A stretch of DNA of 64,000 bases, taken from positions 64,001 to 128,000 of the forward strand of contig JAUVXV010000008.1 of assembly GCA_030603365.1 (NCBI GenBank), in the 5' to 3' direction. The notes beneath the pieces are model-generated. The model did not search any database, had not been told where the DNA came from, and saw nothing but the letters and a program-made list of their open reading frames with translations. Origin of the DNA: Candidatus Heimdallarchaeota archaeon (lineage in GTDB: Archaea > Asgardarchaeota > Heimdallarchaeia > Heimdallarchaeales > Heimdallarchaeaceae). Shown piece after piece: positions 1 through 64,000 of this stretch (its first letter is position 1; the number at the start of each line of letters is the position of its first letter). Position numbers and translations under genes: made by a program.

Positions 1-1
1 G

Positions 2-346
2 CTAATTTTCACTTTTGTTTGGGGATTGAATGTAGCAAAGGATAGAGAGTACATAGACCAAATGAGTGAAATATTTAGCAGAAATGGTGGAACAACATAT
101 TATGTTGAGTTATATTGTGAATTGGATGAGAGGTTAAAAAGAAATAGAGGAGATTCAAGACTTGCTGAAAAACCATCAAAGAGGGATCATGATTTATCAG
201 AAAAAAGACTTCTAGAAATTGAAAAGACCTATACTATGAATACTAATGGTGAGTTTTTTTACAAAGAAAACTATATCAAAATTGATAACACCAAACTTAG
301 CGCTAAGGAAGTAGCAGAAAAAATAAAGGAAGAATTTGGGATATGA
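2..346 (+). CDS. P-loop nucleotide-kinase-like (shikimate kinase/AAA_33-like) protein, 5'-truncated by window edge
   Basis: Frame is open from base 2 (LIFTFVWGLNV...). YYVEL-x-C-x-LDERLKRN...RL..KPSKRD lid and IKIDNTKLSA tail resemble a kinase-fold family. The P-loop lies outside the window. Confidence 0.55.
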   Translation, partial: LIFTFVWGLNVAKDREYIDQMSEIFSRNGGTTYYVELYCELDERLKRNRGDSRLAEKPSKRDHDLSEKRLLEIEKTYTMNTNGEFFYKENYIKIDNTKLSAKEVAEKIKEEFGI

Positions 347-1156
347 TTAAAACGTTTCCTCATTTTCATAATAAGGAATAATTTTTCCACTAATGAATTC
401 GAAAAGAATTGGATCTCCCGTTAATTCTGGCTTACCTTTTACATTTATCACTCTTACTTCAGTTATTGGTCTATCTGCTTTAGTCTTAGATTTAGATACA
501 CGTATGGTAACGTCACAGTTGTGCTCTATTGCTCTAACTAACAGAGGGTCATGAGCATCATGGTGAAGAATGAATACAGTAACCGAACCTTCAATTTTGT
601 TTGCTGCTAATCTGTTTTGCAAGAAGGAGAATAGTATCTTTTTACTTTCATCAGATGCATATATTATTGAAGAAAGTGAAACTACAATCCCTCTCTTCAA
701 TACTTTCTGATTTTGAACATGTAGAAAAGATCTTCTAATTGTTTCATTAATCTCTCTTGGCTGACTCAGATTATGAACAGCATTTTCGTGAGTTGTTTTA
801 ACGTCTGTATAACCAAAAGGGTTACTAAAAGCATCAATAAACTTTAGTCTTCCTGTTGCTTCAAGCATCTCAGGATTAACACCTATACCGTTCATTACTT
901 CGTTATAGTAGCTATATGGATGTTCTGTGGAAAAGATATATCCATATTCTCCGGATCTTAATCCCTCTGCTAGAAACTGTAAAACGAAAGGATCTGCTTC
1001 TGCGCCTATTTCATCTTCAATTAAAACATTAGATCCCGCTGGAACCCCTCCTCCAAGTATTTCATCTAAAGTTGGTATTCCAAATGTAAAAAGTTTCTTT
1101 TCTACTGAATCAGAATTTGTTGAAAACATAGGATTCATCTCATATATTCTAATCAA
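347..1156 (-). CDS. KaiC/RAD55-like RecA-superfamily protein with degenerate Walker motifs
   Basis: TFGIPTLDEILGGGVPAGSNVLI N-terminus is KaiC-like. Walker A position reads EDEIGAEAD (no GK[ST]); Walker B position reads IVVSLSS (no Asp). Confidence 0.75.
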   Translation of the reverse strand: MIRIYEMNPMFSTNSDSVEKKLFTFGIPTLDEILGGGVPAGSNVLIEDEIGAEADPFVLQFLAEGLRSGEYGYIFSTEHPYSYYNEVMNGIGVNPEMLEATGRLKFIDAFSNPFGYTDVKTTHENAVHNLSQPREINETIRRSFLHVQNQKVLKRGIVVSLSSIIYASDESKKILFSFLQNRLAANKIEGSVTVFILHHDAHDPLLVRAIEHNCDVTIRVSKSKTKADRPITEVRVINVKGKPELTGDPILFEFISGKIIPYYENEETF

Positions 1157-1201
1157 ATCTTTGGGTTTTCGAATATTAAAATATAGTGCTAGCTATCAAC
1201 C

Positions 1202-1531
1202 TTAGTTAAGTTTCTTGGTTAGTTTCTTTCTTAGTTTGTCATCCAATTGGTTAGGAGTCATGTAATCATATTGATTGTATTGTACTTTATTTTTGAATTT
1301 TGGATTAGCTTTTTGAAGAGATTTAATTGGTCTAAGACATTGTCCATTATCACCCATCTTTCTTTCTCTACATTCAGCATAAATACACATAGAACCTAGA
1401 CATTCCACATCGTCCATAGTACAGTTGAAAGACTTTTTCCCATTATTATTAACGATTCTAAGCATTCTTTTGCTACAGAAAAAAGATTTACAAGTTAGCT
1501 TGCATTCTTGATCATTTGAACTGGCTGTCAT
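1202..1531 (-). CDS. Cys-rich (putative Zn-binding) conserved archaeal hypothetical protein
   Basis: 109 aa with 8 Cys in a regular pattern (CxxxCxxFxC...C...CxGxxCxYAxC...GxC) and a basic tail. Confidence 0.6.
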   Translation of the reverse strand: MTASSNDQECKLTCKSFFCSKRMLRIVNNNGKKSFNCTMDDVECLGSMCIYAECRERKMGDNGQCLRPIKSLQKANPKFKNKVQYNQYDYMTPNQLDDKLRKKLTKKLN

Positions 1532-1747
1532 AGAAAAATACTTGCTATAATTCCAGCTATGAGTCCACTAAATAATCCTCGAAGTGTCTTAAGATCGCCT
1601 AGAATTCTTTTTCCATCGATGAAATTATTGTAAGCATCAACAGGATATCCCCCCACCAAAAATTGCTGGAGCTGCATTAGAAACAAATATTGGGAGGGCA
1701 AAAAGGATAGCTAAATCTACATAACATGAAGCCCATAATTTTCACAT
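1528..1747 (-). pseudogene. carS: Disrupted N-terminal fragment of CDP-archaeol synthase (CarS/DUF46)
   Basis: Minus strand translates ...VDLAILFALPIFVSNAAPAIFGGG / one extra G in a G6 run (1649-1654) / YPVDAYNNFIDGKRILGDLKTLRGLFSGLIAGIIASIFL*, matching the CarS motif LP...N...GGG.P.D...F.DG.R.LGD.KT.RG. There is an in-frame TGA at 1742-1744, and only about 70 codons are present. Confidence 0.8.
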
Positions 1748-1866
1748 CAAGTAAACAACATTTGTTAAAAATCACTCTATTTAAAATATGCGAAGAAGGA
1801 TAAGTCGTAGATTCTTAAATTAAAATAACAAAAAGATTAATTGTAAGTACCACTATTTCTTTATGA

Positions 1867-2919
1867 ATGTATGATTTAGCTTTCATTTATTCCGATATTT
1901 TCAAAAAACATGCGATGGACAGAGCTCATCCTGAATCGCCTCTTCGTTTAGATGAAATAATGAAAGCAGTAAATGAAATTCAGAGCGAAAAAAAATACAA
2001 TATTGCTACGTTATTACCAGAAATAATAGATGAAGAATATCTTCTATCTGTTCATGTTACTGATTACATAGACAAAATAAGAGCAATTTCTAAAGGTGGA
2101 GGAGGGATGATCACCATTGATACAACTCTCAATGAACATACATTCTTCATAGCCAAGTATGCTGCAGGAGCAACCAAACAGGCTGCTCAATTAGTAGATG
2201 AAAATAAAGCAAGAAAAAGTTTTGCTGTTGTAAGACCTCCAGGACATCATGCAGAGAGTACTTCAGCTGGAGGATTTTGTTATTTTAACAATATAGCTAT
2301 AGCAGCTGAATGGTTAGTTCAATATAAAGGATATAACAAAGTTGCAATTATAGATATTGATCATCATTTCGGAAATGGCACATCCCACATTTTTTATCAT
2401 AGAAAAGATGTTTTTTATCTCTCTATACACGCTCATCCTAGATATTCATATCCAGGTTCAGGTTATTCAAATGAGATAGGGGTTGTTGACGCTAAAGGAT
2501 ATAATGTGAATGTAACTCTTTTACCGGGTATCAATGGCTATGATTGGTTGCATTCACTAAAATTCTCTTTGAACATAGTGAAACAATATCAACCAGAGAT
2601 AATACTAGTTTCAGTAGGATTTGATTCATTAGCTGGTGATCCCGTTGGTATCATGAATGTGGAACCTAATGCATTCTATGGTGCAGGATTTCTCTTAAAT
2701 CAATTCGCTGAAGAGATCTGTGAAGGGAAAATCGTCTGTACTTTAGAGGGAGGATACAAAAGAGATCAACTTAAAGCTGTGAGTAAGAAGTTCATTTTAG
2801 GACTGCTTGGGAACAAACCAGACTTTATCCATCAATTGGAAAGAAGCAAAGTTACTGAACATACTGCTAAAATGTTGAACCAAGTTAAGAGAGAGCATCA
2901 GAACTATTGGCGATTTTAA
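1867..2919 (+). CDS. Histone deacetylase family (Zn-dependent HDAC/AcuC-like) protein
   Basis: HPESPxRL, RPPGHHA, GFCYFNN, DIDHHFGNGT, GFD and LEGGY motifs. Confidence 0.93.
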   Translation: MYDLAFIYSDIFKKHAMDRAHPESPLRLDEIMKAVNEIQSEKKYNIATLLPEIIDEEYLLSVHVTDYIDKIRAISKGGGGMITIDTTLNEHTFFIAKYAAGATKQAAQLVDENKARKSFAVVRPPGHHAESTSAGGFCYFNNIAIAAEWLVQYKGYNKVAIIDIDHHFGNGTSHIFYHRKDVFYLSIHAHPRYSYPGSGYSNEIGVVDAKGYNVNVTLLPGINGYDWLHSLKFSLNIVKQYQPEIILVSVGFDSLAGDPVGIMNVEPNAFYGAGFLLNQFAEEICEGKIVCTLEGGYKRDQLKAVSKKFILGLLGNKPDFIHQLERSKVTEHTAKMLNQVKREHQNYWRF

Positions 2920-2947
2920 CAAAATTAATAAAAAAAGGCAATAATTT

Positions 2948-2955
2948 TTTAAATA
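2948..2955 (+). promoter_or_regulatory. Archaeal TATA box, probable leaderless promoter of the MFS gene
   Basis: TTTAAATA lies 21-28 nt upstream of ATG 2976, with an A-rich BRE-like stretch upstream. Confidence 0.5.
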
Positions 2956-2975
2956 GCTAGTTTATTTCGATTCCT

Positions 2976-4376
2976 ATGTCTGAAGTTTTTGAAGAAGAGG
3001 TTGAATTAGAAACTAAAACATCTAAACTCAACGTTTTCAAATGGTCAATGTACGATTTAGCAAACACAATTTATTCTATGATAATTGTTAGTTTGATTAT
3101 CAATCGTTATGTGTTAGTAATAGGACAAGTAGAACATGGGATGGAATATGGTGAAGCTAGCTTCATTTTTGGAATAGTAGCAGCTGCTATGCAAGTAATC
3201 ACTGCAATTGGTATGCCTATAATGGGAGCTTTAAGTGATACTACAGGTAGAAGAAAACCATTTGTTCTTGTTTTAACAGGTGTAATACTACTATTCTCTA
3301 GTCTTCTCGGTTTATTCCACAATATTTCAATAGTATTGATTCTTTATGTAATTGCCAATATTGCATATCAATGGAGTCTTGCGTTTTATGATGCAATGTT
3401 ACCTTTTATAGCTAACCCAAAAGATGTCGGGAAAGTTGGAGGATTTGGTGTAGCTTTTGGTTACTTAGGAACAATAATCTCATTGTTGGTTATGTTTCCA
3501 TTAATAATGTATTATGGTGATGTTATTAGTAAAGATCCAAATGATATTGTAGCTAATCTATCATATGGTTATACAGGTGAATGGTGGGTTTTTGTTATCC
3601 CGATGGCACTTTTTGCTGTATTTGGAATTCCTTTGATTTTCGTTAAAGAAAGACAAAAAAAGAAAAAGATGTCAGAACAGAAAGATATACTTAAAAAGAC
3701 CTTTAGACAGCTTGGCAGGACTTTTAAAGAAATAAGAAAACATCGTCAGATGTTTATCTTTGTGATAGCATACTTCTTTATTGCAGATGTAGCAAACGTT
3801 ATTGTAGCTTATATGACTCCTTTAGTGACTGATGCACTTCAAATTGAAGGTGCGGGTATTTCAAAAGACCTTTTTGCAATAATTTTCATAATTATTGCGA
3901 CTGTAGCAGCTGTAGCTTTCACATACTTCATTGGTAGATTTGCAGAAAAATATGGTGCTAAAAACGCTTTCTTCCTTGTTGGAGGATTATGGGCTCTTGC
4001 TTTGCTTTTAGGAATATTAGGAATATTTGTATGGGCACCCATAACAATTGGATTTAATTTTCCATTTATCATGATGATTTTAATGGGATGTTCAGCTGGT
4101 GTAGCTTTAGGAGGTACCTGGACAGCTCAAAGAGTTATGGTTATGGAATTAGCTCCCAAAGAGAAATTCGGAGAGTACTTTGGATTCTCAAAGCTAAGTG
4201 GGAAGGTTTCTTCAGCATTAGGACCTATTATCTTTGGAGCAATTTTACTAGCTCTTGATCCAATAATCAGTTTCAAAGCATATGGAGTAGCCATGGCTGT
4301 TGTTGGTGGAATAATGGCAATAGGTTTAGTAATTATGGCTTTTGTCCGTCCTGAAAAATCAGCAAGAAACTACTAA
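2976..4376 (+). CDS. MFS transporter, UMF1/Atg22-like family
   Basis: WSMYDLANTIY, GALSDTTGRRK, FYDAMLP, GYLG and GEYFGF motifs; about 12 TM segments. Confidence 0.88.
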   Translation: MSEVFEEEVELETKTSKLNVFKWSMYDLANTIYSMIIVSLIINRYVLVIGQVEHGMEYGEASFIFGIVAAAMQVITAIGMPIMGALSDTTGRRKPFVLVLTGVILLFSSLLGLFHNISIVLILYVIANIAYQWSLAFYDAMLPFIANPKDVGKVGGFGVAFGYLGTIISLLVMFPLIMYYGDVISKDPNDIVANLSYGYTGEWWVFVIPMALFAVFGIPLIFVKERQKKKKMSEQKDILKKTFRQLGRTFKEIRKHRQMFIFVIAYFFIADVANVIVAYMTPLVTDALQIEGAGISKDLFAIIFIIIATVAAVAFTYFIGRFAEKYGAKNAFFLVGGLWALALLLGILGIFVWAPITIGFNFPFIMMILMGCSAGVALGGTWTAQRVMVMELAPKEKFGEYFGFSKLSGKVSSALGPIIFGAILLALDPIISFKAYGVAMAVVGGIMAIGLVIMAFVRPEKSARNY

Positions 4377-4790
4377 TCTTTTCTTTTCTAATAAAAATAG
4401 CAAGGAAAGGATTATTTTTCCTCTTCCTTTTTTTTTGTCCATTTTGATTATTTCTAACTAAACCTGCATAGAGTATTATTGAAGCTACTGTAACGATTAA
4501 AAATAAACAGAAAAAGAATGAGAACAGAACGAGTTTCGAGTTATGATGTTTTTTCTTTTTTTTCTCAGTTAATTGGACCAAAAGCGACAGTATCCACTAA
4601 TAGTGTATAACAATTTATTTTATTTTGTCGCTCATTCTTCAACATCAATACTCAAGACAGAATTCCTCTCAGAAGTCTTAAAAGGTTGTCGATGAATTAG
4701 AATCAGACTATTATAGAGAGATAATTGTTTGTTCTTTTCTCTATATTACATACAATAACAGTTTTAATTTCTCTCTCTTTAGTGTAAATA

Positions 4791-5684
4791 ATGTCAGAAG
4801 AAGACAAAGTTCCCAAAACAGCTCTAAATCTAATGTTGGAATTAATTGTGGGTAGGAAAAAAGAACTCAAATTGATGATTAGAGCAGTTGAAAAAGGTTT
4901 ACCAATCATTATTGAAGGACCAGTGGGGACAGGAAAAACAGAAATGGCTAAAGCATTAGCCAGCAGTCTCGACAAACTATTCGTCCGAGTTGATGGGGAT
5001 GATAGTCTTACATCCATTAAACTGAAAGGTTGGTATGACCCTCCTCTTGTTATAGAAAAAGGTTTTTCTAGAGAAACTTTCATTCCAGGCCCATTAACCC
5101 AGGCAATGGAAGAAGGAGGGATTTTCTTCTATAATGAAGTTAATAGAGCCCCCTCAGAAACAATTAATGCAGTGTTAACAGCTCTAGATGAGAATCTTAT
5201 TACTATTCCACAGTTAGGAGAGATAAAAGCCAAAAAAGGTTTCATTTCAATTTTCACTTATAATCCACAAGATACTGTTGCTACCAATCCTTTGCCCAAA
5301 GCATTCTATGATAGATGTGTATGGATCAATGTTACTCATCAAACTTTAGAGGAAATGCTACAGATTGTTAAATTAAGAACAAATTCAGAAGATTCACTTC
5401 TTAATCAAATCTCTTGCGAAATTGTTGAAGCTACATTGAATCATCCTGAACTTGAATATGGTTCAACAGTAAGAGGAGCTATTCAATTAGTAAGTCTTTT
5501 ACTAGGAGAAGAGAAACTAGAGGAAGAAATCCTGATTACCTATGTAATTTCAGTTCATTCGAGAAAAATACGGTGTAAAACAACAAGTCGAAAAACAGAG
5601 GAAGAAATAATCATTGAAATCGTTTCAAAGATATTGTCAAAGTATGATGATAACGATAGAATTTCACGAAAAAAAGAGAATTAG
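4791..5684 (+). CDS. MoxR-family AAA+ ATPase
   Basis: Walker A GPVGTGKT, FIPGPLxxAM, Walker B region FFYNEVNRA, LPKAFYDR. Confidence 0.88.
   Translation: MSEEDKVPKTALNLMLELIVGRKKELKLMIRAVEKGLPIIIEGPVGTGKTEMAKALASSLDKLFVRVDGDDSLTSIKLKGWYDPPLVIEKGFSRETFIPGPLTQAMEEGGIFFYNEVNRAPSETINAVLTALDENLITIPQLGEIKAKKGFISIFTYNPQDTVATNPLPKAFYDRCVWINVTHQTLEEMLQIVKLRTNSEDSLLNQISCEIVEATLNHPELEYGSTVRGAIQLVSLLLGEEKLEEEILITYVISVHSRKIRCKTTSRKTEEEIIIEIVSKILSKYDDNDRISRKKEN
5669..5675 (+). other. Candidate -1 ribosomal frameshift (or transcriptional slippage) heptamer A_AAA_AAA linking MoxR and VWA ORFs
   Basis: CGA AAA AAA GAG AAT TAG ends MoxR. The -1 frame (AAA AAA AGA GAA TTA GGT GAC...) has no stop through ATG 5753 to 6709. 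Confidence 0.55.
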
Positions 5685-5752
5685 GTGACCTTATTTCTTC
5701 CATTGTAGGGGATGAACCTTTTCTTACTTTTCCTTCCAAGCATGCAGGCAGA

Positions 5753-6709
5753 ATGCTTCTTAATGAGATATATTTAGAGCTAGGAAGGCAAGTTGAAGAT
5801 ATTACGAGAATTATTGAATTAGCTGAACAAGCCGCAGATGAAGCAAATTTAGAAGGTCTTCAGTTAATTGCAACCAATTATCCCCTAATTGCTGCACAAA
5901 TCCTTAACAAAATAGAATTAACAGAACAAATGCTAGATGATTTAGGTAGTGATGAGCTAATCCAGCTTTATTCTCGAACTAAGAAACATCTTAATTTTGG
6001 AATTCGGAAAAAAATGCTAGATAAATTAATACCATTTATAACAGAAAAGGCTAAATCAATTTTCAGAAGAGGGATATCATCTTCAGTTTCTAGATACATC
6101 AATTATGAACCAGGAGATTCTTGGGAAGTAGAGATGACAATTGAGAAGATGTTAGGTCTAGGAAAAACATCTCCAGATTATGAAAGTATTGTAGTGAAAG
6201 AACCTTCCAAAAGGAAGAAGAGTATTGTAATATGTATCGATAGAAGTATGAGTGTTCTTCAGCTCATCCACCAAATTGTACTCATGGCATCAGTTCTTTC
6301 TCTTTCAGTAAAACGAGATAATTTTGCAATTATTGAATTTGATTCTCAAGCTCATGTTATCAAGAGTATGTCAGAAGGTATCCATCCAGAAGCACTTGTG
6401 GAGCTGATCTTAAACATAGACAGTGGAGGAAAAACAAATCTTGAAGAAGCTTTGAGTTTAGCAACTGAACAATTGAAATTTAGCACTTCTAGAGAAAAAA
6501 TAATCTATCTGATAAGTGATTTGGAAAGAACAGCGGGAAGAAACCCTTTACCCATCATTCAGAGAATACCCGATTTGCGAATAATCTATGTAAAGACCTA
6601 TCGAAGAGTTTCGTTTGTAGATGAGGTAGTAACCCTATCCAATGTTTCTTTTGAAGAGTTGAACCAGAATTCAGATTTGGTGGATATTACAACTAGGTTG
6701 GTTGCTTAG
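5753..6709 (+). CDS. von Willebrand factor A (VWA) domain protein, MoxR partner; frame is open from 5660
   Basis: MIDAS DRSMS, GGKTNL and LISD motifs; directly downstream of MoxR. Confidence 0.88.
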   Translation: MLLNEIYLELGRQVEDITRIIELAEQAADEANLEGLQLIATNYPLIAAQILNKIELTEQMLDDLGSDELIQLYSRTKKHLNFGIRKKMLDKLIPFITEKAKSIFRRGISSSVSRYINYEPGDSWEVEMTIEKMLGLGKTSPDYESIVVKEPSKRKKSIVICIDRSMSVLQLIHQIVLMASVLSLSVKRDNFAIIEFDSQAHVIKSMSEGIHPEALVELILNIDSGGKTNLEEALSLATEQLKFSTSREKIIYLISDLERTAGRNPLPIIQRIPDLRIIYVKTYRRVSFVDEVVTLSNVSFEELNQNSDLVDITTRLVA

Positions 6710-8042
6710 GCTTCTTCTTATTTTGCAGATGAGCTAATATCTGATCAGCCACTATCATCGCAACACCAATTCCATCAAGAATTCCTCCTTCTATTTGAGC
6801 TATATCTCTGTTCATTACATAACTAATAGTAATTTTAGCGTTATATATGTAAGACTCTGTTAAATTCCATTCATCTACAAGAGTTATCAGATATATTATA
6901 GTCGTTTCTTCAGTTGCATTGAAAACTAGTGTTGTTCCATTTAGTACTTCTTCATGTATAAATCTTAATTCAAAGTAACTCTCTTGTTTAGTTTGATTTA
7001 CAAGAGAGAAATACGAACTTAACAGCTGATTATACGTTATATTCCCCGCATAATATACCTGCGTAAGGTTATCAAAATCAGTAAAGAAATTGATGAAGGT
7101 GTTATTATTTGTTAACATAACAGAGGCATTATATTTTATCAAATCCATCGCACTACTAAATTTAACAGTAGTACTTGCGTGGGTTTTACTCTCAATTATC
7201 ACACCAAGCGTTGGATCAAATATCGTCTGCGTACTTCGATATCGAGATGAAACATTATATTTCATCTCCTTGTCATTACCAACTATAGGGCCTAGTAAAA
7301 GACCTACGAAAATGACAAACAAGCCAAGAAGTGTTAAATGTCTTTTTAGCCTCCCCCAGAATGTTTTGAAAACCAAATTGAATCGCTTTTTATCAGGTTT
7401 TTCTTTCTTACTTTTTCTTTTGAAAGCCGGTATAACAAATACAATGAACCAAACAACAAATAGAATTACGTGTAATGTAAATTGAGCGATGTATAGATCA
7501 ATATAATCCCCGTATATTGCTTGACGTTGTTCTTGTGATAAATTGATGAAATAGATTTGCTGTCCTTCACTTAGTGAGTATATCGTCCAATCTGGAATTA
7601 TTCCTACAAGAGTTAATGGGAAGAACAACCAAGATGCATTTTCAAACCTGAGATAGATAGAAAGGTCATAAAGATTAGGATCTACTGGCCAGAAAAGCAA
7701 AAGAGGCCCCCAGCTCAAATCTAGAAATATATGAATTAACCACATTAAAGATACAAGTTTTACAAATCTGACTATTCGTTTAGTAGGGGTATCTATAAGA
7801 TTGACATCTTTATTTACTTTTTCAATAATTAACATACTGAAAATAATAAATGTTGGGATAATCAGACTATGAGTGTAGGAACGATGCGAACCAAAAAACA
7901 AATCGATATCAGGAAACATCGCAAATAAACAGATTACAATATATTCCCATCGGTGTTCTTTGTAGTAATTTTTATTCTCTTTAGATAGAAGCATCCATAC
8001 AATTAAACCTTGTAATGATAAATGTGTAGGAGTATATGTCAT
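6693..8042 (-). CDS. YdjM-like membrane metal-dependent hydrolase fused to an extracellular domain
   Basis: H...PDID...HRSYTHS...HIFLD metal motif set; several TMs; sequon-rich C-terminal region and a terminal TM. Confidence 0.75.
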   Translation of the reverse strand: MTYTPTHLSLQGLIVWMLLSKENKNYYKEHRWEYIVICLFAMFPDIDLFFGSHRSYTHSLIIPTFIIFSMLIIEKVNKDVNLIDTPTKRIVRFVKLVSLMWLIHIFLDLSWGPLLLFWPVDPNLYDLSIYLRFENASWLFFPLTLVGIIPDWTIYSLSEGQQIYFINLSQEQRQAIYGDYIDLYIAQFTLHVILFVVWFIVFVIPAFKRKSKKEKPDKKRFNLVFKTFWGRLKRHLTLLGLFVIFVGLLLGPIVGNDKEMKYNVSSRYRSTQTIFDPTLGVIIESKTHASTTVKFSSAMDLIKYNASVMLTNNNTFINFFTDFDNLTQVYYAGNITYNQLLSSYFSLVNQTKQESYFELRFIHEEVLNGTTLVFNATEETTIIYLITLVDEWNLTESYIYNAKITISYVMNRDIAQIEGGILDGIGVAMIVADQILAHLQNKKKPKQPT

Positions 8043-8211
8043 TTAATTCACCAATTTTTCTAATTTATAGATAATCCTTTACTTAATTTAGTTTAGTGGT
8101 TTATATACTAATTAATTCTTATATCTATTGATAAAATATTTAAGACTAATACTAAGTAAGACTTATTACTTTGATTAAAAATGGAAAGTTATAGTGTTAA
8201 GGTAGTGTATT

Positions 8212-11200
8212 ATGGTCATCGATATGCAATCTAGTCCTAGTGAGAGGTTTAGGGAGTTCCTACAAGCCTATCAAGACGAAAACGGAAGACACATCTATAT
8301 TGAACAAGTACAAAAAATGTCTTTAGAAGGACTAACTTCTCTTTATGTTAACTACGATGATTTATTACGTTTTGACCCGGAAATTGCTAGAAATTTGAAA
8401 GAAGATCCTGAAGAGACTATCAAAGCAGGAGATGATGCTCTTATAGATGTTCTAAAAATCGAAGACCCAGTGTATGCATCAAGTGGAGAAGTTTTCCATA
8501 TACGTATTTCAAACATTCCTGATCAAGTAGATTTACGAAGACTAAGATCTGTTCATCTGGGTGAGCTAATCTCTGTTGAAGGAATAATCATACGTCAAAG
8601 TGTTGTCAAACCTTTACTTATCCAGGGTGTTTTTCAATGTGTGCGATGCGGTGAAGTTCATTACATTAATCAAGAAGGTGGATACTACTCAGAGCCTACT
8701 AAATGTGTCAATCCTAACTGTGGAAAAAACGGTCCTTTCTCACTCTTAACAGAGGAATCAACCTATACAGACCTGCAAACGGTTACCGTTCAAGAAAAAC
8801 CAGAAACGCTCCCTCCAGGACAGATACCACGTTCGGTACCCGCTAGACTTGTAGGAGATCTTGTAGATACTGTAAGAGCAGGTGATAGAGCTATTGTTGC
8901 TGGAATTCTGCGAATGAAAGTTAAGGGAAAACAAAGGGGGAAGCTAGCTACTTTTGATCCATGGTTGGATGTGAATTATGTTTCCTCTCGAGAAAAAGAA
9001 TATGAAGATATTGATATAGATCCAGATACTGAACAGGAAATACTAGACATTTCCACCGATATAAACGTTCATAGAAAAATAATCAGATCTGTTGCGCCTT
9101 CAATTTACGGAATGGAAGTTATTAAAGAAGCTTTAATAACAGTGCTTTTTGGAGGAGTTCACAGAGTCGCTCCTGATGGTATGAAACAGAGAGGAGAATC
9201 CAACTTATTAATGATAGGAGACCCTGGAGTAGCTAAATGTGTAAAACCAGGAACAGAAGTTGTTCTAGAGAATGGTGAATTGAGAAAAATTGAGGATATA
9301 GTTGAGGAAAAACTACAATCCAACTCACACAAAGTAGATGATGGCTTTTATGCAACTGGAGAACAACCGATATTGACTATGAATAAGAGTGGTAAAATCG
9401 AAACAGCTAAGTCAAACCTCTTCTGGAAAAGAACTGCTCCCAAGTTAATGTATAAAATCAAAACAGCTTCTGGAAGAGAGATAACAGTTACACCAACTCA
9501 TCCATTTTTTGTTACAGAGAATGGGTATATTCAATCAAAAGAATCCCAGAAAATTAAGGTCGGAGATTTTATTGCTACACCTCGAATCATTACTGTAAAA
9601 GCAAATGAGAACTTAGATATTGATGTAAAAAAGGGACGAACAAGTGCTCAACACATATCTCTTCCAACAGCTGTAACCAAAGAATTAGCTTGTTTCTTAG
9701 GATATATATGTGGAGACGGGTATGTTCAAAAATCAAAATCATCAAGATATACGTGGTTTACTAATACTGATCATATAATCATCAATGATTACATCAAGTG
9801 TCTTACAGGTTCTTTTGGTAATATTAAGTATACAATTCGAGATGGTAGAAAAGGAAAAAGAGCAAAAGATATCTATGTGTCATCCATAGAATTAGGTAGG
9901 TTCTTGGAAAAAGTATCTCCTTCATTTTATGAGGGTGCACTAAATAAAATAATTCCACCAATTATCATGAGGGCTCCAAATTCAGTCATCAAAGAGTTTG
10001 TGAGAGCTTACTTCAATTTAGATAGTACAGTTAGTAAAGAAAGATGCACAATTTCAGCTACTTCTTCAAGTGAAAAACTTCTAAAAGACATGCAATTTCT
10101 ACTAACAAGGTTAGGAATTATTTCTCAAATTGGTTTTACACACTCTAAAAGTCAAACTTCACCAAAAAGGAAATATTATAGATTGAAAATCACTTCATCT
10201 GAACAATTTCAGAGATTTAGAGAAATTATTAGCCTAGACTCGTACAAAGGGGAGAGACTAAAGAAGGAAAAGAAATCAAATACAAATCAAGATATTATAC
10301 CAGGAGTAGGAGAGTTACTTAAGAAGATTCGTAACTCATTGAATTTATATCAAAGACAAATGGGAATTACCAGATCTACATATCAGCACTATGAAAGGGG
10401 AGATAGAAATCCTTCAAGAAAGTCACTGAAAATTATTGTAAACGAGCTGAAAAATCATACGATTTCAGAAGATATTGAAAGATTGGAAAAACTAGTACTA
10501 TCTGATATTTTTTGGGACAGAATTCTAAATATTGAAAAAATCAAACCTGAATTTGAGTGGGTTTATGATTTACAAGTACCAGATACCCACAATTTCATCG
10601 CAAATGGTATTATAATACACAACAGTCAACTCCTGCAATACGTATATAGGCTAGCTCCAAGAGGACTTTTAACTTCTGGTAAAGCAAGTTCAGCCGCAGG
10701 TCTTACAGCTGCTGTGATTCGGGATCCAGAGACAGGAGAGTTTGGTTTAGAAGCTGGTGCTTTGGTACTAGCAGATAGGGGAGTTTGTTTGATCGATGAA
10801 TTTGATAAGATGAATCCAGTAGATAGGTCCTCCATTCATGAGGCGATGGAACAACAATCTTATCATCCAAGTTTTGAAATTTCTCTCTTAAACGGTCAAA
10901 AACGACAAATTGGGAAATTTGTAGATGATCTATTCAATGATAATAATGAAATTAAAATCAAAGGTAAAGACTGTGAAATTCTTTCAGTAGAAAATCTTGG
11001 TTTCAATGTTTTAACTACAGATTTCAAGAAGATTTATGATACAAAAGTAAATCGAGTTAGTCGTCATATGGCTCCTGATAACTTTGTTAAAATTAGTTAC
11101 TCAAACAATTCAGAAATAATAGTAACTCCTGAACACCCGATTTATGTGATTCAAGAGGGGGAGATAATTACTCTCGATGCTGAAACTATAAATGTGGGGA

Positions 11201-12165
11201 TGTATGTTCCAAGTGAATCAAACAATCATTTAGAATTAGAGAAAATAAAAATATGTAATATAGAGATTCTGAAAAATGATGGTGATCTAAAAACTAAATG
11301 GGTTTATGATGTTACAATTGAACCAACAGAGAATTTCATATCTCATGGACTTGTTCTTCACAACACAGTAAGTATAGCCAAAGCTGGTATTGTCGCTACA
11401 CTCAATGCACGTGCGGCTATTATTGCAGCTGCCAATCCTCGTTTTGGTCGTTATGAGGATACTCGTCCCCCCGTAGAAAATATTAACCTTCCATCTACAA
11501 TCTTATCGAGATTTGATTTGATTTTTGTCATAAAAGATGAACCTGATGAAGACATTGATCGCAAGATGGCTAGACACATTTTAGAGCTTAGAAGAGGTCA
11601 TGTACTTGAGGAAGCTGAACCTCCGATATCAATGGATATTTTAAGAAAATACATAAGCTATGCTAAACAACATGTTGAACCCTCTCTTACTGATGAAGCA
11701 ATGGAGAGAATAGAAAAATTTTATCTTGACTTAAGAAAAGAAACTGATGATACAACTGCTATAGCTATTACTCCACGATATCTTGAAGCAATCATTCGTT
11801 TGTCTGAAGCTCAAGCGAGGATGGCTCTGAAAGAAGATGTAACTATAGACCATGTAGAAGCAGCAATAAACCTTCTCAAAACATCTTTGGAGCAAGTTGG
11901 AAAAGACCCTGTAACTGGTCGAGTTGATATAGATTTCATTCTATCTGGAACAACCAAATCTTCAAGATCTAAGATGCAAACAATCATTGACATTATCAAA
12001 GAAGAGTCAAAGCTAGGAAGTTCTGACATCGTATCTGTAAAGAAGGTCAAAGAGCTGGCTAAAGAGCAGAATGTAGAAGAAGACTTTGTTGACAAAGTAA
12101 TTCTTCAGCTTAAAAGTAACGGAGAGATCTATACTCCTCGAGATGGTTTTGTCAAACTAGCCTAA
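8212..12165 (+). CDS. mcm: MCM replicative helicase with two inteins (about 686 aa after splicing)
   Basis: Zn finger CVRC..CVNPNC, GDPGVAK|SQLL Walker A, LIDEFDKM Walker B, AMEQQ|TVSIAKAG, SRFDL arginine finger, C-terminal wH. Confidence 0.97.
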   Translation: MVIDMQSSPSERFREFLQAYQDENGRHIYIEQVQKMSLEGLTSLYVNYDDLLRFDPEIARNLKEDPEETIKAGDDALIDVLKIEDPVYASSGEVFHIRISNIPDQVDLRRLRSVHLGELISVEGIIIRQSVVKPLLIQGVFQCVRCGEVHYINQEGGYYSEPTKCVNPNCGKNGPFSLLTEESTYTDLQTVTVQEKPETLPPGQIPRSVPARLVGDLVDTVRAGDRAIVAGILRMKVKGKQRGKLATFDPWLDVNYVSSREKEYEDIDIDPDTEQEILDISTDINVHRKIIRSVAPSIYGMEVIKEALITVLFGGVHRVAPDGMKQRGESNLLMIGDPGVAKCVKPGTEVVLENGELRKIEDIVEEKLQSNSHKVDDGFYATGEQPILTMNKSGKIETAKSNLFWKRTAPKLMYKIKTASGREITVTPTHPFFVTENGYIQSKESQKIKVGDFIATPRIITVKANENLDIDVKKGRTSAQHISLPTAVTKELACFLGYICGDGYVQKSKSSRYTWFTNTDHIIINDYIKCLTGSFGNIKYTIRDGRKGKRAKDIYVSSIELGRFLEKVSPSFYEGALNKIIPPIIMRAPNSVIKEFVRAYFNLDSTVSKERCTISATSSSEKLLKDMQFLLTRLGIISQIGFTHSKSQTSPKRKYYRLKITSSEQFQRFREIISLDSYKGERLKKEKKSNTNQDIIPGVGELLKKIRNSLNLYQRQMGITRSTYQHYERGDRNPSRKSLKIIVNELKNHTISEDIERLEKLVLSDIFWDRILNIEKIKPEFEWVYDLQVPDTHNFIANGIIIHNSQLLQYVYRLAPRGLLTSGKASSAAGLTAAVIRDPETGEFGLEAGALVLADRGVCLIDEFDKMNPVDRSSIHEAMEQQSYHPSFEISLLNGQKRQIGKFVDDLFNDNNEIKIKGKDCEILSVENLGFNVLTTDFKKIYDTKVNRVSRHMAPDNFVKISYSNNSEIIVTPEHPIYVIQEGEIITLDAETINVGMYVPSESNNHLELEKIKICNIEILKNDGDLKTKWVYDVTIEPTENFISHGLVLHNTVSIAKAGIVATLNARAAIIAAANPRFGRYEDTRPPVENINLPSTILSRFDLIFVIKDEPDEDIDRKMARHILELRRGHVLEEAEPPISMDILRKYISYAKQHVEPSLTDEAMERIEKFYLDLRKETDDTTAIAITPRYLEAIIRLSEAQARMALKEDVTIDHVEAAINLLKTSLEQVGKDPVTGRVDIDFILSGTTKSSRSKMQTIIDIIKEESKLGSSDIVSVKKVKELAKEQNVEEDFVDKVILQLKSNGEIYTPRDGFVKLA
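9238..10623 (+). mobile_element. Intein in the MCM Walker A site (462 aa) with LAGLIDADG homing endonuclease and an embedded XRE-type HTH
   Basis: Starts C(VKPGT); block B TPTHPF; LGYICGDG and RAYFNLDS motifs; LKKIRNSLNLYQRQMGITRSTYQHYERGDRNP HTH; ends WVYDLQV...IIHN followed by Ser. Confidence 0.93.
10858..11364 (+). mobile_element. Mini-intein (169 aa, Ser-start, no endonuclease) in MCM at MEQQ|TVSIAK
   Basis: Starts SYHPSF; block B TPEHPI; ends WVYDVTIEPTENFISHGLVLHN followed by Thr. Confidence 0.92.
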
Positions 12166-12182
12166 TTTAATGTGAATGTACA

Positions 12183-14438
12183 ATGAATATCACAGATCTT
12201 CCAATTCCAGAAATTATAAAGGATAAATTAAAAGAAGATGGAATATTATCTTTGTATCCTCCTCAAACCCAAGCAGTTAAGAAAGGATTATTCAAGGGAA
12301 ACAATCTTGTAGTGGCCATACCCACAGCTTCTGGAAAGACTTTACTCGCCCTTCTAGCTAGTATAAAGAATCTAACAGATACAGGATTAAAAACGCTCTA
12401 TCTTTCTCCCTTAAGAGCACTAGCTTATGAGAAATATATAGAATTCAAAAGTTATCTTGATTTGTTAAATAAGAGAACTATACTGCTCACTGGAGATTAT
12501 GATGCAGAAGATTCAAGTGCAAAGTATGCAGACGTGATAATAGCTACAAATGAAAAAATCGATTCTGCTATAAGACATCAAGCAAGTTGGATTAACAAGA
12601 TTGGGTTAATCATATCTGATGAAGTTCATCTCATCAATGATTCTTCAAGAGGTCCAACGCTTGAAGTAGTTCTTGCGCTTCTTAGGAAAGTAACTAATGC
12701 TCAATTAATTGCTTTAAGTGCAACAATTCGAAATGCAGATCAAATTGCCAGATGGTTAGAAGCTGAATTAGTTTCTAGTGATTGGAGACCTGTTAAATTG
12801 AAAGAAGGAGTACTTTATGATAAAACCATAGTTTACAGGGATGGTTCTGAAATCACAATCCCCTTAAAGCATAAAGATGATTTTAACAATCTTATTAGTT
12901 TCATATTGAGTAAGAAAAATCAAGCTCTTGTATTCGCAACAACTAGAAAAATGGCTGAATCAACAGCAAAGAAATTAGCAACAAGAGTTGTAAAAACTCT
13001 TACAAAAGAAGAGCTAGAGAGATTGAATAATGCATACTCCGAAATCTTAAACACTGGTGAGCAGACCAAACAATCTCGTGGCCTTGCACAACTTGTAAAA
13101 CAAGGAGTGTCATACCACCATGCAGGACTAAACTCTTCTCAAAGAAGGATTATTGAGAGAAACTTTAAGCAAGGTAATATCAAAATATTGAGCAGCACAC
13201 CCACGCTTGCTTCTGGAATCAATTTACCAGCTAGATATGTTATAATTAAAAGTGTTTACCGTTATGATGTTACTTTAGGAAGTTATCCAATTCCTGTGTT
13301 AGAATTTAAACAACAATCTGGAAGAGCTGGTAGACCTCAATATGATAAAGAAGGAGATGCTATAGTTATAGCAAAAAATGAATACGAGGCAACAAATCTT
13401 TACCAAACATATATTACAGCTGATACAGAAGATATAGAATCAAGGATTGCGACCGAACCAGCATTAAGAAAAATCGTTTTGGGGCAGATTGCTACTGAGA
13501 ATACTCAAACTATGGATGAGTTACAAGATTTTATGGGGCAAACCTTCTATGGTTATCAACAAGACACAGCTAGTTTAAGTTCTGTTCTAAAAAAAGTAAT
13601 CAATTTCCTTCGAGAAGAAGGTCTAATAACTCAAGATCCTGATTATCTAATATCGACAAGTTTTGGAAAAAGAGTAAGTCAGTTATATATAGATCCTCTC
13701 GGAGCTATTGTTATTCGAGATGGTTTAGTTAATGCTAATATTAAAGCTAAGAGCTTTCTCAAGGACATCAGTTTTCTTCATCTTGTTTGCTCAACCCCAG
13801 ATGTCAGATATGTAACAATACGCAAGGATGATCAAATCGATATTATTAACTTCATTAGCAATCATGAAGAAGAATTTCTTACAGAACTTCCTGAGTCATC
13901 ATTTGAACTTGAGCTTTTCATGAGTAGAGTGAAAACCGCATTAATATTACAAGATTGGATTAAGGAATTGCCAGAAGAGGTTCTACTTGACCGTTATAAT
14001 ATTGGAAGTGGTGATATTTATATGGTTGTTTCAAATGCAGAATGGTTGCTCTATGCTTCAAGTGAACTTGCAAAATTACTCAATTATAATGAAGTATCCT
14101 CAGTTATTTCGTCACTCCATAATCGTGTCGTTAATGGTATCAAAGAAGAGCTACTAGAACTAGTAAGTATTCCAAACATTGGACGTGTAAGGGCGAGAAC
14201 TCTGTATGAAAAAGGTTTCAAGTCAAGGAAAATCCTAAAGCAGACTGATCCAAAGGAAATCATAAAAATCCCTGGTTTTGGAAAAGAGATAGTCAAAAAC
14301 ATTTTTACTCATTTAATAGGGGAGGATTTCAAGCTTGATCAAATTGGTGAGGATGTTGCTGACAATGCAGAAGAAGAAAACAGATCTTTCACTACTCCTC
14401 AAAAACAATTGGATGATTTTTTTCATGAAGTAAAATAA
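12183..14438 (+). CDS. hel308: Hel308/Hjm Ski2-like DNA helicase
   Basis: LYPPQ, PTASGKT, DEVH, LSAT, YHHAGL, TPTLASGINLPA, GRAGRPQYD motifs; C-terminal HhH GRVRAR. Confidence 0.93.
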   Translation: MNITDLPIPEIIKDKLKEDGILSLYPPQTQAVKKGLFKGNNLVVAIPTASGKTLLALLASIKNLTDTGLKTLYLSPLRALAYEKYIEFKSYLDLLNKRTILLTGDYDAEDSSAKYADVIIATNEKIDSAIRHQASWINKIGLIISDEVHLINDSSRGPTLEVVLALLRKVTNAQLIALSATIRNADQIARWLEAELVSSDWRPVKLKEGVLYDKTIVYRDGSEITIPLKHKDDFNNLISFILSKKNQALVFATTRKMAESTAKKLATRVVKTLTKEELERLNNAYSEILNTGEQTKQSRGLAQLVKQGVSYHHAGLNSSQRRIIERNFKQGNIKILSSTPTLASGINLPARYVIIKSVYRYDVTLGSYPIPVLEFKQQSGRAGRPQYDKEGDAIVIAKNEYEATNLYQTYITADTEDIESRIATEPALRKIVLGQIATENTQTMDELQDFMGQTFYGYQQDTASLSSVLKKVINFLREEGLITQDPDYLISTSFGKRVSQLYIDPLGAIVIRDGLVNANIKAKSFLKDISFLHLVCSTPDVRYVTIRKDDQIDIINFISNHEEEFLTELPESSFELELFMSRVKTALILQDWIKELPEEVLLDRYNIGSGDIYMVVSNAEWLLYASSELAKLLNYNEVSSVISSLHNRVVNGIKEELLELVSIPNIGRVRARTLYEKGFKSRKILKQTDPKEIIKIPGFGKEIVKNIFTHLIGEDFKLDQIGEDVADNAEEENRSFTTPQKQLDDFFHEVK

Positions 14439-14465
14439 TTTAAAAACCCTAAACTTATTATTTAG

Positions 14466-15035
14466 TTGGTAACCTTGATTGCTGAAGATTTGATAACTAG
14501 TGAACTTGAAAGGATACAATACGATTTTGAGGAATTAGATGTTCCTGTAAAATGCCTTAAAACAGTCGAAGAATTCGATATTGGTAATAGAAAGATTAAA
14601 TTAGTCAAAGGACTCCGAATGAAAATTCCTTTTTGGTTATCAAATCTTTTACAAAAAGAGAAACTAGTTGAACCAGAAGAATCTAATGAATTGGATTTTC
14701 CAGCAATTTACAAATTAGCTCTTAAAGAAGGGGAGAATATTGATTTGCAGAAGATTAATACCTTCTTTTACATTTTAATGAAACAGCTGTTTGAGGAGTA
14801 CTCTAAAAAAGGGAAAAAAGTTCCATATAGACAGAAAGAATCAATTGAGATGAAATTGCGAGAATTAATGACTATGAGACTATCAAAAATAATTAAAATC
14901 GCAGAGAAAGGAAAAAACATCACAGTGAAAACTCGCAACTTTACACCAGAAGAAAAATGGCTTTATGAAACAGTATCAACCTTTATAGAAAAATGGAAAG
15001 ACATGGTTAAAGCCTCAGAAGAGGAAACTGATTAA
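14466..15035 (+). CDS. GINS complex subunit, Gins23-type (B-domain then A-domain)
   Basis: N-terminal beta domain with IPFWLxxLL, helical C-terminal domain RLSKIIK...TPEEKWLY; next to mcm. Confidence 0.8.
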   Translation: MVTLIAEDLITSELERIQYDFEELDVPVKCLKTVEEFDIGNRKIKLVKGLRMKIPFWLSNLLQKEKLVEPEESNELDFPAIYKLALKEGENIDLQKINTFFYILMKQLFEEYSKKGKKVPYRQKESIEMKLRELMTMRLSKIIKIAEKGKNITVKTRNFTPEEKWLYETVSTFIEKWKDMVKASEEETD

Positions 15036-15061
15036 AAAAAACTTATATTCTCATTTGTGTT

Positions 15062-16684
15062 ATGCTTTATGTGCCAAAATATATCTTTATCTGCGGAGCT
15101 TTAATTTCAGGTTTAGGTAAGGGAGTAGTAACTTCATCTATAGGTAGAAATCTCCAAGTAAGAGGAAAGAATGTAAATGTAATAAAAATAGATCCTTATC
15201 TTAATATTGATGCTGGAACTATGAATCCGTTTGAACATGGTGAAACGTTTGTAACTGCAGATGGATTTGAATTGGATTTAGATATGGGGACCTATGAACG
15301 TTTTCTTAATCTGGAAATGAAAGGAGATCAAAATATAACAACTGGACAAGTTTACAATAATGTAATTCAACGAGAGAGAAAAGGAGATTTTCTTGGAAAA
15401 ACAGTTCAGGTTATTCCCCACATAACTGATGAAATAAAACAAAGGATAAAGAATGTGGGAGAAAGGCAGCCAGACCTTGATGTTCTCATAACTGAAGTTG
15501 GAGGAACAATAGGTGATATTGAAAGTCAACCTTTTTTGGAAGCAATTCGACAATTACGACGAGAAATGATTAAAGAAGATTCCTTAGTAGTTTTAGTTAC
15601 TTATATCATGGAACCTCCTAATTTGAAAGAACAAAAAACTAAACCAACCCAACATGCTGTAAGAGAATTACAATCTATGGGCCTTAATCCAGACATCATA
15701 ATTACAAGGGGAGCCCATGATTTAACAGAGAGTGCTAAACAAAAAATCATTATGTTTTGCAATGTTCCAGCAAATGCAGTATTCTCTCTTCCTGACTTAA
15801 ACACAGTTTTGGCAGCACCTAAATATCTTGACAATCAAGGTTTGGGTTCTACATTGAATCTCATGTTAAGACTTGAAGATATAGTAGCAGATTGGACAGA
15901 GGACTCTAGCTTAGTTGATAAATTTACTTCACCAGAAACGACAGTAAAAATAGCTTTAACTGGAAAATATACAGAACTTGTAGATGCATACATAAGTGTA
16001 AAGGAATCTCTAAATCATGCTGCAGCACATAATGATGTTAAACTCATCATTGATTTTGTTTCAACTGAAAAATATGAAGAGAATCCAGATTCAATTAATG
16101 AGCTAGCAAAATATGATGGTATCCTAGTTCCTGGAGGATTTGGATCCAGAGGGTCAGAAGGGAAAATTAAAGCAATCCAATTTGCTAGAGAAAAGAAAAT
16201 ACCATTCTTAGGTATCTGTTATGGTTTTCAATTAGCAGTCATAGAATTTGCTAGAAACGTTTGCGATTTGAAAGACGCTAACACTACAGAAATTAATCCA
16301 GGTACAAACTATCCAGTAATCGATTTTCTTCCAGAACAACGTGAAATTGATCAAAAGGGAGGAACAATGAGATTAGGAAAACATAAAATACTTCTACAGA
16401 AGGGTTCGTTTTTTGAGAAGATATATGGTTCAGATATAATTTATGAACGTCATAGACATAGATATGAAGTTAATCCAGATTTTATTGAAACACTTGTTTC
16501 TAAGGGAATGATATTCTCAGGAAAATCAGAAGATGGTATCAGAATGGAAACTTTAGAACTGAAAGATCACCCATGTTTCATTGCTTCTCAATTCCATCCG
16601 GAATTTCAGTCAAGGCCAGCAAAACCTACCCCTACATACTTTAAATTCATACAAGTTGCAAGTGAAAATAGCAGTAAGTCTTGA
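15062..16684 (+). CDS. pyrG: CTP synthase
   Basis: SGLGKG, KIDPYLNxDAGTMxPFEHGE, KTKPTQH, VPGGFG, GICYG, RHRHRYE and QFHPEF motifs. Confidence 0.98.
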   Translation: MLYVPKYIFICGALISGLGKGVVTSSIGRNLQVRGKNVNVIKIDPYLNIDAGTMNPFEHGETFVTADGFELDLDMGTYERFLNLEMKGDQNITTGQVYNNVIQRERKGDFLGKTVQVIPHITDEIKQRIKNVGERQPDLDVLITEVGGTIGDIESQPFLEAIRQLRREMIKEDSLVVLVTYIMEPPNLKEQKTKPTQHAVRELQSMGLNPDIIITRGAHDLTESAKQKIIMFCNVPANAVFSLPDLNTVLAAPKYLDNQGLGSTLNLMLRLEDIVADWTEDSSLVDKFTSPETTVKIALTGKYTELVDAYISVKESLNHAAAHNDVKLIIDFVSTEKYEENPDSINELAKYDGILVPGGFGSRGSEGKIKAIQFAREKKIPFLGICYGFQLAVIEFARNVCDLKDANTTEINPGTNYPVIDFLPEQREIDQKGGTMRLGKHKILLQKGSFFEKIYGSDIIYERHRHRYEVNPDFIETLVSKGMIFSGKSEDGIRMETLELKDHPCFIASQFHPEFQSRPAKPTPTYFKFIQVASENSSKS

Positions 16685-16745
16685 AATCTCTTTGACTAGT
16701 AGTTTTAATATGAATATCTAGATGATATAATAGTGTGGAATAAAA

Positions 16746-17900
16746 ATGGCAGTTCAAAATAAGATAGATAAAGCCATTGATGATATCTCAAAAAGAATCA
16801 AAACCTATAATGATCATCGAAAACTCTTTCAAGATCTCTTTCGTGAAGTTAAAGATTCACTTAACCCTTCTGAATTTCCCCCAGCATTTGGAATTCAAAC
16901 CTCCGACACTTTGTTTACCATGAAAGTTCCTGAAACAAACATAGAAGGTTTGAAGTTTGCAGGAGTGGATGGAGGAGTTATTCACCGATCTTTAAACTAC
17001 TTCGATATAGCATTGATAAGAGCTGTAGGTGTGCTTTTCTTTCATAGAAAGGAGACAACACCTATCGTTAAGTATTTTCCAGAAGAACAACCTTTTCCTG
17101 ATATTCTAACAAGTATAGAACCTTTATCTCAAAATGAAATTGATAATTTGATTTCTATTTGGAGGATGCAAAAAGAAATCCGATGTGGTATTTCACTAGT
17201 CGAAAAAGATCATCCTGATGTTATTATGTTAGATGGTTCTGTCCTTCCAGTAATTGATTTTAGGCAGGTTAATCAAAGTGAATTTTTACTAAATCAATAC
17301 AAAAAACTTAAAGCTCTATACAGGAGATTATATACGCTTTGTCAGAAGAATAGGACTGCTCTATGTGGAATCGTAAAAGATTCTCGATCTGCAGTTTTAA
17401 CAAGTAAGTTGTCAGGTTTACTTCCACACTTAAGTAAGGTTCCTGAATTTCAGAAGCTGTTAAATATAGACTATAGACCCATAATCAGACAGCTTAGAGA
17501 TACTGATTTACTATATCATGTTTTAGATGTAAATGAGAGAACATTTGAGTTCTTCTTATCAAATTTCAATGATGAATCTGAGAAAGACTTACCAGATTTC
17601 AAGATCCACTGTTTTTATTTGAAAACTGCTGAATTTGATACTCCATTAAGAGTTGAATATCCTCTGTTATTTTCCAGTCAGCATGATCATGCTCAAACTA
17701 TCTCATCGCTTGTAAATGCAGTATCTAAATTTAATCCAGAATATGGGCTACCAAATGTGATTATAGAAGCAGATGCAAGAGCTAGACTGCAAGAAACAGA
17801 TGCAGATATCTTAGTAGATGAAATTGCTGCAAAAATAGGATATACTGGTTTTTCTCTACAAAAAAGAAGAAATAGAAGTCCCTTTCTTTCAGGTGGTTAA
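16746..17900 (+). CDS. nurA: NurA nuclease
   Basis: AGVDGG, LDGS, GIVKDS, RVE and YGLP..IIEAD..A motifs; coupled to HerA. Confidence 0.88.
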   Translation: MAVQNKIDKAIDDISKRIKTYNDHRKLFQDLFREVKDSLNPSEFPPAFGIQTSDTLFTMKVPETNIEGLKFAGVDGGVIHRSLNYFDIALIRAVGVLFFHRKETTPIVKYFPEEQPFPDILTSIEPLSQNEIDNLISIWRMQKEIRCGISLVEKDHPDVIMLDGSVLPVIDFRQVNQSEFLLNQYKKLKALYRRLYTLCQKNRTALCGIVKDSRSAVLTSKLSGLLPHLSKVPEFQKLLNIDYRPIIRQLRDTDLLYHVLDVNERTFEFFLSNFNDESEKDLPDFKIHCFYLKTAEFDTPLRVEYPLLFSSQHDHAQTISSLVNAVSKFNPEYGLPNVIIEADARARLQETDADILVDEIAAKIGYTGFSLQKRRNRSPFLSGG

Positions 17901-17901
17901 T

Positions 17902-19395
17902 ATGGCAAAAAAAAGTATAGGTACAATTATAGTAAGTGAAGATAATACTCCTAATCCCACTGAATTTAGTTTTGTTTTAACAAAACCAGAGGAGGAATTT
18001 AGGCTTAACAAGGGAATGTATATAGTTGTTCCTACAGACCAAGGAGAGGTAATTGGTACAATTTCTGAACTCTTTAAAACAAATAGATATTTCTCTTCTC
18101 CATCAGCTGTAAGAGCATATGAAACCAGTGGTAAAACCTTAGCTTCGATATTTCCTTCAGACAGATGGGAACACATCATTGCTAAAGCCAAAACACTCGG
18201 AATAATAACAGAAATAGGGATACAGAGATTGTTGTTTCCAGTTTCTCCTGGTGATACTGTTTTTACTCCTGAGAAAAACACCTTAGTGAATTTTCTGGGA
18301 TTAGAAAAAACAAATGGATTAAACATAGGTAAAATTGAACAACATGATCTTGATGTTCATCTTAATCTTACCAGATTATTACAAAAACACGCAGCTATAT
18401 TAGCAATATCTGGAGCAGGAAAATCATATACTGTTTCAGTCCTACTAGAAGAATTATTATCCAGAAAAGCTGAACAAGGTAGAGTTGCAGTCGTTCTTTT
18501 TGATGTTCATGGAGAATATATTGGTTTTGGGGATGGAAAATCTCCATTCTCTAAAGTTGTAAATGTCTTTCCTGGTGCACTAGTTCAATTTGCAACACCA
18601 GCCATTACACCAAGACAATTTGCAGTCTATGAGCCACAAATTACTCCAGCACAATCACGTGAACTGTATCGGACAACTTCAAAATTTTACAAAGAGAAAA
18701 TAAAACAAGGAGAGAGCTATGATATTGCTGATATTATCGCTGAATTAGAAAAGGATGAGCAAATCAATCAGAGAAGTAAGGAAGCCTTAGTAGGATGGTT
18801 GTACAATCTAGAAAGCACAAGATTGTTTGGATCAGCTGAAAATCCTTCATTACAAGAAATCATCCAACCAGGGAAAATAGTAATTTTTGATCTGAGTGAT
18901 TTTACTAGTATTAAACTCAAACAAATGATAGTATATTACATACTCACTAGAATTTTTAATATGAGAAAGAAGTCAGAAATTCCCCCTACTACAATAATTC
19001 TTGAGGAATCTCATCAATTCGCACCTGAAGCAAGACAAGAGTTAGCAATCTCAAAATCCATTGTTGAAACAATCGCTAGAGAGGGCAGAAAATTCTTTAC
19101 TTCATTAGTTCTGGTTAGTCAAAGACCAGTTAAGCTTTCTACTACAGCATTAAGCCAGTGTAACACACATATTATCATGAAAGTTCTCAATCCTTATGAT
19201 TTAGATTTCATCGGTCGTTCTTCTGAAGGAATAGATAGAGCTACATTAAATTCAATTACAACGCTTGGTGTTGGAGAAGCTATTATTGTTGGTAATGCAG
19301 TTAATCATCCTATATTTGTGAAAGTTAGAAAGAGAAAAATAAAAACTTTGGAAACTCAAACATTAGAAGAATCTGCAATAAACTATGAAACATAG
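17902..19395 (+). CDS. herA: HerA-family ATPase/DNA translocase (HAS barrel + ATPase)
   Basis: HAAILAISGAGKS, FDVHGEY, LEESH, AREGRKF and SQRP motifs. ATG 17902 follows a GGTGG SD-like sequence. Confidence 0.92.
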   Translation: MAKKSIGTIIVSEDNTPNPTEFSFVLTKPEEEFRLNKGMYIVVPTDQGEVIGTISELFKTNRYFSSPSAVRAYETSGKTLASIFPSDRWEHIIAKAKTLGIITEIGIQRLLFPVSPGDTVFTPEKNTLVNFLGLEKTNGLNIGKIEQHDLDVHLNLTRLLQKHAAILAISGAGKSYTVSVLLEELLSRKAEQGRVAVVLFDVHGEYIGFGDGKSPFSKVVNVFPGALVQFATPAITPRQFAVYEPQITPAQSRELYRTTSKFYKEKIKQGESYDIADIIAELEKDEQINQRSKEALVGWLYNLESTRLFGSAENPSLQEIIQPGKIVIFDLSDFTSIKLKQMIVYYILTRIFNMRKKSEIPPTTIILEESHQFAPEARQELAISKSIVETIAREGRKFFTSLVLVSQRPVKLSTTALSQCNTHIIMKVLNPYDLDFIGRSSEGIDRATLNSITTLGVGEAIIVGNAVNHPIFVKVRKRKIKTLETQTLEESAINYET

Positions 19396-19475
19396 GACAA
19401 TACGTTGAAAGGTAATTAGTCATCACAAGCTTTTTAAATTACTTTCCTTCAGTCCGATTATAATACTAAAAGTTT

Positions 19476-19718
19476 GTGAATAACATGAGTAGCATTCCCA
19501 TTAACACTCTAAGAAAAGTAATTGGTCAGTATATAATCATTCGACTTAAAGATAATGTAAAGTATAAAGGAAAACTAGTAAGTTTTGATCAGTATATGAA
19601 TTGTCACCTTAGTGACGCAATAGAGATAATTGCAGGTGAAGAAGTCTCCAGATATGGGAATATCTTCGTTAGAGGAAATAATATTCTTCTAGTTCAATTA
19701 GCAGTAGATGAGCTCTAG
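19476..19718 (+). CDS. Sm-like archaeal protein (SmAP/Lsm)
   Basis: Sm1 GKLVSFDQYMNxxL and Sm2 FVRGNNI; likely ATG start at 19485. Confidence 0.93.
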   Translation: MNNMSSIPINTLRKVIGQYIIIRLKDNVKYKGKLVSFDQYMNCHLSDAIEIIAGEEVSRYGNIFVRGNNILLVQLAVDEL

Positions 19719-19719
19719 A

Positions 19720-21849
19720 TTATTCATCAATTTCTTCATCTTTTTTTTGTGAAGGCAAGGTTTTCTTCCTTTCACGAGTTACTTTATTATCATAATCTGA
19801 GAGTTCCTTTTCTCTTTCCCTTCTATATTCAACAATTAAACTATCCAAAAAAGTTTCTTTCTTTTCAGTGATTATGGTGTCTATTTCTTCTTGAGCAACT
19901 TCAATGAGTTTGGTCATATCGCTTTCTTTTATGACAGCAATCTCATCAATTCTGATAATTTCTACGTCCCCAGAATTAACTAATGAGAGTTGAGATTCAA
20001 TCAGCTGTTTTTTTGCATTGTATGAGAATTGATCAATATTACCGATTATAGCTTTAATCCTATATGAAAGAAGTTTAGCTGCTGTTTGAGCTCCTCCTCC
20101 AGTTGTATCCAAAATATACACAATATCTCCTGGACCCAAAGTATAATTATCAGCTGTTCGTTCGATTTCCTCTTGAGTGAACTTTCTTATAACTTTGAGA
20201 GGAAACCATCCTCTACCACCGCGTAACCAGGCAACACGTTTCAGCTCATCTATTCTATCAGCTGACCGTTCGATTTCCATTTCTAAATGTTCAATTTGTT
20301 CTTTAAGATGTGAAATCTGATTCTGTTGAATTATGTATGCTTTTTCTCGCTGAATTTGTTCTACGTATTCAGTTCTACCCTCATCTAATCTAAATTGCAT
20401 ACTTTCTGTTTTTTCTTCCAAATTCTTAACTTCAATATAGAGTTCAGTATTTTTGCCTCTTTCCCAGTCTAATTGGTCTCTAATATCATTAATTTGTTTC
20501 TGTAATTGTTCAACGTCTGGAGAAGATATTTTTTCTGCAACCTTTGCTTTCACAATTTTTTTCTCGGGTTGTTTTTCATCAGCTAATGATTGATCTATAA
20601 CTTGAACTGCTTCGATTATTGATTTTCCTTTTACGATATTATCCTTAATTTCATCTCGTAAAGCTTTATCATATATGTCTCGATATTTTCTCTCAATGTT
20701 ATCAAATTCAGATTTAAACTTATTATAGCCTTTATAAGCAGAAGCTAAGGAATCTCGCTGATGAGCATTTCTAATAACAACACCGAGTTGCATTGCTAAT
20801 TTCCTCGCAATCTCATTCTTTTCGGAAACAGTCATCACACTTCTGGGGGTATATAATCGTGCATTCAGTGCTGAAGCAATTTTTTCCACATATCCTGGAT
20901 AAGGGTATACATCAACACAAACGAGAGATGGTTTTCCATATTGAGTGATTTCTCTTATAACTTGACCTCTACTAGCTTCTCTAATACTTTTAATTTTCAG
21001 TATTCTACCATTTAGATCCATAATTGAGAGACCTACTGTTAAACCTGGATCTATGCCAACAATAAGTCTTCTAAGTGATGATTTTAGTTTAACTTGTTGT
21101 GATAGCGGAATGAATTCTACTCTTTCTTTATTTACAGGAAAAATTTGTACTTGACAAAGTTCACCTCTTTGTTTTTTTATTATTTTCGTAATTTTTGCAA
21201 TAGAAGAATATACACTAAAAACCACTTTTTGTGCACCGAATTTACTCCTTGAAACTCTTTTATCAAAATCAAAATGTTGTTCAATTAATAAGTTTTCAAT
21301 CTTTTTCGCTTCTTGATTTACAGCTGTATCCATGGATCGTCCATATCTTTTTTGCGACCAACCACCTGGTCCTTTTGATCTTGATCTAGAAACAACAATT
21401 TTGGTTTCATCCTCAAAAGGTTCTATGATATACCCAAGTTTTCTACTGGAAAGAATTGCACATGCTTCTGCCGCTGCAAGTGGAGATAATTTACCTGATA
21501 CATCCAAACCATTCTGTTTCATTAATCTTGAAAGAGAAGTAAATCCATGAATAGGTGACCCTGTGACTTGAATGAGTTTAGTTGTTGGTAATAATTGGAG
21601 ACATAGATGAGGAATCTGCGAGGGACTTTTCACTAATTCATAGATATTATCACTGGCAATATACATTGCTTGAGAGCTCTTTACAATAGCTATTAATTTC
21701 TGAAGATTCACTTTATCGAATTTCTGGATAACATTCTTGTTGGTTCCATCATAAACACAAACAGCATAATGAGCTCCTCTTGCTGCTGATGTACTAGGAA
21801 GTATATCAACTCCAACAGAAATTATATCTGATTCCGATATTATTATCAC
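19720..21849 (-). CDS. DUF460 family protein (RNase H-fold domains + coiled coil)
   Basis: VGVDI, LIQVTG, GPGGWSQxRY, IVGIDPGxTVG and HQRDSLA motifs; long coiled coil. Confidence 0.85.
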   Translation of the reverse strand: MIIISESDIISVGVDILPSTSAARGAHYAVCVYDGTNKNVIQKFDKVNLQKLIAIVKSSQAMYIASDNIYELVKSPSQIPHLCLQLLPTTKLIQVTGSPIHGFTSLSRLMKQNGLDVSGKLSPLAAAEACAILSSRKLGYIIEPFEDETKIVVSRSRSKGPGGWSQKRYGRSMDTAVNQEAKKIENLLIEQHFDFDKRVSRSKFGAQKVVFSVYSSIAKITKIIKKQRGELCQVQIFPVNKERVEFIPLSQQVKLKSSLRRLIVGIDPGLTVGLSIMDLNGRILKIKSIREASRGQVIREITQYGKPSLVCVDVYPYPGYVEKIASALNARLYTPRSVMTVSEKNEIARKLAMQLGVVIRNAHQRDSLASAYKGYNKFKSEFDNIERKYRDIYDKALRDEIKDNIVKGKSIIEAVQVIDQSLADEKQPEKKIVKAKVAEKISSPDVEQLQKQINDIRDQLDWERGKNTELYIEVKNLEEKTESMQFRLDEGRTEYVEQIQREKAYIIQQNQISHLKEQIEHLEMEIERSADRIDELKRVAWLRGGRGWFPLKVIRKFTQEEIERTADNYTLGPGDIVYILDTTGGGAQTAAKLLSYRIKAIIGNIDQFSYNAKKQLIESQLSLVNSGDVEIIRIDEIAVIKESDMTKLIEVAQEEIDTIITEKKETFLDSLIVEYRREREKELSDYDNKVTRERKKTLPSQKKDEEIDE

Positions 21850-22748
21850 CTCTTTTTCTTACCAATAATGTATTCTATCACAGTTTCAGAATCATCTGTA
21901 CTAACTCCCCATTTCTTACCAAAATAGTCTAAGAAATGGTCAAAATCCCGTCTCAAGAAGTTGTCTGCTTCTGGATGATCTATCTCAACAGCTTGAGGAA
22001 AATCAATTATTATGACCTGTTCATTTCTTTCATCAAACATTATATTGTACTCTGTTAGATCTGCGTGAACTAAGTTGTATTTCTGATAAAGCGTTTTAGC
22101 AAACTCAATTATCTTTTCGAGAACTTTGATTGGTTTTTTTATTTTTCTCACATTAATTAATTCAATACCTTCGATTACATTCATAGCTATGATGTGACGA
22201 TTATGGCCTTTCACATCTGGAATTGGTAAATTCTCATTCTGGAGTTTCTTTAGGATTGTAAATTCTCTCTTTGCTGATGAAGCAGCTGTTGAGAATATGG
22301 AATAATGAAATCTTCCTTCCAAAAAATTTCTTTTTCGTTTAATTTGATGAAAACTTGCTCTACCTGTTCTATTTATTTTGAGCATAATTTCATTATTATC
22401 GAAATCTATTGCATGATAAATGTCACTTTCTTTTCCTACTCCCCTAGAATTGCCAACGCCGTATACTATCTTCTTATTGTAAAGAGTGTTTAAAGCTAGT
22501 GCATCAAATCCAGATAAGGTTAAAGAATAACCTATGAAATAACCTGACCACCTTCGTATTAGTTTTAGTTTATTCAATTTTGATAAAATTAAATCTACAT
22601 CTTTAGCTCTATAACCAGAAAAAGTGACTATTTTGTCAACAGGAGCATATTCACCTTTACGTAAAAGAGTTTCAACCATATTCAATACTCTGAAGTCCAT
22701 ATTTGATAGTTCTTTGAGAACTCTCGCTCCGCGTAAGGTTATAGGCAT
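21846..22748 (-). CDS. rio2: RIO2-type atypical Ser/Thr kinase (N-terminal wHTH)
   Basis: DFRVL..GYxLTxxGFDALAL wHTH, GVGKESDIY, HADLTEYNI and IIDFPQ motifs. Start reassigned to ATG 22748. Confidence 0.92.
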   Translation of the reverse strand: MPITLRGARVLKELSNMDFRVLNMVETLLRKGEYAPVDKIVTFSGYRAKDVDLILSKLNKLKLIRRWSGYFIGYSLTLSGFDALALNTLYNKKIVYGVGNSRGVGKESDIYHAIDFDNNEIMLKINRTGRASFHQIKRKRNFLEGRFHYSIFSTAASSAKREFTILKKLQNENLPIPDVKGHNRHIIAMNVIEGIELINVRKIKKPIKVLEKIIEFAKTLYQKYNLVHADLTEYNIMFDERNEQVIIIDFPQAVEIDHPEADNFLRRDFDHFLDYFGKKWGVSTDDSETVIEYIIGKKKR

Positions 22749-22802
22749 CAATATGTTGTAAGAGTAGGACTTAAAATTCTTTTCTTTCATAATGTTATTT
22801 AG

Positions 22803-23348
22803 ATGAATACCAAAAAGTTCGAGGTAGCACGAAGGTACAATGAAACAGCTGATGCTTATGACAAACGATATACAAAAATTCAACATACAAAATTTAGAGA
22901 AGTTTTACCTGAGCTTGATTTTCAAAAACATGAAATAATTGTAGACATTGGAGGAGGGACTGGACTCCTAATTGATTTTTTAAAGGATATTGAACAAAAC
23001 ATAATTGTATGTGATCTCTCTTATGAGATGCTGAAGATAGGAAAGAATAAACATAAGCGATGTCATTTTATTTGTGCTGATAGTGAATCACTTCCTTTAA
23101 GGCAATCATGTTCTCAAAAAACGTTTTACTTCTCTGTATTGCAGAATCTAGAAGAATCAGATCAGACATTAAGAGAAGGTTTCAGAATTCTACAAAATAA
23201 TGGATACATTGTAGTAACTGCATTAACAAAAATCTTTGAAGAAGAAAAATTAAAGCAAATTCTAGAAAAGATTGAATTTAAAATCAAAAAAATATGGGTT
23301 CTCTCAATAGAGGATATAGCCGTTTTAGCGAAAAAAAAGAAGAAATAA
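22803..23348 (+). CDS. Class I SAM-dependent methyltransferase
   Basis: VDIGGGTG, DLSxxML and ADSESLP motifs. Confidence 0.88.
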   Translation: MNTKKFEVARRYNETADAYDKRYTKIQHTKFREVLPELDFQKHEIIVDIGGGTGLLIDFLKDIEQNIIVCDLSYEMLKIGKNKHKRCHFICADSESLPLRQSCSQKTFYFSVLQNLEESDQTLREGFRILQNNGYIVVTALTKIFEEEKLKQILEKIEFKIKKIWVLSIEDIAVLAKKKKK

Positions 23349-23351
23349 AAA

Positions 23352-23633
23352 CTAAAGAATGGTAAGAATAATCTTATTTACTTTAGTCTTACAGACTTTT
23401 CTTACTCCATGAGCCCCAGGTTCATATCTTGATTCAAGTACTCCAGCTCTTTCCAGATATTTAATCTGAGCAGAAGTATTTGCTTCTGTTTGTTTCATTC
23501 TCTTAGCTATACTTGAAATGTCCATTTCTTTATCAAGCAGCAATTTCACGATATTAAACCTTGTAGGAGAAGATAAGGCTTTTGCTAGTGCAATTATTTG
23601 CTTCTCATCGCTTAGTTCTAGTGTTTCAGTCAA
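23352..23633 (-). CDS. ArsR-family wHTH transcriptional regulator
   Basis: KALSSPTRxxIxxLL...IA...ANxSxQIxxLExAG pattern. Confidence 0.88.
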   Translation of the reverse strand: MTETLELSDEKQIIALAKALSSPTRFNIVKLLLDKEMDISSIAKRMKQTEANTSAQIKYLERAGVLESRYEPGAHGVRKVCKTKVNKIILTIL

Positions 23634-23890
23634 TTCAAAACCACCCCATAAATTCAGATTATATTAAAATATCAATTATTTAAATATACTGCTCGGTAAA
23701 CAAAAAAATGAGTAAAAGATTTATAAACCATAAAGGTGTAGGTTATTAATTTTTGATTTAATTTACTATTGCTTATTAATTCAAGTAGTTGTTTTAGCAA
23801 CTGTATAAGAATCTTCCACATTAATAGTTAAATCTAAATACTGATTAAAGTGAATATTACCATACTCTAAGCAAGTAGGATGGAAATCTC

Positions 23891-25003
23891 ATGAGTCTCA
23901 CTATTGATGAAAAAATCACCAAAATTGAAGATGAGATTAGGGAAACCCCTAAAAATAAAGCTACAGAGAAGCATATTGGGGTTTTGAAATCTAAACTTGC
24001 TAAATGGAGAAGGAAAAAACTTGACCAACAGCTTTCATCAAAATCAGGGACAAGTTATGGATTTGATGTTAAAAAGGCTGGTGATGGCTCAGCTGTTCTC
24101 ATAGGTTTCCCCTCAACAGGTAAGTCTACTTTGTTGTCCAATATTACAAGCAAAATATCAAAAATAGGTGCCTACGATTTTACAACTACTACTGCCATTC
24201 CAGGCATAATGGAGCACCGAGGTACTCAAGTACAATTAATAGATCTTCCAGGTATAATTGAGGATGCTAGTAAGGGTAAAGGTAGAGGCAAAGAAATTTT
24301 AGCAGTTGCACGTAGTATAGATTTAATTGTTCTCCTTCTTGAATATAAGTATGCTGAAGAGATTTATTCGAAAATACTTAATGAATTGAGTAAAGTAGCA
24401 ATTCGTCCAGGTCAAACTAAACCTGATATTAAAATTACAAAGAAAGAGAGAGGAGGTATAGCCCTCTCAACTATATCAAAATTAAAACAGATGTCTGAAC
24501 AAACTTTCGTAAATATACTTAGAGAATACAAGGTCATGAATGCTGCAGTTACAGTAAGATGTGATCCTACTATGGATGAATTAATTGACGTACTTGAAGG
24601 AAACAGAGTTTATCCAAAACTTCTAATTGTAATAAATAAAATCGATTTAATTTCTGCTAGACAAATTACACGGTTGAGGAGAAAATTCCCAAATGCAGTT
24701 TTTATTAGTGCTCTCAAGGAAGAAAATCTCGATTTGCTAAAAGACACAATAATTGATGAATTGGAACTTATTCAAGTATATTTAAAGAAACAGAGAGCAA
24801 AGACTGATTATGAAGAACCTTTGATAATCACAAGTGGTTCTACAATTAAGGATGTTTGTAACAAAATCCATAGAAAATTTAAGAAACAATTTCGTTATGC
24901 AGTGGTTTCAGGACCTAGCTCTAAGCATCCAAATCAGAGAGTTGGATTAGATCACACTATCCAAGAAGGCGATGTAATCACAATTATTGTTAAACAATTT
25001 TAA
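23891..25003 (+). CDS. DRG/Rbg-family OBG GTPase with TGS domain
   Basis: TPKNKATExH, GFPSTGKS, YDFTT, DLPG, NKID and QRVGLDH motifs. Confidence 0.95.
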   Translation: MSLTIDEKITKIEDEIRETPKNKATEKHIGVLKSKLAKWRRKKLDQQLSSKSGTSYGFDVKKAGDGSAVLIGFPSTGKSTLLSNITSKISKIGAYDFTTTTAIPGIMEHRGTQVQLIDLPGIIEDASKGKGRGKEILAVARSIDLIVLLLEYKYAEEIYSKILNELSKVAIRPGQTKPDIKITKKERGGIALSTISKLKQMSEQTFVNILREYKVMNAAVTVRCDPTMDELIDVLEGNRVYPKLLIVINKIDLISARQITRLRRKFPNAVFISALKEENLDLLKDTIIDELELIQVYLKKQRAKTDYEEPLIITSGSTIKDVCNKIHRKFKKQFRYAVVSGPSSKHPNQRVGLDHTIQEGDVITIIVKQF

Positions 25004-25015
25004 TTTAAGATATTC

Positions 25016-26575
25016 TTATTTTTGATAAGCTATTTTTCCACCGACTATTGTGTAGTTTATGTCCACATCATGAAATCTTTCAACATCAAGTTCATCTAAA
25101 TTGTGACTGAGTATAACAATATCTGCAAGTTTTCCTTCTTCTATTGATCCTTTTAATCTCTCTTCCCCTGAGACTTTTGCAGGATAAAGAGTATAACATC
25201 TAATAGCTTCTTCGAGCGTTAATCTTAATTTCTTATTTGGATGAAATAATGCTCCTTTCATACCATATAGGGGGCCTAATGGCATTCCATCGCTTCCAAA
25301 AACAATCAGTTGATCATTATCTTGAACCCATCGGAAAGGATTATTGATCATTGTTCGTTCTGTTCCTATTCTTTGCTCATACATCCCATTAACGCCAACC
25401 ATTCCCCATCTCCAAACAAAGTTAGGTTGCATTGAATAAACTAAGCCGTATTCCTTGGATCGTTCTATATCTTCCAATAATAGAAGTTCTGCATGTTCTA
25501 TTCGGTGGAGAGCTTGTCTGCATTCTTCTGGTTTAATATTTTTCATAATTGCTGTTATCAGATTTGATATTGCTTTATCGCCTATTGCATGTGCTGCGAT
25601 TTGAATATTAGCCTTATGCACTTTACTAACCATCTCATCTAATCTTTGCTCATCATAAAGAGCAAATCCTTTTTCACCCTCTAAATCAGAATAATCATCA
25701 AAAAGATAAGCTGTTCTAGAGCTGATAGCTCCATCAGTCATCAGTTTGCATGCGCCTATCCTAAACCATTTATCTCCAAAATCTCTTTGTAATCGTAATT
25801 TTATTGCTTCATCAATCATATCTTCGTAAATAATTCCGTAAATTCTGATCAATAATTCTTTTTTGTCAGAGAGATATTTGTAGGCTGGAAGATTCTCAAA
25901 TGTGATATTATCATGAACAGATGTTATCCCTAAACTTAAACACTCATCCATTCCGAACTTCAATCCTTTTATAAAATCATCAAATTTGGGTCTAATTTCT
26001 GTTTTACCTGAAAGTTCTACATCTCTCAAAGTACCTGTTGGGTTTCCCTGTTCATCAACGTCTACTCCCTTTTGATTAATGTCAAGAGCTAAACGTTGAA
26101 AACCAAGAGTATTTACGGTTTCAAAGTGACCCGAAACATGTCGAAGAATCACCGGATTTTCAGGGCTTACTGGGTCTAAATCTTCAGCTGTAATGTAACG
26201 CTGTTCTGACCAATTGCTTTGATCCCATGACCTTCCAATAATCCACTCACCAGTCTCTTTTTTTTCTACCTCTTGCTGAACAAGATCTATTGCTTCTTGT
26301 AAGCTTTTAGTAGATCCTAAATCCAAGTAAATTTTATTCATTCCATTCCAGGCAATATGTGTATGAGCATCTATAAACCCTGGAATAACAGTTTCATAAT
26401 TCAGATTGATAACCTTAGTTTCTGGACCAATTAGTGTTTCAATTTCTTCATTGCTACCAACTTTTAAAATGGTATCTTGATAAACTGCTATTGCTTCAGC
26501 TCTAGGTTGCTTTTCATTTATTGTCCATACATTTGCTTTTTGAATAATAAAATCTGCAAACAGCTGTTTCGACAT
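25016..26575 (-). CDS. Amidohydrolase 3 (YtcJ-like)
   Basis: PGFIDAHTH, KLMTDGAISSRTA, HAIGD, RIEHAE, GSD and GKLAD motifs. Confidence 0.9.
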   Translation of the reverse strand: MSKQLFADFIIQKANVWTINEKQPRAEAIAVYQDTILKVGSNEEIETLIGPETKVINLNYETVIPGFIDAHTHIAWNGMNKIYLDLGSTKSLQEAIDLVQQEVEKKETGEWIIGRSWDQSNWSEQRYITAEDLDPVSPENPVILRHVSGHFETVNTLGFQRLALDINQKGVDVDEQGNPTGTLRDVELSGKTEIRPKFDDFIKGLKFGMDECLSLGITSVHDNITFENLPAYKYLSDKKELLIRIYGIIYEDMIDEAIKLRLQRDFGDKWFRIGACKLMTDGAISSRTAYLFDDYSDLEGEKGFALYDEQRLDEMVSKVHKANIQIAAHAIGDKAISNLITAIMKNIKPEECRQALHRIEHAELLLLEDIERSKEYGLVYSMQPNFVWRWGMVGVNGMYEQRIGTERTMINNPFRWVQDNDQLIVFGSDGMPLGPLYGMKGALFHPNKKLRLTLEEAIRCYTLYPAKVSGEERLKGSIEEGKLADIVILSHNLDELDVERFHDVDINYTIVGGKIAYQK

Positions 26576-26677
26576 AAATGCACATATTTCATTGCAGTTT
26601 TAAATTCTACTGTCTAGTGAAAGGTAAAATAGAAAGAAAATAATATATATTGACTATTTCCTTTCATCAAGGGAACA

Positions 26678-27574
26678 ATGACAAAAATTGCTATCATATC
26701 TACCGATAATAGATTTGAAGGAACTGTTCAAGCAATTGACCTTCTTGGAATTAATCCAGTAGAAGGAAAAGAAGTTATTCTAAAACCAAATTTCAATACA
26801 GCTGATCCACCACCTGCTTCCTCATCTGTTGAAACACTAAAATCATTAATTATCAAATTAAAACAAATGGGTGCCAAGTCTATCACTTTAGCTGAGAGAA
26901 GTGGCCCTACTGATACACGTAAGTGTTTTGAACAGAAAGGTATGTTTGAACTTGCAAAGGAATTAGAATTTGAGCTCGTGAACCTAGCAGAACTACCAGT
27001 AGAAGAATTCGTTCTTTTAACTCCTGAAAATAGTTATTGGAATGAAGGGTTTCTATTTCCTAAAATATATCACAATGCTGAATGCATAGTTGAAACTTGT
27101 TGCCTCAAAACACATCAATTTGGTGGTCATTTCACAATGGCACTCAAGAATGCCACAGGTTTGGTACCAAAAAGAAATCTTAATGGTACTGCATATATGC
27201 AAGTTTTGCATAATTCTGAAAACCCAAGAAAGATGATAGCAGATATTAATAGTGTTTTTTCTCCTGATTTGATTGTTCTAGATGGAGTCTCTGCATTTGT
27301 TGATGGAGGTCCAGCTAGAGGAACACAAAAGGAACCTAATATTATGATGGCTGGAACAGATAGAATCGCGATAGATGCAGTTGGTGTAGCTATTTTGAGA
27401 ATGCTAGGAACAACTCCTGAGGTTAGTGAAGGTAAGATATTCGAGCAAGAACAAATAGCCCGAGCAGTTGAACTAGGTATAGGTGTAAGTTCAGCCAAGG
27501 AAATAGAAATATTAACTAATAGTGATCAAGCTAACAATATGGCTGAAAAAATCTATGAACAGCTACTCAAATAG
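26678..27574 (+). CDS. DUF362 family protein
   Basis: LKPNFN, LKTH, TMALKN, GGP and DxxAIDAV motifs. Confidence 0.85.
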   Translation: MTKIAIISTDNRFEGTVQAIDLLGINPVEGKEVILKPNFNTADPPPASSSVETLKSLIIKLKQMGAKSITLAERSGPTDTRKCFEQKGMFELAKELEFELVNLAELPVEEFVLLTPENSYWNEGFLFPKIYHNAECIVETCCLKTHQFGGHFTMALKNATGLVPKRNLNGTAYMQVLHNSENPRKMIADINSVFSPDLIVLDGVSAFVDGGPARGTQKEPNIMMAGTDRIAIDAVGVAILRMLGTTPEVSEGKIFEQEQIARAVELGIGVSSAKEIEILTNSDQANNMAEKIYEQLLK

Positions 27575-27657
27575 AATTAAACATTCATTTATAGTGCTAG
27601 ATATTTTAGCTATCAATGCTAAGATGATAAAGAATCATATACAAAAGTGAAGATATA

Positions 27658-29022
27658 ATGCCGGGAATAGATACCGAACTTGGTCCACCAGCTGAATCAG
27701 CTAATATTATAGATGTTCTCAGAGCTCCAGAAACTAGAGAAGTTCTAGCTTTCCTTCTTTCCCAATTTTTAGCATTTGCAGTTTATATGTCAATACGACA
27801 ACTCTTTCCTTTGTATCTGTTAGAAAAAGAATCATCACATTTTGTAAATTTCTCAAGTTCAACATATATTCAAAACTTAACTCCCTTAAACCTAGAAGAA
27901 TATTCTAGAACTATTGAAATAGCAGTTCTTGCAAAATGGGGGATTATAGCTACAGCATATACATTTGCAGGTTTATTTGGAAGAATTCCAAGTGGATGGC
28001 TTATTGAAAAATTCGGCAGGAAACCAATTATTTTTTCATCATTTGTCTTAATGATTATTTCAGTAGGTTGCTTAGCTTTTACAGAAAATACGGCTCTTTT
28101 AGCATTCCTGTTTATCATACTTAGATTAACAAACAATACTTTTGGATTATCGAGTAGATCACTTCTATCAGATCTTAAAACAAGGTATAAGGGGTTGTAT
28201 AATTCATTAATCTCAAGTTCAGGAAGACTTGGCAATCTTATTGGTACTTTATGTTTAGGATTTGTTCTTAATTTCTTTCCTGGATATGTGATGATACTAT
28301 GTGGTTTAGCTCTTTCGATTGTAGGTTTTGCAGCTTTTCAACTTGTTTTTGTAAAGGGTAAAGCTGAAACCATTCATTTTATACGAAGGGTAGATATTAA
28401 AATGGGTAAGAAAGAAAAATTAGATTTTAAGATATTTACCTCTAAAACGTTCATATTCTTTACTTTAAGTTTCATAATATTTGGTTTGATATCGGGGATT
28501 ACTGATCCAATACTAGCAATTTATGGAAATAAATTAGAACTCTCTGAAAGTACTATCGGGATAATTCTAGGTTTATCCCAACTAAGTTTCATCATCATAT
28601 CACCATTTGTTGGATGGATGATTTCAAGTAAACCAAAAATAACTGATAGTCTTCTTCTAGTATCTACTATTATTCTATTGTGTAACTATTTGTTGATATA
28701 TTTAGTTCCAAATAATACTGCAATCTACACAGTGATTCTCTTTGGAAAAAATATAGGGCATGCATTGTTCTTTCCTGTAGTTTTTACTATACTAACGTAT
28801 GAACTTCCAAAGGCTCATTTCTCTTTAATTTACTCAATTTTAACTACAGGGTTCTTTCTAGGGATTACTGGGACAGCTTATCTCTCAACTTATTTATATC
28901 TAATATCAGAAACATTACCCTGGCTTTTTGCATTTATTTCCACAATTGCATTAGCAATTACGGTTCTAATTTACATACTTGTAAAAAGAACATCAAAAGA
29001 GAAGCAGCAAAATAAATCATAA
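27658..29022 (+). CDS. MFS transporter
   Basis: GWLIEKFGRK motif A; about 12 TMs. Confidence 0.85.
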   Translation: MPGIDTELGPPAESANIIDVLRAPETREVLAFLLSQFLAFAVYMSIRQLFPLYLLEKESSHFVNFSSSTYIQNLTPLNLEEYSRTIEIAVLAKWGIIATAYTFAGLFGRIPSGWLIEKFGRKPIIFSSFVLMIISVGCLAFTENTALLAFLFIILRLTNNTFGLSSRSLLSDLKTRYKGLYNSLISSSGRLGNLIGTLCLGFVLNFFPGYVMILCGLALSIVGFAAFQLVFVKGKAETIHFIRRVDIKMGKKEKLDFKIFTSKTFIFFTLSFIIFGLISGITDPILAIYGNKLELSESTIGIILGLSQLSFIIISPFVGWMISSKPKITDSLLLVSTIILLCNYLLIYLVPNNTAIYTVILFGKNIGHALFFPVVFTILTYELPKAHFSLIYSILTTGFFLGITGTAYLSTYLYLISETLPWLFAFISTIALAITVLIYILVKRTSKEKQQNKS

Positions 29023-29066
29023 ACTCATGATTTTCTTGATTTTGAGGTGTTTAAATAGCTGAGTTT

Positions 29067-30161
29067 ATGTTAAATAGTGTGTCAATTGAGATAGAAAACT
29101 TGTATAAGGAATACCAGAAAAAAGGGAAGAAAATAGTTGCTTTAAACAATGTTTCATTAAATATTAAAGAGGGAGAATTTATAGGACTGCTAGGACCTAA
29201 TGGAGCAGGAAAAACCACTTTAACAAAGATTCTAACAACTCTTCTTCTTCCTACATCAGGTGAAGCTTATATCAATGATATTTCAATAAAAGAAGACAAA
29301 AAAATTCGGAAGATAGTTGGAGCTGTTTTTGGAGAAACAGGGGGTAGAAGTTTATATTATCGTCTTTCTATTGAAGACAATCTTCTGTTCTATAGTACCC
29401 TTAGTGGTTTGAGTAAGGATGTAGCAAGGAAAAGAATATCTTCATTATTGAATTATTTTGATTTAGAAGATAAAAGAAAAACCTTAGTCATGAAACTTTC
29501 AACAGGAATGAAAGCTAAAGTGCTTTTAATTAGGGCATTAATTCCTTTTCCTAAAATTCTTCTGCTTGATGAACCAACACTAGGATTCGATGCAGAAAGC
29601 TCTGAAAAAGCAAAAGATCTTCTTAATGAATTTAATAGAGAGTTCGGAACCACTATTCTTCTAACAAGCCATAATTTTCCTGAAATTGATGAACTAACCT
29701 CACGTTTGATTCTAATAGACAGTGGAGACATAGTTGAAGATTGTCCTCCTAATATCTTCAAGAAAACAGCTGTTCAAGAATATGTGCACTTAATGTTTTC
29801 CTTACCTCCTCTACCCTCAGATGGATTTGGAATGTCTAAGCTTCCAACAGAAATTTTCAAGAAACTTGTAAAAGATCAAGCAGGAGCTGACATATTATCT
29901 TTGAAAGTGAAGGATAGTTTCAATTTTGTATTTGAAGCAACAATACAACCTATAACATATCCCTTGAATGAAACAATATCTCGTATAACAGTCTTAATTC
30001 TTCGAGCAAGTGGTGAAATCTTCAAAATTGCTCCCTATATGCCAAGTTTAAAAGAATCATTTTTAGCCTTTCTTGCTCTTAATAAGCAAGAATCACTTGA
30101 AAACAAGGAAACCGACTTAAATGAAATATTCACTTTTCCAATCCAAGAGGAGGATGTATAA
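29067..30161 (+). CDS. ABC-2 type exporter ATP-binding subunit
   Basis: GPNGAGKT, LSTGMK, LLLDEPT and TSH motifs. Confidence 0.93.
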   Translation: MLNSVSIEIENLYKEYQKKGKKIVALNNVSLNIKEGEFIGLLGPNGAGKTTLTKILTTLLLPTSGEAYINDISIKEDKKIRKIVGAVFGETGGRSLYYRLSIEDNLLFYSTLSGLSKDVARKRISSLLNYFDLEDKRKTLVMKLSTGMKAKVLLIRALIPFPKILLLDEPTLGFDAESSEKAKDLLNEFNREFGTTILLTSHNFPEIDELTSRLILIDSGDIVEDCPPNIFKKTAVQEYVHLMFSLPPLPSDGFGMSKLPTEIFKKLVKDQAGADILSLKVKDSFNFVFEATIQPITYPLNETISRITVLILRASGEIFKIAPYMPSLKESFLAFLALNKQESLENKETDLNEIFTFPIQEEDV

Positions 30162-30175
30162 CTATTACTCATCAA

Positions 30176-31027
30176 TTGGTGGATGTTCTCGAGTCCTTTA
30201 GTTATACTACTAAGAAATCAGCTTTTTACTCTCGAATCAATGTTATTTTTAAATCAAGAATTAAGATGGCTTTAAGCTACAAAAGTAGTTATTTTATGAC
30301 TATTTTTTTGAATCTTGTTACACTAGTAATGTACTTCTTTTTTAGTAAACTCAACCCAGATTTAACTATTTTTGGTATTTCATCAACCTATGTAGAATTT
30401 TGTTTTCTTGGATTGAGCTTACAAATGATAATAGGTACTACACTTTCAACTGTGAGTGCAAGTATCTACAATGAGATAATATCTGGAACCTGGTCTTCTC
30501 TTTTAGTTAATTTCAGTTTCTTTGAATATTCGATAGGAAGTACTCTTGCAGGAGTAACACTATCATCAATTTCAGTTTTCATAGCTTTATTCTTAGCTTT
30601 TCTTTTCATGGGATCATTTTATGTGATTTCTTTACAAGAGGTTTTAATCATCATAATGCTATTTGTTCTTATTTTACTTTCACACATGGTCGTTTCAATG
30701 GTCTTTGCATCATTTACAATATTCTATCAAAAAAACAGTGGATTAATACCACTTCTTTATCAATTATCTAAAACTTTTACAGGTGTAGTTTTTCCAATTG
30801 CTTTGCTTAAAGGATTTCCTATGTTTCTTTCAAGAGTTTTACCTCTAACGTATGGATTGGAAGCATTACAATCTATCGCTTTAAATGACACTTCAAATTG
30901 GAGGTTAATTTTCACCAATAGTGCAATTTTGATCGGTATCACCTTAATCTTAGGTGTATTGTCCTATTTTCTAGTCGTAAAGAGTATTAAAAACTCTAAA
31001 TTGAAAAACAAGGTGGATTGGTACTAA
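30176..31027 (+). CDS. ABC-2 type permease
   Basis: About 6 TMs; E..SGT and GVVFP...LPLTY motifs; in operon with the ATPase. Confidence 0.85.
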   Translation: MVDVLESFSYTTKKSAFYSRINVIFKSRIKMALSYKSSYFMTIFLNLVTLVMYFFFSKLNPDLTIFGISSTYVEFCFLGLSLQMIIGTTLSTVSASIYNEIISGTWSSLLVNFSFFEYSIGSTLAGVTLSSISVFIALFLAFLFMGSFYVISLQEVLIIIMLFVLILLSHMVVSMVFASFTIFYQKNSGLIPLLYQLSKTFTGVVFPIALLKGFPMFLSRVLPLTYGLEALQSIALNDTSNWRLIFTNSAILIGITLILGVLSYFLVVKSIKNSKLKNKVDWY

Positions 31028-31911
31028 TTTCAACAAAACGGACTAAAGGAGTAATTGAACAATTTAACCATACAGAAGTATCTCTAAGTTTTCTTAGTGG
31101 TTTTAAAGCAACATTCGCTAGAAACATACGTATCATTTGGCAGTATAAGTTTACACTCCTAATTGGGTTTGTTAATACATTTACTGTTGCTAGCCTATTT
31201 TATTATGTAGCGAATTTAGTTCCCAATCTGCTAATAAGTCAAGATAATTACGTTGTTAGTAGTATACCATTTATTTTTGCAGGAAGCATGCTAGTGGATA
31301 TATCAACACGAATCTTGATGAAATCAATGAATAGTTTCACAAGTGAAATGAGACAAGGAACTTTTGAAACACTTGCAACTCAACCTTTTGGTTTAAAGAA
31401 ATATTTCATTTCAGAGATTACTTTCGAGGTATTGTATAGCTTAATCTTCTCAATTATTTACTATATTCCAGTATTATTTATCTTCCCTATATTCACTGGA
31501 ATATCAGTCAATGTTTACTCAGCACTTTCTTTCCTACTTATCATTGTATTTGTACTCTTATTTTTCTTTTCTCTATCTCTATTAGCAGCCAATATCACTA
31601 TATTGGTAAAGAGAGGAAGAGAGATTTCTATGGTCCTTATAGGAGTTATACACCTTCTAAGCGGAAGTCTCTTTCCTCTCTCGCTATTCCCAGAATGGTT
31701 AAGAATAATAGCATATTTTTCACCAATGACGTTAGCAGTTCAGGCATTTAGATTATGCTTATTTGGAGGAGGAACAATAGGAGATTTCCATGTATGGTTA
31801 TCTTTAATTGTTCTGATAGTTTCATCTCTAATTATCCTTTTACTTTTTAATTTTACGTACAAAAAAATCTATAATCGAATAAGAATGAAGGGGACAATCC
31901 ATGAATTCTGA
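31018..31911 (+). CDS. ABC-2 type permease
   Basis: EMRQGTFE..P and SGSLFPLSLFPEWL..SPMT motifs. Confidence 0.87.
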   Translation: MVLISTKRTKGVIEQFNHTEVSLSFLSGFKATFARNIRIIWQYKFTLLIGFVNTFTVASLFYYVANLVPNLLISQDNYVVSSIPFIFAGSMLVDISTRILMKSMNSFTSEMRQGTFETLATQPFGLKKYFISEITFEVLYSLIFSIIYYIPVLFIFPIFTGISVNVYSALSFLLIIVFVLLFFFSLSLLAANITILVKRGREISMVLIGVIHLLSGSLFPLSLFPEWLRIIAYFSPMTLAVQAFRLCLFGGGTIGDFHVWLSLIVLIVSSLIILLLFNFTYKKIYNRIRMKGTIHEF

Positions 31912-31930
31912 AAGAGGAAAAATATTTTGT

Positions 31931-32575
31931 TTAATTCAACAATTGAAGGAACTCACCAGTGATTTTTTCGACATCTTTAGCTTGAGTAATTGCTCTACCT
32001 ACAACTATTATGTCAGCACCATTATTGAGGGCTTTTTGGCTAGCATTGATATCTAATCCACCAGCAACAGCAATAAGTGACTTAGGATAACTAGTTTTAA
32101 TCAATCGAATTGTTTCCCAAGGATGATCTATATTGTTCTCTTGATCAATACCTCTATGGAATAAGATGATTTCAGGAACTCTGGATAATGAATCTAGTAA
32201 TTGCTTAGGGTCATTAATATTCATACAATCAAGAATTATATCAACAGCTTTCTGTCGTCCTTCTTTTAGAGAAGATTCTATAGTCTCGAGTGAAGCTAAA
32301 CCGCTAATCGCGACTGCATTGACGGAAGCTTCAGCAGCAATTCTCACTTCCAGCCAACCAACATCTAAAGTTTTCATATCTGCGATGACATAAGAATCTA
32401 AACAAAAACCTCTAATTTGCTCAATTATTGAAACACCGAATTTCTTGATTAGGGGGGTACCTGCTTCATAAAGAATTTCCTTTTTCACAGGTAGTCGGCT
32501 TAAGATACGATTTAAATCTTCAAGCGAAACTAAATCTAAGGCGATTTGTAAGTATGGAGGTTCTTCTAAGTTCAT
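31931..32575 (-). CDS. 3-hexulose-6-phosphate synthase (OMPDC/HUMPS fold)
   Basis: LQIALD, EAGTPLIK, ADMKTLD, HRGID, AVAGG and VVGRAIT motifs. Confidence 0.85.
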   Translation of the reverse strand: MNLEEPPYLQIALDLVSLEDLNRILSRLPVKKEILYEAGTPLIKKFGVSIIEQIRGFCLDSYVIADMKTLDVGWLEVRIAAEASVNAVAISGLASLETIESSLKEGRQKAVDIILDCMNINDPKQLLDSLSRVPEIILFHRGIDQENNIDHPWETIRLIKTSYPKSLIAVAGGLDINASQKALNNGADIIVVGRAITQAKDVEKITGEFLQLLN

Positions 32576-32576
32576 T

Positions 32577-33935
32577 TTATACGCCTAGCAGTCTTGTTTT
32601 AACTCCTTCTTTGAGTGTCCTTGGTTGAGCAACATCTTTAACATAATCTAAGATATAATTTTGATTCCTTTTATCACCATGAATAAGAATAATATCTTGT
32701 GCATCTGTTTTTTGCATTATAAATTTCAATCCATCTACAGAACTATGACCAGAATAGGGGAATTTCATTACTTTGGCTTTAAGAACAAGATTCTTTTTTC
32801 GTCCCCTTCCATTATCAATTGTAATAGATCTTTCTCCATCATAAATTGCTCTACCAAGTGTTCCATCAACTTGATATCCTGTAAATCCTATAACATTTTC
32901 TTCATTGTCTCCACACAATTCAAGATAGGTATGAACAGGTCCTCCTTCCAACATTCCAGAAGTAGTGACAATAATAGATCCTTCAGTATTTTTAGCAATA
33001 TATCTCCTTGCGGCATGGGTTCGTTCAGAAATTGAGTTTACAGGAATAAAATTACTTTTTTCGAAGGGAGAATGTAAACCTGCATCTCTTAATTGTTCCA
33101 GAAATCTTTTTGAAACCCATTTATCTGAAAGAAAATGCTCTGTAATCATATTCATTTGGTTGATCATCCCATCGATATATATAGGAACATCTGATAAATC
33201 ATCATCAAGAGCTAAAGTAATTAGGGTTTCTTGAGATCTTCCAACAGCAAAAGAAGGTAAAATCATTTTGTGTTTTTCATCAGTTACTTGTTTCGCAATG
33301 AGTCGTAATCCCACATCAATTTTGGATCTTTCAGGAACATATCTTTCTCCATTTGTTGATTCAGTTATGAGAATATCAATTTCTTCCTTAGGCAAATCAT
33401 ATCCATCGAACATTGGGGTTACTCTATCATTTATATCAGCAGTATAAAGTATCAAAGTCCCTTCCCAATCTATAAGAATTTGAGCAGCACCTAACACATG
33501 ACCTGCATTAAGGAACTGTGCAGATATTCCATCAGCTAACTTGAATGGTTTATAATAGTTTAATGTTCGAATCTTGTGAAATACCCTATCTAAGTCTGAT
33601 TCACCCCAATGTCTTCTTCCCTCAATTTTTAGATGATCCAACCACAATCTATAGACAACTTCCTTAGTAGGATGGGTCATAAAATAATTTCCTCTATATC
33701 CATTTCTGGATAAAGAAGGCATGTAACCAGAATGGTCTATGTGAGCATGACTAAGTAATACTGCATCTAAATCAGATGCAACATCATCTACACCTTTGGG
33801 TGCGACAGAAAACTGCTTAGGTCTAAGTTCTATCCCGCAATCCAGCAGTATATTGTGATCTTTGTTACTTAGAAGAAAGGAGCTTCTTCCAACATAATCC
33901 GTAGCGCCGAAAGCAGTTATGTTTATTTCATTCAT
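32577..33935 (-). CDS. beta-CASP metallo-beta-lactamase ribonuclease (aCPSF2-like, no KH domain)
   Basis: LDCG, SHAHIDH, AGHVLG, ESTNG, FAVGRSQE, SGMLEGG, YSGH and HGD motifs. Confidence 0.92.
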   Translation of the reverse strand: MNEINITAFGATDYVGRSSFLLSNKDHNILLDCGIELRPKQFSVAPKGVDDVASDLDAVLLSHAHIDHSGYMPSLSRNGYRGNYFMTHPTKEVVYRLWLDHLKIEGRRHWGESDLDRVFHKIRTLNYYKPFKLADGISAQFLNAGHVLGAAQILIDWEGTLILYTADINDRVTPMFDGYDLPKEEIDILITESTNGERYVPERSKIDVGLRLIAKQVTDEKHKMILPSFAVGRSQETLITLALDDDLSDVPIYIDGMINQMNMITEHFLSDKWVSKRFLEQLRDAGLHSPFEKSNFIPVNSISERTHAARRYIAKNTEGSIIVTTSGMLEGGPVHTYLELCGDNEENVIGFTGYQVDGTLGRAIYDGERSITIDNGRGRKKNLVLKAKVMKFPYSGHSSVDGLKFIMQKTDAQDIILIHGDKRNQNYILDYVKDVAQPRTLKEGVKTRLLGV

Positions 33936-34090
33936 ATTATTACTACCAGGTAGTACTTTATGATAGAAGTGAAATATTAGTAAAAATTAATTACTTCAAT
34001 TCTCTTCATCAGTGGTTTATCAAATAACAAGTAAATATGTATTGTCATCTTTAATTGAATATTTTTTTATATAATGGAAGATAGAATATC

Positions 34091-34828
34091 ATGATAGTAA
34101 TGGTACCAGAGAAAGAAAAAGGCAAGAAAAAAGAGTCTGATTTACGTTCAAATCTTTCGGATGCTTACAAAAAATTTGATTTAGAACTGGATAAATCACA
34201 AGAAAAGGATGAAAAAAAGAGACAAGAAGTAATAGATGAGGGGTTAGAGAGGATAGAGAAAAAATCGGAGAAGGAATTGGTATCATCCAAATTGCTTGTC
34301 AACAGAATTCTAGAAATTAGAAAGAAATCAGGAATGATTCAAACCATTGGTACAGCAGGTAAGATTAAGACTCCCATCCTATTTGGAAAAGATGAATTCA
34401 AACAGAAACTAGTTCAAGAAATCATGATTATAGGAACAGAAGAGCTAGAAGCTATAGGATCAGCAATAACAATTGTAAATTTCATAGATTATTTCAGAGA
34501 AACAAGACCTAATTGGAAAATTAAGACAGGAGAAATATTAGAAGTAATTAGGAAATTAGAAGAAAAGGAGATAATTCCACCAAGAGTAGATATCGGAGAA
34601 GATGATGTGTTGGTGAGATTCAAACCTATAGAAATGTCAAATGATTTGCAAGAAGTGCTGAGATTAGCAACAGGACTACCTTCACTCTCAGTGGAGAAAG
34701 TTTCATCACACTTGGGTTGGTCAGTTGAGAGAGCTCAAAGTACACTAACATTAATGATGAAAATGGATTTAGCTGTACTAGAAGAAGGCTCAGGAGACTA
34801 TTACTTCCCAGGAATTATGAACATGTAA
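34091..34828 (+). CDS. ESCRT-II Vps22/Vps36-like (EAP30 domain) protein
   Basis: Tandem wH region ...P.EMSNDLQEVLRLA...SV..V..HLGWSVERAQSTL...A....YYFPG parallels Snf8/Vps22 PAELNMDHTVVLQLA...VTVSE....LKWETERA..VL....YWLP (recalled consensus). Confidence 0.8.
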   Translation: MIVMVPEKEKGKKKESDLRSNLSDAYKKFDLELDKSQEKDEKKRQEVIDEGLERIEKKSEKELVSSKLLVNRILEIRKKSGMIQTIGTAGKIKTPILFGKDEFKQKLVQEIMIIGTEELEAIGSAITIVNFIDYFRETRPNWKIKTGEILEVIRKLEEKEIIPPRVDIGEDDVLVRFKPIEMSNDLQEVLRLATGLPSLSVEKVSSHLGWSVERAQSTLTLMMKMDLAVLEEGSGDYYFPGIMNM

Positions 34829-34922
34829 AGAAGTAAGTCAAGTGCCTAAAACAATTTTCGAAGAATATTAGAGAGAGTTTTAGGTCTAATTTGTTGCATT
34901 TTGCGAAGTATTTATAAGTATC

Positions 34923-34985
34923 AAAAAGAGGAGTATTATGGTGAAATCTCACACATATTTTGCGAGATTTCACCCTCCCTCCCTC
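34923..34985 (-). terminator. Stem-loop followed by a U-tract downstream of udp; candidate terminator or structured RNA
   Basis: Perfect 11-bp inverted repeat GGTGAAATCTC (34940-34950) / GAGATTTCACC (34964-34974). It extends to 14 bp with a G-U pair only on the minus strand and is followed by CTCCTC-TTTTT. Confidence 0.5.
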
Positions 34986-35011
34986 ATTTCTGTTATCATA
35001 AGTTTGTTATT

Positions 35012-35845
35012 TTAGATTTTTCTATACCAGAATTTCTTATTTGATTTCTTTTTTGCTTCATCCATTTCTGCTAACACTTTTACTGCATAATTCGCTGCAG
35101 AAATTACTTCCTTTTCCCCTTTTGTATCAAATTCATTTGTTACTCTATTGGCATAAACTGCACATATCGCTCCTGTTCTTGCACCAAATATCTGCCCTAG
35201 TGTGAAGATATGTGATGCTTCCATTTCAATATTAGTTACGCCCATTTTTTGTAAATCTGGTACAATGGCATCTGTCTTAGATATTTTATAGCCATTATAA
35301 CCTGGTCTTCCTTGTCCTAGGTAGAAACTTGAAGATGAAGCTGCTATTCCCAAGTGATAAGTATACCCCAAGGTTTCACATGCTTCTATTAAAGCTAAAA
35401 CAACTTCGTAATTTGCTAAAGCTGGAAAATCAGCTGGTACATAGTGTATGCTTGAGCCTTCCAATTTTACAGCTCCTGTGTTTATTATTAAATCTCCCAA
35501 CTCTAGTCCTGGTTGGATTGCACCTGTTGAACCTACTCTAATGAACGTGTCACAACCGATATTCAGAAGTTCTGTCAAAGCAATTTCACAAGCAGGAGTT
35601 CCAATCCCAGTTGAGGTCACACTAATTGGAACATCATGAACTTTACCCGTGTAAGAATAATATTGACGATGAGCTGCTATTTCTTTGTGTTGATCCCATG
35701 TTAGAGCTATTCTTTTTGCTCTATCAGGATCACCCGGAAGCATAACAGGTCCTAATAAATCTCCAGGCTTACATTCTATATGATATTGTAATCCCTCCTC
35801 GAAAACAGGTTTATCTGCTTCTATTTTCTTATCTTGTCCTTCCAT
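35012..35845 (-). CDS. udp: Uridine phosphorylase
   Basis: QYHI, PGDPDR, STGIG, RVGSTG, FYLGQGR and NIEMEA motifs. Confidence 0.93.
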   Translation of the reverse strand: MEGQDKKIEADKPVFEEGLQYHIECKPGDLLGPVMLPGDPDRAKRIALTWDQHKEIAAHRQYYSYTGKVHDVPISVTSTGIGTPACEIALTELLNIGCDTFIRVGSTGAIQPGLELGDLIINTGAVKLEGSSIHYVPADFPALANYEVVLALIEACETLGYTYHLGIAASSSSFYLGQGRPGYNGYKISKTDAIVPDLQKMGVTNIEMEASHIFTLGQIFGARTGAICAVYANRVTNEFDTKGEKEVISAANYAVKVLAEMDEAKKKSNKKFWYRKI

Positions 35846-35878
35846 ACATTCTTATTGAAAGGAGAGAATAAAAGTTTT

Positions 35879-36538
35879 TCACTTTGTTGTCTTCAATTGT
35901 CTTATTTTCTTCGCATATAGAAACAATACCGTCAATACTACCAAACCTACTATGGAATTGGTTAAGTAATTAGTAGCGAAGGACAAAATTGTACCCCAAT
36001 TTGAAGGTAGTTCTTCATTTGAATAATATTCTCCAGTACTATTTACTTGCAAATAAGTATCCATATATTCTGCATTAATATCTGAATCAAATTCAACCCA
36101 GAATGTATAATTTCCAAAAGGTAAAGAAGTTAAATTTCCTGAACAAACAATAAAGGAAATCGAATAAACATATTGTGACAATCCTGTAGGTATACTATAC
36201 TGGTTTGTTGCGGGAAGCTCTATTTCATCTGCAAAGGCGAAATTGGTTTCGTTTTCAAATTGAGCTTCAAAGCCAGTGTCAAATAGACCATGGTTCCCTG
36301 TTCTGACAGTTATATTTGACAATGATGGGTTCCATATATCAATTTGAATGTGGAAGTAAAACTCTGTCCCATCGATATCACCGGTGTAGCAGATACCATA
36401 ATAGAAGTAAGTATAGTTTTCATCAATTGAACTTATCCGAGTATACAAAACTGGACCTGCAGAAACTGAAGATAAACTTAACAGTAAAAGATTGCAAGAG
36501 ATTAAAAACACAGTAATTTCTTTGATATGTTTCATCAT
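35879..36538 (-). CDS. Secreted/surface protein with signal peptide and C-terminal TM anchor
   Basis: Hydrophobic N-terminus ending VSA, several NxS/T sequons, C-terminal TM plus KKIRQLK. Confidence 0.7.
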   Translation of the reverse strand: MMKHIKEITVFLISCNLLLLSLSSVSAGPVLYTRISSIDENYTYFYYGICYTGDIDGTEFYFHIQIDIWNPSLSNITVRTGNHGLFDTGFEAQFENETNFAFADEIELPATNQYSIPTGLSQYVYSISFIVCSGNLTSLPFGNYTFWVEFDSDINAEYMDTYLQVNSTGEYYSNEELPSNWGTILSFATNYLTNSIVGLVVLTVLFLYAKKIRQLKTTK

Positions 36539-36576
36539 ATGAGAATCTCATACACACTTTTAAGTTTCTTTGAATG

Positions 36577-37836
36577 TCAGTTATATTCCTTCAGAAGTTC
36601 TTTTGCTCTGTCAACAGAAATCTTGTTGTCTGCTATCATTCTTTCAGCAACTCTATCAATTTGGTCTTCTATTGCTCCGGCAATTATAGCTATATTTCTT
36701 GCATGTAGAGACATATGTCCAGCTTGAATTCCTTCAGATACAAGAGCTCTAAGCGCTGCTAAATTCTGAGCTAAACCAACAGCTCCTAAAGCTTCTGCAA
36801 ACTCACTTACATTAGTTACTGACATAATTTTGAATGCTAACTGATAGATAGGGTTCACATTAATTGCTCCCCCCAGTATCCCTACAAAGGTTGGAATTTC
36901 TATTGTTCCTACTAAATCACCAACTGAATTCTTTTCAAAGTTAGTTAGGGGTTTATACGTACCATTTCTTGTAGCAAAAGCATGAGCTCCTGCTTCAACT
37001 GCCCTAGTATCATTGCCTGTAGCAAGCAGAACAGCTGAAATGCCATTCATAATGCCTTTGTTGTGAGTCGTACATCTATAGATATCATTGTTTGCAAAAT
37101 CATAAGCTAGAAGTATTTTATCGACAACTTCTTCCCCACCCAACATCTTTTTGTCAAAAACAGCTGATGCTTTAACTGTCCTTTTTACGGCATAATTTGA
37201 TATAATTTTCATTAACACTGATCCTTGAGTTAATTCTTCAATCTTAGCATGAAGTTTCTCTAGCATTGTATTAACTGTATTTGCTCCTTGTACATCTTTT
37301 ACATCAACTATCAGATGAATAATGAGATAATTTTCTAAATCTCCTTTGATTTCTCTTACTTCAATATCTCTTGCTCCACCACCAAGATTAACTAAAACTT
37401 TGTTAGTAGAATTTGCTAGTGAAAGAAGTTCATGTTTTTCTGAAAGGATTCGTTTAGAAGCTTCATCAAAATTTGAAACGTTTAAAACTTGCATTTGTCC
37501 AATAGCAAGAGAACCTGAATATTCAGCAGTAAAACCACCTTTAACTCTAGCAATTTTTGCAGAATTACTGGCGGCAGCTACTATGGAAGACTCTTCTACA
37601 GCCATAGGAATAAGATAGTCTCTTCCATTAACCTTGAAATTTGTAGCTATTCCTAATGGAAGTGAAACTCTCCCTACAACGTTCTCTATCATATACCCCA
37701 GAGTTTCATCAGAGATTCCTTCTCCTTGAAGAATCCTGAGTTCATTATCAGTGAGATCTAGCAATGAAACTAGTAAGGATTTTCTCTCCTCAATTGACAA
37801 ATTATAGAAATTAGCAATTCTAGAGTTTAAAGGCAT
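36577..37836 (-). CDS. mvaA: Class II (bacterial/degradative-type) HMG-CoA reductase
   Basis: ENVVG, PMAVEExS, DVQGAN, THNKGIMNG, GNDTRAVEA and EGIQAGHM motifs; C-terminal flap. Confidence 0.93.
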   Translation of the reverse strand: MPLNSRIANFYNLSIEERKSLLVSLLDLTDNELRILQGEGISDETLGYMIENVVGRVSLPLGIATNFKVNGRDYLIPMAVEESSIVAAASNSAKIARVKGGFTAEYSGSLAIGQMQVLNVSNFDEASKRILSEKHELLSLANSTNKVLVNLGGGARDIEVREIKGDLENYLIIHLIVDVKDVQGANTVNTMLEKLHAKIEELTQGSVLMKIISNYAVKRTVKASAVFDKKMLGGEEVVDKILLAYDFANNDIYRCTTHNKGIMNGISAVLLATGNDTRAVEAGAHAFATRNGTYKPLTNFEKNSVGDLVGTIEIPTFVGILGGAINVNPIYQLAFKIMSVTNVSEFAEALGAVGLAQNLAALRALVSEGIQAGHMSLHARNIAIIAGAIEDQIDRVAERMIADNKISVDRAKELLKEYN

Positions 37837-37883
37837 AAGTATAAAATAAAGAAGGGGTTAAAAAAGATTTATTCTCAAAAGAA

Positions 37884-38102
37884 TTAGAGTTCTTCAAGAA
37901 CCTGTATTGTTTGATCTTTAAATTGTCTCATAATTCGAGTAACATAACCTGCTATTAGATTTCTCATCTTTTTAGACATTACAGAGCATACTTCTTCTAC
38001 AACATGCTTATTATTTTCGAATTCTGTGTTTAATTGATTATGGAAATCTCTTACTATTTGTTTAGATAATCGTTTAACTTGGCTTGTTCGTATATTACCC
38101 AT
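37884..38102 (-). CDS. rps17e: 30S ribosomal protein S17e
   Basis: MGNIRTxxVKR...FENNK...SKKMRNLIAGYVT. Confidence 0.96.
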   Translation of the reverse strand: MGNIRTSQVKRLSKQIVRDFHNQLNTEFENNKHVVEEVCSVMSKKMRNLIAGYVTRIMRQFKDQTIQVLEEL

Positions 38103-38173
38103 TTGACCACTAACTGGTGCAGTTTACAATTTATTTTAAATCTTGCTATCCAAGGCTTATTAGAAAAAGTAAT

Positions 38174-38893
38174 TTAGAAGTAGAATTGTTCAGTTGGATA
38201 GACTTCTATACCATTAGAAGTAATAGCAAAAGGTCTTTCAGACATTTCGTGCTTCAATCCTCTCATTTTTCTAATGTTCAAACTTCTTATAGCAACATTA
38301 TTTCGATATTCGTAATTTAAAACAATTACACCTTGACTCATAAATTCCTCTACACCAAATCTACTTACAATACCACTCCTCATTTCGCTAGTTAGTATAG
38401 TAGTACACTCTAGTGAGGACATAACAGCACTTAGTTTTAGTATTTGTTTTCTAATAAGTTGCTCTGTTGGCATTGATAGTGCTAGAGCAGTGATACTATC
38501 AATAACTACTCTTTCTGCCGCAGTTCTATCAATGACATCTACGAGTTGTGTAATTAATTCATCTACATCTACAGCTGTTTGGTATTTCTCTTCAGAACTA
38601 ACTCCTGCTCTTGGACTAAAACCGTCTATCAAAACAAGCAAGTTATCCTTTTCAATATCATTGAGATTCCACCCAAAGTTCAGAGTTTCTTCTCTTACAT
38701 GAGTTGGATGTTCATCAAAAGAAACAAAAATCCCACTTTCACCACCAGAAACAATGCCATGATAAAGAAATTGCATCCCAAAGGTTGATTTCCCTGCACC
38801 TGCTGGTCCAGAAACAAGAATTGTTCTTCCTTTTGGAATACCTCCTCCAAGGATTCCATCAAGTCCAATAATACCAGTTTCGATTAATTCCAT
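38174..38893 (-). CDS. KaiC-like (RAD55) single-domain ATPase
   Basis: TGIIGLDGILGGGIP, GPAGAGKS, VVIDS and IRKMRG motifs. Start reassigned to ATG 38893. Confidence 0.92.
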   Translation of the reverse strand: MELIETGIIGLDGILGGGIPKGRTILVSGPAGAGKSTFGMQFLYHGIVSGGESGIFVSFDEHPTHVREETLNFGWNLNDIEKDNLLVLIDGFSPRAGVSSEEKYQTAVDVDELITQLVDVIDRTAAERVVIDSITALALSMPTEQLIRKQILKLSAVMSSLECTTILTSEMRSGIVSRFGVEEFMSQGVIVLNYEYRNNVAIRSLNIRKMRGLKHEMSERPFAITSNGIEVYPTEQFYF

Positions 38894-38946
38894 ATGTTCT
38901 CTTTGACGTTTACAATAAAAAGAATTTCGGAAGAGTAAGAGCCATT

Positions 38947-40752
38947 TTAAGGTTCTTCCACTTTTCTTAATTCCCAACCACCAGGTGATCTAAACATCAT
39001 AGTAGGTTCGGAGAGACTGTCAATGTGAAGAATAAGTTCAACATCATGTTCTTTTCGAAAATGTGAGGAAGCTTGAGTAATCTTAAATTTTCCATTGATT
39101 AGATGTATAGTATTTCCTAAAGTAGAATTATCCGTAAATTCACTATTTTCATCAATTATACCGATACGTGCCATCATACCCCAGTTCATTACTTTGATAA
39201 TGGGTGTTAACTTATTCTTAGTTCTCATTTGTCCAATACCGATACAGTAGAGTGCTGATTTTAGATCAACAGGTAAGGAGGCTAAATCTACAAAAGTTGA
39301 AGTTTTGTATTCATCTAAATCTTTTGGACGATGTTTTACTTGTAGTTCAACTTTATAACTAGATTTGATTTCAGGAAATTTTTTCACGAGTAATTCATAT
39401 AGAGATTGAATCTTTGGTTTTACTTCAATATATCCTGAAAAATATAACCAGCTTAAGTATTCTAAACTAGCTATACATAGCCCCCTATTCTTAGAATTGA
39501 GGGAGAGATAGAAGGTTTGTTCAAACATTAATGAGGCTTTGCTGAGTTCTGCTAATTGAAGAAATTTGAATCCTAGTTGGTTAATGAATTCGATATTATC
39601 AAAATCAAGATCCTTAGCTTTTTCAACAGCAGAATTTCCTCCTAATACAACTGTAAGAAGAATTAACGCTCTTATTACATTTACAACATCTGCTCTTTGA
39701 TATTGGTTACACTCGTCTTCAAAAGCTGGAGTAAAGTAAGAGTTTAATCTTTGAATTTGCCCAGATAGAAGCAAAATTATCATTCTGAGAAAATGGACAT
39801 CTAAACCATATTCTTCAGATGCTTTACTACTTTGTAAGAGAATCATCAGTAGTTTATCCATGTATACTCTTGCAAGATCAACTTTCTTGTTTTCAACTAG
39901 ACAAATACAGGCCAAATATTGTAATCTTCCCAACAGAAGTAGAGATTCATTATAGATAACATGATCTTCAATTTTATCCACTGCCAGTTTCCATTCTATT
40001 AAATTATCTGTAATTTCACGAACTCTTGAAAGTAATTCTTGTTCAAGTTCTTTGTATTGTCCCTGATTAAAATCTTCATCTAATCTTTGAAAATCAATTT
40101 GAATTTCTGTTAAAAGCTCTTTAAGCTGAAGAGATTCTATTGAGAAGCCATCAGTTTCTTCCAAATCTGATTTAGCAATTTGTGATAATTTCTCTTCATA
40201 TTCAGTTCTTATAACTGATATAGCAGAATCAATGATTTTCCTGATACGTTTTACAGGATCATACCTGTTAGTACTTTCAACTGAATATCTGATTTCAGCT
40301 GTCATAAGTTGGTTCTCTAATTCTTTAAGGTATGATTCAGAAGAGAGATCGTTATTTTCTTCAAGAATCATTTTCAAAAATGCGCTATTTGTCAGAGTAG
40401 CCATTCCTATTAATTCAGCAGTTTCTAGAAGCTTTAAATCACTACTTACAACAGTTGCACTTAATTTCTCCGCTACATAGATGACAGATAAGTCAGGTTT
40501 CTGTGGTAAATTAGTTGTAATATTGTAAATTTTAGTGATGAATTTCTGAAATTTGTTATGGTCAACAGATTCTTCCTTGACATGAGGAGTTATTTCTCTT
40601 AATAAGAAAAACCTCATCTCATTTTTTATCAGAGAGGGCAGAAAAATCTCAATTTTCTGTTCTTTGAATATTTTGGCAAACTTTGAGAATTTGTTAGGTT
40701 GAGATTGAAAACCACTAATATAGAAGTTGGTATCGATAACGAAACGTGACAT
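38947..40752 (-). CDS. PIN-domain protein with a long helical (TPR-like) extension
   Basis: N-terminal FVIDTN...E...PDLS..VA...VVSSD PIN acidic set, followed by about 450 aa of mostly helical sequence. Confidence 0.7.
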   Translation of the reverse strand: MSRFVIDTNFYISGFQSQPNKFSKFAKIFKEQKIEIFLPSLIKNEMRFFLLREITPHVKEESVDHNKFQKFITKIYNITTNLPQKPDLSVIYVAEKLSATVVSSDLKLLETAELIGMATLTNSAFLKMILEENNDLSSESYLKELENQLMTAEIRYSVESTNRYDPVKRIRKIIDSAISVIRTEYEEKLSQIAKSDLEETDGFSIESLQLKELLTEIQIDFQRLDEDFNQGQYKELEQELLSRVREITDNLIEWKLAVDKIEDHVIYNESLLLLGRLQYLACICLVENKKVDLARVYMDKLLMILLQSSKASEEYGLDVHFLRMIILLLSGQIQRLNSYFTPAFEDECNQYQRADVVNVIRALILLTVVLGGNSAVEKAKDLDFDNIEFINQLGFKFLQLAELSKASLMFEQTFYLSLNSKNRGLCIASLEYLSWLYFSGYIEVKPKIQSLYELLVKKFPEIKSSYKVELQVKHRPKDLDEYKTSTFVDLASLPVDLKSALYCIGIGQMRTKNKLTPIIKVMNWGMMARIGIIDENSEFTDNSTLGNTIHLINGKFKITQASSHFRKEHDVELILHIDSLSEPTMMFRSPGGWELRKVEEP

Positions 40753-40800
40753 TAAACAAAATTAAGTAAAGGGCTATTTTTATCTTTTCATCAATAGTTA

Positions 40801-41724
40801 TTAAATTTCAATGTGATTGTACAGCTCTTTTAAGCCGTCTTCAAATTGAATAGTAGGTTTGAAATCTAATATCCTTATTACTTTCTCAGTTGAACAATAA
40901 CTTTCTTTGATATCACCAATTCTTGCTTCTACATAAACTGGCTTCAGGTCTTTTCCGCTTATTTCAATAACTAATTTCGCTAATTCTTCAACAGAAACAG
41001 CTTTACCAGAACCTATATTGAAAACACGATTCTCTCCTGTATCCTTCTCTAAAGCAAGCTTAACTGCAAGAGCTAAATCTTTTACATGAATAAAATCTCT
41101 AGTTTGTTTCCCATCTCCTTCAATCCTTGGAGGTAAATTTTGCTTTACTGCTGATATGAATTTGGATAAAACACCTGCATAAGGATCGTCTTCTTTCAGT
41201 AATGGGCTATAAATATTGAAAGGGATTAAAACAATAGAATTTAATGCAAATAGCTCAGAATACAGTAAAACATATTTTTCACCGACATATTTACTTAATC
41301 CATAAGGGGAGATTGGATTGCGTGGATGTTCCTCAGTAATTGGTAGAAAATGTGGTTGACCAAATACTGCAGCTGAACTCAAATAAATAAATTTCTTGAT
41401 ATTGTTTTTCCTAGCAAATTCCAACACCTTTAGGGTTCCCAAGATATTATTTTGAGCATCAAAAACTGGTTCATTTACTGATTGATTAATACTAATCTGT
41501 GCTGCACAGTGAATAATATAATCTATTGCAGGAAGTTTAGCAAAAATTTCATCATCCAAAATGTTCCCTTTTAAGAAAAACGCATCATCGGGTGGGTTGT
41601 ATTTTGCTTCACTTTCATTATCTAAGATACAAATTTGGTAACTATTTTTTAGTATAGAGTAAAGAAAATGACCAATTTGCCCCAATCCACCAGTGATAAG
41701 AATGGTTTGTTGTTTTAAACTCAT
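40801..41724 (-). CDS. NAD-dependent NDP-sugar epimerase/dehydratase (GalE-like)
   Basis: ITGGLGQIG, SSAAVFG, PYGLSK and GDGKQTRDFIHV motifs. Confidence 0.92.
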   Translation of the reverse strand: MSLKQQTILITGGLGQIGHFLYSILKNSYQICILDNESEAKYNPPDDAFFLKGNILDDEIFAKLPAIDYIIHCAAQISINQSVNEPVFDAQNNILGTLKVLEFARKNNIKKFIYLSSAAVFGQPHFLPITEEHPRNPISPYGLSKYVGEKYVLLYSELFALNSIVLIPFNIYSPLLKEDDPYAGVLSKFISAVKQNLPPRIEGDGKQTRDFIHVKDLALAVKLALEKDTGENRVFNIGSGKAVSVEELAKLVIEISGKDLKPVYVEARIGDIKESYCSTEKVIRILDFKPTIQFEDGLKELYNHIEI

Positions 41725-41821
41725 ATAAAGTAAAGAGGGTAAAACTTTTTAAAAGCATAACGTTCCTTTGCTCAATTAGTTCAATATATTTATTTTACTA
41801 GTAATAAGTAAGGGTGAATGA

Positions 41822-42904
41822 ATGTCAAAAAAAGTACGGATTGCAATTGCAGGATTAGGCAATTGTGCATCGTCTCTAGTTCAAGGACTGGAGTATTATA
41901 AAGATGCAGATGAGAATGATTATGTTCCAGGATTAATGCATGTCAGATTTGGTGATTACCATTTATCAGATGTTGAAATTGCAACAGTATTTGAGGTAAA
42001 TACTAAAAAGATTGGAAAAGACATTTCTGAGGCAATTTGGCAAGAACCTAATTGCTGTAAGAAATTCTCAAATGTTCCTCACAAAGGTATAGAAATTCTT
42101 CCTGGTCCAATTAATGATGGTGTTGCACCTCATATGAAAGAATCTTTTCATTGTTATGATGAAACCCAAGTAAAAGCAGTGAATGTAGCTGATGTTCTAA
42201 AAGAAAAGGATGTAGATGTTCTGATTAATTTCCTTCCAGTGGGTAGCGAAGAGGCATCTAAAACATATGCTCAAGCAGCTTTGGATACTAATGTTGCATT
42301 TGCTAATGGTATACCAGCTTTTATTGCTTCAAATGAAGAATGGGGAAAGAAATTTTCTGATAAAAATGTACCGATCGCAGGTGATGACATAAAATCTCAA
42401 CTCGGGGCAACTATACTACACAGAATGTTAGTAGCATTAGCTCATGATAGAGGAATAAAAATGGATGAAACCTTCCAATTGAATATTGGTGGTAACACAG
42501 ACTTCGAGAATATGAAGAAGGAATACAGATTAACCACTAAGAGAGTTTCTAAAACAGAAGCAGTAACCAGCATGATACCTTATGAGGTACCTACAAGAAT
42601 CGGTCCTTCTGATTATGTGCCATTTCTAAAAGACGAAAAAATATGTTATCTTTGGTTAAAAGGAAAGAATTTTGGAGAACAACCTCTAACAGTTCAACTC
42701 AAATTATCAGTTCAAGATTCTCCAAATAGTGCAGGCGTAATGATAGACGTGGTTAGATCCTTGAAAATCGCTCAAGATAGAAAGATAGGTGGTCCCCTAA
42801 TTGGTGTTTCCAGCTATTTCTTCAAGCACCCACCAAAACAAATTCATGACTCTGAGGCTAAAGAACTAGTAGAGAAATTCATTAGAGGAGAGATAACTAA
42901 CTAG
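41822..42904 (+). CDS. ino1: myo-inositol-1(3)-phosphate synthase
   Basis: GLGNCASSLVQG, GDDIKSQ, GGNTDF, KRVSK, DEK, DSPNSAG and FKHPP motifs. Confidence 0.95.
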   Translation: MSKKVRIAIAGLGNCASSLVQGLEYYKDADENDYVPGLMHVRFGDYHLSDVEIATVFEVNTKKIGKDISEAIWQEPNCCKKFSNVPHKGIEILPGPINDGVAPHMKESFHCYDETQVKAVNVADVLKEKDVDVLINFLPVGSEEASKTYAQAALDTNVAFANGIPAFIASNEEWGKKFSDKNVPIAGDDIKSQLGATILHRMLVALAHDRGIKMDETFQLNIGGNTDFENMKKEYRLTTKRVSKTEAVTSMIPYEVPTRIGPSDYVPFLKDEKICYLWLKGKNFGEQPLTVQLKLSVQDSPNSAGVMIDVVRSLKIAQDRKIGGPLIGVSSYFFKHPPKQIHDSEAKELVEKFIRGEITN

Positions 42905-43984
42905 GTGATGAAAATGAAAGAAGATATTATTAAAATAGCAATAGCAGGTGTTGGAAACATCGCTTCTGGGTTACTTCAAGGAATCACCTATATGAAAACC
43001 TATGAAGACCAAAAGAAAAAGCTCCTCCACCCAAAATTAAGCAGTTTTGAGGTAAAAAACATTGAAATTGTTGCAGCTTTTGATGTAGACAAAGAAAAAG
43101 TTGGGCAAGATCTTACAGAAGCTATTTTCACGCCCATAAATAGTACACCTAAATTTGTTGAGTTAGATAAAACAGGTGTGACTGTAGTTAAAGGACCTCT
43201 CAAAGATGGTCTTTCTGGACATTTACTGAAAGTAATAACAGTTTCTGAAAATAAAGAAGAGGATGTAACTCAGATATTGAAAGATACTAGAGCTGAAATT
43301 CTTATTTGTGCTCTTCCTACTGGAGCTGAGGAAGCAGTTAAAACATATGCACAAGCTTCTTTGGATGCTGAAGTCGCATTCGTCAATTGTACACCTACAT
43401 TAATTGCCAGTGATCCATTCTGGGGAAAGAAATTCAAAAAATCAAATGTATGTGTTATAGGTGATGATTTACAATCTTTAGCAGGAGGTACTGTTCTTCA
43501 TAAAGGATTCTTAGATGTGCTTAAAGAGCAAGGAGTCAAAATAAAGGATACTTATCAGTTAGATGTTGCTGGAGGACTTGAAACTCTTAATACATTGGAT
43601 GATGACAGAAAACAGTATAAAAGAGAGGTAAAAGAAAGAACTATACAACAATCTTTTGGAAATGATATTAATTTAGCAAGTGGGACTTCAGATTATCTAG
43701 AATTTCTTGGTAATCGAAGAATAGGTCACTTTTGGATACTAGGAGAAGGTTTTATGGGTATGCCAATAAAAATCGATATAAGATTAGAAACCTTAGATGG
43801 ACCCAATGCTGCAGGAACATTAGTTGATGTAATTCGTGCAACTAAAGTAGCAATAAACAGAGCAGGAAGCGGTCCTATCAGTTCAATCTGTGCATACGGA
43901 TTCAAAGCTCCTCCTGTTACAACATCTAGACATACCGCTCATGAATGGTTCAATGAATATATTGAAGGAATCAGAACTGAATAG
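42905..43984 (+). CDS. Divergent second inositol-phosphate synthase paralog (likely start ATG 42914)
   Basis: Full-length similarity to the upstream gene (GVGNIAS, LPTGA, GDD, DGPNAAG, FKAPP) with substituted active-site motifs. Confidence 0.85.
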   Translation: MMKMKEDIIKIAIAGVGNIASGLLQGITYMKTYEDQKKKLLHPKLSSFEVKNIEIVAAFDVDKEKVGQDLTEAIFTPINSTPKFVELDKTGVTVVKGPLKDGLSGHLLKVITVSENKEEDVTQILKDTRAEILICALPTGAEEAVKTYAQASLDAEVAFVNCTPTLIASDPFWGKKFKKSNVCVIGDDLQSLAGGTVLHKGFLDVLKEQGVKIKDTYQLDVAGGLETLNTLDDDRKQYKREVKERTIQQSFGNDINLASGTSDYLEFLGNRRIGHFWILGEGFMGMPIKIDIRLETLDGPNAAGTLVDVIRATKVAINRAGSGPISSICAYGFKAPPVTTSRHTAHEWFNEYIEGIRTE

Positions 43985-43996
43985 TTCTTTCTCTCT

Positions 43997-44971
43997 TTAT
44001 TTTATGAGTAGCATTGATGTGATGTTAATCAGTTTATCTCTAGCTGAACTCGGAGGAAATTCTTCCAAAATGGCTTTTGATTCATCAGCATATTGATTAA
44101 TCAGATTTTTTACAGTATCAATAGCTTGAGAGTCTACTAAAATAGTTGTGATGGTCTCAACAGGATAAGTCATTCGCTCTATATAGTATTCTTCAATTAT
44201 TCGTTTTTCCTTTTTAGGTAAGGTATCTATTGCTTCCAAAACAATGAAAGTTTGAATTCTATTGGTAATATCTGTCAAGACACCAAATTTACTCAAATCA
44301 TTTTGGTTTGAAGTTAACGATAGTAAATCATCTCTTAATTGAAAAGCCCTTCCAAATAAAGTTCCGAACGTTTTCATCTTCTCCAGATCGTTTTTTGTGG
44401 ATTTGCCTAGTATAAAACCGACGACGGAAGCAGTTTCAAAAAGAATTGAAGTTTTTCGATCTATTAGTTGTAATGCTTCTTCCTTTGACATTTTCTTACC
44501 CCCCTCTCTGAATTTTTGTTCTAAGAACAAAGAGGTGGAAAGGACAGAGATCGCTTTAATAATTTCTTCTACAATCTCTAAAACATCTGTTTTTGAAGCT
44601 AAACTGAGAGCTAAACTACTCATTGAGTAAGAAATTGAGAGTGCAGAAAAAGTTGAGAATTTCAAGTAAAATGATTTTTCTTTTCTTCTGAAAATATCTT
44701 TATCAAAAATATCGTCTATAAGGAGTGACGCATTATGTATAATCTCTAGTGCACATGCAGCTGCATAACTTGTATCATTTCTGATTTGATTTGATATCAT
44801 CTCAAAGGATAATAGACAGATTAAGGGCCTAATTCGTTTCCCACCTTTGTGAAGAATTTGATCTATCAAATCATTAATTTCATCGTCATATGGGCTATAA
44901 TCCCTCAAATTATGAAGATAGATGTTTATCTGTTCTACTTCCTCAGTGAGATCAAAGTATGCCTTGCTCAA
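43997..44971 (-). CDS. trans-Polyprenyl diphosphate synthase
   Basis: GGKRIRP, HNASLLIDDIFD (FARM), KT and FQLRDDLL (SARM) motifs. Confidence 0.9.
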   Translation of the reverse strand: MSKAYFDLTEEVEQINIYLHNLRDYSPYDDEINDLIDQILHKGGKRIRPLICLLSFEMISNQIRNDTSYAAACALEIIHNASLLIDDIFDKDIFRRKEKSFYLKFSTFSALSISYSMSSLALSLASKTDVLEIVEEIIKAISVLSTSLFLEQKFREGGKKMSKEEALQLIDRKTSILFETASVVGFILGKSTKNDLEKMKTFGTLFGRAFQLRDDLLSLTSNQNDLSKFGVLTDITNRIQTFIVLEAIDTLPKKEKRIIEEYYIERMTYPVETITTILVDSQAIDTVKNLINQYADESKAILEEFPPSSARDKLINITSMLLIK

Positions 44972-45027
44972 TCAAATCAAGTTAAAACAATCTTAACCAT
45001 AAAAAAAGTTATTGTAAAGTCTTTTTC

Positions 45028-46527
45028 TTAAGAGAGTAGATTTAAGGATATAAGAGAACAATATTCAAGAAATTGTACAAAAAGTATCAGTACTGAAATG
45101 ATGATAACACAAAGCAACAATGTACTAATGATAGTACCTGGCTCTATCCTCTGGACATCTAGTTTTTCCTTCGATTCAACCACAAATAGTAATTTCATAA
45201 TTCTAATAAAATAAATCAAGGAGAACAATAAAACTACTAAAAAGAAAATTGAACTCAAATACATTCTAGGGGTGTAGAAAGAAGCAAAACTATACTTTTT
45301 GGATATGATGAACATACTTATTGGAATGATGAATAGCAGTAAGAAATTGAAGATATTTACTACATATTGAGAGATAGAATTTCGACTAATACTACTCAGT
45401 AGATCTATATCATCTGTTTTGAATCCTTTAGAAATAGAACTGAACAAAGAAATAGAAAATGAAAAAATCAAAACATATGCAAAAACACCATAATTTACAG
45501 TTTTGAGACTTTCAATAAGATTTTCATTTGGAATTGAGATTGAGAATATATCAGATAAAATCAGGAATATTATACCGATATAAAGAAGGCTAAGGTAATA
45601 AAGCAGCTTTTGAAGGCTAGATTGGGTTATCGCACCTAAAACACCCCATAATGAATAGAGTAGTCCAAGTATTGTATAGAACCACAATAAGACAGTTGAT
45701 AATTGGGAAACGGAAATCATACTAGAATACTTAACCAAAAATGCTAGAGCCAATCCTCTTTGAATAATTAATAGTACAAAAGTACTTGCGTTAAATTGCT
45801 TATTTTCCACATCAAAGAACCACGAATGGAATGGAGGGACACCAATTAATATCAACAGAGAGAATATAACAAATATAATACTTAGATATTCCCAAAGATG
45901 CATTGATGTATTTCCTATTGAAAAACTAAATAAATTACCTGAGAATGAATGACAGGCTATCCCTATAAACATCAGAGATAATGACATGCTTGTCATAGCC
46001 AGATAACTAGTGAATACCTTTCTATTTTCAGGAGTAGTTCGATGATTTAAACTTCGCAAGAAAAGATTCAATCCCATAAAAATCAGAATGAATCCAAAAA
46101 GTATGTTAATCCAGGAATTGGAAGCAATTACAAACCATGTAGAACTCTGGATCAGTAATAGTGAGATGAATAGAAGATAACTCTTTTTTGATTCTAAACT
46201 AACCTCAACAATCGAAATAAAACTAGCAATTACAGTTGCAATTCCAATTGTATAATATATTCCCGCAGTAAATGGTGTGATTTGAATATTGAAATAAGGG
46301 TTCCAGATTTCTTCAAATGGTGAATAGATATACCAGAACATAATAAGAGAAATAACACTACAGGTTATTGCAATGTAACCATAAATAATTCTCATTCTTG
46401 ATAGGAAATAAGGATATTTCTGTGTTATTTTGGAAGATAACATCCCAGAAATAATTAAAACAAAAATCCCCAGTAACAGAATTTCTAAAGGAAAGAAAAT
46501 GTAAAGAAATAGTGCTGCATAATGCAT
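45028..46527 (-). CDS. Highly divergent NuoN/MrpD-like antiporter-family membrane subunit
   Basis: About 14 TMs; GVPPFHSW, GxxGAITQSSLQKLLxY remnants; last gene of a J-K-L-N-like order. Confidence 0.65.
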   Translation of the reverse strand: MHYAALFLYIFFPLEILLLGIFVLIISGMLSSKITQKYPYFLSRMRIIYGYIAITCSVISLIMFWYIYSPFEEIWNPYFNIQITPFTAGIYYTIGIATVIASFISIVEVSLESKKSYLLFISLLLIQSSTWFVIASNSWINILFGFILIFMGLNLFLRSLNHRTTPENRKVFTSYLAMTSMSLSLMFIGIACHSFSGNLFSFSIGNTSMHLWEYLSIIFVIFSLLILIGVPPFHSWFFDVENKQFNASTFVLLIIQRGLALAFLVKYSSMISVSQLSTVLLWFYTILGLLYSLWGVLGAITQSSLQKLLYYLSLLYIGIIFLILSDIFSISIPNENLIESLKTVNYGVFAYVLIFSFSISLFSSISKGFKTDDIDLLSSISRNSISQYVVNIFNFLLLFIIPISMFIISKKYSFASFYTPRMYLSSIFFLVVLLFSLIYFIRIMKLLFVVESKEKLDVQRIEPGTIISTLLLCVIIISVLILFVQFLEYCSLISLNLLS

Positions 46528-48491
46528 TAGATTTTACCTCCCGAATATAAAATGAGTACCACAATTATAAGTAAAAACAAAGACACTAAAACAACTTGAA
46601 TTTGGCTTCTAAGTTTAGATTCTTCAAGCTTCTGAATGAAATTAGATGTCAGTTTGAAGAACTTAACTACATTTGGAATTACAGTATCCTTTGTTTTTCT
46701 AGCAATAAATTTATATGCTGTAACAATGAATTTCCAAATCCTCATTAAAATATTTTCTACCATGATTTTCTTGATTACAATTTGATAGAACCAATTTGAA
46801 GCTGGAACTATAGCTTTGGTCCAAACTAAAATCACTGGTGCAAAAATGAAGTCAAATGTGTAAATATTTCTGAATATCTTTTCAAGAATTACAGTAAATT
46901 TCAAGAGTTTTTTTGAGAAACTTTCAAAGTATTTCTTAATGATAATAAATGCACATAGTACTATAAGACATCCTGAAAGCAGAGAAATTAATGAAATCAG
47001 TAGATGGCTAAATGTAATAATTGAAGGGAAAGTAAATGGATTTATTATATTGAAACGGGGATAAAGAAAACTATTCAATGAAAGGAAAATAACTACAAGA
47101 ATTGTAATCGTTATTTCAACATTCGTGAATTGAAACTTTTCTTCCAAGGTGATTTGTTTTTTGTAAAGTATAATTGAAAGACAAAAGATTCCAAAGAAAA
47201 GAAGTAGAGTTATTACGAAAAATCCGATATTAAATGCAGGAGAACTAACTGAAAGAATGTGAATTAGTGATAGGAATGTACCATTGAAAGGCTCTACTCC
47301 TAGTATTGATAAAAATATAATCACAAAACCGATAAATCGAGTTGTTGTTCTGATAATCATTACGCTTTTTCTACTCGGTTTCTCATCTTCTTTAGCTTCA
47401 TTTGGCGTAAATAGGAAGGGGACAAGTCCTATAGATATGATAGGTAATGCAATCAGTAATTGAAAACTAATTGATAGATATCCTAACCCTAGAAAGAAAA
47501 TAAACAATCCTGATAAGAGAGCAAAAACAAGAATAACAGTTTCAAGTTTTTGCTGTAGGAATAAAGAAAATATCACGCTAATGAGTGCAAACAACAATCC
47601 ATACCAAACGAAGAAAGTGGAACCTTGAAGAGAGATTAGTAGTACAAATGGAGTAATGTAGATGAAAGAAAGAATAATTGTGAAATGTGTTGATAAGAAG
47701 AGAAAGATCGAATCTCCATTTGGTGAGCATGTTTTTTTGAACCAAGTATGAAATGGAAACAAAGCGTTTTTGGCTATTATTCCAAGAAGAAGTAAACTAA
47801 CAAACAGCTGAACTACAGGTTCATACTTTGTTGGATTTGTGAGGATGTCATTGGATACAATATTGAAATCCAAACTTTTAGCCTCATAAGCTAGAAGTAC
47901 TGAACTAGATATCAATAAAGCATTTCCAATGATAAATGACCCAATCATACTCTTTTGAGCGATTGTAACTTTCTCCTTGGAAATCAGTGTTAGACTAATC
48001 ACCAAATCTATTATCAATAAATCAGCTATAAGCATGAACAATAATATTTGGAAGAAATTTGTAGAAAGAATCACTAAAATTAAGGTGATAGAATATAACG
48101 ATATTTTACTAGTGTATTTTTCTTTCCAATAAGGCTTTTTCCAAGTTAGAAATACATTGGTAAGTGCAAGAATGAACATCACAGTAAAGTAGATAATACT
48201 CTGTGCTAGAGTTAGTTGAAATCCAATTTCAAAAGAATATGGATGGAACACTACAATAGGCACACTTTCTTTAATTTGAATTATTGGAGAACCAAAAAAG
48301 TTAACTAAGAAGATTGAGAAAATAGCAATAGCAAATCCTAAGAAGATAAGAGAAGTAAATATAGAAAACAACTTCTTCCTTTTATCATTTCTAGACTTAA
48401 TTAGAGCAAATAAATATCCTAAGAGTGAAACTAGTAGAAGTAAACCACCTTGTATCAAGAGTAATAATATGATGTTATTCATTCTCTTCAC
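46527..48491 (-). CDS. Highly divergent NuoL/MrpA-like membrane subunit
   Basis: AKNALFPFHTW (compare GKSAQxPLxxW), GVEPFNG, long C-terminal amphipathic helix with YTFD and a final TM. Confidence 0.65.
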   Translation of the reverse strand: MKRMNNIILLLLIQGGLLLLVSLLGYLFALIKSRNDKRKKLFSIFTSLIFLGFAIAIFSIFLVNFFGSPIIQIKESVPIVVFHPYSFEIGFQLTLAQSIIYFTVMFILALTNVFLTWKKPYWKEKYTSKISLYSITLILVILSTNFFQILLFMLIADLLIIDLVISLTLISKEKVTIAQKSMIGSFIIGNALLISSSVLLAYEAKSLDFNIVSNDILTNPTKYEPVVQLFVSLLLLGIIAKNALFPFHTWFKKTCSPNGDSIFLFLSTHFTIILSFIYITPFVLLISLQGSTFFVWYGLLFALISVIFSLFLQQKLETVILVFALLSGLFIFFLGLGYLSISFQLLIALPIISIGLVPFLFTPNEAKEDEKPSRKSVMIIRTTTRFIGFVIIFLSILGVEPFNGTFLSLIHILSVSSPAFNIGFFVITLLLFFGIFCLSIILYKKQITLEEKFQFTNVEITITILVVIFLSLNSFLYPRFNIINPFTFPSIITFSHLLISLISLLSGCLIVLCAFIIIKKYFESFSKKLLKFTVILEKIFRNIYTFDFIFAPVILVWTKAIVPASNWFYQIVIKKIMVENILMRIWKFIVTAYKFIARKTKDTVIPNVVKFFKLTSNFIQKLEESKLRSQIQVVLVSLFLLIIVVLILYSGGKI

Positions 48492-48756
48492 TCCTATTAT
48501 CTTTTTCTAGAAGATTCATCTTTAATTCATCTCTAAACATGAAAATAAGAATTAAAGAGATAGCAAAAAACCCTAGAATGAAATATAGGATTGTGTTTGA
48601 ATTTAAACTAATACTGGAAACTAGTAACAAACCTGAGAAAATAAGAAATAAAAATCCAAAAACCATCATCATCTTTGATTTGGAGAATAATAATAGAAGA
48701 AAACCTAAACCAATACAAACCAACGCTGTTGCTACAAGATAACTTAAGTAAACCAT
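48475..48756 (-). CDS. Small 3-TM protein, NuoK-like
   Basis: Size, 3 TMs, IGLG..L motif, position between the J- and L-like genes. Confidence 0.5.
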   Translation of the reverse strand: MVYLSYLVATALVCIGLGFLLLLFSKSKMMMVFGFLFLIFSGLLLVSSISLNSNTILYFILGFFAISLILIFMFRDELKMNLLEKDNRSEENE

Positions 48757-49424
48757 GGTTCATCTCCCCTCTGTTTATTTTTGGATTTTAGATCTATTAC
48801 AAAGATAAAGACTAGAATAATCAGGAAAATTAAGAAAACTACGAGAATAGCTAAAGCTTCATAATTTTGTGCAAATAAATCAAGAAGAGATATTGGTTCC
48901 AACCAAATTATCTGATTTTGAGATAGAATTAGGAGGATGTACATCGATGTGACAGGAATAGCCAGAAGAACGATGAAACTTATAGCTTGGGTCTTCCTTG
49001 AGATTATCAATTCTTTACTAACTGTTTTATCTTTGAACAAGAAAAATGCAGTGAAACCTATCATAAGAATATATGAATAGCACAGACAAAGTATGAATAA
49101 TGCTATTTGTCCTATTGATAGAAAAATCAAGGAAAATGATAGGAAACTACACAAGAATAAGATTAAACTCATACCATTAGATTCAAGAATCCCCTTAACT
49201 AGAAACCCAGCTCCTATGAAGCTACCCAAGAAATAATATGAATCTGAAGTTGCATCAGAAAAAACAATTACTAAAGCAATTAGAATGACCAATAGTGTTA
49301 TCTTCAAACCTAACCAGATTTTTCTCTTTAACTTAAAGAAATTTGGAAGAATAATTATACTAGTTATAATTAAACTAAAAATTGAGACTAAAATGGTAGA
49401 AATAAATTCTGATAAACCAAACAT
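48744..49424 (-). CDS. NuoJ-like membrane protein with extra N-terminal TMs
   Basis: Hydropathy pattern, LF..NY before the last TM, and gene order. Confidence 0.45.
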   Translation of the reverse strand: MFGLSEFISTILVSIFSLIITSIIILPNFFKLKRKIWLGLKITLLVILIALVIVFSDATSDSYYFLGSFIGAGFLVKGILESNGMSLILFLCSFLSFSLIFLSIGQIALFILCLCYSYILMIGFTAFFLFKDKTVSKELIISRKTQAISFIVLLAIPVTSMYILLILSQNQIIWLEPISLLDLFAQNYEALAILVVFLIFLIILVFIFVIDLKSKNKQRGDEPWFT

Positions 49425-49485
49425 CTCAAGTCAGAAAAAATAAGAAATGGAAAAATAAAAAGGTTTGGGAATCAAAACACTAGCT

Positions 49486-50232
49486 CTACTTCGTTTTTGT
49501 GCCCCTTTTTTTTCTGTGATAACTGAACATTGAAATCACTACTATAACAGAAATCAATCCTGCTGGACTATCGAAGAACGCTGTTTCCTCTAATTCTGGT
49601 ATTGGCAGATTTGCTGTGAACAGTGGAACACTTGTATTATAACCAGGAAAACTTGGTAAGCTTGGAACAAGTGGCATTCCATCACCAAAAGTAGTAAAAT
49701 TACCTAATGTGTAATTTAAACCAAAATCTAGTCTATATAGTAAATTACAGCCTAATGTTTTAGTAAGATTCACATAATAAACGGGTATATTGTGAAGAAG
49801 GTTTTTTCTAATTTCTTCATAAAGAGGATCAGGATAGAAAAGAACTTCCCAATGAAGTGGTGATGTTTCTGGAATTTTTAAACTCCATTTAGCGTTCAAA
49901 ATAATTCTGAATAGATCTGTTTTAACGGTATAATTATAGTGAGATAAATCAAATATTGATACTCCCCAAAAACCATAATATGTATCCATTTCTACATCTT
50001 TGTTTGTATCAAAACCAAGAATTTGCATATATACTGTTGGTTTTTTATAATTATCTACTTCAGGATCTTCTGGGTTAATAATAATTCCTCTATAATCATC
50101 ACTGCTTTGGTTCATCACACCTGTGAAATCCCAAACTTCTTCTTCAGCCCCTTGTGTTAGTGCAACTCTACTAGACATAAAGAAGAATGATGAAAGCATC
50201 AAACCAATGAGTAATAAAGTAGTCTTTTTCAT
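49486..50232 (-). CDS. Secreted surface protein with C-terminal TM anchor (paralog of the next gene)
   Basis: Signal peptide; WDFTGVMNQ and GNFTTFG motifs; TM plus RKKR tail. Confidence 0.7.
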   Translation of the reverse strand: MKKTTLLLIGLMLSSFFFMSSRVALTQGAEEEVWDFTGVMNQSSDDYRGIIINPEDPEVDNYKKPTVYMQILGFDTNKDVEMDTYYGFWGVSIFDLSHYNYTVKTDLFRIILNAKWSLKIPETSPLHWEVLFYPDPLYEEIRKNLLHNIPVYYVNLTKTLGCNLLYRLDFGLNYTLGNFTTFGDGMPLVPSLPSFPGYNTSVPLFTANLPIPELEETAFFDSPAGLISVIVVISMFSYHRKKRGTKTK

Positions 50233-51092
50233 TTCTTAATCCTCCTAATTCGTTTGACTATCGTGAGAATCATAAGAGCAAGTCCTAATGTAGTTAATAC
50301 GGACATAAATTGGAAGTCAACTTCTATACTATGGGTACGAGGACGAGAGGTCCTATCAACATTCTGAGCAACAGTAATGTTAGTTTGTGGCCACCATTCT
50401 TCTTCAGGATAAGGGTCATGTGGGGGACCAACGAATAATGGATTGTCTTGACCATAAGTTGTGAAATTACCATTAATAATAGTCTGGTCTTTCTTAATCT
50501 GTTGCCAATGTCCAACTACACCTGTTTGATTGACTAAATAGGCTATATGTACAGGAACAGCTAGAACTCCTCCACTAAACAAATATGAAAAAGCTATAAT
50601 TTTTATCATAACTCTTTGAAATATAAAATAAATTTCTTCATTATATGATGAGCTAGAACTATTGATTATTGGAGAATCTTCAAGAACATTAATCCATTCC
50701 ATTCCGTTTTCTTTACTCACATTAAAACCATACTCAGCTCCAGGAGATGGTTCCTCCCAGAATATAGATGCATATGGTGCATTTCTTATTTCATTTATAC
50801 CATGTAATGCAACTATTGTATCAGGATTCAAATCATCATCATTCACATCGTCTAAAAGGAATATGAACGTTCTAAGCACATATGGGTCTTCAACAACAGA
50901 CTTAGTTACACCATCAGTAGGATAAATCGGAATATATTTGATTCTGTGAGCTTGTTGATTTGTAATGCCTTTATAATCCCAGTTTTCAGTAAACACAAGT
51001 TCTCCTGATGTTGGAGTTATAGTATTTTTCACAAAAGGAGAGAACATTAATGTTAAAACAATTGTTAGACAAAATATCTTTGGGTATTTCAC
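50229..51092 (-). CDS. Secreted surface protein with C-terminal TM anchor
   Basis: Signal peptide; WDYKGITNQ and GNFTTYG motifs; TM plus KRIRRIKK tail. Confidence 0.7.
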   Translation of the reverse strand: MKYPKIFCLTIVLTLMFSPFVKNTITPTSGELVFTENWDYKGITNQQAHRIKYIPIYPTDGVTKSVVEDPYVLRTFIFLLDDVNDDDLNPDTIVALHGINEIRNAPYASIFWEEPSPGAEYGFNVSKENGMEWINVLEDSPIINSSSSSYNEEIYFIFQRVMIKIIAFSYLFSGGVLAVPVHIAYLVNQTGVVGHWQQIKKDQTIINGNFTTYGQDNPLFVGPPHDPYPEEEWWPQTNITVAQNVDRTSRPRTHSIEVDFQFMSVLTTLGLALMILTIVKRIRRIKK

Positions 51093-51222
51093 TATTTTTC
51101 CACCGGAAATTATATTCTACAAGAATAGTTTAAGTGACATTTATAACCTTTTTTATCCAAAGTCATATCCTCCATAAATATAAATTCCCTATCGGTATTC
51201 TTAAAATCGTTTAAAGGAAAAC

Positions 51223-53049
51223 TTGAACCAGATGTCATGGCTCCAAGACCGAAAACGGTCTCATTCTGCAAAAGAAGTTGCTAAGGTAATTATGCCTTAT
51301 ATTACTAGACGTAAAGGTTTCTTGGTCTTTATTACTATTGTATCTTTTTTTGCTGCTATTATCGGTCTGGTATCTCCGTTATTAGTTAGAGAAGTAATTA
51401 ATACTGCAATTCCGGAGAATAATTTAGAACTTGTTTGGATAATAGGGGGAAGCGTTCTGGGAGTAGCTTTATTTGGTGGATTTCTTCAATATGTTTCTAG
51501 ATTTTACGCTGCGAAATATGCTCAAGAAGCAATTTTCGATCTTAGGAATGACATATATGAAACATTGCAACAGCTAAGTTTAGAGTTCTATGATGAGGAA
51601 AATACAGGACAGATTATGACTAGAGTTACAACTGACTTAAATGCTATACAGAGCTTGATTAGTTTCACTCTTCGATTAATAATGAATGGAGCGGTATTCT
51701 TTATTGGTTCATATATTGCGATGCTTGTTATGAGCTGGAGATTAGGTTTAATTCTTGTTGCTCTTTTTCCTGGATTTATATGGTTAGTTTATTGGTTTAG
51801 TACAAGAGTTAGACCCTTGTTCTATATGGCAAGAAGGCAGTTTGGTGATGTCACTTCAATTCTTCAAGAAAATGTTACTGGGGCACATGTTGTTAGGGGA
51901 TTTGCACAAGAAGAAAATGAGATTGCAAAATTCGATGAATCAAATATCATATACAGAGATTTAAGAGTCAAAACACAAGTCTATAGAGCTATTTATTTCT
52001 CAATTATGACACTGTTAATTGGTATAGGTTCAACTTTAATAATAATGGTAGGAGGTACTCAAATAGTTAATTATCAACTAAAAATTGGTGATTTTATTGC
52101 TTTCTTATCATATCTAGCTCTTCTACCAGGTCCAACAAGACAATTAACATGGTTAGTAGGTATTTTACAAAGAGCATTAGCTAGTGGAGATAGAATAATC
52201 GAACTAATTACTGCAAAGAAAGAAGTTCAAGAAGATCCAAATGCGTTGATTCCACCGAAGTTTGAAGGTGATATAACCTATAAAAATGTCTTTTTTGAAT
52301 ATGAAAAGGGGAGAACGATACTAAAAAACATAAACATCAACATACCTAAAGGTCAAAAAATTGTAATTTTGGGCGGTACAGGAAGTGGTAAAAGCAGTTT
52401 TGTAAACCTATTATCACGCTTCTATGATCCAACTGAGGGATTGGTCATGATTGACTCTCAAGATGTAAAGCACTACAAACTAAAAGAAATGAGAAAGCAA
52501 ATTGGTTTAGTTTTACAAGAAACATATCTCTTTAATGCAACAATAAGAGAAAATATCGCGTTTGGTAAGCCGGATGCAAATGATGATGAAATTATTATGG
52601 TTAGTAAAATAGCCAATATTCATGATTTTATTTCTGGTTTACCTAATGGTTATGATACCAAAGTCGGTGATAGAGGCATTACTCTTTCTGGAGGTCAGAA
52701 ACAGAGATTATCAATTGCTAGAACATTACTAACAGACCCTTCAATTCTGGTTTTTGATGATTCTACAGCTTCTGTAGATGCTGAAACTGAAGCTCAAATT
52801 CAAGAAGCTCTTGATATCCTCAGTACTGGGAGAACAACTATCATCATTTCACAAAGGATTTCTTCTGTCCATTATGTGGATAGAGTATTAGTGTTTGAAG
52901 ATGGGGAGATTATTCAAGATGGGAAACATAAAGATTTGATCAAATCTCAGGGATTATATCAAGAAATTTACCACACATTAGAAAGAAGCTATGGTGATAT
53001 TGAAAAAAATACAACAAAAACAGATTCAGAACTAAGGGGGAATGATTAA
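51223..53049 (+). CDS. Heterodimeric ABC exporter subunit (TM287-like, degenerate catalytic residues)
   Basis: TMD + NBD; GGTGSGKS, LSGGQ, Walker B FDDST (E to D), switch ISQR (H to Q). Confidence 0.92.
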   Translation: MNQMSWLQDRKRSHSAKEVAKVIMPYITRRKGFLVFITIVSFFAAIIGLVSPLLVREVINTAIPENNLELVWIIGGSVLGVALFGGFLQYVSRFYAAKYAQEAIFDLRNDIYETLQQLSLEFYDEENTGQIMTRVTTDLNAIQSLISFTLRLIMNGAVFFIGSYIAMLVMSWRLGLILVALFPGFIWLVYWFSTRVRPLFYMARRQFGDVTSILQENVTGAHVVRGFAQEENEIAKFDESNIIYRDLRVKTQVYRAIYFSIMTLLIGIGSTLIIMVGGTQIVNYQLKIGDFIAFLSYLALLPGPTRQLTWLVGILQRALASGDRIIELITAKKEVQEDPNALIPPKFEGDITYKNVFFEYEKGRTILKNININIPKGQKIVILGGTGSGKSSFVNLLSRFYDPTEGLVMIDSQDVKHYKLKEMRKQIGLVLQETYLFNATIRENIAFGKPDANDDEIIMVSKIANIHDFISGLPNGYDTKVGDRGITLSGGQKQRLSIARTLLTDPSILVFDDSTASVDAETEAQIQEALDILSTGRTTIIISQRISSVHYVDRVLVFEDGEIIQDGKHKDLIKSQGLYQEIYHTLERSYGDIEKNTTKTDSELRGND

Positions 53050-54965
53050 TGGGGCACATAATGAGACAAATGGCACGAGAAGAAGAACAACGAGAGAAGA
53101 AATATTCTGATTGGGTTCTTTTCAGAAGAGTATTTGGAGTATTTAGCTATTATAAAGCTGAAGCTGGTTCAGTACTTGCAATAGTAGTTGTTTTTTCTGT
53201 TTTTACATCTACAGTACCTCTACTTCTTGCACAAATTATTGATTTATTTATCTCTCCTTTAGCAAGATCGAGTGCGTATATCGTAAATTACTTTAATTCT
53301 TTTACAAGTTATGAAACGATCAACGAGGTTCTAATTCAGAGTAAACTGAAAATACTTGCCCCATCAGCAACTTCACAAGATATAAATTCTATTTTGATTA
53401 TGGGAGCAATGTATCTGTTATTTATGATAATGAATTTCATTATGATACTTGTAAGAACAATTTTCTTTGCTCGATTGGGTCAGAAAATGATATACCGTAT
53501 AAGAAATGATTTATTCGCAAAATTGCAGTATCTTTCATTTGAGTATTTCACAGAAACAGAATCAGGCAGAACAATTTCAAAGTTAACGAACGATGTTGAT
53601 TCCTTAGGAGAACTATTAACAACAGGAATTATAGATATCTTTGCTGATTTTGTTAGTTTAGTATGGATACTTGCCCTTATGTTTATTATTGATGTCCAGA
53701 TGGCTTTGTTCACTCTCACTGTTATTCCAGTATTGCTGGTAATAGCATTTCTTTTCCAAAGGAAAGTTAGGTCGGCTTATAGAAGAACAAGAGTAGCAAT
53801 AGCTAAAGTAACTGCAAACTTGCAAGAAACAATATCTGGTGTAAAAGTAACTAAAGCACTTTCTAGAGAAGAAAAAAACATTCAGAATTTTAAGGGTTTA
53901 AATCGTGAGAATTATTCAGCTAATGTTCATGCAGCTAGTATCTCATCACTATTTATGCCCATAATACAAATTATTGCAGCATTAGGCAGCACTATCGTTA
54001 TTGTTTTTGGGGGTTATTCTGTCATTACAACAGGAACAATATCTCTGGGTGAACTTTATGCCTTCCTTGAATATTCTAACAGATTCTTTATGCCAGTCAT
54101 AAGTCTGTTTACCTTCTATACAACAATTCAATCAGGTTTCGCTAGTGCAGAAAGAATATTTGAGATTCTTGATGAAGAACCTTCTGTAAAAAACTCAAAA
54201 GAACCAATCATACCTGAGGTAATAAACGGTCATTTAAAGCTGGTAAATGTTGACTTTCATTATCTACCAGAAGTTCCTATTCTAAAAGATATTAATCTAG
54301 CAATAGAACCTGGAAAGAGCATCGCTTTAGTTGGTCAAACTGGTGCTGGAAAAACCACAATCACGAAACTACTCTCTCGCTATTATGACGTGACAGCTGG
54401 AGAGTTATTTGTTGATGGTATAAATATTAAAGAAATTGACTTAGAAACTTTGAGAAAAAATATAGCCGTTGTTCCTCAAGATGTATATCTGTTTAGTGGT
54501 TCTATTATGGACAACTTAAAATTTGGAAGAAAAGAGGCTTCTGATGATGAAGTATATGAGATTTGCTTAATACTAGGCTTACACGATTATATTCTGAAAC
54601 TTCCAGAAGGATATGATACTGATGTGAAAGAAGGTGGAGCCAGATTATCATTAGGACAGAGGCAATTGATATCTCTTGCTAGAGCTGTAGTGGCAAATCC
54701 AAGTATTCTCATTTTAGATGAGTGCAGCAGTTCAGTTGATCCTATTACAGAAGCTCTTATTCAAAAAGGTATAAATTATATCTTGAAGGAAAGAACATCA
54801 ATCATTATTGCTCATAGGTTAAGTACCATTAAAAATGTCTCACAAATAGTAGTCTTAGACGATGGTGAAATTGTGGAAATAGGTTCTCATAAAGAGCTTC
54901 TTCGTAAAAAAGGTAGATATCACGACTTATACGAAACACAAATTACAAGTAATCTAATTAATTAA
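53049..54965 (+). CDS. Heterodimeric ABC exporter subunit (TM288-like)
   Basis: TMD + NBD; GQTGAGKT, LSLGQ, ILDE and IAHR motifs. Confidence 0.92.
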   Translation: MGHIMRQMAREEEQREKKYSDWVLFRRVFGVFSYYKAEAGSVLAIVVVFSVFTSTVPLLLAQIIDLFISPLARSSAYIVNYFNSFTSYETINEVLIQSKLKILAPSATSQDINSILIMGAMYLLFMIMNFIMILVRTIFFARLGQKMIYRIRNDLFAKLQYLSFEYFTETESGRTISKLTNDVDSLGELLTTGIIDIFADFVSLVWILALMFIIDVQMALFTLTVIPVLLVIAFLFQRKVRSAYRRTRVAIAKVTANLQETISGVKVTKALSREEKNIQNFKGLNRENYSANVHAASISSLFMPIIQIIAALGSTIVIVFGGYSVITTGTISLGELYAFLEYSNRFFMPVISLFTFYTTIQSGFASAERIFEILDEEPSVKNSKEPIIPEVINGHLKLVNVDFHYLPEVPILKDINLAIEPGKSIALVGQTGAGKTTITKLLSRYYDVTAGELFVDGINIKEIDLETLRKNIAVVPQDVYLFSGSIMDNLKFGRKEASDDEVYEICLILGLHDYILKLPEGYDTDVKEGGARLSLGQRQLISLARAVVANPSILILDECSSSVDPITEALIQKGINYILKERTSIIIAHRLSTIKNVSQIVVLDDGEIVEIGSHKELLRKKGRYHDLYETQITSNLIN

Positions 54966-55028
54966 AATAGGAGTAACTTCATTTCAAAATCCTTTTTAGA
55001 TATTCATTTCTTTTAATCTTGAAATTAA

Positions 55029-56882
55029 ATGGCAAGGGTAGAAGAACTTATAGCTAACAACGAGAGTAGAGTGTTATGTTTAGGAAATGAAGCTATCGCT
55101 AGAGGTGCATTAGAGGCAGGGGTTCAAGTTTTTGCAGCTTATCCAGGCACACCTAGTAGTGAAGCAAGTACAGCTATCATTGCAACAGCTTCTAAGTTAG
55201 GTCATTATGCTGAATGGAGCACAAATGAAAAAGTTGCATTCGAAACTGCATATGCAGCGTCTATTTCGGGAGTAAGAGCTATGACTGCTTGTAAACACGT
55301 GGGAATAAATGTTCTTGCTGATGCACTTTTCAGTGCAGCATATATGGGGACAACTGGCGGTTTTGTTGTTTTAGTTGCAGATGATCCTCATTGTTTTAGC
55401 AGTCAAAATGAACAAGATTCAAGATGGCTAGGAGTAACAGCTCAAATTCCTATACTTGAACCATCTAACCCACAAGAAGCAAAAAATTTCACAAAATTAG
55501 CTTTTGATATTAGTGAAAAATTTGAAACCATAATGATTCTAAGGTCTACTACAAGGATCTCTCATGCTAGATCAGATGTAGAATTCAACGAATTTGAATC
55601 GAACTTTAGAGAAGGAGAATTTGAAAAGGGTATGAGATATAAGTGTCTTCCAGCTATTGCACGAGCAAACCATCCTAAGCTAGTGGCTAAGATGGATGAA
55701 ATCAAGAAATGGATACCAGAAAGTGGTTTATCTATAATTGAAGGATCCGGGAATAATGAATTTGGAGTGATAACAAGTGGTATTTCTTATGCTTACCTTA
55801 AGGATGCACTATCATTGCTAAAAAAAGATCTTCCAATACTTAAACTAGGTATGATTGCTCCTCTTGATGAAAAAACAATTTTAGAATTTGCACGAGATAA
55901 GAAAAATATCATTTTTATTGAAGAAGTTAATCCTTATTTGGAAGATAGAATTTGTGCTCTTTTATTACAGAACAATATAACTCCGAAAATACATGGTAAA
56001 TCATCAGGGATCACAAAAAGATACCATGAATTGAATTCAAGACTTGTCGCGGAAGCACTGCAGGGAATCATAGGTGGAGAATTAACTTCAGTAACTGAGA
56101 TAGAAAATACTTCAGAAGAAAATAATGATTTTATACCATTCAGACCCCCATTGTTTTGCCCTGGATGTCAACATAGAGCTGCTTTTTGGGAGCTTTCAAA
56201 AGTAGTTAGAAAAAATAAAGGCATATTCGCTTCTGATATTGGATGCTATTCCTTAGATCCTTGGGTGACAGATACTATATTATGTATGGGGGGAGGTATA
56301 AGTATGGCAAATGGTTTTGCTCGTGTTATCACAGATAAACCTATCTTTGCATATATTGGTGATAGCACATTCTTTCATACAGGTTTACCAGCTTTAGCAA
56401 ACGCTGTTTATCATAAAGCAAACATTACCATTTTAGTTCTAGACAATAGAATGACCGCAATGACAGGTTTTCAACCAAACCCTACAGAAGTTATTGATAT
56501 AGTCGATGTTGCTAAATCTTTTGGAGTAGAGTATGTTGTAGAATTTGATCCATATGATTTTGAGAATGGAAAGAAAACATTCGAAGAAGCATTGAAACAC
56601 GAAGGACCCACCGTTATAATTATGAGAAAAGTATGTGCAAATGAATGGTGGAGGCAGAAAAGGAGAAGAGGAGAAAAAATTGAAGTTTATACAATAGACC
56701 CTGAAACTTGCATATCGTGTGGTACATGTTTAGTTCAATATCAATGTCCTGCAATCCATTGGAGCTTAGATACTAATTCAAAAGGTAAAAACTATTCTGT
56801 TATTGATCCTTCAATGTGTACAGGATGTAGTGTTTGTTCTCAAATATGCCCGACAGGAGCAATTACAAAGGCGGTGGACTAA
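55029..56882 (+). CDS. iorA: Indolepyruvate:ferredoxin oxidoreductase alpha subunit
   Basis: GNEAIARG, YPGTPS, NEKVA, KHVG, SSQNEQD, CPGC, GDSTFFH motifs; two C-terminal 4Fe-4S motifs. Confidence 0.95.
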   Translation: MARVEELIANNESRVLCLGNEAIARGALEAGVQVFAAYPGTPSSEASTAIIATASKLGHYAEWSTNEKVAFETAYAASISGVRAMTACKHVGINVLADALFSAAYMGTTGGFVVLVADDPHCFSSQNEQDSRWLGVTAQIPILEPSNPQEAKNFTKLAFDISEKFETIMILRSTTRISHARSDVEFNEFESNFREGEFEKGMRYKCLPAIARANHPKLVAKMDEIKKWIPESGLSIIEGSGNNEFGVITSGISYAYLKDALSLLKKDLPILKLGMIAPLDEKTILEFARDKKNIIFIEEVNPYLEDRICALLLQNNITPKIHGKSSGITKRYHELNSRLVAEALQGIIGGELTSVTEIENTSEENNDFIPFRPPLFCPGCQHRAAFWELSKVVRKNKGIFASDIGCYSLDPWVTDTILCMGGGISMANGFARVITDKPIFAYIGDSTFFHTGLPALANAVYHKANITILVLDNRMTAMTGFQPNPTEVIDIVDVAKSFGVEYVVEFDPYDFENGKKTFEEALKHEGPTVIIMRKVCANEWWRQKRRRGEKIEVYTIDPETCISCGTCLVQYQCPAIHWSLDTNSKGKNYSVIDPSMCTGCSVCSQICPTGAITKAVD

Positions 56883-57485
56883 ATGACTGAAACGTATCAA
56901 ATGATTGTGTGTGGAGTTGGCGGTCAAGGGATATTAACCATCACGGATGTTATTGTAATGGCTGCTCAGAAAAAAGGATTAAGAGTTTTAGGTTCCGAAG
57001 TTCATGGAATGGCTCAAAAAGGTGGATCTGTTGTGACTAATCTTAAGCTAGGAAAAGAATTGCATTCACCAGTGACACCTATAGGAAGTTGTAAGGTACT
57101 AGTTGGTTTAGAACAAAATGAAACTTTGCGATATATGAAATACCTAGAACCAGAAGGAACTGTGATTACTTCTAAAACTGTTTTATATCCAATTTCTTGG
57201 AAAAAAGACAAAAACACTGCCCAATTAGCTAGGGAGAAAATAGAAGAAAACTTAGCAAAATATAAAGCTAGAATCATGAGAATAGATGCTGAAGGATTAG
57301 CAGTTGAAGCTGGGTTAGCTTTAACTCAAAACATTGTTCTGCTTGGTGCATTGTCACAAGTAAAGGATTTTCCACTATCTGCAGATGAATTGAAGGAAGC
57401 GTTAAAACTTAGAGTTCCTGCAAAGTATCTAGATCAGAATATAAAAGCCTTTGAGTTAGGTATAAGTACTGTATCTAACTTTTAG
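56883..57485 (+). CDS. iorB: Indolepyruvate:ferredoxin oxidoreductase beta subunit
   Basis: GVGGQG, SEVHGMAQKGGSV, NIVLLG and NIKAF motifs. Confidence 0.95.
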   Translation: MTETYQMIVCGVGGQGILTITDVIVMAAQKKGLRVLGSEVHGMAQKGGSVVTNLKLGKELHSPVTPIGSCKVLVGLEQNETLRYMKYLEPEGTVITSKTVLYPISWKKDKNTAQLAREKIEENLAKYKARIMRIDAEGLAVEAGLALTQNIVLLGALSQVKDFPLSADELKEALKLRVPAKYLDQNIKAFELGISTVSNF

Positions 57486-57540
57486 TAATTATTCTAGAAA
57501 AGCAAGACCAACAATGTATAGAGTTTAGTAGAAATAGTTC

Positions 57541-57852
57541 TTATTTTTCTTCATCAGGAAGTTGCACAGTTTCAATAATTTTTTCTCCTGCTACAACTTC
57601 ATCTACAGAGTGGATAGAGGATCCATAATCACGAAGTGTTTCTTGGATTTCATCAAACACTAGATTATCACCTACTATAGTAACATTGATTCCTTCAGTA
57701 CTAGAATCAGTTTCTGTTCTCATGATATTAACAGATTCTACACCATGTAATTCTGCAAGAGCATGGGCCAAAACATCCATTCTGGGCTGATGAGGTTTTA
57801 AAACATCTAATACAAGTCTTCTTATACGAACAGTTCTTGAGGAAGTAACCAT
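57541..57852 (-). CDS. DUF211 family protein
   Basis: IRRLVLDVLKPH...GVE.VN...SIHSVDEVVAG. Confidence 0.9.
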   Translation of the reverse strand: MVTSSRTVRIRRLVLDVLKPHQPRMDVLAHALAELHGVESVNIMRTETDSSTEGINVTIVGDNLVFDEIQETLRDYGSSIHSVDEVVAGEKIIETVQLPDEEK

Positions 57853-58060
57853 CTTTAATTCCCAATATATAATAAATTAACTAACTGGATTTTGTATGTT
57901 AGAATTCTTAAACTTTTAGATATGAAAATTGATAGCCAACTTTATTATATAATGACGTCTATTTGTATTTTGTTAGTTACCAGTAGGCAAAACCATATTA
58001 AATATAGTAAAAATTAAGAATTGGGAACTTTAAGTTACAACGTACAATAACGTGAGGTCT

Positions 58061-61000
58061 ATGTCGAAGAACTTTCCTTATGACTTATGGATGACAGCTG
58101 GAAGCGATGCTGGTATTAGCTTTGCAACAATTGGAAGTTTAGCAAAAGATTCAAGCATGATGCAGGGAATTCTCCTCTCTCTTCAAACACTTATGACAAC
58201 AGAAGTTAATGTGAGCAATTCACAATTTATGACAGGAGAAAATGAATATGTTAAATTCGGAACATTTACTCTTGCTGAAGAAGCTGATAATGTTGTTGTA
58301 CAATATGTGGTTAAATCGGATCAACCAAATAAACTGACAAAAGAAAACGAAATGCTGGTTCAAGAATTAGCTCTTTCATTTTGTCGATTTATCATATTAA
58401 CACCTAAATTTCATCAACACCTAGCAACTGGGAGAATGATATCATCAGACAATGTATCTAAAGCATTTCTAAAAGCTTGCACAATTGCTAAACAGAAGAT
58501 TTTTGTATCTAAAAACAACAAAGGACTTTTGGATTTAATTGATAAAAATCTGAAAAATATTGAAAAGGACAGTCTGAAATTCCCAACGGTTGCTCAACTT
58601 CGAAATCTGAAAGAATGGATAGGTGAGGATGAGAAATCTTGGGAAGATGGAGCTTTAGTTCCATTTAAACGTCAGCTACTAGTACAGATGGTTGCTCAAG
58701 ACATTTTGAATCAAATAATAACTGAGGATCCTTTTGTCCTAATAGAATTCGAAACCCCAAGATATGTTATTGAAGAAATTAGAAATCATATAGAAAGATT
58801 TCTCAGGGGTAAAGAAATCAAACCCAAAGAGCTTATTGAAGAGTACTTAGTCAAGAATATGGATAAAAAGGTTGCAGCTCAACTCAAGAAACTTTCAATC
58901 GATGAGATTCATTCTGCTAACTCCTTTATAGCCCACAACCTAGCAAAAGAGGTAATCTTTGCACTTTCTAAGGAAAATCCTATTTGTTCCTTAGTAGATT
59001 TTCGAAGTGTAGATTTATTTTCAGCAATTCGAAATCAGATAAGTACAGCTACAGAAGTTCCTAATCCGGGTAACATGATATGTGATGCTCTCATAGAAGA
59101 CGTTTCTCCCTTAGCATTACAGAGTGCAAGACTCTTTTACAATCAGCTCATACAACCATTTATAGGTAGAAAACTACCACCCAGTATTTGGAATGTAATT
59201 GTTGATTTCACATTTTCTATATTAGACGAAAAAAAGATTAAACCTTCTAACAAGAAAAAAGGAAAGAATAAGGGCACATCTATTGGTGTTAAACGCGATT
59301 TATTAAAAGAGAGAATATCAAAATTATCAGTAATTCAACCAAAATGGCAAAAGGAACTAACTAAGAAGTTCTCTGACATGGGTATAGGAAAACAACTTCA
59401 AATCTCTAATGTTGAAGAATCTGTTTTATTTGCAAGTGCATTAGAAAGAGCTATTATCACAACATTAGAAAAAATAGTAAAAGATCAGCTTTTCAATTCT
59501 AACTTAGGAGACATATTTTCTTATATGATTAATTCATTCAAAGCTATTGCTCCTAAAACAGTTTTTGTTAATATTCTTGAAGGAATTATGACTGATTTAA
59601 AAAACAGGAAATATGAAGCACCAACACAAATGGGTTTGAACACCAAAGATTTGATAAGTGCTGCAATTGAAGAAGGAACAATTAGAGCTCATGTAAATTC
59701 AGTACCAGTTCAGTTAAAGAAATTATTTTTCAAAGGTAGTTTTCTTCGATTTGATGGTAGAAAGATATCAGCAGCAGAGGTACTTCTAAAACAGGGAATA
59801 ACACTCAATGTTAGTAATAAAGTAATGCCACTTCGAGAAGCAGAGTGTGATGCTGAATTCTTGACAACTTGTTTTATGAATACAAAAATTCTCAAGAAAG
59901 CATATCCTAAGGCAATCCTTCGAGGCATGATTGAATCATATCTTCAGCAAATGTTCCATTTTGAAGGAGAAGTTTACAACCAACTAGATACTTTGATTAC
60001 TGTTTTTAATAGAGAAGTTGCTTCGAAATTAATACCAGCTCATCGATTACCTGACGTCAGAAATAGTTTTCCCTCTTTTCCACTCATTAGAGATGTTCCT
60101 CAAAAATTCACAGGGAAAAATTTCCACGATAGATGTCAGGAAAGCTGGAACGAGTATGCTCCAAAAATCCACAAAACGATACAAGATCTACTCACAGGTT
60201 TCTCTTCATTAAGGTTAAACGATTTAAACTATAAGAAGAAAGCTATGAAACTATACAATACAGCAACTAAAGAACTTAAGTATATTCGAAAGAATCTGAT
60301 TAAGAATTGGAGTCCATTAAACGACCAAATGACAAAAATGGTCGAAAATTGGTCAAAAGAAGTAAGTGTTGATCTTTCAGCTCATCTTGATACAATTAGA
60401 AAGCAAGCACACAATTGGGTAGGTAATGAATTTAAAATTCAAAAATTAGAATATGGCAAGTTCACAGTATCTGAGAAACAAAGTCTTAAGGAAATCATTG
60501 ATACCGTAAATAAACTAAATCCACAAGAAATTGCAGATTTGCCTAAGAATTTCATGGAAATAGCTATCTCTATCCTCTTATACAGAAGAATTCCTGAATA
60601 TGTGATAGATGAATCTTATACTCAAATGATAAGTGGGGAGAAAAAAATAGCTGATTCTGTTCTGAAAGCTTGGGGAAAAAGTCGTTCTAGGAAAGAATTT
60701 GAAAATAACTTATATCTTAATATGAGAGCTTTAGGAAATACTTTCACAAAGATGATCAATACCTATGGTAGACTTACAAGTACTTTGTTTGTAGAAAACG
60801 ATTTGGAGCTTTCTAGTGATATCAAAGGTTATTACATCATTTTAGGCAATCTTCCCAAGGAGATATATTTAACTAAAAATAGTGTTTTCGATATACTAAA
60901 ATTCCCAAATGTGGACGTTGTCAGTCATCCTAAGGACTGGGAAATCCGTTTGTATTTGGAACCTGATTATAAGAGAGAGATGGATGAATATAGAGACAGA

Positions 61001-61207
61001 TTAATCGTCATGAGTGATATTGTAGGGTTTGTTGCTCGCAAAAAATTTGATGAAAATACAGGTCCTGTTCTTGAAGGGATGAAATCTGTAATCTCTTATC
61101 TCATTGAAAATGGGGAAGCTAATATTATAGACCTTTCAGAAACAATAAAAGAAGCACTTTTCAGGCTCTCTGAATATCCTACAACTGTTACAGAGGAAAA
61201 AGAGTAA
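58061..61207 (+). CDS. Large (~1050 aa) hypothetical protein, N-terminal longin-like domain plus long helical body
   Basis: Long ORF with GAGGT SD before ATG 58061. N-terminal beta-beta-alpha (MMQGILLSLQTLMTTEV)-beta-beta-beta-alpha pattern resembles Asgard longin-like domains. Confidence 0.6.
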   Translation: MSKNFPYDLWMTAGSDAGISFATIGSLAKDSSMMQGILLSLQTLMTTEVNVSNSQFMTGENEYVKFGTFTLAEEADNVVVQYVVKSDQPNKLTKENEMLVQELALSFCRFIILTPKFHQHLATGRMISSDNVSKAFLKACTIAKQKIFVSKNNKGLLDLIDKNLKNIEKDSLKFPTVAQLRNLKEWIGEDEKSWEDGALVPFKRQLLVQMVAQDILNQIITEDPFVLIEFETPRYVIEEIRNHIERFLRGKEIKPKELIEEYLVKNMDKKVAAQLKKLSIDEIHSANSFIAHNLAKEVIFALSKENPICSLVDFRSVDLFSAIRNQISTATEVPNPGNMICDALIEDVSPLALQSARLFYNQLIQPFIGRKLPPSIWNVIVDFTFSILDEKKIKPSNKKKGKNKGTSIGVKRDLLKERISKLSVIQPKWQKELTKKFSDMGIGKQLQISNVEESVLFASALERAIITTLEKIVKDQLFNSNLGDIFSYMINSFKAIAPKTVFVNILEGIMTDLKNRKYEAPTQMGLNTKDLISAAIEEGTIRAHVNSVPVQLKKLFFKGSFLRFDGRKISAAEVLLKQGITLNVSNKVMPLREAECDAEFLTTCFMNTKILKKAYPKAILRGMIESYLQQMFHFEGEVYNQLDTLITVFNREVASKLIPAHRLPDVRNSFPSFPLIRDVPQKFTGKNFHDRCQESWNEYAPKIHKTIQDLLTGFSSLRLNDLNYKKKAMKLYNTATKELKYIRKNLIKNWSPLNDQMTKMVENWSKEVSVDLSAHLDTIRKQAHNWVGNEFKIQKLEYGKFTVSEKQSLKEIIDTVNKLNPQEIADLPKNFMEIAISILLYRRIPEYVIDESYTQMISGEKKIADSVLKAWGKSRSRKEFENNLYLNMRALGNTFTKMINTYGRLTSTLFVENDLELSSDIKGYYIILGNLPKEIYLTKNSVFDILKFPNVDVVSHPKDWEIRLYLEPDYKREMDEYRDRLIVMSDIVGFVARKKFDENTGPVLEGMKSVISYLIENGEANIIDLSETIKEALFRLSEYPTTVTEEKE

Positions 61208-61386
61208 GTTAGGAGAGTAAGCATCTAGAACGAGCTAAAATCTCATCTACATTTTTTTTCTATATGTTCTTTCTTTGTTCGAGGAGATTGATACCTGAGT
61301 TCAGTATTGAAAAATCACCTCACTGAACATCCCATTTCACCAGAAACCTACTCACTTTTTAAAACTGTTAAACTATTCAAAGCGTT

Positions 61387-62112
61387 TTATTTTGGTATTC
61401 TAGGGCCAAAAATAGCAGTACCAATTCTGATTAGATTTGAACCTTCTTCTATAGCTATTTCGTAATTACCTGACATTCCCATAGAGAGATGTAGTTCGTC
61501 TTTGTTCACCATTGGCATAAATTTTTCTTTAAAAATTTTGTAAGTTTTTGCGAAGAATTTTCTCAAAATCTGAGGTGTTGTTTCATATTTTAAAGGAGCA
61601 ATTGTCATTAAGCCTTGAATATCAATTGAAGTGTAATGTTGTGAAAGAGATAAGAACTTCATAAATTCTCCCTCATTGAGCCCTTTTCTGTTTTCGTCTT
61701 CACTGAAATCAACTTGAAGATAAATTGGATACAGCTGATTTCTCTTCTCTGCATACTTGTTAAGTAAAGAAAGAATCTTCTCAGTTTTTACACTTTGAAC
61801 TAAATCACATTTTTCAACCGCAAATTTAGTTTTATTGGATTGTAATTGTCCTACTACGTGTACAATAATTGATGGTAAATAACTTTTGATTTGGTTGATT
61901 TTCGCTTTAAGTTCAGTGCCGACAACTTCTCCCACATATTTCAGACCAGCGTCTAGAGCAGGTTCAATCCTTGCCATCTCTATTCTTTTTGTTACACCAA
62001 CAATTGTAATATCTGAAATATCTCTACCAGAAAGAGAAGAACTTTTCTCTACTCTTCGAACTACTTCTTGATAGTTAGAATTGACATTAACCTCAGCTGA
62101 TATATCAGACAT
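61387..62112 (-). CDS. yggS: YggS/PLPBP pyridoxal-phosphate homeostasis protein
   Basis: VGVTK, GQLQSNK, GLMTIAP and LSMGMSGNYEIAIEEGSNLIRIGTAIFG motifs. Confidence 0.93.
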   Translation of the reverse strand: MSDISAEVNVNSNYQEVVRRVEKSSSLSGRDISDITIVGVTKRIEMARIEPALDAGLKYVGEVVGTELKAKINQIKSYLPSIIVHVVGQLQSNKTKFAVEKCDLVQSVKTEKILSLLNKYAEKRNQLYPIYLQVDFSEDENRKGLNEGEFMKFLSLSQHYTSIDIQGLMTIAPLKYETTPQILRKFFAKTYKIFKEKFMPMVNKDELHLSMGMSGNYEIAIEEGSNLIRIGTAIFGPRIPK

Positions 62113-62147
62113 TAATTGAACTTTAAATTACTTTAAGAAAAGTATTA

Positions 62148-62954
62148 CTATAGAGAGATGTCTTTTTTATCAAAGAGAACTCTTCCTTCCATACCCCCAT
62201 GAACCATAATGGTATTTCCAGAAATATGCCCTGCGGCACTATCTGATAACAAGAATACAACTGTTTTAGCAACATCTTCTGATTTTGCAATTTTTTTCAT
62301 GGGGATTGTTTGGAGTACTTTCCTTAATTCATTTTTATCTCCTAAAGCTTCTTTCGCCATTTCAGTTAAAACCCATCCAGGTGCGACAGTATTAACTCGT
62401 CCGAAAGGAGCAAAATTAACAATTTCATTCTTCCATGTATTTGTTAACCCATATTGTAAAGCAGCTTTAGTAGCAGAATAATCAGAGTGACCAGCTTCAC
62501 CAAAAAGACCAGCAGTTGAACCAATTAATACTAATGAAGCATTTGAATTGGGATATTCTCTCAGATTTTTAAAAAACTCTTTAACACACAAGAAGACTCC
62601 AGTTAGATTTACATCCAGTGTATTCTTCCACTGAACTAAATCTATGTCAGATGTAAGTTTTGGAGAGGAAGACCAGATTCCAGCATTTGCTATCAACCCA
62701 TCAATTCTACCAAAATGATTATTTGCTTTTGAAAAAATATCTTGTACATCGCTTTCTTTTCTTAAATCTCCCTTAAGAAGAACGACTTTTTCAGTAATAT
62801 ACTTATTCTGCAATTCTTGAGCTTTTTTTGCATTTTTATGATAATGAATGGAAACTTTGGTACCTTCAAGAGTTAACTGTTCTATAATAGCTCTACCTAT
62901 ACCTCCAGTGCCACCAGTAACAAGAATGTGTTTATCAGTGAGTTCAAGTTCCAT
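62148..62954 (-). CDS. Short-chain dehydrogenase/reductase
   Basis: TGGTGGIG, NAG, YSATK and RVNTVAPG motifs. Confidence 0.93.
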   Translation of the reverse strand: MELELTDKHILVTGGTGGIGRAIIEQLTLEGTKVSIHYHKNAKKAQELQNKYITEKVVLLKGDLRKESDVQDIFSKANNHFGRIDGLIANAGIWSSSPKLTSDIDLVQWKNTLDVNLTGVFLCVKEFFKNLREYPNSNASLVLIGSTAGLFGEAGHSDYSATKAALQYGLTNTWKNEIVNFAPFGRVNTVAPGWVLTEMAKEALGDKNELRKVLQTIPMKKIAKSEDVAKTVVFLLSDSAAGHISGNTIMVHGGMEGRVLFDKKDISL

Positions 62955-63056
62955 GGGTTTAAAAAACTAATACCGGATTTTAAACTTATTTGAGTATGAT
63001 TCCATCTTCATTGAATAAATTTATATTTACTTTTGCTTTCAAAGAAATTGATTAGA

Positions 63057-64000
63057 ATGTCTAACGATTTTATAGATAAAGCATTAAGTAAGTTAGAATC
63101 TTTAAAACTATCTTATGCAGATATTCGTGCAGAAAATTCTCTAATGACACAAATACGTACAGTAAATGGTCGTGTCGAAACCAGTACGACAGGTATAGAA
63201 TCAGGTATAGGAATTAGGATTCTTAGCGATGGTACTTGGGGATTTGCTTACGGTCCAATGGAGAGTTATGAAGATGTAATTGAGATGGCAATTGAAGTTA
63301 ATAAACTTAATCTCAGACATAAAAAGAGAGACATCAAACTTGCTGAAGTCAAGATTGTTGAAGATTCTTTTGAAGGAGAACAGAAGAAGAAAATCGAGGA
63401 CACAGGTTTTGATGAGAAAATAGAATTAACTTTGGAAGCTGATAAAGCTCAAGAAGATGAAAAGATCAAATCTAGAACAACACTGTATAGAGAAGTTCTT
63501 AGAAGAATAACACTTGTGACCACCGAAGGAACAAAAATAGAATATAATGTCCCTTATGTCATGATGTATGCACTCTCAGTAGCTAGAGAGGAAAGTGAAA
63601 CGATAGAAGGATACAGCAGAATAGGTCATTTAGGTGGTTTAGATATATTTGAACTGAGATCACCATCAGAGTTAGGTGAAAAAGCCAAGGAAAGAGCACT
63701 TGAAGGATTAAAATCTCCCAAAATTAATGGTGGAAGATATCCTGTTGTTTTAGATGGAACAATCAATCATCTCTTTTCTCATGAAGCTGCAGGTCATAGT
63801 GCAGAAGGTGACTTTGTTCAAACTGCTGGAGTTCTAAGAGGGAAAATCGGTAAGAAAGTAGGATCTCCACATGTAAATCTAATCGATGATGGTTCTATGA
63901 AAGAATCCTCTGGTATCAACTCCTTTGGTTATTTGAAATATGATGATGAAGGCATTCCTGGACAGAAAACCTTTGTAATCAAAGATGGTATTCTCAAAAC
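63057..64000 (+). CDS. tldD: TldD-family metalloprotease, 3'-truncated by window edge (not in ORF track)
   Basis: Own translation: MSNDFIDKAL...YADIRAE...GIGIRILSDGTWGFAY...HEAAGHSAEGD...YDDEG. Confidence 0.92.
   Translation, partial: MSNDFIDKALSKLESLKLSYADIRAENSLMTQIRTVNGRVETSTTGIESGIGIRILSDGTWGFAYGPMESYEDVIEMAIEVNKLNLRHKKRDIKLAEVKIVEDSFEGEQKKKIEDTGFDEKIELTLEADKAQEDEKIKSRTTLYREVLRRITLVTTEGTKIEYNVPYVMMYALSVAREESETIEGYSRIGHLGGLDIFELRSPSELGEKAKERALEGLKSPKINGGRYPVVLDGTINHLFSHEAAGHSAEGDFVQTAGVLRGKIGKKVGSPHVNLIDDGSMKESSGINSFGYLKYDDEGIPGQKTFVIKDGILK

Follow-up and report, generated by a model that had tools for sequence, protein, structure and literature searches.

The window (the whole 64,000-nucleotide stretch of Candidatus Heimdallarchaeota DNA that was analysed) carries on its forward strand a MoxR-class AAA+ ATPase ORF at 4791–5684, recognized from the ORF list, its translation and an AAA_5 match (E 2e-21), whose 297-aa product is closed by a zero-frame TAG at 5682–5684 and whose 3′ end reads CGA AAA AAA GAG AAT TAG. 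Within this ending lies a slippery heptamer, A_AAA_AAA (5669–5675, +), in X_XXY_YYZ register, two codons upstream of the stop and where the 0 and −1 frames overlap; the −1 frame is bounded upstream by a TAG at 5657–5659, opens at 5660 and, by sequence, ORFs and translations alike, runs without stops to 6709. Next come an 8-nt spacer (5676–5683, +), invariant in length in the alignment of family orthologues and within the 5–9 nt expected before a −1 frameshift stimulator, and a hairpin (below). A −1 slip would join 295 residues to a 344-aa extension (5675–6709, +), in which translation and Pfam place a linker, a helical domain and a VWA domain, for a computed product of 639 aa. The first ATG of the −1 frame (5753–5755, +), 68 nt beyond the stop, is probably an internal Met codon; it is not conserved and is absent in relatives L012, L013, L015, L026 and L027. 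We think it quite likely that a single gene is decoded here in two ways, as a 297-aa ATPase and, after a −1 slip, as a 639-aa AAA+-VWA fusion.

The original prediction had described the same 3′ end, A7 register, −1 opening, 68-nt gap and product sizes, and all of these agree with the sequence, ORFs and translations. It had also seen no initiation signals in the gap, which is right in that no in-frame start codon follows at Shine-Dalgarno (SD) distance and wrong in that an SD-like AGGTGA is present at 5683–5688. The seven A's on which the prediction depended are confirmed by a contig from an independent sequencing run, which spans 5589–5837 with two substitutions and no gap; the A7 is thus not an assembly slip, with the reservation that this evidence is a contig and not raw reads. 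A promoter and terminator scan, which models bacterial promoters only, gave counts at chance level.

How unusual is such an arrangement in this genome? An end-proximal heptamer combined with a long −1 frame occurs in only six of its 2836 stop-free frames of at least 150 codons, and two of these six are the window locus and a second MoxR-VWA paralogue (L104; G000:C14:26453–28218, − strand), which has T_TTT_TTC directly before the stop and a VWA reading frame at −1. Among the six, the window locus alone also has the kink-turn motif described below; none was found at the C14 paralogue. The heptamer and −1 frame of the window locus are more than a chance arrangement.

The same layout persists in clade A (clades are defined below), where a −1 offset and a slippery heptamer are present in 46 of 46 orthologues from two Heimdallarchaeia families; the labels of close relatives read Ca. 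Heimdallarchaeota or Heimdallarchaeaceae. Within the family of the window locus, every one of the 26 loci that could be scored has A_AAA_AAA_G, the −1 offset and the 8-nt spacer, at ATPase identities of 64–86%, and 20 orthologues in family f5 have A_AAA_AAH and the −1 offset. Since these relatives are kin and not independent samples, the counts measure persistence and are not a p-value. RNA structure accounts for most of the conservation of the gap peptide.

That RNA structure, supported by motif, covariation and RNAalifold, is a kink-turn hairpin at 5684–5718 (+) that starts directly after the spacer. It is composed of an NC stem (GGU/ACC, 5684–5686/5716–5718), tandem GA (5687–5688 and 5714–5715), a C helix (5689–5694/5705–5710) and a GAU bulge (5711–5713), all on the + strand, and their order, GGU-GA-(C helix plus loop)-GAU-GA-ACC, is the standard kink-turn pattern; the sequence criteria for a standard kink-turn (a 3-nt bulge then tandem G·A/A·G, with C and NC helices) are met. 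Across 20 aligned sequences 91.5% of cells pair, against a maximum of 58.5% in slid controls, and five pairs have changed on both sides; the C helix covaries, and the NC pairs, being invariant or wobble, are uninformative in this respect. RNAalifold recovers the same 2 × 5 internal loop unprompted. Single-sequence folding gives about −8 kcal/mol with z near 0 (range +1 to −2.8), which is not significant, as expected for a kink-turn, so the analysis leans on covariation. An imperfect hairpin at about 5683–5719, 7 nt past the heptamer, had been drawn previously; a covarying structure does exist there, but it is a kink-turn with slightly different limits, a 2 × 5 loop and 8-nt spacing. A box C/D guide RNA was considered and rejected, since the NC stem is GGU/ACC and not CU/UG and the hairpin has no Rfam match at E ≤ 1; an upstream ATGATGA (5644–5650) that could be read as part of a box C/D element is not conserved.

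The same kink-turn was found in 56 distinct sequences from many families, with its GA 5, 8 or 11 nt past the heptamer and with inner hairpin lengths of only 16, 19, 22, 25 or 31 nt, so that the frame is always kept. When the search was run without a bulge filter the bulge was GAU or AAU in 56 of 61 elements. Some clade-B kink-turns have a poor NC stem, and most loci of family f5 have instead, equally far from the heptamer, a plain GC-rich hairpin. In family f14, 16 of 28 loci allow a kink-turn with reversed polarity to be drawn at this position; this is weaker evidence, because the search picked the best among several GA positions. No kink-turn was found at the bacterial loci.

A MoxR AAA+/VWA pair is an AAA_5/AAA_3 ATPase adjoining a MIDAS-bearing VWA, and the window proteins meet this definition: Pfam assigns AAA_5/AAA_3 to the ATPase and VWA_2 (E 1e-10) to a VWA domain at 6224–6520 (+) with the MIDAS motif DRSMS at 6239–6253. 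The ATPase has Walker A GPVGTGKT (4917–4940, +; translation and alignment) and, by alignment, a variant Walker B, IFFYNE (5121–5138, +), with Asn in place of the usual Asp; this hhhhNE form is nearly invariant across clades A and B, the canonical ending being DE. The predicted structure of a natural fusion (pLDDT 79) contains the AAA+ module, a disordered linker at the point of the shift, a helical domain and the VWA domain, and the best structural matches of the fused-homologue model are NorQ and CbbQ. As modelled, the AAA+ module is NorQ/CbbQ-like and not a chelatase. Identity with the frameshifted chelatase fs-chlD was rejected on its TIGR02031 score of 25.9 bits against a cut-off of 499.6, and CobN/ChlH (PF02514) was not found in the genome (89% complete). 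A special link to Midasin was likewise rejected, as its top rank sums repeats and no single domain of it exceeds 37 bits, below the 47 bits of NorQ.

A quick tree divides the homologues into three recoded clades, A, B and C, and one control clade. Clade B, from many Asgard families, contains 70 loci with a −1 offset and a heptamer (U_UUU_UUH, A_AAU_UUY, G_GAU_UUU or related, GGA and AGA having been accepted as XXX in this count), 12 loci with a +1 offset and 5 fused genes; clade C contains 7 loci at −1 and 3 fused. Family f14 supplies 26 further loci, all at −1, one of which overlaps the earlier set; its loci L244–L269 have a near-invariant TAATCGATGA directly 3′ of (G)GATTTT. The heptamer is absent from all six of the divergent AAA/long-VWA control pairs. 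The 12 loci with the +1 offset all carry an in-frame UUU_UUU_CGN no more than 30 nt from the stop, compared with 15 of the 2833 ORF ends of this genome and 0 of 135 −1 loci; influenza PA-X and the amalgaviruses use UUU_CGN for their +1 shift (PMC3498833, PMC5052127). As every +1 locus has UUU_CGN instead, the offset switches only along with its motif. The candidate +1 frameshift loci, with the motif at the AAA+ ORF end, are L121, L124, L126, L127, L129, L131, L132, L143, L162, L163, L167, L181 and L240, from four Asgard families. A VWA start codon of its own is not excluded in family f6, since most f6 loci have an ATG 10–13 nt 3′ of the stop. Homologues labelled Ignavibacteriales, Bacillota and Nitrospirales have the −1 offset and an A run at a GC content of about 60%, and one unlabelled −1 locus (L228) is without a heptamer. 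In several Asgard families a genome carries two or three such paralogues, and annotations throughout split the locus into two genes. Judged from these comparisons, the putative frameshift signal is phylum-wide in Asgard archaea and is also present in some bacteria.

Natural in-frame fusions number 31 and are 581–623 aa long. One of them, P0003, contains within its continuous reading frame the peptide encoded by split relatives in the −1 frame; its cluster is mostly split, with fused members rare, and P0003 could be an assembly variant. The fusions from Thermoproteota and P0004, known from three records, are safer examples. Five genomes of family f24 have only a fused gene at E 1e-40, so the free subunit may be non-essential in places. 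A further state occurs in genome G031 (contig C74, L103), where a free ATPase gene lies directly upstream of a fused 643-aa gene whose Walker A and Walker B motifs are degenerate.

The proposal that the MoxR/VWA pair is joined by a programmed −1 frameshift is supported, then, by heptamer, offset, fused homologues and 3′ structure: the same heptamer and offset recur in orthologues, in-frame fusions exist, and the structure is conserved by covariation and RNAalifold. Varying offsets without a conserved signal would have counted against it, and the loci that do vary carry a +1 slip motif. The suggestion that a MoxR gene follows chelatase recoding logic also stands, as fs-chlD logic in another AAA+/VWA family, the NorQ/CbbQ-like one, with its role in ring stoichiometry an inference. 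The identity of the kink-turn, the phylum-wide spread and the reach into some bacteria had been missed.

Most ribosomes would halt at the TAG at 5682–5684 and free the 297-aa MoxR AAA+ subunit, and a fraction would slip −1 on A_AAA_AAA with two lysine tRNAs to make the 639-aa AAA+-linker-helical-VWA protein. The hairpin 8 nt 3′ of the heptamer is presumably the barrier that provokes slipping. That ribosomes do slip here is very likely, in our estimation, though inferred without expression, ribosome-profiling or proteomic data. Most likely the two products would join in one NorQ/NorD-like ring bearing a few tethered VWA domains, and a minority of tethered subunits is a sensible inference, since NorQ hexamers engage VWA through the pore (PMC13036017); for an inferred mixed ring with a set subunit ratio our judgement leans only slightly to the favourable side. 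In favour of this explanation, the heptamer gave 10% shifting in chelatase cassettes in E. coli (PMC3711429); against it, neither A_AAA_AAA nor the hairpin is strong when taken alone.

Could a protein supply what site and hairpin lack? The window kink-turn has A:U at 3b:3n and G:C at −1b:−1n, and these, together with a GAU bulge, block folding in ions alone (PMC6298567). As a kink-turn of this type is predicted to be unfolded without protein, L7Ae probably stabilises the hairpin at the mRNA entry channel. L7Ae is encoded in this genome, around G000:C1:260590, and an l7ae leader (L204:1415–1447 in G000:C1) has a kink-turn over its SD with compensatory changes in relatives (L270–L274), which suggests that L7Ae may autoregulate its own mRNA in Heimdallarchaeia; together, the gene and the covarying leader make L7Ae binding to mRNA kink-turns plausible in this lineage. 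Binding of L7Ae to the 5684–5718 kink-turn is probable, though an inference with no binding data behind it, and the further inference that L7Ae stimulates frameshifting is one on which we are nearly evenly divided, inclining a little against. L7Ae is not universally needed, given the plain GC hairpin of f5 and the lack of a kink-turn in the C14 paralogue and the bacterial loci. A broader reading, tentative as a whole and put by us just under an even chance, is that L7Ae, bound to the kink-turn, acts in trans to stimulate or tune frameshifting on a cellular mRNA, sets the ratio of free to tethered subunits across Asgard archaea and ties the AAA+ motor to the free L7Ae pool, and that lineages have swapped the device for a plain hairpin, a reversed kink-turn, a UUU_CGN +1 site or a fixed fusion. 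Searches of the literature, with partial coverage, gave no title or abstract that treats kink-turn, L7Ae and frameshifting together.

The frameshift may also be real with no role for L7Ae, the hairpin being an ordinary stimulator whose kink-turn either forms with Mg2+ or does no more than shape the stem. This is quite possible, if not our choice: the f5 plain GC hairpins serve at the same spacing, and many clade-B kink-turns have C:G at −1b:−1n with C at 3b, a combination that folds in ions alone (PMC6298567). However, the kink-turn signature is kept in many families and in both polarities even though a bulged stem is inferior to a perfect one, and the window kink-turn has both features that block ion-only folding. 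A reading without any recoding has two separate genes, with VWA translation initiated independently and the L7Ae-bound kink-turn masking the SD-like GGUGA as a translational switch, on the model of the l7ae leaders. It draws on the AGGTGA noted above, on the ATG at 5753 that most family members have and on the relative (L018) whose ATG overlaps the stop. We regard it as decidedly improbable, as the SD-like word is 65 nt from that ATG, four relatives (L013, L015, L026 and L027) lack any ATG, GTG or TTG in the stretch from the heptamer to the conserved VWA N-terminus, the −1 offset is fixed with the heptamer in register and indels that keep the frame, and the +1 offset comes with UUU_CGN at every locus against its low background.

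Errors in the message or in the assembly can be weighed by the same comparisons. Transcriptional slippage would add one base at the A run in some mRNAs, and the 9–10 consecutive A's of L218–L222, part of clade C, would suit it; the seven A's of the window fall under the reported threshold, which is above 7 for A and above 8 for T (PMC3711429), and many homologues have codon-phased heptamers that are not homopolymers, with 3′ structure at ribosome spacing, which makes this a very remote prospect. Homopolymer runs are error-prone and the evidence consists of contigs, so an assembly error or pseudogene must be mentioned; it is refuted, to the point of being negligible, by conservation, by the recurrence of the same break at more than 140 loci with different heptamers, and by the independent contig without an indel.

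The nearest precedent for programmed −1 slippage at such a locus is fs-chlD (PMC3711429, PMC9227772), where a single gene yields both a short AAA+ protein and a long AAA+-VWA protein by a −1 (sometimes +1) shift, with AT-rich slip sites, 3′ structure and fused forms; L103, with its separate small-subunit gene beside a fused gene, likewise resembles chlI plus chlD (PMC9227772). Unlike fs-chlD, the window gene has a NorQ/CbbQ-like AAA+ module in a genome with no CobN/ChlH found, and no kink-turn stimulator for fs-chlD was found in the available parts of Antonov 2013 (PMC3711429) and Kuznetsov 2022 (PMC9227772). NorQ/NorD and CbbQ/CbbO (PMC13036017) share the MoxR AAA+ fold and a MIDAS VWA partner, which the known hexamer engages, but they are two genes with a free VWA, whereas here the VWA would be tethered by recoding and Walker B is NE. 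The l7ae 5′-leader kink-turns (Huang, Ashraf and Lilley 2019, PMC6298567) are similar in GAU bulge, tandem GA, weak stem and predicted need of L7Ae for folding, but block initiation at the SD, whereas the window kink-turn lies within translated sequence, 3′ of a slippery heptamer. An RNA-protein obstacle 3′ of the slip site, inferred here, is used by cardioviruses and arteriviruses (PMC5472766, PMC6735917), with viral mRNA and viral proteins, where the Asgard case would involve an archaeal gene of the cell and a ribosomal protein with a housekeeping role. Another archaeal −1 shift at an A-rich heptamer is that of Saccharolobus fucA1 (PMC1616953, PMC8211752), but it is strain-limited with one functional product, whereas the Asgard locus is phylum-wide with two plausible products.

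A 2021 review lists fucA1 as the only experimentally reported archaeal case (PMC8211752); archaeal programmed frameshifting stood on that one cellular gene and the chelatase prediction. With partial coverage of the literature we found no paper on programmed frameshifting in archaeal MoxR and nothing relevant on ribosomal frameshifting in Asgard archaea. The Asgard locus adds a phylum-wide candidate with natural −1, +1, fused and duplicated states to compare and a short, testable cassette. If true, the one-gene-two-subunits solution would be general to AAA+/VWA machines and not special to chelatases, and if the kink-turn acts via L7Ae, it would be a protein-stimulated frameshift in a cellular gene driven by a ribosomal protein; the fold directly behind the slip site is a hint of such a protein-assisted slip, which is not known to have been described in archaea.

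Gene neighbourhoods in Asgard archaea are not conserved and point to no client. The homologues L211, L219, L225, L226, L227, L228 and L208, which are non-Asgard or unlabelled, adjoin genes of cobalamin enzymes (corrinoid protein, MtmB, URO-D/MtaA-like, and B12-binding plus MutL), a hint, and a lead only, that the client could be a corrinoid protein. Beside the window locus itself, a 449-aa YdjM-domain membrane protein is encoded on the opposite strand (6693–8042, −), overlapping the VWA stop by 17 nt. At 8212–12165 lies a 1317-aa MCM helicase that, from translation only, apparently contains two inteins, inserts bounded by C...HN and Q...HN.
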